From: Nanobdella aerobiophila | Lineage (GTDB): Archaea > Nanobdellota > Nanobdellia > Nanobdellales > Nanobdellaceae | Assembly (NCBI RefSeq): GCF_023169545.1 | Contig: NZ_AP019769.1 | Location: 390,001-422,000 of the forward strand | Reading direction: 5' to 3' | DNA: 32,000 bases | Shown here: piece by piece, positions 1 to 32,000 of the stretch | How the letters are laid out: the number at the start of each line of letters is the position of its first letter | Position numbering within the stretch: the first letter of the stretch is position 1 | Notes under the pieces: model-generated | Databases searched by the model: none | Seen by the model: only the letters and a program-made list of their open reading frames with translations | What the model was told of the DNA's origin: nothing | Made by a program: the position numbers and the translations under genes

Positions 1-1
1 A

Positions 2-829
2 AACAAAAGAATAGATTTTCCACTTCATGCATATTTCATAATAAATCTTGAAAATTTAGGTCAATTTGAAAGAACATTAATAATTACAGAAAAAAATGCA
101 AAAGTTACATATATAGAGGGGTGTACTGCGCCAGTATATTCTTCTACCCAATTGCATGCTGCCGTAGTAGAATTATTTGCAAATGAAAATTCTAATATAA
201 CTTATGGTACTATACAAAATTGGTCAAAAAATGTATATAATTTGGTAACTAAGAGAGCTAGAGTAGGAAAAAAAGCCAGAGTAAGATGGATATCTGGGGA
301 ATTTGGTAGCAAAGTTACGATGCTGTATCCTGGGTTAATATTAGATGATGATGCTGAAGGAGAAATATATACCATCGGTTTTGCTACAGATAACCAAAAT
401 ATAGATACAGGAGGGAGAATATTTGCTCTAGGAAAAAATTCTAAAGGATATATATTATCAAAGTCTATCGCGATAGGAAAAGAAAATGAATCTATATCTG
501 TCAATAGGATAGATATAAAATTAAATAATAACGGAGAAGTTATATCAAAATGTGATTCTTTAATAGAAGAAAAAGGTAAGAGCACTTCTATACCAAGGAT
601 AGAGAAATTTAGCAATGAAAGTAGTTATAATCACGAAGCAAAAATGGAAAAAATCAATGATGAAAAAATATTATATTTAAGATCATTAGGTATAGAAGAA
701 AAAGAAGCTAGAAGGTTATTCCTATTAGGATTTATGGATGATATATTAAATAATTTTCCAGAATCATATAAATTAGAAATAAAAAGGATATTGGATTTGG
801 AATTAGAAGAAATTGGTGGATTTGGATGA
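2..829 (+). CDS. sufB: Fe-S cluster assembly protein SufB/SufD family, C-terminal part (5' end outside window)
   Basis: Frame is open from nt 2. Translation ...GQFERTLIITEKNAKVTYIEGCTAPVYSSTQLHAAVVEL... and the C-terminal HEAKMEKINDEKILYLRSLGIEEKEARRLFLLGF match the conserved SufB core and C-terminal helices. Confidence 0.85.
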   Translation, partial: NKRIDFPLHAYFIINLENLGQFERTLIITEKNAKVTYIEGCTAPVYSSTQLHAAVVELFANENSNITYGTIQNWSKNVYNLVTKRARVGKKARVRWISGEFGSKVTMLYPGLILDDDAEGEIYTIGFATDNQNIDTGGRIFALGKNSKGYILSKSIAIGKENESISVNRIDIKLNNNGEVISKCDSLIEEKGKSTSIPRIEKFSNESSYNHEAKMEKINDEKILYLRSLGIEEKEARRLFLLGFMDDILNNFPESYKLEIKRILDLELEEIGGFG

Positions 830-2073
830 TGATGGATCCGTACAAAATTAGATTAGATTTCCCAATATTAAAAAGAAAAATAAATGGAAAGGATTTGGTA
901 TATTTTGATAATGCAGCAACAACCCAGAAGCCATTGAGAATAATAGAAAAATTTACAGAGGTATATACAAAATATTATGCAAATATACATAGAGGTATTC
1001 ATACTTTATCTCAGGAAGCATCCGATATGTACGAAGATGCTCATAGAATAGTCTCTGAACATCTAAATGCTAACGATTGGAGAGAAATAATATTTACAAA
1101 AAATACTACAGAGTCTATTAACTTAGTAGCATATTCTTATGGAATAAACAAGCTCAAGAAAGATGATAAGATAATAATAACAAAAATGGAACATCATGCA
1201 AATTTAGTACCATGGCAACAAGTTGCTAGAAAAACAGGAGCAAAAATAGAATATATAGACTTTAATAAGGATTATAGATTAGATATTGATCAAGCAGAAA
1301 AAATAATTGATGATAAAACCAGAATAGTGGCAATAACTCATGCCTCAAATGTATTAGGCACTATAAACCCTATAAAAGATATAATAAAAATTGCTCATGA
1401 ACATGACGCGATCGTTTTAATTGATGCTGCGCAAAGCATTCCACACAATAAGATAGATGTAAAAAAATATGATATGGATTTTTTAGCATTTAGTGCACAC
1501 AAAATGATGGGACCTGATGGGATAGGGGTATTGTATGGAAAAGAAGAGATATTAGAAAAAATGGATCCATTCTTAACTGGAGGTGATATGATAAAGGATG
1601 TAGATCTTTACAATGCTGAATGGAACGATCTACCATGGAAATTTGAAGCTGGTACACCAAATATCGCTGGTGGGATCGTATTTGGAGAAACAATAAAATA
1701 TATAAAAGATATAGGTATAGAAAATATTGAAGAATATGATAGATATATAACAAAATATTTTATTGATAAATATAATGATTATAAATTAGATGATATTATG
1801 TTAATAGGTCCTAATGATTATAAAGAGAGAACACCTACATTTTCATTCTATACTAAAAGGTATAGATCTCATCAAATTGCAAAACTATTGGATCTTGAAG
1901 GTATTGCTGTAAGATCTGGATTTCACTGTGCACATCCACTATTAAAAAATATTAATATATTAAATAATAATTTATATAACCTAGGAGGAACTTTTAGAGC
2001 CAGTTTATATATATATAATACAAAAGAAGAAGTAGATTATTTTTTTGAAATATTAAAAAAACTACTTAAATAA
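826..2073 (+). CDS. sufS: Cysteine desulfurase SufS (class V aminotransferase)
   Basis: 415 aa with HHANLVPW, the PLP-lysine motif FSAHKMMGPDGIGVLYG and the catalytic Cys loop RSGFHCAHP. The start overlaps the sufB stop (GGATGATGATGG). Confidence 0.9.
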   Translation: MMMDPYKIRLDFPILKRKINGKDLVYFDNAATTQKPLRIIEKFTEVYTKYYANIHRGIHTLSQEASDMYEDAHRIVSEHLNANDWREIIFTKNTTESINLVAYSYGINKLKKDDKIIITKMEHHANLVPWQQVARKTGAKIEYIDFNKDYRLDIDQAEKIIDDKTRIVAITHASNVLGTINPIKDIIKIAHEHDAIVLIDAAQSIPHNKIDVKKYDMDFLAFSAHKMMGPDGIGVLYGKEEILEKMDPFLTGGDMIKDVDLYNAEWNDLPWKFEAGTPNIAGGIVFGETIKYIKDIGIENIEEYDRYITKYFIDKYNDYKLDDIMLIGPNDYKERTPTFSFYTKRYRSHQIAKLLDLEGIAVRSGFHCAHPLLKNINILNNNLYNLGGTFRASLYIYNTKEEVDYFFEILKKLLK

Positions 2074-4377
2074 CCATTTATATATTATTTTAATATCTTT
2101 TTTAATTGATCTTCTCGCCTCAAACCTGCCTATATTAAAATAATCTGAAATCTTCCCAAAACTCCATGATAACAAGAATTTTCCAACCAATATTTCTTCA
2201 TTATTTAATCTTGGTTTTTCATCTGTATATAATAAATAATAGATATATATTAATTTTGCTACATCCGCTGCTGCTTCATAAGTCATTGGTGAATCAATAT
2301 ATCCCCTTAACCTATCGATCTGATTGTCTGTTAAATTAACGTGAAAGTGTGGTTTAAATTTATAATGGGTTTCTAACATTTTTAATATTATTTTTGGAGT
2401 TAAATCAAAATAAACATCAGAGACTTGATTTATTAATTTCCATCTAAATTCATAATTCAATTTTTTAACTATTTTTTCGGTATTTTCATTTAATGGTCTT
2501 AATACGATACCAGAATACTCTCCAGATACCTTGTTCTTTTCGGGCGATAGATGAACCAAAAGAAACTTATTTTTTTGCCAGAAATTTAATAGTTCATATG
2601 TTACACCAAAACTAGAACCTATCCAATCATATCTGTTTTTTTCACTCCACTTTGATAATTCCTCTAGAGATATAGATCCAAGTCCATATCCCTGTATTTC
2701 TGGTATTGTAGCTATTCTAATAACTCTTAATCCCTTTAATTTCGCAAATTCTTTTATTCTATAGTGTTTTACTATTATATCCGGTATTATATTGCCTTTA
2801 GGCTTATAATCTTTAAGCATCCTATCTATTACCTCATCTTCTATACCCCCCTCATAAGCTATTTGGACTCCATTAACAATTTTATCATTTTCTAATTCTA
2901 ATACAAAAGCATCGTGATGTGGTGCATCTGCCAACATAGCTATATCATTTGGTCTATTTTGATAATGAGCTAATATATATATTCCAACAAAATTCTTCAG
3001 TTTCTTATCATCATTATAAAACCAATCTTTTAATGGTATTCTATAAAATCTAACCTTATAACTTTTTATTAAATCTATATCTTCTTTATCTATCTCATCA
3101 GGCTCTGAATCGAGTAATAAAGAATCATATAACCACTTCTCTATTGGATCATTCTTATTATATCTTATAGGCTCAATCATAGTATATCTATATAATTTAA
3201 AATCACTATTAGAATTTAGAAACTTCATGAATCTAACAGAGAACGATCTTCCTGCACCTTCATAACCATGAATAGTAGAAGAAAAAATAATTTGCTTATA
3301 TTTTTTTATAAATCTATATAATAACTCTATCCCGATACCTGCAGCTTCATCAACAAATAGATAATCATATTTTTTTGATAATATTTCTCTCGGATCTCTA
3401 TACTCTATAAATATTTTATTATTAACAATTATTTTTGTTTTTTTAATCTCCTTAAAATCTATACCTTCTTTTTTCAAACCTATTTTTAAAAAATTAAATA
3501 AAGTTTCTACATTATTAAAGGACGGTGCAGTTATACCTATATCAAAAATTTCTTTCTTTTCCAATAAAGTTGAAACTAGTGCAGATATAGATAATCCAAT
3601 AGAGGCACTTTTACCTCTCCCCCTATCTGCAATAATAAGGTATATTGCTTTTTCATCCTTTAATAAATTTTCTAACATACTTAAAACATTGGCTTGATCT
3701 TGTGTATAACATAATCTATATATTCTATCTGAAAATATTTTATTCTCATTTAATACTAACTTATCCCTTCCAGGCAAAGTTATATTATTTATGTCACAAT
3801 CATATTCTATTCCTTTAATAACTCCTTTATCTATGTCATAAATCAATATATTTTCATACTGCATTAATTTATTTTTAAACCTATATTCAAATAGCTTCCT
3901 TACTTCTTCTATTTTATATGGAGGCGTTAGTAGATGTTCATGAAATGTTGTAGTTATACCTTCAAAGTTATCAAAGTCCTTGATTATTAAGAATCCTATA
4001 CCAGATCCGGATAGAGTTTCAATTATTCTACCCAAATAATCGGGAGTTAGAGATTTATACATATCTAAAATTAATATATTATATGTTTTTCCTAATATCT
4101 TATCAGAATCTTTATATCTAATTTTATCTACTTGTAAATCTTTAAAATTTTCTAACAATTTTTCATATCTATATAAATAGTCTCCAAAATAATCCTCAGT
4201 AACATACAATATTTTTATATCCTCCCTATAATTTTCTATCTTTGATATATAATAATTTATAAGGTCTGATAAGATATGAAAATAATTCTCTCCAGATAAT
4301 ACTACAATGCCTCTATGATTATTTTTTATGATTTTACATATTAAAGACTTATAATTCTTTTCTAATTCTTGATCCAT
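2062..4377 (-). CDS. tmcA: tRNA(Met) cytidine acetyltransferase TmcA (Kre33/NAT10 family)
   Basis: 771 aa. It has the P-loop IIADRGRGKSASIG, Walker-B-like LFVDEAAGI and a GNAT motif RIATIPEIQGYGLGS, followed by a C-terminal tRNA-binding-like tail. This is the typical TmcA domain order. Confidence 0.85.
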   Translation of the reverse strand: MDQELEKNYKSLICKIIKNNHRGIVVLSGENYFHILSDLINYYISKIENYREDIKILYVTEDYFGDYLYRYEKLLENFKDLQVDKIRYKDSDKILGKTYNILILDMYKSLTPDYLGRIIETLSGSGIGFLIIKDFDNFEGITTTFHEHLLTPPYKIEEVRKLFEYRFKNKLMQYENILIYDIDKGVIKGIEYDCDINNITLPGRDKLVLNENKIFSDRIYRLCYTQDQANVLSMLENLLKDEKAIYLIIADRGRGKSASIGLSISALVSTLLEKKEIFDIGITAPSFNNVETLFNFLKIGLKKEGIDFKEIKKTKIIVNNKIFIEYRDPREILSKKYDYLFVDEAAGIGIELLYRFIKKYKQIIFSSTIHGYEGAGRSFSVRFMKFLNSNSDFKLYRYTMIEPIRYNKNDPIEKWLYDSLLLDSEPDEIDKEDIDLIKSYKVRFYRIPLKDWFYNDDKKLKNFVGIYILAHYQNRPNDIAMLADAPHHDAFVLELENDKIVNGVQIAYEGGIEDEVIDRMLKDYKPKGNIIPDIIVKHYRIKEFAKLKGLRVIRIATIPEIQGYGLGSISLEELSKWSEKNRYDWIGSSFGVTYELLNFWQKNKFLLVHLSPEKNKVSGEYSGIVLRPLNENTEKIVKKLNYEFRWKLINQVSDVYFDLTPKIILKMLETHYKFKPHFHVNLTDNQIDRLRGYIDSPMTYEAAADVAKLIYIYYLLYTDEKPRLNNEEILVGKFLLSWSFGKISDYFNIGRFEARRSIKKDIKIIYKWLFK

Positions 4378-4416
4378 TATATTTTCTTCTTCAATACCTT
4401 AATAAGTTAATTATAT

Positions 4417-4581
4417 ATTAAAAAGTTAAACATAATGATTAAATAAATATTAACTTAAAATTCAAGTATAAATTAAATTTAAAATTTTACATTAAAAAGT
4501 TAAATTAAACCGTTAATAATATATTAAAATATTAAAAAATAGGCATTAAATATAGTTAAATCGTTAAATTATATAGTTAAA
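4417..4581 (+). repeat. Direct repeats with core AGTTAAA in the tmcA/rgy intergenic region
   Basis: ATTAAAAAGTTAAA occurs at 4417-4430 and again at 4491-4504. ATATAGTTAAA occurs at 4550-4560 and 4571-4581. Further GTTAA copies lie at about 4405, 4511 and 4562. Confidence 0.6.
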
Positions 4582-4592
4582 AATAAATTAAA

Positions 4593-6338
4593 TTAAAGTA
4601 AAATATATCTTAATTTAATATCTAAAGCCTTCAATAATTTTGGATCATCTACAAGAACTATAGAAATTCCTTTAGAAACTCCTCCCGGATACAATCTAGA
4701 GCTCCTACCAGAAGCCTGTAAATAAGTTTTTATATCTACTATATTCAATATTATATTATTATCTTCAATGGTTATTGAAACATCTTCACTATCTTTTAGC
4801 TTATTGACTATATCGGGATTTTTTAAATAGATAGATATACTATTATATATATTTTTTATCAAATCATAAATATACCCCTTACCATTATTATTTTTTAGGG
4901 AGTCTGATAATAATCTAAGCGCTTCGGGAGATAATCTTTTGATATAATTTCTCAATCTTTCAATTTTTTTATTTAATATGCTCCTCTCGTAAGATGTTAA
5001 AAATGAAGAAATAAGATTTCCTAGTAAAATTAAATTATTTATATTATATTCTAGATTAGATAAGTTTATCCTTATTTTTGGTATTCCAAAAAATATAGTA
5101 TATTTTATTCTTTCAGGCAGATTTAATCCCCTGGCTAGGATACCATATGGATCTGCCACACCAATCAGTACATCTGTTTTGTTTTCTTCAAAATCTTTTA
5201 TTTTTTCATCTATTTTTTTAACTTCTGCTGATATATACTGAACCTTTATTCCCCTCTCTAATAAAAAATTATATATGACTTTAACATAATCTATACCTTT
5301 ATCCTTTGAAACAAATATTATTATACCATCTTTCAATTTCCTTACTAATTCATATAACTTATCTAAATCTTGTGTATTATAATATATATCTATTACATTT
5401 CTCAATTTATAATTACCAGTACCAGAAGAGAAATTAGTAAGTTCTTTATATATTAACGACCTTTTGCCTTTTAGTGAACCAGTAGCAGAGGATAATACTA
5501 TTATTCCTACCTTTTTTGACTTTATTTCCAAAAATTTTTTATAAATATCGCTATTAAAATCTAGTTTCCCAGCCAATTTAAGATCAATAACCTTTTTTAC
5601 TATGTCTAAATCCTCATTAGTATATCCTATTAAATTAAATACTCTTTCTATATTTTTTGAACCTTTAAAAAATGAATCTACGTCATCTATGAATATAATA
5701 TCGAATCTATAATTATTTAATAAATTAAAATTTTTTGATAGATACTGATTTGATATTATTAGTATATCTATATTACCTTCTCTTAGTTTATTTTCAAACT
5801 CTTTTTTATTTTTAATATTATATGAAAGTATATTTAATTTAACGTTAAGTTTTTCTACAGATCTATTAATTTCATTTTCAGTCTGTTTAACTAATAATCT
5901 TGTTGGTAATATTATTAATATTTTCTTTTTATATTTATAAGAAAAATATATGGAGGATAGATATATAAATGTAGACTTTCCAACGCCTGTTGGAGCGACC
6001 ATGGAAAAACCGATATTTTTATACAATCTTTTAAACCACATTAACTGAACTTTCCAAGGATCTGTATTTACAATACTTCTAAAGAAATTTGAAAATTCTT
6101 TAACTTCTCTATGAAAATTATATATCTGATCAAAATCCTTTAATCTCTTATTTTTTAATAATATTTTATATAATTGATCTATAAATTTATTTCTATCATC
6201 AATGTTTATTATATTATTAATATCTATATCGTCAATATCCAATTTACATGGTAAAGAGTTTGATAATCTAGATGATTCTATTAAACCACCACAATTGAAA
6301 CACATATTTTTAATATTAATAAATATTCCATCATCCAT
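4593..6338 (-). CDS. rgy: Reverse gyrase, helicase-like N-terminal half only (split gene)
   Basis: N-terminal CFNCGG zinc-finger remnant, then PWKVQLMWFKRL, Walker A APTGVGKST, IIFIDDVDSFFKGSKNIE and motif VI QASGRSSRLYPGGVSKGISIV. The ORF stops right after the helicase module. No Toprim/topoisomerase IA domain follows. Confidence 0.85.
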   Translation of the reverse strand: MDDGIFINIKNMCFNCGGLIESSRLSNSLPCKLDIDDIDINNIINIDDRNKFIDQLYKILLKNKRLKDFDQIYNFHREVKEFSNFFRSIVNTDPWKVQLMWFKRLYKNIGFSMVAPTGVGKSTFIYLSSIYFSYKYKKKILIILPTRLLVKQTENEINRSVEKLNVKLNILSYNIKNKKEFENKLREGNIDILIISNQYLSKNFNLLNNYRFDIIFIDDVDSFFKGSKNIERVFNLIGYTNEDLDIVKKVIDLKLAGKLDFNSDIYKKFLEIKSKKVGIIVLSSATGSLKGKRSLIYKELTNFSSGTGNYKLRNVIDIYYNTQDLDKLYELVRKLKDGIIIFVSKDKGIDYVKVIYNFLLERGIKVQYISAEVKKIDEKIKDFEENKTDVLIGVADPYGILARGLNLPERIKYTIFFGIPKIRINLSNLEYNINNLILLGNLISSFLTSYERSILNKKIERLRNYIKRLSPEALRLLSDSLKNNNGKGYIYDLIKNIYNSISIYLKNPDIVNKLKDSEDVSITIEDNNIILNIVDIKTYLQASGRSSRLYPGGVSKGISIVLVDDPKLLKALDIKLRYILL

Positions 6339-6376
6339 TTTAAAGAAATTTTAAATTTAATTTATAAATTATATAT

Positions 6377-6976
6377 ATGGACATATCTGATATTTATACT
6401 CAATTACAAAAAGAAAAAGAAAGAAAGAACCTAGAAAAAATACAAAAAGGATTTTATCAAAAAATATCAGAGTTAATAAAAAAATATAGAAAGCAACTGG
6501 ATTTATATAAAACTCAAAATAAAGAATATAAAGAATTAGAATCTACAATAAATAAAATACAGGATTCTATAAGTGATTTGATAAATATAAGAATCAAAAA
6601 AATAATAAATATGACATTATTAGAAGTTAAAGAAGACCTAAGTGCGATCGACCAAGAAAACCTACAAGAAGAAGAAAAGATGTTTTATAGTATACTAAAA
6701 AACCTAATATTATCATACAAAATAAATGTAGAAAACCAGATATTAAATGGTGAAGAAATAAAGACTGAAGATTTTTATAAATACATAAATATTTATTCGG
6801 TAAATTTGGAAAATAAAATAGAAAAAGATATATTAATAATAAATAAAGATCTACCAAAAATAGTAGGAACAAACGGGAGAATATATGGCCCCTTTAAAGT
6901 CGGTGATATAATTATATTAGATAAAGAAATGGCAAAAAAATTAGAAAATACAAAGATAGGCACACTAATAAATTAA
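6377..6976 (+). CDS. GINS-like replication protein (Gins51/Gins15 type), putative
   Basis: 199 aa. The N-terminal helical domain shows the pattern EKERKNLEKIQKGFYQKISELI ... ENLQEEEKMFYSILKNLI. The small C-terminal domain LPKIVGTNGRIYGPFKVGDIIILDKEMAKKL resembles the archaeal Gins51 A+B domain layout. Recognised from memory only. Confidence 0.5.
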   Translation: MDISDIYTQLQKEKERKNLEKIQKGFYQKISELIKKYRKQLDLYKTQNKEYKELESTINKIQDSISDLINIRIKKIINMTLLEVKEDLSAIDQENLQEEEKMFYSILKNLILSYKINVENQILNGEEIKTEDFYKYINIYSVNLENKIEKDILIINKDLPKIVGTNGRIYGPFKVGDIIILDKEMAKKLENTKIGTLIN

Positions 6977-7007
6977 TTTTATAAATCTATTTAAGAAACT
7001 ATATAAA

Positions 7008-7322
7008 ATGAAAATTCCAAAAAAAGTAAATAAGTATTGCTCATACTGTAGAAAGAATACAGAACATAAAGTTATAATAATTAAAAGCTCAAAAGCTAGA
7101 ACAGGACTTGTATGGGGCTCTAGAAGAGCAAGAGAAGGAAAGAAAGGGATTGGTAACAAAGGAAAATATAGTAAAAGACCTTTATCACAAAGAAAGAGAG
7201 GTGTGATTAAGACCTCTAAGGGTGTGGATCTAAGAATTGAATGTTCTATATGTAAAAAACAAGAGGTATGGAACCTTAAAGGCAGATATAAAAAAGTTGA
7301 ATTTACAACTGCAATAAGATGA
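7008..7322 (+). CDS. rpl44e: 50S ribosomal protein L44e (eL42)
   Basis: MKIPKKVNKYCSYCRKNTEHKV...RIECSICKK. It has a C4 zinc ribbon and a basic composition, and the length is typical of L44e. Confidence 0.9.
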   Translation: MKIPKKVNKYCSYCRKNTEHKVIIIKSSKARTGLVWGSRRAREGKKGIGNKGKYSKRPLSQRKRGVIKTSKGVDLRIECSICKKQEVWNLKGRYKKVEFTTAIR

Positions 7323-7810
7323 AAGCTAGATTGTTTTTTGAAGCTTTTAGCAATGATAAAGATAAATTGATAGAATTACTAGATAAAACTCTTCCAGATA
7401 ATATATCAAAATTTAAAAACTATCAGATAATAGAAAAGAAAACAGCAGAACCAATAGAAAAAGAAATGCCAACACCAGACAATAAAAAAATAAATGGTTG
7501 GTCTTCATACTTAGAAGTATATGCTGACTTTAAGGATTTTGACTCTATTATAGATTTTATATTATTTTATACTCCATCAAAAATAGAAGTGGAAGATATA
7601 AGAGAGCTAAAGATTGTCGCAAAAGACCAAGAGGTAAAATACAATAAAGAAAGGATAAATATATTGTTAAACCAAATATCACAAGCTATATTCTCAAAAG
7701 TAACAGCAGTCGCAAACGCATATATAATGCAAGCAAAAAAAGCAGTAGGAAACCAACAAAGCAATATTGGTAATACCCAAAATTTAACAAATCTAAAATT
7801 ACCCAAATAG
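7319..7810 (+). CDS. Hypothetical protein (163 aa)
   Basis: ORF overlapping the rpl44e stop (ATGA). No motif recognised and no cysteines, so it is not the S27e usually found after L44e. Confidence 0.5.
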   Translation: MKARLFFEAFSNDKDKLIELLDKTLPDNISKFKNYQIIEKKTAEPIEKEMPTPDNKKINGWSSYLEVYADFKDFDSIIDFILFYTPSKIEVEDIRELKIVAKDQEVKYNKERINILLNQISQAIFSKVTAVANAYIMQAKKAVGNQQSNIGNTQNLTNLKLPK

Positions 7811-7811
7811 C

Positions 7812-8615
7812 CTAACCAAAATAATATCTAGACCTTTCCTCCGATTTTTTCTGATTTTCTTGTAACTCCTTTAATCTGCTTATATCTTTTTCTATACTCT
7901 CTTTCAACTTCTTTCCTTTCTCTCTTAAACCAGTCAAATCAATATTAAAATTATATATTTTTCCCAATATTTCTAATGCTTTTGAAGATGCATAATATCC
8001 ATTAATTTGATTTGTAGGATAAGTTTGCACTAGTAATGCATAAGCTGGCTTCTTATATAATTGAGAATAATATAATGTCAGCCCGCTCATCCCAACAATA
8101 CTTTGTGATTTGAATATATTTATGTCTCCAATTTTCTCTTTTATGTTATTAATATTATAAAATTTATTAAATGCAAACATATAATTTGGATCTTCAGCCT
8201 CTAGTTCTACATTAGAATTATAAGACCCACCCAATATCGCATATTCTTTTATATCATATCTCTTTAGCTTTTTAAATAATTTATTCATAAATCTATATCT
8301 TAAATATAATGATAATCCAGGATCTTCCAATACAGATACCTGAAAATCACCATATAATATAAGAAAATCTGTCTCATTTACTTTTAAATTATACAACTTA
8401 TAACTTATATTATCAGATACTATACCTTTTTTATTTATATATACTAGATCTGGAAAAAAGTCTGAGAGTATTCTCCCAACTAGAACACTTTTAAAAGATC
8501 TAATCATTGTTTTACCGACCACTTTTGCCACATTCCCAAATCCTCCACCTATAGAATACAAAAATACAGCATTTTTCATATTTTTCAAAATATTATTATC
8601 TAATATAAATTCCAT
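7812..8615 (-). CDS. PAC2-family proteasome assembly chaperone-like protein (COG1938)
   Basis: 267 aa with an N-terminal glycine-rich LYSIGGGFGNVAKVVG and a coiled C-terminal tail ending YYFG. It sits after aIF2alpha-Nop10, as in many archaea. Confidence 0.6.
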   Translation of the reverse strand: MEFILDNNILKNMKNAVFLYSIGGGFGNVAKVVGKTMIRSFKSVLVGRILSDFFPDLVYINKKGIVSDNISYKLYNLKVNETDFLILYGDFQVSVLEDPGLSLYLRYRFMNKLFKKLKRYDIKEYAILGGSYNSNVELEAEDPNYMFAFNKFYNINNIKEKIGDINIFKSQSIVGMSGLTLYYSQLYKKPAYALLVQTYPTNQINGYYASSKALEILGKIYNFNIDLTGLREKGKKLKESIEKDISRLKELQENQKKSEERSRYYFG

Positions 8616-8619
8616 AATA

Positions 8620-8811
8620 TTATAACCAACCTAATTTATATAAAACTTCCTTTTTCATCTTTCTTCTATATTCTCCCCATTTGTCTTCCGGAGAAAATTT
8701 TGACGGTATTACTCTATTAGTTTTATTATTACAATTCGGACATGTCTCCTTAAATGTATATATGTAACATTTTTCACATCTTCTAATCTCCTTCATTTTT
8801 TGATATCTCAT
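8620..8811 (-). CDS. nop10: H/ACA RNP protein Nop10
   Basis: ...MKEIRRCEKCYIYTFKETCPNCNNKT...SKFSPEDKWGEYRRK has a zinc ribbon plus the conserved C-terminal helix. The true start is probably the second Met (nt 8796). Confidence 0.9.
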   Translation of the reverse strand: MRYQKMKEIRRCEKCYIYTFKETCPNCNNKTNRVIPSKFSPEDKWGEYRRKMKKEVLYKLGWL

Positions 8812-9559
8812 ATACTATATTATATTTCTTTGCTTCGGAATCTATCAGATCTAATAATTTCTTTTCCTTACTCTGTAGATCCTTAGGATTAATTGTATAA
8901 TATCTTATCATATATCTTGGAGATCCAAGATATTTTACTTCTAGATTCAACTCTTTTATTTTCAAAAGAAACTCTTTTAATTTTAATATACCATCACCCT
9001 CTATATTATAAGCTTCTAATATATAATCAAATTTATATTTTGGTGGATTTAGGTATTCTTTTATATACTGATATAATTTATCTAATATTTTTTTATTTAT
9101 CTTGTATTTGTTTAGGACAGACTTTCCATTTATTAGAACATCTAAGAACACATTATATAACTTATCCGTCTTAATTATCTTATCAATAACCTCATCATAT
9201 ATTTTATCTGTATCAATATTTTCTTTTTCACTCATAATCTTTAATACATTATATGCCATATTTTCTTTTTTATATTCAATAACCTTTGCCTTCTGCTTGT
9301 TTTTATCTACTCTTTTATAAGATAGTGTACATAATCTATTTTTAATATCTACATCTAATACCAAACATACTATTGTTTTCCCCTCTTTTAGTATAATTCT
9401 TGGATTTGTTATTCTCTTATTTGATAATTCATCCATAGGGATTATACCACTAAAAGATTCATACTCATTTAAGTTCACCCTTATACTTATATCAGAAATT
9501 TCTTCTACAGTACATATTACATATTCTCCATCTTTTGGATAATCCTTTCTCTTATACAT
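8783..9559 (-). CDS. eif2a: Translation initiation factor aIF2 alpha
   Basis: 258 aa. An N-terminal S1/OB domain (YPKDGEYVICTVEEISDISIRVNLNEYESFSGIIPMDELS) is followed by helical and alpha-beta domains. Confidence 0.85.
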   Translation of the reverse strand: MYKRKDYPKDGEYVICTVEEISDISIRVNLNEYESFSGIIPMDELSNKRITNPRIILKEGKTIVCLVLDVDIKNRLCTLSYKRVDKNKQKAKVIEYKKENMAYNVLKIMSEKENIDTDKIYDEVIDKIIKTDKLYNVFLDVLINGKSVLNKYKINKKILDKLYQYIKEYLNPPKYKFDYILEAYNIEGDGILKLKEFLLKIKELNLEVKYLGSPRYMIRYYTINPKDLQSKEKKLLDLIDSEAKKYNIVYEISKNEGD

Positions 9560-9586
9560 TAACTATATTAATTAAAAAAAGATTTA

Positions 9587-10441
9587 TTAATTATTTACAA
9601 CATTCAATTCTCCTATTTCCTGTTCAGAAAATACAAAATAATTAAATATTAATTCGCCATACAATATATTTTCATTTCCAGCTTGCACTGGTATTTCTAT
9701 ATAATAATTATTTGAACTTGAACTAAAGCTTTCAGAACCAGTATATGTGTATTGGTTACTATTAATATATAGAGTTAGATCATAATTAAATGAGTAATTT
9801 AATAAATTTACAGAATTCAGGTTACAATCTCCTGTAATATCATTATTGGTTATAGAGAATAGATTATTATTATTCTTTATATAAAAATTAACCACTATAT
9901 AATGACCGGAGCTAGAAGGTATTGAATAAAAACTATATATCATTATAGGACTACCTTTAGAATCTATATTATATTCAAAATTGCATTGTTGATTAGAGAA
10001 ACAACCCGAAAAGAAATAGATTGTTTTATATTGATAACATTCATATAAATTAATAGGTACAGTATTAGAACTTAATAAATTAGGATTAGTTAAGGTTATC
10101 TGCCCATTAACTGGTAAAACAAAATTATAGAAATTTTGTGCGCCTAAATTATTGCTATCCTCACAATTAGAACCAGACACCTGAAATCCATTTGGTAATC
10201 CTGCCAAGCATACAGACCAGTCAAGATTTTTATCTGATGTAACTATATTTATCGGTATATTAAAACCAACATCATTAAAAACCTGTGGACTAAATCCTCC
10301 GCCCAAATTTATATTAAAATAAAATACTGTAGAATTTGTACTATTTGTTTGACTAATACTGTTATTTGTTGTAGTAGGACATATAGAAAAGAAAAACAAT
10401 GCAACAAATAGTATAGGAGCAAATATAATAGCCCTAGCCAT
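9587..10441 (-). CDS. Pilin-like / secreted surface protein (284 aa), unknown family
   Basis: N-terminus MARA|IIFAPILFVALFFFSICPTTTNNS: a short basic leader, then about 18 hydrophobic residues, then a Cys-Pro-Thr-Thr and S/T/N-rich linker. The rest is N/S/Y-rich with several Cys. The start overlaps the upstream gene by 8 nt. Confidence 0.6.
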   Translation of the reverse strand: MARAIIFAPILFVALFFFSICPTTTNNSISQTNSTNSTVFYFNINLGGGFSPQVFNDVGFNIPINIVTSDKNLDWSVCLAGLPNGFQVSGSNCEDSNNLGAQNFYNFVLPVNGQITLTNPNLLSSNTVPINLYECYQYKTIYFFSGCFSNQQCNFEYNIDSKGSPIMIYSFYSIPSSSGHYIVVNFYIKNNNNLFSITNNDITGDCNLNSVNLLNYSFNYDLTLYINSNQYTYTGSESFSSSSNNYYIEIPVQAGNENILYGELIFNYFVFSEQEIGELNVVNN

Positions 10442-11420
10442 TTACATCTTTCAATGGTATATTTATTTGTGTTTGTTCTTGACACGTATAAGTTACGTTC
10501 ATCAATATTGCTGCCTGGACTCCAGTATCTGAATTCAAAGCGGACTGTATTGAAGACCCAAGTTGATTCATATTTATAGTACATTCTATATAAGCATCAG
10601 ATAGATAAATATTACCGGATGGGTTACAGGAGAAACCACTGTTACCATTTTGTATTGTTTGAACATTATTTCCGGATGCTATCTGTAACTCTACATTTGA
10701 TATATCTACTTCTGGCAATTGGTCTTGATTTGTATTTAATCCACTAAAGCATCCAGTATCCACTAGAGAAAATGAAAATGCTGCATAACCTCCACCCATA
10801 GTAATGTAAACATTATTAGAATTTGGAACGATCGGTGAAGCCGTATAAAACACAGGATCTGTCTGATTTAAACCTTCCAAAGAATTTACTAATATCATTG
10901 GTATATATATTTGCGTATACATATTTGAAATATTATAATCTATGGTTATTGGTATACTAGATAGTGTTGATTGTAATCCTGAAGGCAATGATAATGTAGC
11001 TGATTGTATTGGTTGTTGCACTGGCTTTATAGAATTGTCTATATAAAATGCGGGATTCGCATTAAAAGAACCTGAAGATGGTGTTAAATCACCGTATGTT
11101 GATATTTGATAATTTACATTAACTGGTTGGTTGGAGCCCAAATAAAAGCTATTTGAAGTCTGTAAAGAGAAAGAATACTGACTACCAGTAGATGGATTAT
11201 AATACAATACTGAAGGACCTACTATTGACAATTGTACATTACCAGGTACACTAGGTGCCCAAGTAGGTTGGTTAAAACTTGGACTCTGCAGATTTAAAGC
11301 ACCTGAAGAGCTACTTTTAGAACTATTTGAAAAACCAGTACTTGGACATACAGCAAAATTAAATAAGATAACAGATAAACCAACCAATGGAATTAATGAT
11401 AATATTTTTTGTCCCTTCAT
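10434..11420 (-). CDS. Pilin-like / secreted surface protein (328 aa), unknown family
   Basis: N-terminus MKG|QKILSLIPLVGLSVILFNFAVCPSTGFSNSSKSSSS. The mature part is S/N/Q/T/P-rich. I count no Arg and about five Lys. Confidence 0.6.
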   Translation of the reverse strand: MKGQKILSLIPLVGLSVILFNFAVCPSTGFSNSSKSSSSGALNLQSPSFNQPTWAPSVPGNVQLSIVGPSVLYYNPSTGSQYSFSLQTSNSFYLGSNQPVNVNYQISTYGDLTPSSGSFNANPAFYIDNSIKPVQQPIQSATLSLPSGLQSTLSSIPITIDYNISNMYTQIYIPMILVNSLEGLNQTDPVFYTASPIVPNSNNVYITMGGGYAAFSFSLVDTGCFSGLNTNQDQLPEVDISNVELQIASGNNVQTIQNGNSGFSCNPSGNIYLSDAYIECTINMNQLGSSIQSALNSDTGVQAAILMNVTYTCQEQTQINIPLKDVNG

Positions 11421-11459
11421 AAATATTATTTAAAACTTAGTATATATAAATATTTATAC

Positions 11460-12686
11460 CTAGCCAGGATAATAATTTAATGTATTAGAAGCACTCAATA
11501 AATAATTATAACTTAGATCTGATACTACAGAAATTGTTGAATAACCAGAGAATCCAGATGATCCGGATATACATATAGGAATCGCTACAATGAAATTATT
11601 ATTACTATTTTGAAGATATTGTAAGTACTTATTATTTATAATAATATTACAGGAATTTCCACCACAAGTTAATGCATACGAATAATTATTTCCAAAACTA
11701 TAACTATCCGAACAACCAGAATTTGATAAATATTCTAGATTAATTTCATTATTATTGTATATAAACTGTATACTCCAGCTATTAATATTTGCTAGATTTT
11801 GAAGAGAACTAATAGATAATAATATAACATCATAGGATGTATCCTGATTTTGTAATAATACAGGATATCCTGTTGACTTTCCTACTCTAGCAATTTCAAT
11901 ATATGGATAATTGTATAAACTGTTATATAGATCTACATCATAATTATTTTCATTTAGATTTAGATATTGATATATATTCTCATTTTTCTGATTTGCAACG
12001 GCAGCAATAGGTATACTTACTGCCAAGAAATTATATAATGAAGTGGCATTAATATCGTATATTACTGCATTTAAAGTATTATATATATAAAAACCCTGAT
12101 TATTAAGATAAGGACAGGAACTATAATTTAGTTTCGTATTATAGTTACATTCAATAGTATTTATACCATTAAATGATGATAGAGATATGCTTGTGGGACT
12201 TGATGAAGTTTCATTTACAAAATTGCTAAAACAATAATCTAATTCTATCGGATAACTATAAGTACAATTAAATTGAACATTATTATTTAAATTCTGATTT
12301 GATGGTAATGAATACTGAAATATAAATTCCGAAACTGTAGGAGTAGTCATATTATTTTGAGCAACGCCTGCAACACCTGTAATAGGTGATAATTTAATAT
12401 AATAATTATATATTTGCTGCTGCTGAGGTTGACTAGTAAATAATTGAGACTCTGCATATTGATCGGGATTGGATAGTACATTAAGAGCAGTTTGGAAAGA
12501 ACTATAAAAACCAGAATAAACCTTGGATACAGAATTTACTGTATTACCTACACTATTTTCATAGAATGGATTGACAATTCTCGAAAATATATAATTTCTA
12601 ACAATAGGACCATAAAAGAACCATATAAAAACTATACCAACGATAAGAACTATAAATAATATTAAGGCTCCAGTAGCAGATCTCAT
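11460..12686 (-). CDS. Pilin-like surface protein (408 aa), unknown family
   Basis: N-terminus MRSATG|ALILFIVLIVGIVFIWFFYGPIV. The mature part is N/S/Y-rich with many N-x-S/T sequons and several Cys. It starts 1 nt after the upstream gene. Confidence 0.6.
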   Translation of the reverse strand: MRSATGALILFIVLIVGIVFIWFFYGPIVRNYIFSRIVNPFYENSVGNTVNSVSKVYSGFYSSFQTALNVLSNPDQYAESQLFTSQPQQQQIYNYYIKLSPITGVAGVAQNNMTTPTVSEFIFQYSLPSNQNLNNNVQFNCTYSYPIELDYCFSNFVNETSSSPTSISLSSFNGINTIECNYNTKLNYSSCPYLNNQGFYIYNTLNAVIYDINATSLYNFLAVSIPIAAVANQKNENIYQYLNLNENNYDVDLYNSLYNYPYIEIARVGKSTGYPVLLQNQDTSYDVILLSISSLQNLANINSWSIQFIYNNNEINLEYLSNSGCSDSYSFGNNYSYALTCGGNSCNIIINNKYLQYLQNSNNNFIVAIPICISGSSGFSGYSTISVVSDLSYNYLLSASNTLNYYPG

Positions 12687-12687
12687 A

Positions 12688-13737
12688 TTATGATAATTGT
12701 AACATTGAAATATATAAATAGTTATATGGCTTTAATGCAAGTAAGTTCTGGGATAATATACAATCAGATATATTTATGGAATATTCTAATTGAGTAGAAT
12801 TTATATTATAATAGCAATTCTGATTTATTGCTAGTTCTCCAGAACCTTGAGAAACTATAATATCTAATATATTGTTGGATAGATTATTTGGAAATGACAA
12901 ATAGAATACATTACTGCTAGATTCTATATATAAATTTTGGATATCTATTGGATAATTAGAAGTTAATGATATTAGATTATTTCCTATATTTAGATATTGA
13001 TTTAAGGAAATTGTATTAGAGCAAGAATATAAATATATACTATTTCCATTCACAGTTAAGTCTACATCCTGTGGCTGATATGGACAAAAATTATAGTATA
13101 ATACTGAATCTCCACTGACATAATAATAATTAAAATTTAATGAAGAAACTATTAAATAATTTATATCTAGATTATTTAGAGATCCATGAGAATTAAAAAT
13201 AAGACTATCTGGAACAAATTCAATTTTTATATTATTATCACCATTATTTAGATAACTGCCTGGTACAAATATGCTCACTAGATTATTTGTACAAGAGCCA
13301 TATATTTTATAATTATTTATATATATATTAAACTGACCATTATTACAGCTTTCTAAAAAAGAAATATTTATCGCAGAATATTCGGTACTATTATAATAGA
13401 AATATATATTCTTTTCCTCAACACCATAAAATACATTCGTATTAAAGTTTATATTACCTATAGGTATTTGATAATAATTAATATAATTGCCTATAGTATA
13501 ATTATTTGCTATATAATAATAAGAATAACTATTAGATAATTCTATATTCTGGAAAATATATTGGGATGGCGCCGAAGATACATTGGTAGGATATAGTAAT
13601 GGTAAATTAGTACCATTAATTAATGATTGTAATACGATTGGCTTATACTGGGCAGGAAGAATTAACCAATATATGAAAAATATAATACCCAATAATATAA
13701 AGAAAAATCCCACCAATACAGTCTGACCTTTACTCAT
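12688..13737 (-). CDS. Pilin-like surface protein (349 aa), unknown family
   Basis: N-terminus MSKG|QTVLVGFFFILLGIIFFIYWLIL, a KGQ-type class III signal pattern. The mature part is N/Y/S-rich and has three Cys pairs spaced about 20-25 aa apart. Confidence 0.6.
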   Translation of the reverse strand: MSKGQTVLVGFFFILLGIIFFIYWLILPAQYKPIVLQSLINGTNLPLLYPTNVSSAPSQYIFQNIELSNSYSYYYIANNYTIGNYINYYQIPIGNINFNTNVFYGVEEKNIYFYYNSTEYSAINISFLESCNNGQFNIYINNYKIYGSCTNNLVSIFVPGSYLNNGDNNIKIEFVPDSLIFNSHGSLNNLDINYLIVSSLNFNYYYVSGDSVLYYNFCPYQPQDVDLTVNGNSIYLYSCSNTISLNQYLNIGNNLISLTSNYPIDIQNLYIESSSNVFYLSFPNNLSNNILDIIVSQGSGELAINQNCYYNINSTQLEYSINISDCILSQNLLALKPYNYLYISMLQLS

Positions 13738-13761
13738 TAATTCTAGGATATTCTTTAATAT

Positions 13762-14778
13762 TTATATTTTATACCTTAATTTACCAACAATACCAAATTT
13801 ATTTACTAGATCATAATAGACTACGGACTCATTTATAAAGTATATATCAGCATCTATATCATTCAATACATCAAATAATGATAATAATTTATTAAAATTT
13901 TCAGTTTGCTTCAACTTATCAAAATAATCTTCAGAAACTAATATATATTCTATATTATTTTGTAGTGCATAATTATATGTTTCGTCTAAACCGTATGATA
14001 TCAGTTCTTTGGTCATATAGTACAATATATCATTAGTTAATTTATTTAGTTTTAATATTTCTAGCTCTTTTAGAGTTTCTAAATATTCATATCTTTTCGA
14101 AAATTCGTATATACCGCTTGATCCACCTATAGAAACCTTAAAAGCCAATATTTTATCTATTTTTATCTTATCTTTTATATAATTATAAAAATTATCTGGA
14201 TAAAAAGCAGGTCCTACTATACATAATATCCTTGGACTATAATTAGTTAGAATGTCTATATATTTTGAATATACTTTATATAATTTAGAATCAAAATTTG
14301 GGTCGTCTTTTGGTATATTTATATCCGATTCAGATATAATCTTTATATCATCATCTATATAACCTAAAGCAATACTATTATTGTCTAAAGAAATTATATA
14401 TATTACTTCCTTATCTTTTTCAGATTTTTTTAAAAGTTCTAATTCATATTTTTTAAACCCATTATTTTTAACCAACTCAAACTCGGAACCTATCTTTATT
14501 TCAAATGTATGAAAGTGCCCTATTATATCCTCTTCATTAGAAGATATGACCTTACCAGAAGTTCTTATAGAATCCTTATATTCAGAAAATTTTATATCTT
14601 CTACTTGTAATTTTAATTTTATTTTCCTTTTTTCTTTGCTATTATCATATTTTAATACTCTATAATCTTCTCCAGATATGATATCACCTTTATTTATTAT
14701 CTTATATAAAAATAATAAATCCCTCTTAACCTTAACATTTATCTTTATTGTTTTTTTATCTACAGAAATATATTTCAT
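13762..14778 (-). CDS. pelA: Pelota (aDom34) mRNA surveillance / ribosome rescue factor
   Basis: 338 aa. The N-terminal region ...KRDLLFLYKIINKGDIISGEDYRV... matches the Pelota LWHLYN..GD pattern. The C-terminal part has eRF1-like domains with GPAFYPDNFYNYI and SIGGSSGIYE. Confidence 0.8.
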   Translation of the reverse strand: MKYISVDKKTIKINVKVKRDLLFLYKIINKGDIISGEDYRVLKYDNSKEKRKIKLKLQVEDIKFSEYKDSIRTSGKVISSNEEDIIGHFHTFEIKIGSEFELVKNNGFKKYELELLKKSEKDKEVIYIISLDNNSIALGYIDDDIKIISESDINIPKDDPNFDSKLYKVYSKYIDILTNYSPRILCIVGPAFYPDNFYNYIKDKIKIDKILAFKVSIGGSSGIYEFSKRYEYLETLKELEILKLNKLTNDILYYMTKELISYGLDETYNYALQNNIEYILVSEDYFDKLKQTENFNKLLSLFDVLNDIDADIYFINESVVYYDLVNKFGIVGKLRYKI

Positions 14779-15767
14779 AATATAGATAGTAATAAAGCTA
14801 GAAAAATTGGCGGGATAAATGGAGCACCTTCCATTACTTTTAATTCTATATTATTATATTTCGACAACTCTTTCAATATATTGATTTCTTCCAATGAAAG
14901 ACCTTGATTTCCACTAAATAACCTATTTTGGGATATATTATATATTATTAGTATTATAAAAAAAGAAATTGTTGATATATAAATATTAAATATATATAGA
15001 ATCATTGGAACCAGGGATAGAATTATTATTAATATAGAGCTAATATACTTATTTTTATCCTTAAAAGATAATATATAATTATCTCCTTCTTTTCTAACAT
15101 TAAAATATCTATTTACCTTACTATATACGCTATCTGGAATATTAGAAATAATTATATTATCATCAATCCAATCACCTTCTACAAGTTTATCAACAGTTCT
15201 TGTATATATCAATCTACTTCTTAGATCTTTCTCAAATATTCTAAATATAAAGTAAGATATATAGAGTAATATCATTGAATATATAATATAATATATTTGA
15301 AAATTATATATGAATAAATATATTATATAAATAGCTACCAACAATAATACTATATTTAGCAAAGATAAAGAGAAATATTTCTTGTTTTTATTATAATAAA
15401 CTTTTAAACCTTCGATATTGTGAAATATAAAGGCGAATAACACTAAATAAAATATAAATGATATGATATTATTCAAATTAATAAATGAAAACAATATAGA
15501 AATGCCAAAAAATATGTATAAATCTCCAATAGCTAACAACTTAAATACATATAATAAAGTAAACAATAATAAGACTAAATATGATATTATAATATATATT
15601 GAAAATATATTATAAAAGAATATTATATATGAAAATGAGAATAAATTAAATATGAAAAATATATATAATATTATATCATCTACAGCTTTATATCTAATAT
15701 CCTGATATGTAGAATAAAATAATAATAAGAAGTCAACAATATATATAGTATACAGATATTCATACAT
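14775..15767 (-). CDS. Type IV prepilin/preflagellin peptidase, A24 family (FlaK/PibD/EppA-like)
   Basis: Polytopic membrane protein. Counting from the internal Met (MYEYLYTIYIV...), the motifs YQDIRYKAVDD and LLAIGDLY place Asp residues at positions 23 and 82. These are close to the catalytic D23/D80 of Sulfolobus PibD. A soluble insert lies between TM blocks as in FlaK, and the C-terminus has GAPFIPPIFLAL. The listed ORF start (15821, GTG) is probably an artefactual extension. Confidence 0.6.
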   Translation of the reverse strand: MYEYLYTIYIVDFLLLFYSTYQDIRYKAVDDIILYIFFIFNLFSFSYIIFFYNIFSIYIIISYLVLLLFTLLYVFKLLAIGDLYIFFGISILFSFINLNNIISFIFYLVLFAFIFHNIEGLKVYYNKNKKYFSLSLLNIVLLLVAIYIIYLFIYNFQIYYIIYSMILLYISYFIFRIFEKDLRSRLIYTRTVDKLVEGDWIDDNIIISNIPDSVYSKVNRYFNVRKEGDNYILSFKDKNKYISSILIIILSLVPMILYIFNIYISTISFFIILIIYNISQNRLFSGNQGLSLEEINILKELSKYNNIELKVMEGAPFIPPIFLALLLSIL

Positions 15768-15797
15768 AAAGTTAAAAATTGTATTATATTTAATAAA

Positions 15798-15854
15798 TAT
15801 TATGATGATGTGAGCACCCACTGAGATTATGATGATGCAAAGTAAACTGATGTG
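15798..15854 (+). ncRNA. C/D box sRNA (2'-O-methylation guide)
   Basis: t-ATGATGA(C, 15802-15808)-TGTGAGCACCCA(12 nt)-CTGA(D', 15821-15824)-GATT-ATGATGA(C', 15829-15835)-TGCAAAGTAAA(11 nt)-CTGA(D, 15847-15850). All four boxes are perfect and the spacing is canonical for archaea. It lies in the gap between the peptidase gene and the IS relic. Confidence 0.8.
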
Positions 15855-15856
15855 AA

Positions 15857-16528
15857 CTACTCCGTCCTTACTAACGGAGCATCTCGCGATGGAGATTTCC
15901 TGCTTCTTCCAGGAAACTTACTATACACACTCTCAGAGAAGAGTATGTATAGCAGAGGTTCCCTGTCCACAGGCTCTAAGGGCAGTCCCGACCCCGAACG
16001 AAGAATATTTAGAGATGCATTATAATCACGATCTACAGTCCAACCGCATTTAGAGCAAGTGAAGGTACGATCAGAAAGAGTTAGATCTTTTTTCACATAT
16101 CCACATTTAGCACATGTTCTTGAAGTATTTCTAGGATCTACTTTCACTACCCTCCTACCAGCTCTTTCAGCCTTATAGGAGAGGTAGCTTATGAACTTGG
16201 AGAAATTAGAGTGAAGAGTGTGTTTTTTCAAAGTTTTACTTGTACTATTCTCAACGATTTTCTTCACATCAAGGTCTTCCACGTATATTTCATCATACTG
16301 TTCAACAAGCCACGAAGTCACCTTATGAATATAATCACTCATCAAGTCTTTCAACATGTTTTGAGTGTCCTTAGGTGTTATCTTTTTCCCTTCTTTCCCT
16401 GAGTTATTCACTATGTCTAGTAATGCGTTGTATACTTTAGCTTCAATTTGCATAACCTTGAGCAATCTTTCCTCTACTTTTTTCGTTGGATAAATTCTGT
16501 ACTTGAACGAGAGTTGAATTTTATCACT
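15857..16528 (-). pseudogene. tnpB: TnpB (IS200/IS605 OrfB) relic with internal deletion and lost start codon
   Basis: The C-terminal half is intact: DYIHKVTSWLVEQYDEIYVEDLDV (RuvC-II Glu), the zinc finger TSRTCAKCGY...FTCSKCGW, and DRDYNASLNIL (RuvC-III Asp). The same frame, open up to 16528, encodes QLSFKYRIYPTKKVEERLLKV..VYNALLD, the typical TnpB N-terminus. About 170-200 aa in between are missing, including the RuvC-I GIDLG region. No ATG/GTG/TTG precedes FKYRIYP, and an in-frame TAG lies at 16529-16531. Confidence 0.8.
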
Positions 16529-16645
16529 CTACTCCTTGGCTCTCCACATATTCTATAATAATATTTGCCTTCTAATCTATAAAAATATTTCTATAAGGGG
16601 ACTATCCATTCCCCTGACAGAAGGGGCTTCTGCCTCCTAACCCCC
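15857..16645 (-). mobile_element. Degenerate IS200/IS605-family (IS1341-like, tnpB-only) element; boundaries approximate
   Basis: The block is visibly G+C-richer than the surrounding very A+T-rich DNA. It carries the tnpB relic and has G+C-rich hairpins at both ends (16597-16614 and 16618-16632; 15860-15879). Confidence 0.65.
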
Positions 16646-16679
16646 AAAAGTTAAAAATTCTAAAAATTCCTATCTATAT

Positions 16680-17027
16680 ATGCCATTGATAATACCTTCT
16701 CCAGAATATAGCAAGAGGAGAAGAATATTAGAATTAGATCGAAAAATTAAGAAGGCTGAGAAAAACAAAAACGGAAAATTAAATGTAATATTAAAGAAAA
16801 CAATAAATATAAATAATCCTACAGAAAGTATAAGGCTAATATCAATGCTAAATAAGCTAGAACAAGAAGGATATTTTGATGAACTATATATAGTAAGATA
16901 TAATCAACTATTAGATTCAATAGACTTACTAAAGAATACAGAAAAAGAACTACCGAAGGAGGATTTAATAAAACTATACAACATTGTAAGTAAATTGATA
17001 GATATAGTCAATAAGTTAAAAAAATAA
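16680..17027 (+). CDS. Hypothetical protein (115 aa, basic/helical)
   Basis: ORF directly after the IS relic, with an AAAAGTTAAAAATT TATA-like element about 25 nt upstream of the ATG. No recognisable motif. Confidence 0.45.
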   Translation: MPLIIPSPEYSKRRRILELDRKIKKAEKNKNGKLNVILKKTININNPTESIRLISMLNKLEQEGYFDELYIVRYNQLLDSIDLLKNTEKELPKEDLIKLYNIVSKLIDIVNKLKK

Positions 17028-18176
17028 TTATTCTTCTAGCTTTATATTTTTCATATATAATATTCTCTTTATATTATCAATATCATGCTCTAATAGTTTT
17101 ATCTTCTCTATCTCAGATGTTATATACTCAAAATTAGTAATATCAATCACATTTTCTATTTTTTGCAACTTACTTGATATCTTATTATAATCATCTACAA
17201 TACTATCTGTTATATCTTTAAAATCGGTTATCTCATATTTTATACTTTCTATATCTCTTTTTAATAAGTTTATTATATTTTCTAAATCATCTATCTTATG
17301 GTTAATAGTAGAAATTTTTTCCAAATCACTTGATTTAGTCCTCATCTCATTTACTATATTCTGTAAATCATTAAATAATCCATATATGTTATTTAATTTA
17401 TTTTCAAAATCTATATATTTTGAATAAAGGTTTTTAAATGATACAATTTCTTTTATATTTTTAATATCTTCATTAGATATACTTTTTAAATAAGAAAAAT
17501 CATTTATATTCTTATCTATATACTCTTTTATATTCTTATTATCCGATATTAACTTATCTATATCTTTCTTCAAATTATATATATCTTTATTTTTTAGGTT
17601 CTCTAATTCTTCCGTTATCTTATTATACAGAACAATATCTTCCAATATCTTATTTATATTGTTTTCTAAGGTTTTAGTTAATTTATTTAAATCATCTTTT
17701 ATCTTAATAAAATCTTTTTTATCTGTATAGTTATCCTCAATATTTTTTATTTTTAGATAAAATTCCTTTATATTATCTTGTAGATCCTTTAATATTTTAT
17801 TATTATCGCTATATCTAGATATTGAATTATTTATATCAATTATTTCACTCTCTAACTTATTCAATTTAGACCTAAGATCTATAATAGAAGTATAATCCAC
17901 AAAATTCTTTTGATTATTCTCCAAAACTTCTAATTTTATAGATATGTCCTGAAGATCTTTTATTTTATTATATAAATCCTCATTTATATATTTTTTATAG
18001 TCTTCTACGATTTTATTTAATTTATCAACTCTATCTTTTATATCATCTATATCTTTATAATATTCTGATCTTTCGAGATAATAACTTAACCTCTTATTTA
18101 ATTCTATAAATTTTTCATTGAGTTTTTTCGTATATAAATAAAACTCATTTACTATATCAAAATCCTTACTATTCAT
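17028..18176 (-). CDS. Long coiled-coil protein (382 aa), function unknown
   Basis: K/E/D/N/I-rich heptad-like sequence throughout. No TM segment and no NTPase motif. Confidence 0.6.
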   Translation of the reverse strand: MNSKDFDIVNEFYLYTKKLNEKFIELNKRLSYYLERSEYYKDIDDIKDRVDKLNKIVEDYKKYINEDLYNKIKDLQDISIKLEVLENNQKNFVDYTSIIDLRSKLNKLESEIIDINNSISRYSDNNKILKDLQDNIKEFYLKIKNIEDNYTDKKDFIKIKDDLNKLTKTLENNINKILEDIVLYNKITEELENLKNKDIYNLKKDIDKLISDNKNIKEYIDKNINDFSYLKSISNEDIKNIKEIVSFKNLYSKYIDFENKLNNIYGLFNDLQNIVNEMRTKSSDLEKISTINHKIDDLENIINLLKRDIESIKYEITDFKDITDSIVDDYNKISSKLQKIENVIDITNFEYITSEIEKIKLLEHDIDNIKRILYMKNIKLEE

Positions 18177-18207
18177 AAATATATTTTCTATACAAAATTT
18201 ATTAAAT

Positions 18208-18522
18208 TTATTTGATGTTAGATTTTTTCAAGATATCCAGATCCTTTTTTATAGATTCCACTTGAAACTCTAGAGCAAATATTTTCTTTTTTATTATATC
18301 TATATCATTAAATCTTCTATTTATGTTTAATAACAGGGTATTTATATTATTTAATAAATTATTATAATCCTCTTTATTATCAAAGATTTTATTTTTTAAT
18401 CTATTATATTTATCTAATATATTATTATTCATGTTTTTGTATTTTTCTAATTCTTCATTCAGAGTTTTTATCTTATTTTCTAGTTCATTAATTATATTCT
18501 CATATTCCTGAATATCATCCAT
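18208..18522 (-). CDS. Small coiled-coil protein (104 aa), function unknown
   Basis: Heptad-like sequence (NELENKIKTLNEELEKYKNM...). The start overlaps the polB stop by 8 nt. Confidence 0.55.
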   Translation of the reverse strand: MDDIQEYENIINELENKIKTLNEELEKYKNMNNNILDKYNRLKNKIFDNKEDYNNLLNNINTLLLNINRRFNDIDIIKKKIFALEFQVESIKKDLDILKKSNIK

Positions 18523-20935
18523 TATTAAAAAAAGATCTTATATCTTTTTGAATCTTTCCTATACTATCTATTGGTATATTTAAAGATTTTAATATGGGTT
18601 CTACGGATGCAATAACTTGTTTATTTATATAATATTCCGGATCATAATTATTATCTTTTACTTCATCTGGTAATCTAACTTTATCTGATATTTTTTCTCC
18701 ACCTTTAACAATGATATATTCTACTATAAATCCCCTATCGACTTTATATCCTCTATCTTTATATTTTTTCGCTGCTATAACGTGCGGTGAAGATACTTCA
18801 TATTCTTTCAAACTTTTTCTTAATTGCTCTCTTAATATAAATTTCTTTAAAGGATATTTATGATTTTTTATATTATTTATAACATCATTTAAATAAACTA
18901 TTATTTCATCTTTCTTATCTTCTAATGCCAATTTTAATATATTTTCTTGTACCTCTCCTGCTATTTCCGACCAGTCTCTTCTAACTACCTCAAAACCTCT
19001 TAATTTTATTGTACCATCTTTAGATAACAAGGCATATTTTTTTCTTGCACCTCCTTCTCCAGATCTTTTTTCTACAAAGATACCAGATAGATAGAAATCC
19101 TCAAATTCCATTTCCAGAGGTCTTGGAAGCAAATTATTTATATCCATTAATAAATCTTGTCCATCTTTTTCATTATTTACAATAACAAATATAGAATCTG
19201 TATCTCCATATATTACCTTATATCCTTTATTTTCTATATAATCTTTAACTTCCATGATGTACTTTCTACCCAATGCTGTTATTGAAGATGCACACTCGAG
19301 ACAATACCATCTAGAATTTGGAAAGCCTAGATAACCATATGTTGAATTAATTATATATTTTAAGGACAACTGTCTACTATCTAGAATTTTATATTCTTCA
19401 GAATCTTTATCTAGACCTTTCATCTTTTTCTTTATCTCAATCCTCTCATTAAATATACTTTCTAATATAGAGGATATAAAACCTTTATTTTTCTTACAAT
19501 ACCATACCTCTAATTTTCCAACACTAGTATCTGCGATAATCTTTTCATTTTTACATTCTTCATGATCACATTTTAATGTATCTGGAGAAATATTATACTT
19601 TATTATTATAGAAGGATATAATGACCTAAAATCATATACAGCTATATTTTTATAAAATCCGGATCTTGGTTGAAATACTATTGCTCCGGAATACGTATAT
19701 TTTTTTCTTAATTCTAAATCATCATATGAAGGCTTATTCGGTATTATCTCATTATTGTCTCTTGATCTTTTTATCAAATAATCTTCTACTAATATTCCAT
19801 ATGTGCTTCCTGATAATTCATATAAAGTTATCCCAGCAAGTCTTGAAATTTCTAACAATATTGATTCAAAATGTTTATACAATTTATATGTTAACTCCAC
19901 ATCTTTTTTATTATATTTAATCAAATAACTATAATCTTTTGTTTTAAATATTATATTATATATCTCATTAAAATTTATATCCAGTTTTTTCTCTCCTAAA
20001 ACTTCACTAGCAATTTCATCTAAAGAATAGGTTTCCGAATTAAATTGAGTAGCGAATATTCCAGAAATAACATTAAATAAATCAAAATTTTGTATACCTA
20101 CAAATTTATATTTTTTAGATGTTTCTCTTTTTTTTGTATATAATATATTTTTATTATCCCAACTAAAACTAAATTTGTAATTTAGCTTCTTTGCCCTTTC
20201 ATATAAAAAATACAGATCAAAATTATTAGAATTATATCCTATTAAGATGTCTGGATCTAACTTTTTTATAACTTCATCTACTTTCTTTAATAATTCTAAT
20301 TCGCTATTAACTTTATACCCTTCATCTGAATTGCCATCTATATATATTGAATAATAATCTTTTCCATCATAAAATGTTATTAAATATATTGGATCTTTTG
20401 ATGGATCTGGGATCGCCTGTTCTGAGACAGTTTCTATATCAAAAGCAACAACTTTAAGATTATATTTTTTATCTATAATTCCTAGATTTTTTTTATATTT
20501 GTAATAATCTATATTTTGATCTTTTTTTATTAATTCTAGATCTAATTCATACCAGTTTAATGGATATATGCTCTGATCTAATTGAAATTTTTTTATTATA
20601 GATATATCTCCTTCTTTCTTTCCAAGAATTTTTCCTTCCATTTTATAACTATCAGCTAATTTTTTCAAATTATCATAATTATCTTGATCTATAATTATTT
20701 TGAATACAGTATACTCTCTGCCTATATATTTTTTCTTTTCTATTTCATACTTTTTTATATATTTTTCATTATCTAATTTATTTTTTATTTCATTTAGGTA
20801 TTTTTCATCTTTTAAAATTAAATATAAATAATAAGGTTGATCGTATTCTATCCTGATCTTTTTTCCATTTTCATCTCTGCCATAAACATAAACTTTCTCT
20901 TTATCATGATCAAAATCTAATATAAATACTTTCAT
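18515..20935 (-). CDS. polB: Family B DNA polymerase (intact, no intein)
   Basis: Exo I VVAFDIET, Exo II YNSNNFDLYFL and Exo III YNKKDVELTYKL. Motif A DFRSLYPSIII, motif B KYIINSTYGYLG and motif C YGDTDS. Confidence 0.95.
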   Translation of the reverse strand: MKVFILDFDHDKEKVYVYGRDENGKKIRIEYDQPYYLYLILKDEKYLNEIKNKLDNEKYIKKYEIEKKKYIGREYTVFKIIIDQDNYDNLKKLADSYKMEGKILGKKEGDISIIKKFQLDQSIYPLNWYELDLELIKKDQNIDYYKYKKNLGIIDKKYNLKVVAFDIETVSEQAIPDPSKDPIYLITFYDGKDYYSIYIDGNSDEGYKVNSELELLKKVDEVIKKLDPDILIGYNSNNFDLYFLYERAKKLNYKFSFSWDNKNILYTKKRETSKKYKFVGIQNFDLFNVISGIFATQFNSETYSLDEIASEVLGEKKLDINFNEIYNIIFKTKDYSYLIKYNKKDVELTYKLYKHFESILLEISRLAGITLYELSGSTYGILVEDYLIKRSRDNNEIIPNKPSYDDLELRKKYTYSGAIVFQPRSGFYKNIAVYDFRSLYPSIIIKYNISPDTLKCDHEECKNEKIIADTSVGKLEVWYCKKNKGFISSILESIFNERIEIKKKMKGLDKDSEEYKILDSRQLSLKYIINSTYGYLGFPNSRWYCLECASSITALGRKYIMEVKDYIENKGYKVIYGDTDSIFVIVNNEKDGQDLLMDINNLLPRPLEMEFEDFYLSGIFVEKRSGEGGARKKYALLSKDGTIKLRGFEVVRRDWSEIAGEVQENILKLALEDKKDEIIVYLNDVINNIKNHKYPLKKFILREQLRKSLKEYEVSSPHVIAAKKYKDRGYKVDRGFIVEYIIVKGGEKISDKVRLPDEVKDNNYDPEYYINKQVIASVEPILKSLNIPIDSIGKIQKDIRSFFNNG

Positions 20936-21261
20936 AATTATTTATTATAGTATATAAATTAAAATTTAATTAAAAATTATTGTATAAAAATTTCTGGCAC
21001 ATTTTCATTTGAAGGATATCCAAAGATCATAACCTACTAAACATACAATACAGCTTCGATTGGATTATAGTTAAGACCCATCTGTGCACTATTTGGTATC
21101 AAAAAGAATATTATCTGGTAATTTGAAAAAGAAACTCCAGAAATAATGGATATATTTTAGTAATATATAAATTTCATTACGGAAGATCTTATCAATTACC
21201 GTATATTAAATATTTTTTCGAATTATCAATAAATTATATCATAATAAAGTATATTGTTAAT

Positions 21262-22107
21262 TTATAATTTTAATTTTAGCTCTACTATATCTTTATCTTC
21301 CAATTTATAGTTTAGTCCACCCCTCGTATACTTGTTATTTCTATATATTTTTGCATAGATAAACTTATCTATCCAATTTTCATTTAATTTTTTTATAAAA
21401 TCCTTTATTATAGCATCTTTATTTAACAATACGCAATGTTCAGAACCTACTGGTTTTACTCTTATATAATCTAATTTTTTAATAATCTCCTCTAATATTT
21501 GATCTATTTTTATATTGTTAAAATCATTATAGTCATTATATATTATTGTATATTCTTTATTATCATATTTATTTAGTTTTATTATCCCTTCAGTAAACTG
21601 ATTTATCCTACTTAATTGTTCTTCTACATTATTTTTATTTAATATAATTATATAATAATCGGATAAAGATAGTATATTTCTAAATCTCCTCTCAAATGTT
21701 GCTGGAATTTCTACAAATTGGTAATATATACAATTGTAAAATAATGTTCCAACTATAGGATTTGTTGTAGAATAGGGTATGTCATTTACATCTACATTTG
21801 CATTTGTAAATTTTTTTAAAAAATAGCTCTTTCCAGAATTTTCTACTCCTAAAATACTAATTAATATATCTCCGTTTTTTTCTATTAATTTTATACCTTT
21901 ATTTCCCTTCTTATTCTTTGATTCTTCTAATAGTGATTCATATTCAGATATTTTTTTATTTATCCAAGCTATTAAATGTTCTGAGCCTTTGTGCTTTGGT
22001 GCGTATTTTAGCATCTCATATAAATATTTTAGTCTTTCTTCATTGGTTCTTGCGCTTTCAAACTTGTTTTTTGCTGCATAAAATTCTGCACCAGCATTAG
22101 TTACCAT
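21262..22107 (-). CDS. DRG/Obg-like GTP-binding protein with divergent G3/G4 motifs
   Basis: N-terminal helical region, then G1 GVENSGKS and G2-like PYSTTNP. G3 is VEIPA instead of DxPG and G4 is LNKNN instead of NKxD. The C-terminal end is TGS-like (KLEDKDIVELKL). Confidence 0.6.
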   Translation of the reverse strand: MVTNAGAEFYAAKNKFESARTNEERLKYLYEMLKYAPKHKGSEHLIAWINKKISEYESLLEESKNKKGNKGIKLIEKNGDILISILGVENSGKSYFLKKFTNANVDVNDIPYSTTNPIVGTLFYNCIYYQFVEIPATFERRFRNILSLSDYYIIILNKNNVEEQLSRINQFTEGIIKLNKYDNKEYTIIYNDYNDFNNIKIDQILEEIIKKLDYIRVKPVGSEHCVLLNKDAIIKDFIKKLNENWIDKFIYAKIYRNNKYTRGGLNYKLEDKDIVELKLKL

Positions 22108-22510
22108 ATATTATATGTAGTTCTTTATTAGAATAAAAAATTACAGGTACCTTTAGTTTTCTCAATATATACCTTAAATTTTTATCTTGAGTACACACTA
22201 TAAAGTCACCAGATAAAGATATATTTACTATTAACCTATCTGTCTTCTCATTGTTTTTATTCGTTTCTATAATATTTATATTATTTTTATTTATATAATC
22301 CAAAACTAATTTATATAGTTTTTTTGACTTCTCAGATCTTGTACTTTTTAATTTGTCCTCTATTTCTATTATATTCTTTCTTAGAGTATATAAACCTACA
22401 TAGTTTATATCTTTTCTATTTAAGAACAACTTTAATTCTTCTATTATATCATAATTATAATAAAAAGGTATAAAAAATACATTAGAATCTATCAATATTT
22501 TATACTGCAT
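22097..22510 (-). CDS. PIN-domain protein (Fcf1/Utp24-like, COG1412)
   Basis: 137 aa with N-terminal KILIDSNVFFIP and C-terminal FIVCTQDKNLRYILRK acidic motifs. It occupies the conserved position immediately downstream of aIF2 gamma, with an 11-nt overlap. Confidence 0.65.
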   Translation of the reverse strand: MQYKILIDSNVFFIPFYYNYDIIEELKLFLNRKDINYVGLYTLRKNIIEIEDKLKSTRSEKSKKLYKLVLDYINKNNINIIETNKNNEKTDRLIVNISLSGDFIVCTQDKNLRYILRKLKVPVIFYSNKELHIIYGN

Positions 22511-23708
22511 TAATTAGTTCTCCAATAGCATATATTTTCCACCTCTTATTTATTTTTCTCAATATTAATACCCTGTCATTTTCATATCCTAATATTGGTC
22601 TTTCTAATTTTATCGTGATCATATTATTTTTTTCCATATTCTTTATTATACCATTTGATATCATATTATAGAGTACTACTGTTATATCTTCTCCTTTTTG
22701 CATCTTTTCACTGCTATTAAATAATTCTTTAATTATTTCATATTTTACCTTTATCTCATTGTATTGGTTTGGTAGTTTATTTTCTAATCCCAACATTTGG
22801 CCAGCTAATGTATCTTCTTTAGTTACAAATGGATCTAAGTTTGTACCAATACCAGCAGTTCCACCGGGTATTATCTCATCAACGTCTATATTCCCTTGTT
22901 TTAGTGAAACTATTTTAGTCTTAATTGGTTTCCATTGATTATCTATAAATAAACCCGGCCTTATTTCTATATTATCATCTTTCTTTAGTTTTCCTTTTAA
23001 TAATGCTCCACCTAATATACCCCCTACCAATTTTTCTATATCTGTTCCTGGTTTATTTATATCAAAAGATCTTGATATCAAAAAGATAGGATCTGAATTT
23101 ATGTCTCTATTATCTTTTTTTATATCTATTAAAGCTTCTAATATATAGTTTATATTTATATTATTTATCGCGGATATAGGTATTATCTTTACATTTTTTA
23201 TATCTATTTCTAATTTTTTTAACAGATCTATTATATCATTATAATTTTTTATAGCTTCTTCTTTTGATACAAGATCTATTTTATTCTGTACAATTATTAA
23301 AGGTTTATTCCCCATATATTTAAATGCAATTAAATGTTCTAATGTTTGTGGTTGTGGCACTGGCTCATTTGCTGCAATAACTAATATAGCTGCATCTACT
23401 ATTGCAGCACCAGTTAGCATTATCATTAATAAACTTTCATGACCTGGTGCATCTACTACAGATATTTTTTTAATTATAGCATTTTCCTTCCCACATATAG
23501 GACATATCTTTTCAGTAAAGTATCCATGATCTTCACATCTATATATAGTAAAATCAGAATATCCTAATTTTATTGTTAATCCTCTTTTTATTTCCTCCGA
23601 ATGTTTTGATAACCACTGGCCTGTTAATGCTTTTGCTAAAGTTGTTTTTCCATGATCTACATGTCCCAAAATTATAATAGATAAATCAGGATATATTATT
23701 TGATCCAT
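22500..23708 (-). CDS. eif2g: Translation initiation factor aIF2 gamma
   Basis: G1 GHVDHGKTTL, G3 DAPGHE, G4 QNKIDL and the zinc knuckle CEDHG..CPICG, followed by beta-barrel domains II and III. Confidence 0.95.
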   Translation of the reverse strand: MDQIIYPDLSIIILGHVDHGKTTLAKALTGQWLSKHSEEIKRGLTIKLGYSDFTIYRCEDHGYFTEKICPICGKENAIIKKISVVDAPGHESLLMIMLTGAAIVDAAILVIAANEPVPQPQTLEHLIAFKYMGNKPLIIVQNKIDLVSKEEAIKNYNDIIDLLKKLEIDIKNVKIIPISAINNININYILEALIDIKKDNRDINSDPIFLISRSFDINKPGTDIEKLVGGILGGALLKGKLKKDDNIEIRPGLFIDNQWKPIKTKIVSLKQGNIDVDEIIPGGTAGIGTNLDPFVTKEDTLAGQMLGLENKLPNQYNEIKVKYEIIKELFNSSEKMQKGEDITVVLYNMISNGIIKNMEKNNMITIKLERPILGYENDRVLILRKINKRWKIYAIGELINAV

Positions 23709-23752
23709 CTTTAAAAGATTATTAAAAAGGATTAAAAATTTATTTTATTTAT

Positions 23753-25297
23753 TTAACTAAACTTATATATTGTTTTATCTCCAGAATCCAATAACTCTAT
23801 ACCTAGCTCTTTTAATCTATTCCTTATTTTATCAGATAAATTATATAGTCTATTATCTCTTAAATCTTTTCTAATATCTATTAGTAGGTTTATTATCTGA
23901 TTAATATTATTATCCTTATTATTACAAAATATATTTTCCCATAAACCATAGATTATCGATGCATTTTTATAAAATTCATACGCTTTATAATATAAAGTAA
24001 ATATATTTGAGTTTATTACATATCTATTTATATATTTTGTAAGCTCTAATAATGTTACAGTAGCTTTTCCTATATTAAAGTCATCTCTAAGATTATCAAT
24101 AAATTCTTTTTCATATTTTAACATATTATTAAATATCTCTATATTTTTTTGATCTAAATAAAACGTCCTTTCTAAATTACCTATATTAGATACTATTATT
24201 TTTATTGTAGATTCTATATAATTATAATTCTTCTTCGCTTGCTCTATACTATCCTCATTTACATCTATAGGTTCTCTATAATGATATGATGCAAAATAAA
24301 ATCTCACAATTTCTGGTCCATACTTATCTATAAAATCTTTTGCAGGTATTATATTTTTCAATGATTTCGACATTTTTTCACCTTTTATTTTTAATAATCC
24401 AACATGTATCCAATATTTCACCCATGGATTTATATTAAATCTAGCTTCTGATTGTGCAATTTCATTTTCATGATGAGGGAATATGAGATCTTGAGCTCCT
24501 GAATGGATATCAAATTGTTTACCTAGATATCTAGATGACATTGTAGAACATTCGATATGCCAGCCTGGTCTTCCCTCTCCTATTATTGTTTTCCAATATG
24601 GTTCTCCATCCTTCTTAAATTTCCATAGAGCAAAATCATACGGATTTTTCTTATCTTCCAATACATTTGTTTCTTGATCCCAATATTCTTTCTTATTACC
24701 TGATAATTTTCCATAATCTTTATATTTATCTACATCAAAATATATGCTATATTTACCTGTATAAGCATATCCTTTATCAATTAGGTCTTTTACAAACTCA
24801 GATATTTCATTTATATGCTCTGTTACTAATGGATTTATATAAAAAGGTAGATTATTTAATCTTTTTATTTGTTCAAGATGATATCTTATATTATTTCTCG
24901 GTATAGACTGCCAATCTTTGGTAGCCAATTCATTAGCTCTATTTATTATCTTATCATCTATATCTGTAAAATTACTTATTGCTATATCAATATACCCAAA
25001 AAATCGAAGTATTCTTCTTATAATATCTATAGATACCTCGGCCCTTAAATGACCTATATGCGAATAATCATAGGGCGTTATCCCACAATGGTATATTCTT
25101 ACAAAAGGATATTCTATAGGCTCAAATATCTCTTTCTTCTTTGTTAGTGTGTTATATATATAAATTGCACCGATATGAATTTTCCATAAATATTTCTTAT
25201 ATCTAATATTTATAAGTTTGTTATTAGATAGATCATTAATGAAATTAATATTATTTGATATGTTTAGAGACAAAGTTGGAATATTTATATTTATCAT
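23753..25297 (-). CDS. cysS: Cysteinyl-tRNA synthetase (start codon uncertain)
   Basis: YHCGITPYDYSHIGHLR (HIGH), GRPGWHIECSTMS and GEKMSKSLKN (KMSKS). The conserved core begins at IYIYNTLTKKKE (about nt 25170), but the nearest in-frame ATG codons are at 25297 and 25366. Confidence 0.9.
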   Translation of the reverse strand: MININIPTLSLNISNNINFINDLSNNKLINIRYKKYLWKIHIGAIYIYNTLTKKKEIFEPIEYPFVRIYHCGITPYDYSHIGHLRAEVSIDIIRRILRFFGYIDIAISNFTDIDDKIINRANELATKDWQSIPRNNIRYHLEQIKRLNNLPFYINPLVTEHINEISEFVKDLIDKGYAYTGKYSIYFDVDKYKDYGKLSGNKKEYWDQETNVLEDKKNPYDFALWKFKKDGEPYWKTIIGEGRPGWHIECSTMSSRYLGKQFDIHSGAQDLIFPHHENEIAQSEARFNINPWVKYWIHVGLLKIKGEKMSKSLKNIIPAKDFIDKYGPEIVRFYFASYHYREPIDVNEDSIEQAKKNYNYIESTIKIIVSNIGNLERTFYLDQKNIEIFNNMLKYEKEFIDNLRDDFNIGKATVTLLELTKYINRYVINSNIFTLYYKAYEFYKNASIIYGLWENIFCNNKDNNINQIINLLIDIRKDLRDNRLYNLSDKIRNRLKELGIELLDSGDKTIYKFS

Positions 25298-25709
25298 ATT
25301 TTTTATAATATCTATTTTATATATTAGATTTAATTTTCTACCCTTATTACTTGCTCCAATAAGCATAAGGATATTATTATATATATTTGCAATTTTATTT
25401 ACACTAAATTTTTCTTTATTAACATATATAATAATAGTTTACAGGAAATTTTGGAAAGGTAATTTATTATCTTTTATATCCGCTATTTTTGGATTTGTTT
25501 CTGTCCAGGGATGTATACTAGGATGTGGCATAAGTACAATATCAATATTCTTGGCATCTGTAGCTTCTATATTTGGTATATCTGTAATTCAGCTAGGGTA
25601 CAATTTATTAATAATTAGCGATATATTATTTTTTATAAGTATAATATTTATACTAAGAGTAAAGAAGCCCGAAAATAAAAAGTATGTTTTTAAATTGAAA
25701 TTAAAATAA
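25239..25709 (+). CDS. Small polytopic membrane protein, unknown function
   Basis: About 4 hydrophobic segments and a basic C-terminal tail. There is no Met after MFRDK (25260), so the start must be at or before 25260. The stop codon abuts tRNA-Leu. The 5' part is antisense to the extended cysS ORF. Confidence 0.5.
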   Translation: MKLILFDMFRDKVGIFIFIIFFIISILYIRFNFLPLLLAPISIRILLYIFAILFTLNFSLLTYIIIVYRKFWKGNLLSFISAIFGFVSVQGCILGCGISTISIFLASVASIFGISVIQLGYNLLIISDILFFISIIFILRVKKPENKKYVFKLKLK

Positions 25710-25793
25710 GCGGAGGTGTCCGAGAGGCCAAAGGAGATCGGTTGAGGTCCGACTGGTGCAGAACCGCCAGGGGTTCAAATCCCCTCCTCCGCA
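25710..25793 (+). tRNA. tRNA-Leu (anticodon GAG), class II with long variable arm, no encoded CCA
   Basis: Manual cloverleaf. Acceptor GCGGAGG/CCTCCGC, 3-bp D stem, anticodon loop TTGAGGT, variable-arm stem GGTG/CGCC, and T arm AGGGG-TTCAAAT-CCCCT. There is one A-C mismatch at the base of the anticodon stem. Confidence 0.9.
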
Positions 25794-25879
25794 ATTTTAA
25801 AACTTTTTTATTATTAGGGAATAAGACAGAAAGATAATCTATGAAAAGTTGATTTATTAATAATATGTTTATATTTGGG

Positions 25880-25895
25880 CATGAAGATCTTCATG
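25880..25895. repeat. Perfect 16-bp palindrome CATGAAGATCTTCATG
   Basis: Self-complementary by inspection. It lies in the 212-bp spacer between the convergent tRNA-Leu genes. Confidence 0.9.
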
Positions 25896-26005
25896 ATATT
25901 GAATGATGCAAGATTATTTAGATCAATTATATGGTTATTATGAACTAGATTTGTAGATAGCAAACATCTATTATCTCATTTATTGAAAAATAGAATATTA
26001 AATTC

Positions 26006-26088
26006 TGGACCCGCAGGGATTCGAACCCTGGAAGACTCTCGTCATCTGGACCTGAACCAGACTCCATCGACCACTCGGACACGGGTCC
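26006..26088 (-). tRNA. tRNA-Leu (anticodon CAG), class II, no encoded CCA
   Basis: Reverse complement GGACCCG-TG-TCC..GGA-G-TCTGG-TTCAGGT-CCAGA-(variable arm)-CAGGG-TTCGAAT-CCCTG-CGGGTCC-A. All stems are Watson-Crick. Confidence 0.95.
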
Positions 26089-26125
26089 ATAAATTAATAT
26101 TTTTTAATGAATTATATAATTTTAT

Positions 26126-27652
26126 ATGATTAGATCATTATTTATAGATCTTGATAAGAAAGAATTTAAAAATGAAATAATAGATAATAGAACTCTCGAT
26201 TATTCTATAATCTTGAATAAGGATATTTATAGGACCTACGAGAGAGATCCTTATAATAACAATCTTACTATACTATCTGCCGGATATATAAAAGATGAAA
26301 ATGATATAACTTCCTTATTAATATATAGGTCACCCATAACAAATTCTTTAGATATAAATATATCTTCATTTGGAAAATATATAAGAAATACAGGAAATGA
26401 CATGATAATATTAAAAGGAAGGTTAGATAAAAAATATTTTATAATAATAGAAAATGACAATGTAATATTTTTAGAGGATGATATAGAAGAAGATATATAT
26501 AATAAAAAGGAAAAATTATATGGAGAATTAAAAAATATATATGGTAACGAAGACTTTATATTATTATTAAACGGTTTAGGATCAAAATATACTATATATG
26601 GAAATTTAATAATATTTAAAGATGATAAGATTAAAGCAACAAAAGGTGGTATAGGCTCGGTTTTATATAATTATCATAATATTTCCGGGATTTCTATCGG
26701 AGGAAATAACCATGTAAAAATAAATGAGATTAAGATAAATGAAAAAAATATGAATTTTCATGAGAACATTAATGATGTATACAACTTAATATATGAAAAA
26801 GTACCCATATTAAATTTTAAAAATATTTATCTGGCAAAAGAAGAAAATAAAAAAATTTTCGAAGATTTTATATATCCTTTGATAAATAATTTGAAGAAAA
26901 AATATCCATATGAGCCTTTTAATATGTTTGGGCCTTTTTTAGGTATATTTGATGAAAATTATATTTCATTATTGATAGATAAGGCAAATAGATATGGTCT
27001 TGATACATTATATTTAGGTTTTATTCTAGGACTTATATTGGAAGGTCTTGCAATGAACAAAGTAAATATAAATGGATTAAATAGTTCTATATTTGATTTT
27101 AATAATTTAGATAGATCAACAGAAAATAATTATAAAATTGTAGATTATCTAATGGATAAAATCGCTTATGAAGAACTATCTATTCTAGGAAAGAATATAA
27201 GATATATTTCTAATATATTTAATCTAGACGATATATCTGTATATGCACCTTTGGGAGAATCTTATTCTGCAGTGTTCAATCCATATATATCATTGGGTTT
27301 GTTTTTACCAAATATAATATATGATAAATATTTTTCAGATCATTTAATGAATCCTACTGATCCAGTTAGCTATGCAGAATTAAATTATGGAAGACTTGAA
27401 TCAACATTTTATATAAATAATTTACATGATAATATATATAATTTTAAAAGGGATAATGTTTTCGTAAAGATGTTAGAGTATCAGAAATTAACAAATTCTA
27501 TGCCTAATTTTAATTATTCAAAAAGATTAAACGATATATACTTGTATATATCCAGAAATTATAATTTAAATTATACTTTTGAAGATTATTTTTTAAACTA
27601 TTATAATAGATATAAAGAATTAATATATAATAATAAAGCCTCCGTAGTGTAG
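26126..27652 (+). CDS. Aldehyde:ferredoxin oxidoreductase (AOR)-family homologue lacking all cysteines
   Basis: The N-domain pattern ...RSPITNSLDINISSFGKYIRNTGNDMIILKGRLDKKYFIIIENDNVIFLEDD... and KGGIGSVLYNYHNISGISIGG resembles AOR (SPLTG..GG.FG..LK.AGYDAIVI.G; RGGLGAVMGSKNLKAI). The central segment EPFNMFGPFLGIFDENYISLLIDKANRYGLDTLYLGFILGLILEG resembles the AOR GLDTIS..G..I...ME region. The 508-aa product contains no Cys. Confidence 0.5.
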   Translation: MIRSLFIDLDKKEFKNEIIDNRTLDYSIILNKDIYRTYERDPYNNNLTILSAGYIKDENDITSLLIYRSPITNSLDINISSFGKYIRNTGNDMIILKGRLDKKYFIIIENDNVIFLEDDIEEDIYNKKEKLYGELKNIYGNEDFILLLNGLGSKYTIYGNLIIFKDDKIKATKGGIGSVLYNYHNISGISIGGNNHVKINEIKINEKNMNFHENINDVYNLIYEKVPILNFKNIYLAKEENKKIFEDFIYPLINNLKKKYPYEPFNMFGPFLGIFDENYISLLIDKANRYGLDTLYLGFILGLILEGLAMNKVNINGLNSSIFDFNNLDRSTENNYKIVDYLMDKIAYEELSILGKNIRYISNIFNLDDISVYAPLGESYSAVFNPYISLGLFLPNIIYDKYFSDHLMNPTDPVSYAELNYGRLESTFYINNLHDNIYNFKRDNVFVKMLEYQKLTNSMPNFNYSKRLNDIYLYISRNYNLNYTFEDYFLNYYNRYKELIYNNKASVV

Positions 27653-27712
27653 CCAGGACAACATTCCGGGCTTCGGTCCTGGAGATCAGGGGTTCGAATC
27701 CCCTCGGAGGCT
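27638..27712 (+). tRNA. tRNA-Arg (anticodon TCG)
   Basis: Acceptor GCCTCCG/CGGAGGC, D stem GTGT/ACAT, anticodon arm CCGGG-CTTCGGT-CCTGG and T arm AGGGG-TTCGAAT-CCCCT. The first 15 nt are also the last codons plus stop of the upstream CDS. Confidence 0.95.
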
Positions 27713-28656
27713 TATATATCCTTATAAATTGTATTATATATTTTATTGATTAGATATTTTATCTTATATATATTTAAATTAAGTATATCTTCATGTTTTA
27801 ATTCTTTAGAAATCTCATTAAAATCGTTTTTATTTAGTTTATTTTCATTAAATAGTTTAATTATTCCTTCTGTAATATCTATATAATCTTCAGGTAAATA
27901 AAAAGATATATCTTCTAGCAATTTTAGAAAATTTATCATGGATTTATCGTCATCAATTATTAAAGGTAATGCTTCGGCTGTATTTATGAATTTATATGCA
28001 TAATCTTTATAATTTTTTCCTTTTTTTGATAATAAATAATTATTTATTATTATATTTGCTAGTGGTGAAAATATAATATCTAATGCTATGTTCATCTTAA
28101 ATCTGTTCAGATATAAATTATATACAGCTTTTATCTTTTTATTTTGTTTATCTAATATAAAATTTTTTATTTCTTTAGTTATATAGATTATATCTCTCTC
28201 TTTTAATCTATAAAATTCTTTTTCTTCTATAATATTTTTTAAATTATCTGTAATTATGCTCAAAGTATTATAGTATTCATAAGAAAATCCAATATTTTTA
28301 GAGAGAGTTCTTAATCTTCTATTATAATCAGTTAAACTATAATAAGAATATGGTAATCTTTTTTTATATAGATCATAATTTTTTATTATATCTATATAAG
28401 ATTTTATATCTAATTCTTTAAATAAGCTATCTATTGATTTTCTTAATAGTTCATCTATATTTTTATAAGTTATTAATTTACTTGATCTTATTGTTTCAAT
28501 AAGATTTCTAGCAAATATTCTTTCTTTTTCATTATTAATATTTATCTTTTTTATATCTTCTTTATTTATCGAATTTATAAAATTTAATATCTCTAATAAA
28601 TCAACATTTGGATTTATATATTTTATATCTATTTGATAGTAATTATCTAAACCCAT
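27712..28656 (-). CDS. Hypothetical protein (314 aa, helical, K/I/N-rich)
   Basis: Long ORF with no recognised motif. Its stop codon shares nt 27712 with the tRNA-Arg discriminator base. Confidence 0.55.
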   Translation of the reverse strand: MGLDNYYQIDIKYINPNVDLLEILNFINSINKEDIKKININNEKERIFARNLIETIRSSKLITYKNIDELLRKSIDSLFKELDIKSYIDIIKNYDLYKKRLPYSYYSLTDYNRRLRTLSKNIGFSYEYYNTLSIITDNLKNIIEEKEFYRLKERDIIYITKEIKNFILDKQNKKIKAVYNLYLNRFKMNIALDIIFSPLANIIINNYLLSKKGKNYKDYAYKFINTAEALPLIIDDDKSMINFLKLLEDISFYLPEDYIDITEGIIKLFNENKLNKNDFNEISKELKHEDILNLNIYKIKYLINKIYNTIYKDI

Positions 28657-28680
28657 TATTTAGTAATAAAAATAGATCTT

Positions 28681-29730
28681 TTATATCTTTTTAATTTTTG
28701 CAATATAAAATCCCTCTGTATCATTATCCCATGGCCATATCCTTACAGTATTTCTTATATCTTCTAGATTTTCTATCTTATATTTTCCATATTCTTCAAT
28801 TATTTCTGATTTATTAAGATTTGGTATGTTTATTTTTTCTATTTTTGCATTTTCTCTCTTTGATAATAAATAATCTACTATAAACTCATTTTCTAATGGT
28901 TCTACAGAACATGTTGAATATACTAGTGTCCCTCCTTCTTTTAAATTATCAAAAGCTTTAATTATTAATTTCTTTTGCAAATAACTCAATCTATTTATAG
29001 CATCGTTGCTCCATATTTTTAATGTCTTATATGATTTTCTTATTGCTCCAGTTCCAGAACATGGTGCATCTAGTAAAATTTTATCGAACTTAATATTTAA
29101 TCTATCTATTTTTAACCCATCCATCATGGTAACTATTGTATTTATAATACCCTGCTTTTGTAAATTTTCACCTAAAGCTCTTATTCTATTTATATCAACA
29201 TCATTTGCTATTATTAATCCCTCATTTTCCATATGCATAGCAATTTGTGTCGTTTTTGAACCAGGTGCAGCGGCGAGATCTAATATCACATCATCTTTTT
29301 TTGGATCCAATGCTATGGGAGGTATCATAGACGCAGCCTCTTGTGGATAATAATAACCTAGTTGGAACTCTACAGTATTTCCTATATCCCGTCTATAACC
29401 ATCTATCCAAAATCCATATTTATAAAATGGTATCCTCTTTATTTCCCAACCATAATCTTTCAATCTGGATAATACTTCTTTTGCCGATATGTTTATTTTA
29501 AATGGATTTTGCCTTAAATTATATATATTATCTATTTCTTTTGATATATATCTTAAATTTTCTTCTTTTATTATGCATTTTAGGTTATCATAATTTATGT
29601 CGTCTATTAATTTTATTGTATTTATTCTTATAGCTTTCTTTAATAGTCTAAAGGACCATTCTAAAAATTTATCATAATCTTTGTCTAATAATCTCTTAAA
29701 ATGCTCTTCAAAGCTTTCTTTTATTTCCAT
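28681..29730 (-). CDS. NOL1/NOP2/Sun-family RNA cytosine-C5 methyltransferase
   Basis: SAM motif LDLAAAPGSKTTQIA, motif IV LLDAPCSGTGAIRK and motif VI GGTLVYSTCS, with both catalytic Cys present. Confidence 0.9.
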   Translation of the reverse strand: MEIKESFEEHFKRLLDKDYDKFLEWSFRLLKKAIRINTIKLIDDINYDNLKCIIKEENLRYISKEIDNIYNLRQNPFKINISAKEVLSRLKDYGWEIKRIPFYKYGFWIDGYRRDIGNTVEFQLGYYYPQEAASMIPPIALDPKKDDVILDLAAAPGSKTTQIAMHMENEGLIIANDVDINRIRALGENLQKQGIINTIVTMMDGLKIDRLNIKFDKILLDAPCSGTGAIRKSYKTLKIWSNDAINRLSYLQKKLIIKAFDNLKEGGTLVYSTCSVEPLENEFIVDYLLSKRENAKIEKINIPNLNKSEIIEEYGKYKIENLEDIRNTVRIWPWDNDTEGFYIAKIKKI

Positions 29731-29782
29731 CAGTCGCTATCTAATCATCATCATTCAGGAGCGTAATGCTTCATCATTAAAA
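29728..29782 (-). ncRNA. C/D box sRNA (2'-O-methylation guide)
   Basis: Minus strand reads a-ATGATGA(C, 29777-29771)-AGCATTACGCTC(12 nt)-CTGA(D', 29758-29755)-ATG-ATGATGA(C', 29751-29745)-TTAGATAGCGA(11 nt)-CTGA(D, 29733-29730). It fills the 57-nt gap between the ppa stop and the methyltransferase ATG. Confidence 0.8.
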
Positions 29783-29787
29783 AATAT

Positions 29788-30294
29788 TTATTTTTTATTT
29801 ACTAAAGCTTCAGTTATAACTTTTTCTGCTTCTAATTTACCCTTAAATTCTTTTATTTTTACATATTTACCTGGCTCTAATTCCTTGTAATGCTCATAAA
29901 AGTGTTTTATTTGGTTTAATATTGCTTCCGGTAGATCTTTTATATCTTTTATACCTGAAAATCTAGGATCTATTTTATCGATTGGGACTGCAATTATTTT
30001 TCTATCTGTACCTTTCTCATCTTCTGTAACTAATACTCCTATTGGTCTTGCGGATATTATAGAGCCTGGGAATAAGATATCATATGATATCACTAATACA
30101 TCCAATGGATCTCCATCTTCTTCTAGTGTTTCTGGTATAAATCCATAATTAAATGGATAAAACATTGCCGTATATAGTATCCTATCTACCCTCATTACTT
30201 TCTCTTCTTCATCAAATTCGTATTTTACATTACTTCCCTTTGGAATTTCTATAAAAACATTTATATCCTCTGGTGGATTCTTTCCAGCTTTCAT
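29788..30294 (-). CDS. ppa: Inorganic pyrophosphatase, family I
   Basis: 168 aa with the signature [25 protein letters not shown] and [10 protein letters not shown]. Confidence 0.95.
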
Positions 30295-30624
30295 ATTTTA
30301 AAGTTTTTTATTATTTTTATAAATTTAATATTAGAAAATAAAAATATTTTAATATTATATTTGTACTATATAAAAACCTAAATTCAACTAATTTATAACA
30401 TAATATAATATAATTTTAATATTGATTACAATATTTAACTTTATTTATTACTATAGAATCATTAAATAATTAAATATTCCTATATTTTTAGAAAATAATA
30501 CTCATATCTTTTCTAGAATATTTTATAACTCTTCCAATTTAGCTATATAATTATTTCTATTTATTATAGTATGTATAAAGCTAATATATGAAGATGAATA
30601 AATTATATATTCATATCTATAATT

Positions 30625-30647
30625 ATGAACTAGATAATCTAGTTCAT
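30625..30647. repeat. 23-bp palindrome ATGAACTAGAT-A-ATCTAGTTCAT (11-bp arms)
   Basis: Self-complementary by inspection, inside the 588-bp non-coding region. Confidence 0.9.
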
Positions 30648-30882
30648 CCATTTTTTATAATTTTAATATCTTCTTTTATAATTTCTATAACTTTTTTAAC
30701 ATTGAAATAACCTTCAATATCTTTTGATAGAATTACCTTCTAGACTCTTGATTTTTTCATTTAAATCTTATCGTTATTAATTAAAAAATATATTTAAAAT
30801 ATTACCTTATAGTAGTCATATAATTGTTAGATTAATATATAAAATAACTATTTTTATAAACATATTTATCAAAAGATAGGTA

Positions 30883-31080
30883 ATGGGTAGAATATTACAT
30901 AGTAAATTTAGAAGATATGCTGATAAGATACTAGACAAATATCAAGATATATTTACTAACGATTATAAAAAAAATGTGAAGATACTAAATTTAGTATCTA
31001 GAGTACCATCAAAAAGATTGAGGAATAAAGTAGCTGGATATATAACAAAGCAAATGAAATATAGATCACCAGTATCATGA
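30883..31080 (+). CDS. rps17e: 30S ribosomal protein S17e
   Basis: MGRILHSKFRRYADKILDKYQDIFTNDYKKNVKILNLVSRVPSKRLRNKVAGYITKQMK matches the S17e pattern (..PSKRLRNKIAGYIT..). Confidence 0.9.
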   Translation: MGRILHSKFRRYADKILDKYQDIFTNDYKKNVKILNLVSRVPSKRLRNKVAGYITKQMKYRSPVS

Positions 31081-31364
31081 TGGCAGATCAAATCGTAATA
31101 TACATAGGAAATAAACCATTTATGAACTATGTAACAGCAGTAGTAATGCAATTTACAAGCCAAGATGCAAAAGAAGTTTTAATAAAGGCAAGAGGAAGAT
31201 TTATAGCAAGAGCAGTAGATGTAGCAGAAGTAGTAAGAAAGAAGTTCCTATCCGATCAGGTAGATATATCAAAAATAAAAATAGACTCTGAAGAGAGACA
31301 AGTAGATCAGGGAGGAAAGAAAAGAAGAGTATCTACAATAGAAATATTATTAGCAAAGAAGTAA
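31077..31364 (+). CDS. albA: Alba DNA/RNA-binding protein
   Basis: ...IYIGNKPFMNYVTAVVMQF...VLIKARGRFIARAVDVAEVVRKKFL...RVSTIEILLAKK is a canonical Alba sequence pattern. There is a 4-nt overlap with rps17e. Confidence 0.9.
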   Translation: MMADQIVIYIGNKPFMNYVTAVVMQFTSQDAKEVLIKARGRFIARAVDVAEVVRKKFLSDQVDISKIKIDSEERQVDQGGKKRRVSTIEILLAKK

Positions 31365-31451
31365 TATTTTTCAGATTTTATTTTTTGAAATATTATTATT
31401 TTATAAAAGATTATATATTTTTAAACTGTTTATTAAAAATTAAATAATTAT

Positions 31452-31526
31452 AGCGGAGTAGGGCAGCTAGGAGTGCCCGGGGGGCTCATAACCCCCAGGT
31501 CGGAGGTTCAAATCCTCCCTCCGCTA
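31452..31526 (+). tRNA. tRNA-Met (anticodon CAT), initiator type
   Basis: AGCGGAG...CTCCGCT-A with an A1:U72 pair, anticodon stem GGGGG/CCCCC (three or more G:C next to the loop), loop CTCATAA and T arm GGAGG-TTCAAAT-CCTCC. Confidence 0.9.
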
Positions 31527-31530
31527 AATT

Positions 31531-32000
31531 TTATTGAGGTTTTTGCGATAGATATAAATTAAATATATGTTCTAAAGCCTTTTTATTATCATCGAAATCA
31601 TCTTTTTTATATGATTTAGTGCTTTTTATTATATCTTCTAGATTATATAGTTTTGTATTTTTAAAGATAATTGATTTATAATCAAAATAATTATTTTCTC
31701 CTATAATATCTTTGTATATGTCATCTATAAATTTATTATCATTTGTATCGCTAGAACATATAACTTCTGACTCTTCTTTTTTACAATATTTAAATATTTT
31801 TATCTTTTTTATACTATCTATTAAATCTTTAGTATTTTCTAATAATAAAGATTCTAAAGTTTTGCTATTTGTAGGTACTTCTAATCCTGAAGCTATATCT
31901 ATATAATTTATATCATTTCCACCTCTAGTAATCTGATATAATGCAATATCAGATATCGAATATTTATTATCTACTACAGATTTTATTATCAATTCTATCG
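31531..32000 (-). CDS. Hypothetical protein (C-terminal 153+ aa; may continue beyond the window)
   Basis: The ORF is open to the window edge, and the listed start is only a TTG at 31992. No recognised motif. Confidence 0.45.
   Translation of the reverse strand, partial: IELIIKSVVDNKYSISDIALYQITRGGNDINYIDIASGLEVPTNSKTLESLLLENTKDLIDSIKKIKIFKYCKKEESEVICSSDTNDNKFIDDIYKDIIGENNYFDYKSIIFKNTKLYNLEDIIKSTKSYKKDDFDDNKKALEHIFNLYLSQKPQ

Follow-up and report, generated by a model that had tools for sequence, protein, structure and literature searches.

Four consecutive genes of the very small, symbiotic archaeon Nanobdella aerobiophila MJ1, here named A, B, C and D (MJ1_0469, MJ1_0468, MJ1_0467 and MJ1_0466), encode a previously undescribed, lineage-specific set of cell-surface proteins. 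All four carry the label 'hypothetical' in the annotation, and the papers that could be searched make no mention of the cluster. Whereas an earlier note on this DNA took the products for pilin-like proteins, our analysis of the window, the whole stretch of 32,000 nucleotides, makes a Sec-exported envelope/adhesion operon, not a pilus cluster, the probable explanation. This reading builds on the types of export signal as judged by conservation, an extracytoplasmic composition, conservation of the operon and lineage-specific losses, all of which are established here.

Composition and layout of the cluster

An ORF check agrees with the earlier note on the four reading frames, their coordinates, their minus-strand orientation and their N-termini, as well as on the 1-nt gap between A and B and the 8-nt overlap between C and D (Table 1). 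An N-terminal hydrophobic 19-mer is found in A to D only (4/31 window proteins), with a mean Kyte-Doolittle value of 2.4 to 3.0 versus at most 1.2 in the 27 other proteins. Charged residues (K+R+D+E) make up 6 to 8% of A to D, compared with 14% of the membrane peptidase and 24 to 38% of the remaining window proteins, and N+S+T+Q+Y account for 44 to 48% of A to D versus 15 to 31% elsewhere in the window. This pattern is not due to chance; composition and N-terminal hydrophobicity together separate A to D from the other 27 proteins and give the four an extracytoplasmic character. The searches of Pfam and NCBIfam gave nothing above threshold in A to D, and FlaI/PilB-like and FlaJ/PilC-like genes were not found in the window; the earlier note likewise recognised no domain and no such gene. 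The proposal of a dedicated cluster of surface proteins also holds, the genes being tightly packed and kept in relatives and their products exported.

Table 1. Features of the cluster and its neighbors (window coordinates; a slash marks the putative cleavage position, here and in the text)
Feature	Position	Strand	Description
Gene D (MJ1_0466)	9587..10441	-	284 aa
D signal peptide and lipobox	10379..10441	-	signal peptide residues 1-20, lipobox Cys21 (FSI/C), then Thr/Asn/Ser-rich linker PTTTNNSISQTNSTNST
Gene C (MJ1_0467)	10434..11420	-	328 aa
C signal peptide and lipobox	11346..11420	-	signal peptide residues 1-24, lipobox Cys25 (FAV/C), then Ser/Gly-rich linker PSTGFSNSSKSSSSG
Gene B (MJ1_0468)	11460..12686	-	408 aa
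B N-terminal module	12447..12686	-	residues 1-80: leader MRSATG, helix ALILFIVLIVGIVFIWFFYG, helical stretch to NPDQY
Gene A (MJ1_0469)	12688..13737	-	349 aa
A N-terminus	13654..13737	-	leader MSKGQ, then 23-residue hydrophobic helix TVLVGFFFILLGIIFFIYWLILP
Pelota (MJ1_0470)	13762..14778	-	TIGR00111, 3.6e-29; housekeeping gene between peptidase and A
A24 peptidase (MJ1_0471)	14775..15767	-	330 aa from ATG at 15767; GxGD-type aspartyl, divergent

Export signals and ectodomains

The class III signal on which the pilin-like label was based does not survive comparison with orthologues: [KR][GA] is present in 2/10 for A, 2/10 for B, about 4 to 6 of 16 for C and 2/8 for D. Homologues have kept the hydrophobic N-terminus, but the cleavage motif is absent. 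As a positive control, the lineage's archaellins have [KR][GA]/Q at every N-terminus checked (10 or more sequences belonging to three paralogous types), those of MJ1, strain YN1 and metagenomic relatives beginning MKG/Q or MVRA/Q. Profile comparison with these archaellins gives a probability of at most 1%, and the Pfam search of A to D returned no match to PF04021 or PF01917 at E<=1. Structure models were made for A and B only and are of low confidence (pLDDT 56 to 57); Foldseek searches with them found no match to a pilin or archaellin fold.

Protein A has two pilin-like features, a [KR]-x-Q that is invariant in 10/10 orthologues (x = G, S, T, L or Y) and an N-terminal helix that is its best-conserved part (43 to 65%, versus 31 to 55% for the ectodomain). 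An exact MKG/Q or SKG/Q site is found in MJ1 and L018, and the A leader in YN1 reads MKKRY/Q, while the YN1 archaellin keeps MKG/Q with the same peptidase. Judged from its sequence, the A N-terminus most probably serves as an uncleaved signal anchor, because the 23-residue helix is too long for the hydrophobic region of a cleavable Sec signal, no small-x-small site follows it, and 7/10 orthologues have Y, L or T directly in front of the conserved Q; non-canonical cleavage may nevertheless occur. A is accordingly listed here as a predicted N-in/C-out single-pass membrane protein. In its AF2 model (pLDDT 57), the helix breaks at Pro28 and a low-confidence linker of ~20 residues leads to β domains. 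Foldseek matches to this model are CBM35 and galactose-binding-like jelly rolls, and Pfam gives a weak CBM-like match (E=0.063), which suggests a β-rich ectodomain, probably a tandem jelly-roll of lectin/CBM-like type.

In protein B, the hydrophobic helix is followed by a helical juxtamembrane module with a conserved NPxxY at its end; the ectodomain is a β-sandwich. It is predicted to be a membrane anchor protein, since the hydrophobic segment sits behind 0 to 205 residues in orthologues: 0 in P0010, which is leaderless, 85 in YN1 and 205 in L007, where the cytoplasmic extension is joined by additional membrane segments. The AF2 model of B (pLDDT 56, pTM 0.52) matches just generic adhesin or cohesin-like β-sandwiches in Foldseek, with TM-scores of <0.2. 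The CBM35/galactose-binding-like and cohesin/adhesin-like matches of the two models agree with the weak Pfam matches of A (CBM-like) and of D, the latter to a galactose-binding-domain-like family (PF23759, E=0.0075).

Proteins C and D are predicted lipoproteins, because in both a conserved Cys ends the hydrophobic stretch and is followed by a Ser/Thr/Asn/Gly-rich linker, the arrangement of a lipobox. An exhaustive HMMER search places 16 cluster representatives in the C family; the Cys ends the hydrophobic stretch in 16/16, C25 is invariant in the alignment, and distant members have the canonical lipoboxes LAGC, LLGC, LSGC and FSAC. The lipobox Cys of D is present in 8/8 orthologues (LAGC, FLGC, AAGC, LMGC, FSSC and others). 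Both ectodomains are Cys-rich, that of C being also β-rich, with four further Cys invariant or nearly so in C and six further invariant in D, and hhalign confines the similarity between the two proteins to the signal peptide. In their short basic start, hydrophobic stretch, [L/F][A/S/T][G/A/S]C-type lipobox with invariant Cys, and Ser/Thr-rich linker, C and D resemble the Sec-type lipobox lipoproteins of archaea, whose lipidation in Haloferax volcanii depends on AliA/AliB, and lipidation of C and D is predicted in Nanobdella. They differ in having ectodomains outside described families and a degenerate residue (V, I or T) before the Cys, an atypical feature seen in the acidophilic members. Predictions make lipoproteins widespread in DPANN, and the lipidation enzyme AliA is present in the group, with gaps (PMC12462473).

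Conserved order, lineage-specific losses and the A24 neighbor

At least five related genomes share the order peptidase–pelota–A–B–C–D–eIF2α; it, or the part covered by the contig, is found in L001, L006, L008/L009 and L018, and partially in L007, L017 and L019. The operon is confined to thermoacidophilic Nanobdellales. Only A is present in all related loci covering its position, with orthologues of 31 to 58% identity at the same place. In YN1, A and a mini-B are retained, but C, D and the greater part of B are gone, while L010 retains A, mini-B and C and lacks D and most of B. Alignment identifies mini-B in both as the surviving N-terminal module of B alone.

As the whole region is collinear across these genomes and has housekeeping genes scattered through it (RtcB, PolB, pelota, eIF2α, Nop10, PAC2, GINS and others), adjacency of the peptidase is weak evidence for a link. 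The prepilin peptidase of the earlier note is a real A24 gene with only pelota between it and A, but its sequence is divergent. MJ1_0471, labeled 'subfamily A24A unassigned peptidase' in GenBank, shares with PibD/ArlK/EppA the two catalytic motifs (D in helix 1; xxGD), several membrane helices, and weak matches to PF01478 (4/5 orthologues) and to the archaeal A24 C-terminal domain PF06819 (3/5). Orthologues share D23 (QDIRYKAVDD), AIGD79-82, EGDWI and a C-terminal EGxPFxP without exception. Unlike those enzymes, it scores below threshold for every Pfam and NCBIfam family, has AIGD in place of GxGD, contains a conserved soluble insert (EGDWI...), and forms a single operon with pelota, the two genes overlapping by 4 nt. 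The most likely role of MJ1_0471 is that of the class III signal peptidase for archaellins; with respect to the cluster it is a neighbor and, at most, a putative partner.

Alternative readings and a proposed surface complex

That all four proteins are class III substrates is scarcely credible, the orthologue comparison having largely refuted it. Like archaellins, type IV pilins and Sulfolobus bindosome proteins, they have a very short basic leader and a helix, fall in the archaellin/binding-protein size range and lie near an A24 gene. The MJ1 N-termini resemble class III signals, and those of A (MSKG/Q) and C (MKG/Q) are exact copies of the strain's own archaellin leader and might be cleaved there; PibD-type enzymes accept 3-residue leaders (PMC10117864). 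A type IV ATPase and platform, whose absence from the genome was to count against pilins, are also at hand, as ArlHIJ are reported (bioRxiv 10.1101/2023.10.27.564410). However, the motif varies among orthologues of all four, C and D bear lipoboxes, each with an invariant Cys, of the kind that class III screens exclude by practice (bioRxiv 10.64898/2026.04.22.720090), B orthologues have long cytoplasmic extensions, likeness to pilins or archaellins is missing by profile, fold and N-terminal domain, and the cluster is without an assembly ATPase or platform gene; on these grounds the pilin reading of A to D finds no support. It is unlikely, too, that A by itself is a class III substrate of non-canonical type, cut by the A24 peptidase after [KR]-x to give an N-terminal Gln. 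A would then insert in or decorate a type IV-like filament assembled by ArlI/ArlJ, with B, C and D as envelope accessories; candidate sites are the thorns of the archaella and the 'rough' appendage of 15 nm. The constant [KR]-x-Q, with Q the +1 residue in all lineage archaellins, the exact sites of MJ1 and L018 and the helix, better conserved than the ectodomain, speak for this, two unexplained filament features are reported (PMC11104419), and the peptidase, whose gene lies two genes upstream in every relative, is so divergent that its specificity cannot be presumed. Replacing the -1 Gly, however, abolishes or impairs cleavage in the archaeal systems tested (PMC10117864), whereas most A orthologues have Y, L or T there. 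The divided leaders of YN1, a profile unlike archaellins, and the Pro28 break and linker, which differ from pilins, also argue against it.

ArlF and ArlG are N-terminally anchored β-sandwich proteins, and A to D could be missing archaellum accessories of this membrane-anchored type, analogues either of the ArlF/ArlG stator or of the unusual 'corrugated' proximal segment, tying the motor to the S-layer. We consider this very unlikely. The MJ1 annotation has ArlBHIJ only (bioRxiv 10.1101/2023.10.27.564410), the archaellin genes, MJ1_0452 and MJ1_0453, lie ~13 kb from the cluster, and free MJ1 cells, with the full cluster, swim (PMC11104419), while swimming was not seen in YN1, without B, C and D (PMC11420986). 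Yet this motility contrast is one anecdotal comparison, YN1 still forms archaellum-like filaments, A and B exceed ArlF/ArlG two- to threefold in size, and no sequence or profile similarity links A to D with any Arl protein. That A to D belong to the attachment organelle of Nanobdellales (cone or portal), either structurally or in recognition, is quite unlikely: they are lineage-specific, exported and lectin-like, and the organelle's components are not yet identified (PMC11104419, PMC11420986), but YN1 builds the organelle despite its losses (PMC11420986), and with L010 also lacking D and most of B, at most A and mini-B could be required.

In the Sec-exported operon that we favor, A to D would be four envelope proteins, unrelated to one another, exported via Sec and not by the type IV pilus pathway. 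In C and D, a lipid would be attached to the Cys, which would then be the first residue of the mature protein, and the Ser/Thr/Asn/Gly-rich spacer, probably glycosylated, would keep a disulfide-rich β domain clear of the membrane. Uncleaved N-terminal helices would anchor A and B, N-in/C-out, A exposing lectin-like jelly-roll domains and B a helical stalk and β-sandwich domain. This helix-plus-β-ectodomain plan resembles that of N-terminally anchored lectin-like proteins of DPANN (MJ1_0179; LC1Nh_0399-0401 of Nanohalobium constans), although A to D have no detectable sequence relationship to them and form a fixed four-gene operon, and the fold of A comes from a low-confidence model. For surface proteins of the MJ1_0179 type, a host-recognition role has been proposed (bioRxiv 10.1101/2023.10.27.564410). 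With A and the N-terminal B module as its core, and the B ectodomain, C and D as dispensable accessories, the set probably acts as a membrane-tethered surface complex with a putative adhesive or lectin function, which would bind extracellular glycans or proteins, e.g. the host's or its own S-layer.

A cluster of exported proteins, its relatives and its losses

Nanobdella aerobiophila is among the few DPANN ectosymbionts in culture, and strain MJ1, a thermoacidophilic nanoarchaeon with a genome of 668,961 bp, is grown with its host Metallosphaera sedula. Four of its ORFs, here lettered A to D following their transcription, are identical to MJ1_0469, MJ1_0468, MJ1_0467, and MJ1_0466, every one annotated as hypothetical. 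Our ORF check agrees with the earlier note on their coordinates, strand, N termini, 1-nt gap, and 8-nt overlap. Among the 31 proteins of the window, only A to D carry an N-terminal hydrophobic 19-mer, with mean Kyte-Doolittle values of 2.4 to 3.0 versus at most 1.2 elsewhere. Charged residues (K+R+D+E) make up 6 to 8% of each, compared with 14% of the membrane peptidase and 24 to 38% of all other window proteins, and N+S+T+Q+Y account for 44 to 48%. This pattern is not due to chance, and the composition fits exposure to a medium of pH 2.5. Each protein also has four to eight N-glycosylation sequons plus several Cys.

The four had been described as lacking a recognizable domain, and indeed no Pfam or NCBIfam model scores above threshold on them; sub-threshold matches (HRG, CBM-like, and GBD_T9SS_assoc) were set aside as noise. 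Nor do they form one related family, as raw BLAST matches among them are composition-driven and the only link found by hhalign is a shared signal peptide in C and D, the families being otherwise unrelated. As the earlier note had it, the 32-kb window holds no gene of the FlaI/PilB or FlaJ/PilC type; ArlHIJ are present in the MJ1 genome (bioRxiv 10.1101/2023.10.27.564410).

Homologues are few and limited to hot-spring Nanobdellales. There are four clusters for A (YN1_0350, from the second cultivated strain, among them), two homologues for B, and, for C, 16 representatives obtained by exhaustively scanning 1.84 billion proteins with HMMER. The word index gave none for D, whose orthologues were therefore taken by synteny, and a B-profile search of genome contigs returned nothing beyond the metagenome-assembled genome (MAG) already found. 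The order A24 peptidase, pelota, A, B, C, D, eIF2α, Nop10, PAC2 recurs in a 'Ca. Nanopusillus sp.' MAG (L001/L003), in two JGI contigs (L006 and L008), in an ENA contig (L009), and in a Logan contig (L018), and is partially kept in L007, L017, and L019. The tight A to D block is clearly a unit. As collinearity extends for more than 20 kb through housekeeping genes (RtcB, PolB, GINS, helicase, TmcA, SufS, and SufBD), the nearness of A to D to the peptidase is a weak sign of a functional link.

The cluster is eroded in two relatives. YN1 retains A and a 168-residue B remnant, without C or D, and contig L010 retains A and C plus a B remnant of 89 residues. Both remnants (mini-B) comprise the same N-terminal module, a membrane helix plus about 55 residues up to a conserved NPxxY. 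The reduction is independent in the two lineages, which have further lost C and D (YN1) and D (L010). All four genes are present in L006, which is closely related to YN1 (92% identity in PolB). YN1 makes an attachment organelle (PMC11420986), and since it does so with B largely lost and C and D missing, those parts are dispensable for the organelle.

Two other features of the window stand nearby. The GC content of the truncated TnpB gene is 0.39 to 0.40, compared with 0.17 to 0.33 for every other gene in the genome, and the fragment does not occur at the corresponding position in YN1, L006, L008, or L010. Sitting between MJ1_0473 and the A24 peptidase gene, it has the appearance of a recently acquired foreign insert, perhaps from the host (Sulfolobales). 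Two long coiled-coil proteins, to which no family could be assigned, are encoded in the interval from PolB to the peptidase region, a position kept in YN1, L006, and L010.

Locations of the genes and features discussed (L-numbers are contigs of MJ1 or its relatives)
Feature	Location	Strand	Remarks
A (MJ1_0469)	window 12688-13737	-	
B (MJ1_0468)	window 11460-12686	-	
C (MJ1_0467)	window 10434-11420	-	
D (MJ1_0466)	window 9587-10441	-	
A24 peptidase (MJ1_0471)	window 14775-15767		
TnpB, truncated	window 15857-16660	-	C-terminal RuvC and zinc ribbon only; NF040570, 8e-41
Two adjacent long coiled-coil proteins	window 17028-18522	-	382 and 104 aa, 37-38% charged
MJ1_0453 archaellin	L012 (MJ1) 15396-15986		about 3.4 kb past the window's left edge; relatives at L014-L016 3001-3594
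Archaellin-type proteins of the lineage	L012 15396-16605; L015 3001-6251		leader of 3-4 residues, Gln at +1
Distant B orthologue	L007 836-2902		688 aa
Mini-B	L004 (YN1) 11046-11552; L010 9673-9942		B ectodomain gone in both
C and D signal peptides	L006 12314-12390 and 13287-13360		

The neighbouring A24 peptidase and the archaellin site

MJ1_0471, whose ORF overlaps pelota by 4 nt, is labelled in GenBank as a 'subfamily A24A unassigned peptidase'. Pfam matches are weak: PF01478 is found in four of five orthologues (best E value 8e-4; MJ1 scores 17.5 bits, the cut-off being 26.5), and three of five match PF06819, a C-terminal domain of archaeal A24 enzymes (E value 1.8e-3), with NF053826 at 0.028 and no Pfam or NCBIfam score above its curated threshold. 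A profile search of PDB sequences with this family recovered no A24 structure, FlaK included. What does recur is the pair of Asp motifs, as Asp23 (QDIRYKAVDD) and AIGD79-82 are invariant in the five orthologues, the first position of the second motif being Ala rather than Gly. The protein thus has the two catalytic Asp residues expected of A24 enzymes within membrane helices, the second in a GxGD/GxHyD context, and its motifs correspond to both catalytic motifs of PibD, ArlK, and PilD (PMC10117864). The prepilin peptidase reported next to the cluster is therefore upheld, and we accept MJ1_0471 as a genuine class III signal peptidase, albeit one that has diverged strongly. The family also shows a conserved soluble insert of about 60 residues (…LVEGDWIE…) between membrane segments, an invariant C-terminal EGxPFxP motif, and the pelota overlap in every genome; the L008 orthologue has two membrane segments fewer.

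Archaellins served as controls for the class III site: MJ1_0453 and its neighbour MJ1_0452, on a Logan contig of MJ1 that reaches past the window edge, together with those of YN1 and of metagenomic relatives. All begin with MKG/Q or, in a third archaellin type, MVRA/Q (slash, site), indicating that the genuine class III site of this lineage is a strictly conserved [KR][GA]/Q and providing a rule by which its class III substrates can be called. With Gln at +1, this site is like that of EppA-type pilins and unlike that of typical archaellins. The major archaellin is itself about 87 to 90% identical among MJ1_0453, YN1_0220, and several metagenomic relatives, whereas the 16S rRNAs of MJ1 and YN1 are only 86.5% identical and neighbouring proteins 50 to 88%; this reflects either unusually strong constraint or recent gene exchange.

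N-terminal signals and predicted folds of A to D

The earlier note assigned class III prepilin signals to all four proteins. Present in every archaellin examined, the [KR][GA] site is not conserved among orthologues of A to D, where it precedes the helix in 2 of 10 for A, 2 of 10 for B, about 4 to 6 of 16 for C, and 2 of 8 for D, so this assignment is not supported. The hydrophobic helix does lie at the extreme N terminus in A, C, and D but not throughout the B family. Pfam searches of A to D for PF01917 and PF04021 (DUF361) gave no match at E ≤1, and comparing A, B, and C with the archaellin profile of the lineage in hhalign gave probabilities of at most 1%; neither search showed similarity of the N-terminal domain to pilins or archaellins.

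C and D point elsewhere. In all 16 full-length C members, a Cys closes the hydrophobic stretch and is followed by a linker rich in Ser, Thr, Gly, and Asn; this residue, C25, is one of just 11 invariant columns of the alignment. D behaves alike, with Cys (C21) ending the stretch in eight of eight orthologues and a similar linker, and in both families the start is variable. The preceding residues vary (LAGC, LLGC, LSGC, AAGC, FSAC, FTAC, FQAC, and others in C; LAGC, FLGC, AAGC, LMGC, FSSC, and others in D), giving a lipobox whose +1 Cys never changes and which takes canonical forms (LAGC, LLGC, LSGC, AAGC, LMGC, and FSAC) in remote members. Compared with canonical [LVI][ASTVI][GAS]C, the MJ1 versions, FAV/C in C and FSI/C in D, are atypical at -3 and -1. 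We take the conserved Cys pattern as the signature of lipoproteins, a class predicted to be prevalent in DPANN. The candidate lipidation enzyme AliA occurs there, with gaps (PMC12462473), and current screens for class III substrates leave out lipobox-bearing signals (bioRxiv 10.64898/2026.04.22.720090). Four to six further conserved Cys in C and D suggest disulfide-stabilised domains. In L006, the C and D signal peptides are near-identical (…LPIFLLGTTLFYFSSC) and the mature proteins unrelated, which suggests gene conversion or a common constraint on the signal.

For B, the N termini read TG/A, SG/A, SG/T, KG/I, KG/G, and DGR/V, the leader is absent in the homologue P0010, and the hydrophobic segment is preceded by 85 residues in the YN1 remnant and by 205 charged residues and extra membrane segments in L007. 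B is thus a predicted membrane anchor. The extension in YN1 mini-B is an addition rich in Asn and Tyr. That in L007 is a highly charged, coiled-coil-like cytoplasmic domain, followed by two to three membrane segments and then the conserved ectodomain, an architecture that hints at a surface module linked to something intracellular. Cleavage of A and B by SPase I was considered and rejected, as no small-x-small site follows their hydrophobic segments of 20 to 23 residues.

AlphaFold2 (AF2) models of A (pLDDT 57) and B (pLDDT 56, pTM 0.52) were built from shallow alignments and have low confidence, so their Foldseek matches indicate fold type only. In the A model, a helix spanning residues 3 to 41 and broken at Pro28 leads through a low-confidence linker to two β domains, with matches to jelly rolls of the CBM35 and galactose-binding-like types (4qb2, for instance, with probability 0.99 and a target TM-score of 0.41) and, among viral models (BFVD), weak matches to proteins of lectin, PA14, and discoidin types. 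These agree with the weak CBM-like and GBD Pfam matches on A and D. The B model combines a membrane helix with a helical stalk and a β-sandwich domain, and it matches generic adhesin or type II cohesin folds only. Foldseek lists from the PDB contain no type IV pilin or archaellin fold for either model, and PDB sequence searches with the A and C profiles gave no match. The membrane helix of A is better conserved than its ectodomain (43 to 65% versus 31 to 55%), suggesting a specific helix-helix partner.

It is for A that a pilin-like fate deserves weighing. Its N termini (MSKGQ, MKGQ, MKSQ, MRTQ, MKKLQ twice, MKRRYQ twice, MKKRYQ, and MRYQ) share an invariant Gln and an invariant basic residue two positions ahead, with Gly between them in 2 of 10 only. 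This [KR]-x-Q pattern, the MKG/Q leader of two A orthologues and of MJ1 C, and the divergence of the neighbouring peptidase would be compatible with non-canonical cleavage of A by that enzyme. Replacement of the -1 Gly, however, leaves cleavage absent or poor in tested archaeal systems (PMC10117864), and Tyr, Leu, or Thr ahead of Gln in most A orthologues accordingly argues against processing; we consider such cleavage unlikely. A broader proposal, which we hold to be very improbable, would make A and its relatives substrates of a divergent Nanobdellales A24 peptidase of relaxed specificity, recognizing [KR]-x/Q and not [KR]-G/x. A and mini-B would then form or decorate a new surface filament, with C and D as lipoprotein accessories. 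Two unexplained filament features of MJ1, a rough 15 nm appendage and the thorns that its archaella bear (PMC11104419), are candidates for such a structure. If true, A would belong to a new class of type IV filament subunits that are large and carry lectin domains. The observation in the earlier note is confirmed, whereas its pilin interpretation finds no support for B, C, and D and is unlikely for A.

A probable surface-protein operon of orphan families

We read A to D as a Sec-exported envelope complex. C and D would be lipoproteins whose tether is a glycosylated spacer with a lipid-bearing Cys, A and B would be anchored N-in/C-out in the membrane, with A bearing putative lectin-like domains, and the conserved core would consist of A plus the N-terminal B module. 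A part in adhesion or glycan binding is plausible. The cluster, though undescribed, is an object of a conventional kind, a surface-protein operon whose families are orphans. Kato et al. surveyed MJ1 surface proteins, listing the S-layer candidate MJ1_0160, pectin-lyase-like proteins, the lectin-like MJ1_0179, and ArlB-like proteins; MJ1_0466 to MJ1_0469 are not mentioned in their text (bioRxiv 10.1101/2023.10.27.564410), and a full-text literature search for these locus tags found no paper.

For genome scans, the case is a caution, as Sec, lipoprotein, signal-anchor, and class III signals all share a short basic leader ahead of a hydrophobic stretch and are separable only through orthologue conservation. 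Four tempting 'pilin' candidates drop out of the search for molecules of host recognition, of a second filament, or of the attachment organelle. In their place stands a conserved operon, absent from the discussion in published surveys, that encodes two surface proteins anchored in the membrane and two of the lipoprotein type. YN1, which has naturally lost B, C, and D, offers a ready comparison for the roles of the accessory proteins.

Follow-up and report, generated by a model that had tools for sequence, protein, structure and literature searches.

Organization of the ppa–methyltransferase locus

We analyzed a stretch of 32,000 nt (referred to as the window) from the genome of Nanobdella aerobiophila, a symbiont belonging to the Nanobdellota (formerly Nanoarchaeota). 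On the minus strand of this window the inorganic pyrophosphatase gene ppa (29788..30294; PF00719, 4.7e-60) lies upstream of a gene for an RNA m5C methyltransferase of 349 aa (28681..29730), and the ORF coordinates confirm the 57-nt gap between the two that had been noted in the original prediction. The gap is occupied by a predicted box C/D sRNA gene, which measures 48 nt from the C box to the D box (29730..29777, minus strand). Read 5' to 3' on that strand, the element consists of the C box ATGATGA (RUGAUGA; 29771..29777), a D' guide of 12 nt, AGCATTACGCTC (29759..29770), the D' box CTGA (29755..29758), an ATG spacer (29752..29754), the C' box ATGATGA (29745..29751), a D guide of 11 nt, TTAGATAGCGA (29734..29744), and the D box CTGA (29730..29733). 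The order of the four boxes and the lengths of both guides had thereby been called right to the base (29777-29730). The mature 5' and 3' ends of the sRNA probably lie 1-3 nt beyond these limits. The final A of the D box (A29730) doubles as the A of the methyltransferase ATG, just as had been proposed, and an in-frame TAG is located three codons 5' of this start codon.

On the other side, the ppa stop codon (29790-29788) is separated from A29778 by the nine bases ATATTTTTT, which bears out the claim that the sRNA starts 9 nt past the ppa stop and follows a T6 run. This run (29779..29784, minus strand) is found immediately upstream of the sRNA, is invariant as T6-T7 in all seven genomes compared below, and could serve to terminate ppa transcription as an oligo-T signal. 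Both guides are also richer in G+C than their surroundings, as expected earlier: the G+C content is 50% for the D' guide and 36% for the D guide, compared to 24.8% for the whole window.

The neighboring enzyme was predicted to be of the NOL1/NOP2/Sun type (RsmB/F, Trm4, Nop2), and Pfam, TIGR00446 and structure matches all agree with this assignment. We found the domains Methyltr_RsmB-F (PF01189) and RsmF_N (PF17125) with a value of 9e-56, and the protein scored 294.9 bits against TIGR00446 (cutoff 210). The substrate-specific equivalogs all remained below their cutoffs, namely tRNA (cytosine49-C5) methyltransferase with 298 of 550 bits, RsmF with 243 of 588 bits and RsmB with 187 of 319 bits. 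The nearest solved structures are 1ixk, YebU/RsmF, MJ0026 and Nop2, and the two cysteine motifs DAPCS (D221-x-P223-C224-S225) and STC (S272-T273-C274) are invariant in 22 homologues. Looking up the exact protein sequence gave no existing entry. Genes for L7Ae, Nop5 or fibrillarin are not encoded within the window.

Pattern, profile and family searches

Next, we asked how readily such an arrangement of boxes is encountered. The window contains two copies of the strict pattern (RTGATGA, 9-14 nt, CTGA, 1-10 nt, RTGATGA, 9-14 nt, CTGA), one at 29730-29777 (minus strand) and the other at 15802-15850 (plus strand). When the window was shuffled 1000 times with a first-order Markov model, the pattern appeared 0 times. 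We also searched the window with a profile (R1) built from 24 RNA-seq-validated C/D sRNAs of Nanoarchaeum equitans, with sRNA9 of that organism left out. The locus ranked first with 23.2 bits and an E-value of 1.6e-6, and the second sRNA at 15802 was the sole other clear match. Guide spacers in the N. equitans sRNAs aligned for the profile are mostly 10-13 nt long, compared to 12 and 11 nt at the locus.

In Rfam about 20 archaeal C/D families match at full length, sub-threshold, at 29728-29781 on the minus strand, and no family was reached by the locus when gathering scores were applied. The best match was sR5 (RF01304) with 33.4 bits and an E-value of 1.9e-6 against a gathering score of 40; sR1 (RF01152) scored 26.3 bits and snoPyro_CD (RF00095) 24.4 bits, each against 45. 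All four boxes and their spacing align end to end between the locus and these three families, whereas the guides are unrelated. Because the scores are below gathering and the guides do not correspond, we consider the locus to lie outside sR5, sR1 and snoPyro_CD. No stable fold was predicted for the sRNA (z = -0.09), which is normal for C/D sRNAs. A search of the literature and supplements for N. aerobiophila expression tables found nothing.

Conservation among relatives and kinship with N. equitans sRNA9

The order ppa–sRNA–methyltransferase is kept, together with the CTGATG overlap, in six related genomes (Nanobdellota archaeon YN1, N. acidilobi, two Nanopusillus MAGs and two Nanobsidianus assemblies). 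Both the CTGATG formed by D box and start codon and the 9-nt core CATTACGCT of the D' guide are invariant in 7 of 7 genomes. Comparing five lineages, we observed identities of 1.0 for the D' box, 0.94 for the C' box, 0.90 for the D box, 0.86 for the C box and 0.84 for the D' guide, while the spacer reached 0.47 and the D guide 0.34. Hence, of the two guides originally proposed, the D' guide behaves as a selected sequence, but the D guide is lineage-specific and not conserved. The C box appears in the relatives as ATGAAGA, GTGAAGA or GTGAGGA, the first two of which are also present in validated N. equitans sRNAs.

The closest validated counterpart is sRNA9 of N. equitans, which is represented by 19,600 reads and has the D' guide GGGATTACGCTT followed by CTGA (Randau 2012, Genome Biol 13:R63, Additional file 2). 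The sequence ATTACGCT-CTGA is common to the D' guides of sRNA9 and the locus and comprises 8 of 12 guide positions together with the D' box. The two elements share the same architecture and the same C' box ATGATGA, the C box of sRNA9 (AUGAAGA) is of the variant class also present in archaeon YN1, and its D guide has no predicted target, as is the case for most relatives of the locus. They differ in the first three bases of the D' guide, which read GGG in sRNA9 versus AGC or AAC in this group and face variable rRNA positions. Furthermore, the D box of sRNA9 is CAGA and the next start codon follows about 28 nt downstream without overlap, whereas the locus has CTGA overlapping the start codon. 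The gene of sRNA9 is flanked by NEQ274 and NEQ276; a literature search on NEQ274 returned nothing. Judged by the shared D' guide, the 48-nt element is related to sRNA9 and we read it as its orthologue.

Taken together, the boxes and their spacing, the N. equitans profile, the sub-threshold Rfam matches and the conservation in six genomes support the predicted canonical double-guide archaeal C/D architecture. On this sequence evidence we are confident that the locus encodes a genuine, though ordinary, archaeal guide sRNA of the box C/D type, related to sRNA9 and with likely one target in 23S rRNA. A general linkage of such sRNAs with the methyltransferase, in contrast, was rejected on seven further lineages. 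One clade has a different sRNA on the opposite strand adjoining the methyltransferase, and four have none. The sRNA–methylase linkage is confined to one clade, and more distant relatives are without it.

Predicted targets of the two guides

For sRNA9, the published predicted target is 23S Gm2028 in UAGCGmUAGUCCC (Randau 2012), and overlapping published N. equitans targets put this site in CUCUUAAGGUAGCG, which corresponds to E. coli 1927-1935. The predicted target of the D' guide at our locus is 23S 5'-AGCGUA(A/G)UG-3', in which the G to be methylated corresponds to G1935 of E. coli and to G2028 of N. equitans. Most likely, the D' guide directs ribose methylation of one 23S nucleotide, a G in helix 70. 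It would select the G of 'GGUAGCG' within helix 70, a non-canonical helix of domain IV. The Gm2028 site was aligned in helix 70 to E. coli G1935 and to yeast C2278. The helix 70 region of 23S rRNA is a known rRNA methylation cluster. The invariant part of the D' guide pairs with AGCGUAGU, which is identical in N. equitans and H. marismortui rRNA; opposite the variable 5' end of the guide, the rRNAs of E. coli, H. marismortui and N. equitans differ from one another. With the published N. equitans 23S fragment as a proxy we counted 8 contiguous pairs including one G-U, a match whose length alone is not significant, and on H. marismortui 23S, also used as a proxy, the helix 70 site is outranked by another D' guide match. 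The target site would be common to the locus and sRNA9 only if the rRNA is conserved.

A different candidate for the D' guide was the top match in E. coli 23S, at helix 71 (1971-1982, UGGCGUAAUGAU); it was rejected, the N. equitans table giving helix 70. Scanning metagenomes for this helix 71 lead with AGCGTAATGCTN{5,9}CTGTC yielded 120 matches, all of them chance occurrences in non-rRNA DNA. Scans of viral contigs for AAGGTAGCGTARTGCT and CTCTTAAGGTAGCGTARTNNNTTG yielded no rRNA, and antisense-frame peptides of the helix 69/70 region, used as a route to a Nanobdellaceae 23S sequence, gave no candidate sharing three words. Universal rRNA motifs in the retrieved loci were present in the E. coli locus alone, and the Nanobdellota loci contained no G+C-rich segment of rRNA length (those present measured only ~160-190 nt). 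No tRNA targets of the guides were found within the window.

The D guide has its best match on H. marismortui 23S in the region homologous to E. coli 2609-2619, where 9 pairs, one of them G-U, form without interruption. This makes 23S 5'-UCGCUAUCUAA-3', with the U equivalent to E. coli U2613, a weak candidate target. Another lead, a match of the D guide to the E. coli A-loop at 2555, was rejected, as the predicted A-loop sequence is incompatible with UCGCU; that A-loop sequence was taken from the predicted A-loop pairing of the second window sRNA (15802). Different in every lineage, the D guide is either a recent acquisition or an orphan.

Transcription of sRNA and methyltransferase

Other genes in the window carry a TTTATAAA-type box ~33 to 20 nt 5' of the ATG and have no leader, and ppa has a TTTATAAAA box 28 to 20 nt 5' of its ATG. 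For the methyltransferase we observed neither a TATA-like element at the usual distance 5' of the gene nor a Shine–Dalgarno-like sequence before it. Because no separate promoter precedes the methyltransferase at the usual distance, sRNA and mRNA probably derive from one primary transcript, and we judge the earlier suggestion of a shared or overlapping transcript to be reasonable. Such a transcript would either begin from a TATA-like element within the terminal part of ppa or arise by read-through from ppa. The element in question, TTTAGTAAATA, is situated within the last ppa codons (29796..29806, minus strand). In the relatives TTTAAAAATA or ATATAAAAAC is found 31 to 22 nt 5' of the purine preceding the C box, a distance that agrees with the TTTATAAA-type boxes before other ATGs in the window; the window copy is ~3 nt closer. 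The element is possibly the promoter for a joint sRNA–methyltransferase transcript, although it counts as weak evidence because A+T-rich motifs are cheap in a genome of 75% A+T.

Proposed working of the sRNA and alternative explanations

As an ordinary guide, the sRNA would form C/D and C'/D' kink-turns and would bind L7Ae, Nop5 and fibrillarin, as in other archaea, and 2'-O-methylation would fall on the nucleotide that pairs with the fifth base of the guide, counted upstream from the D' box. We interpret the one-base overlap between D box and AUG most readily as a consequence of genome compaction. A likely side effect is that any one transcript could mature into the sRNA or be translated as mRNA, but never both.

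The most basic objection to this reading is that the boxes could be a product of chance in A+T-rich DNA, or could act solely in cis, as a kink-turn in the leader of the methyltransferase mRNA. It can draw on the gathering scores, which are unmet for every Rfam family, on the target in the organism's own rRNA, which is a prediction, and on the lack of constraint in the D guide. However, the pattern is absent from the 1000 shuffles, the profile E-value is low, the D' guide agrees with that of a validated N. equitans sRNA, and the 12 nt of this guide are conserved like the boxes although they would be dispensable for a pure kink-turn operator, so that we regard this objection as extremely improbable. 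Of greater weight is the idea that the overlap is a selected translational switch, in which sRNP assembly would bury the start codon. Binding of L7Ae (with Nop5 and fibrillarin) to the nascent C/D kink-turn would lead to trimming to the sRNA, transcripts that escape would be translated, and methyltransferase output would vary inversely with free sRNP proteins. The sequence prerequisite for an L7Ae operator, a C/D motif spanning the AUG, is seen at the locus, and the missing TATA-like box and Shine–Dalgarno-like sequence of the methyltransferase fit this idea. L7Ae is known to repress mRNAs bearing leader kink-turns (PMC5539422), a 5' sRNA overlap reduces expression of a downstream reporter according to the summary of Tripp 2017 given in PMC7994747, and the same kind of interference was put forward by Lui et al. 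(PMC6009581). The CTGATG is invariant in seven genomes while the adjacent 9-12 nt upstream, the D guide, vary freely; yet this invariance is expected equally without any regulation, because no base of it can change without loss of the D box or of the start codon. The linkage is also missing at more distant homologues of the methyltransferase, and we consider the proposed switch unlikely, though not far-fetched.

The linkage could also reflect a partnership, with the sRNA and its NSUN-family neighbor both acting in one part of the rRNA, the helix 70/71 cluster. The D' target aligns with yeast 25S C2278; this base is a substrate of Rcm1, an enzyme of the NSUN family, and works in concert with snoRNA-guided ribose methylations close by (PMC4174444). 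In addition, Randau pointed to several N. equitans sRNAs whose genes overlap those of RNA-modification enzymes and proposed a functional association, which would favor such a partnership. The aligned nucleotide, however, is a G in N. equitans and H. marismortui, and therefore m5C is impossible at this site there. Moreover, the enzyme is nearest to the PH1374, Trm4 and RsmF types and passes no substrate-specific model, and the linkage is limited to one clade, with a different opposite-strand sRNA in another and none in four. We thus find this partnership very improbable. Somewhat less improbable, but still doubtful, is a broader version in which the shared base is a selected device that would commit each transcript to a fibrillarin guide RNP or to an NSUN-type mRNA. 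In this device L7Ae/Nop5 would set the balance of ribose and base methylation, and both products might converge on the helix 70 cluster; if true, the point of convergence would be the site that NSUN5/Rcm1 modifies in eukaryotes. The original idea of a guide physically coupled to an RNA base-methylase gene holds in so far as linkage and overlap are real, but the arrangement is less remarkable than first judged because it is clade-restricted and of a type already in the literature.

Significance and comparison with known systems

An ordinary sRNA9-related guide remains our preferred reading. The locus is a member of an established sRNA class and leaves the current understanding of C/D sRNAs unchanged. 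It does add an unannotated guide RNA to Nanobdellota genomes, in which standard Rfam thresholds find none, and it suggests that the guide of N. equitans sRNA9 and its predicted helix 70 target are conserved across a group of tiny symbionts. It also provides a clean and evolutionarily stable case of a D box that shares a base with a start codon. Since co-cultures of N. aerobiophila and YN1 exist, excision of the sRNA versus translation of the overlapping mRNA is testable.

In yeast, the helix 70/71 cluster contains m5C2278, made by Rcm1/NSUN5, Am2280 and Am2281, guided by snR13, and Gm2288, guided by snR75, so that guide RNAs and NSUN-type enzymes both modify the region. The predicted target of the D' guide falls in the same rRNA neighborhood, and its nucleotide aligns with C2278; whereas yeast has m5C, the two archaeal 23S sequences examined have a G, for which ribose methylation is predicted. 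A second comparison is offered by repression through L7Ae-bound kink-turns (Daume et al. 2017, mBio). In both cases a sequence able to form a kink-turn at or near the start codon could recruit L7Ae, although the l7ae mRNA carries a dedicated leader kink-turn while at the locus a whole guide RNA would supply it through its C/D motif. A third comparison is with published cases in which sRNA genes overlap ORF starts, those of RNA-modification genes in N. equitans among them (a 2017 study and Lui et al. 2018; reviewed in PMC7994747). There, as here, an sRNA on the same strand is located upstream and overlaps the start codon, the downstream gene is without its own promoter, the guide next to the ORF tends to be an orphan, and translation interference is a proposal. 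Unlike those cases, the overlap at the locus is a single base, which leaves the D guide free of coding constraint, and this base, the A of both CUGA and AUG, has been retained across several genera.

Results

A box C/D sRNA between ppa and a methyltransferase gene

We read ATGATGA-AGCATTACGCTC-CTGA-ATG-ATGATGA-TTAGATAGCGA-CTGA directly on the minus strand at 29777-29730, inside the 57-nt intergenic gap between the upstream inorganic pyrophosphatase gene (ppa, 29788-30294 (-), Pfam 4.7e-60) and a downstream gene for an RsmB/F-Nop2-type methyltransferase of 349 aa (28681-29730 (-), Pfam 9e-56). The ppa stop codon is followed by nine bases, ATATTTTTT, and then by the A preceding the C box, while the methyltransferase ATG, with an in-frame TAG three codons upstream, shares its A with the end of the D box. 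The original prediction had described these four perfect boxes and guides, the 57-nt gap, a start 9 nt past the ppa stop, the shared A and a NOL1/NOP2/Sun-type neighbour, and all of its factual statements proved correct on re-examination. The methyltransferase also scored above the cutoff for the general nop2p model; none of the substrate-specific models passed. Its closest relatives are PH1374, YebU/RsmF, MJ0026 (Trm4) and Nop2, and we found no connection of the enzyme to helix 70 of 23S rRNA. Judging from its homologues, the gene comes from a Nanopusillaceae-like archaeon of the Nanobdellota.

The window, with a G+C content of 24.8%, has two instances of the strict four-box pattern (29777-29730 minus and 15802-15850 plus), compared to 0 occurrences in 1000 Markov shuffles. 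At gathering thresholds Rfam reported only tRNAs and no C/D family at the sRNA locus. In a permissive Rfam scan of 29650-29860 about 20 archaeal C/D families matched at full length, each of them to minus-strand 29728-29781, with sR5 on top (33.4 bits, E 1.9e-6; sub-threshold at a gathering score of 40). Such sub-threshold scores are expected of a new guide RNA that fits the Rfam families in its boxes but has no relation to them in its guides. We further derived a sequence-only profile (R1) from an alignment of 24 RNA-seq-validated C/D sRNAs of Nanoarchaeum equitans (Randau 2012), excluding sRNA9 of that organism from the training set to prevent circularity. Searching the entire window with filters off, R1 ranked the sRNA first at 29730-29777 (23.2 bits, E 1.6e-6) and an element at 15802 second (E 0.007); all remaining matches were noise. 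No significant fold was observed for the sRNA alone (z = -0.09), which is normal for C/D sRNAs. Taken together, the R1 match, the full-length Rfam matches and the conservation in six genomes support the predicted identity: judged by its sequence, the element is a genuine box C/D guide sRNA, orthologous to N. equitans sRNA9, and it is missed by standard annotation tools.

Only the D' guide is conserved

The order ppa-sRNA-methyltransferase is retained, each time with the junction CTGATG, in six related genomes: Nanobdellota archaeon YN1 (AP031373), Ca. Nanopusillus acidilobi (CP010514), two Nanopusillus MAGs and two Ca. Nanobsidianus stetteri assemblies. The alignment shows the T6-7 run, the boxes and the D' guide core CATTACGCT to be invariant; C-box variants among the relatives are AUGAAGA, GUGAAGA and GUGAGGA, the first two of which are present also in validated N. 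equitans sRNAs. We calculated the identity of each segment among five lineages, sRNA9 included, and obtained 1.00 for the D' box, 0.94 for the C' box, 0.90 for the D box, 0.86 for the C box, 0.84 for the D' guide, 0.47 for the spacer and 0.34 for the D guide. Given this low value the D guide can serve as an internal neutral control for the D' guide, which by this comparison is clearly under selection and is the only conserved guide of the two.

sRNA9 (TATAAATGAAGA-GGGATTACGCTT-CTGA-TTA-ATGATGA-CAAACATTAA-CAGAT; 19,600 reads) shares ATTACGCT-CTGA with the sRNA of the window; the target predicted for sRNA9 in the literature is 23S Gm2028, within UAGCGmUAGUCCCUUG (Randau 2012). The published targets of sRNA26, 11, 22, 9 and 5 overlap, and by merging them we rebuilt N. 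equitans 23S 1985-2046, a helix 69/70 stretch reading ...GGGAGUAACUGUAACUCUCUUAAGGUAGCGUAGUCCCUUGCCGGUUA. E. coli 23S carries AAGGUAGCG at 1927-1935, so that the target G corresponds to G1935, and the Haloarcula marismortui 23S sequence is CUCUUAAGGUAGCGUAGUACCUUGCCG. Positions 4-11 of the D' guide pair with AGCGUAGU (8 contiguous pairs, one G-U), which is identical in both archaeal 23S examined (N. equitans and H. marismortui), and the target G faces the fifth guide position upstream of D'. Lineages differ at guide positions 1-3 (AGC, AAC, GGG), and the rRNA opposite them is likewise variable (E. coli UCC, H. marismortui ACC, N. equitans CCC); the base adjoining D' can be C, T or G, the free variation expected of an unpaired position. 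This is the pattern that a real guide for the helix 70 site should show, and we consider it fairly likely, by way of the N. equitans and H. marismortui rRNA, that the D' guide targets the 23S G equivalent to E. coli G1935. For yeast we take the corresponding sequence to be GGUAGCCAAAUGCCUCG, in which the target aligns with C2278, within the helix 70/71 methylation cluster. The published residue numbers C2278, A2280, A2281, G2283 and G2288 (PMC4174444) agree with it.

The D guide TTAGATAGCGA is confined to N. aerobiophila among the genomes compared; that of YN1 is GACCTTCCA, just 9 nt, and those of Nanopusillus and Nanobsidianus are A+T-rich strings. On H. marismortui 23S it matches best at CUGCUAUCUAC, which is homologous to E. 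coli 2609-2619 (UCCCUAUCUGC), with nine contiguous pairs, one of them G-U; the N+5 nucleotide would be U2613 (E. coli numbering). We regard this site as a candidate only, since pairing of this kind should turn up by chance within a few kilobases of sequence. No match to the tRNAs of the window was observed. A guide that borders on the start of an ORF is in most cases an orphan (Lui et al., PMC6009581).

Transcription and the start codon overlap

Most first genes of the window lack a leader and are preceded by a TTTATAAA-type box that lies about 33 to 20 nt before the ATG (examples are 4593-6338 (-), 7008, 7812-8615 (-), 17028-18176 (-), ppa at 29788-30294 (-) and 30883), and no obvious Shine-Dalgarno sequence precedes these start codons, which suggests that the mRNAs of this organism are mostly leaderless. 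Upstream of the methyltransferase ATG we found only sRNA sequence at promoter-box distance and no Shine-Dalgarno-like motif, which argues that the gene is probably expressed from a transcript including the sRNA, in line with the shared or overlapping transcript originally predicted. In the relatives, TTTAAAAATA or ATATAAAAAC lies within the last ppa codons, at -31 to -22 relative to the purine preceding the C box; the window counterpart, TTTAGTAAATA, is about 3 nt closer. The invariant T6-7 run may act as a transcription terminator for ppa, and the sRNA-methyltransferase transcript may start from its own promoter at the ppa end or arise by read-through from ppa. As a cut between D box and AUG cannot leave both products complete, a single transcript probably gives either the sRNA or a translatable mRNA, not both.

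Other elements in the window

The second perfect C/D box sRNA, 15802-15850 (+), reads ATGATGA-TGTGAGCACCCA-CTGA-GATT-ATGATGA-TGCAAAGTAAA-CTGA and likewise has sub-threshold Rfam C/D matches. The D' guide of N. equitans sRNA10 (AGTGAACACCCT) is similar to that of this element, and the target given for sRNA10 is 23S Um2630, within GGGGUmGUUCACC (Randau 2012); this is the A-loop site equivalent to U2552. Beside it, 15851-16010 (-) is the sole window segment with a G+C content of at least 50%; its minus strand folds at -66.8 kcal/mol (z = -4.95), with a sub-threshold RAGATH-18 match (25.1 bits, E 0.013). A short ORF (15857-16465 (-), 202 aa) with a Cas12f1-like/TnpB TNB domain overlaps the segment with its 3' end. 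The segment could represent the omega RNA (guide-RNA) scaffold left by an IS200/605-type TnpB element that has decayed; the 3' side of this RNA would then extend antisense into the 15802-15850 sRNA. A further RNA-modification gene, for a NAT10/TmcA-type RNA cytidine acetyltransferase (helicase, GNAT and TmcA_N domains), lies at 2062-4377 (-). ARAGORN found two tRNA-Leu genes, 25710-25793 (+) and 26005-26089 (-), both unreported by the gathering-level Rfam scan of the window, which listed only tRNAs at 27638 and 31452.

Discussion

The coupling of a guide to a methylase gene, as originally predicted, is real in the window and the six genomes but is not a general linkage in more distant lineages; it is clade-specific. 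At five comparison loci (L005, L006 and L227-L229; homologues 60-69% identical) no sRNA was found at the methyltransferase gene, whose ORF overlaps the end of an upstream Hef-like helicase-nuclease gene, and at L230-L232 none adjoins it. L224-L226 have a different sRNA on the opposite strand, 27 nt upstream of the methyltransferase ATG (L224 9925-9973 (-), same in L225 and L226: ATGATGA-TGTTACCCATCT-CTGA-TTA-ATGAAGA-ATGCCGAGTTAG-CTGA); the L224 lineage is Nanopusillaceae-like and its methyltransferase 66% identical. Separately, L232 contains a C/D sRNA-like ATGAAGA-CGCTCGTTAATG-CTGA-AAG-ATGATGA-ATGCTGGAGGCT-CAGA at 6558-6606 (+), whose C' box supplies the called ATG (6584) of a putative RNA methylase gene of UPF0020/N6_N4_Mtase type; this may be another sRNA over a modification-enzyme gene start, or a miscalled start codon. 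We also observed that a gene for a divergent aldehyde:ferredoxin oxidoreductase-like protein adjoins that of the methyltransferase across lineages, including those with a different gene upstream of the methyltransferase (window 26126-27652 (+), L222 11169-12689, L227 5893-7566, L228 9032-10480); the window protein has a weak AFOR_N match and an AFOR_C match under the cutoff.

Genome compaction is the simplest explanation for the tight one-base overlap of D box and start codon and for its conservation. That the overlap acts as a regulatory switch for methyltransferase translation seems less likely to us. Most features of the locus are already covered by published work: in N. equitans most C/D sRNA genes overlap mRNAs, several of them those of RNA-modification enzymes, and a functional association has been proposed (Randau 2012); about 7% of archaeal sRNA genes overlap ORF 5' ends, and such overlap reduces reporter expression (PMC7994747); and L7Ae binding may interfere with translation of sRNA-overlapping mRNAs (PMC6009581; PMC5539422).
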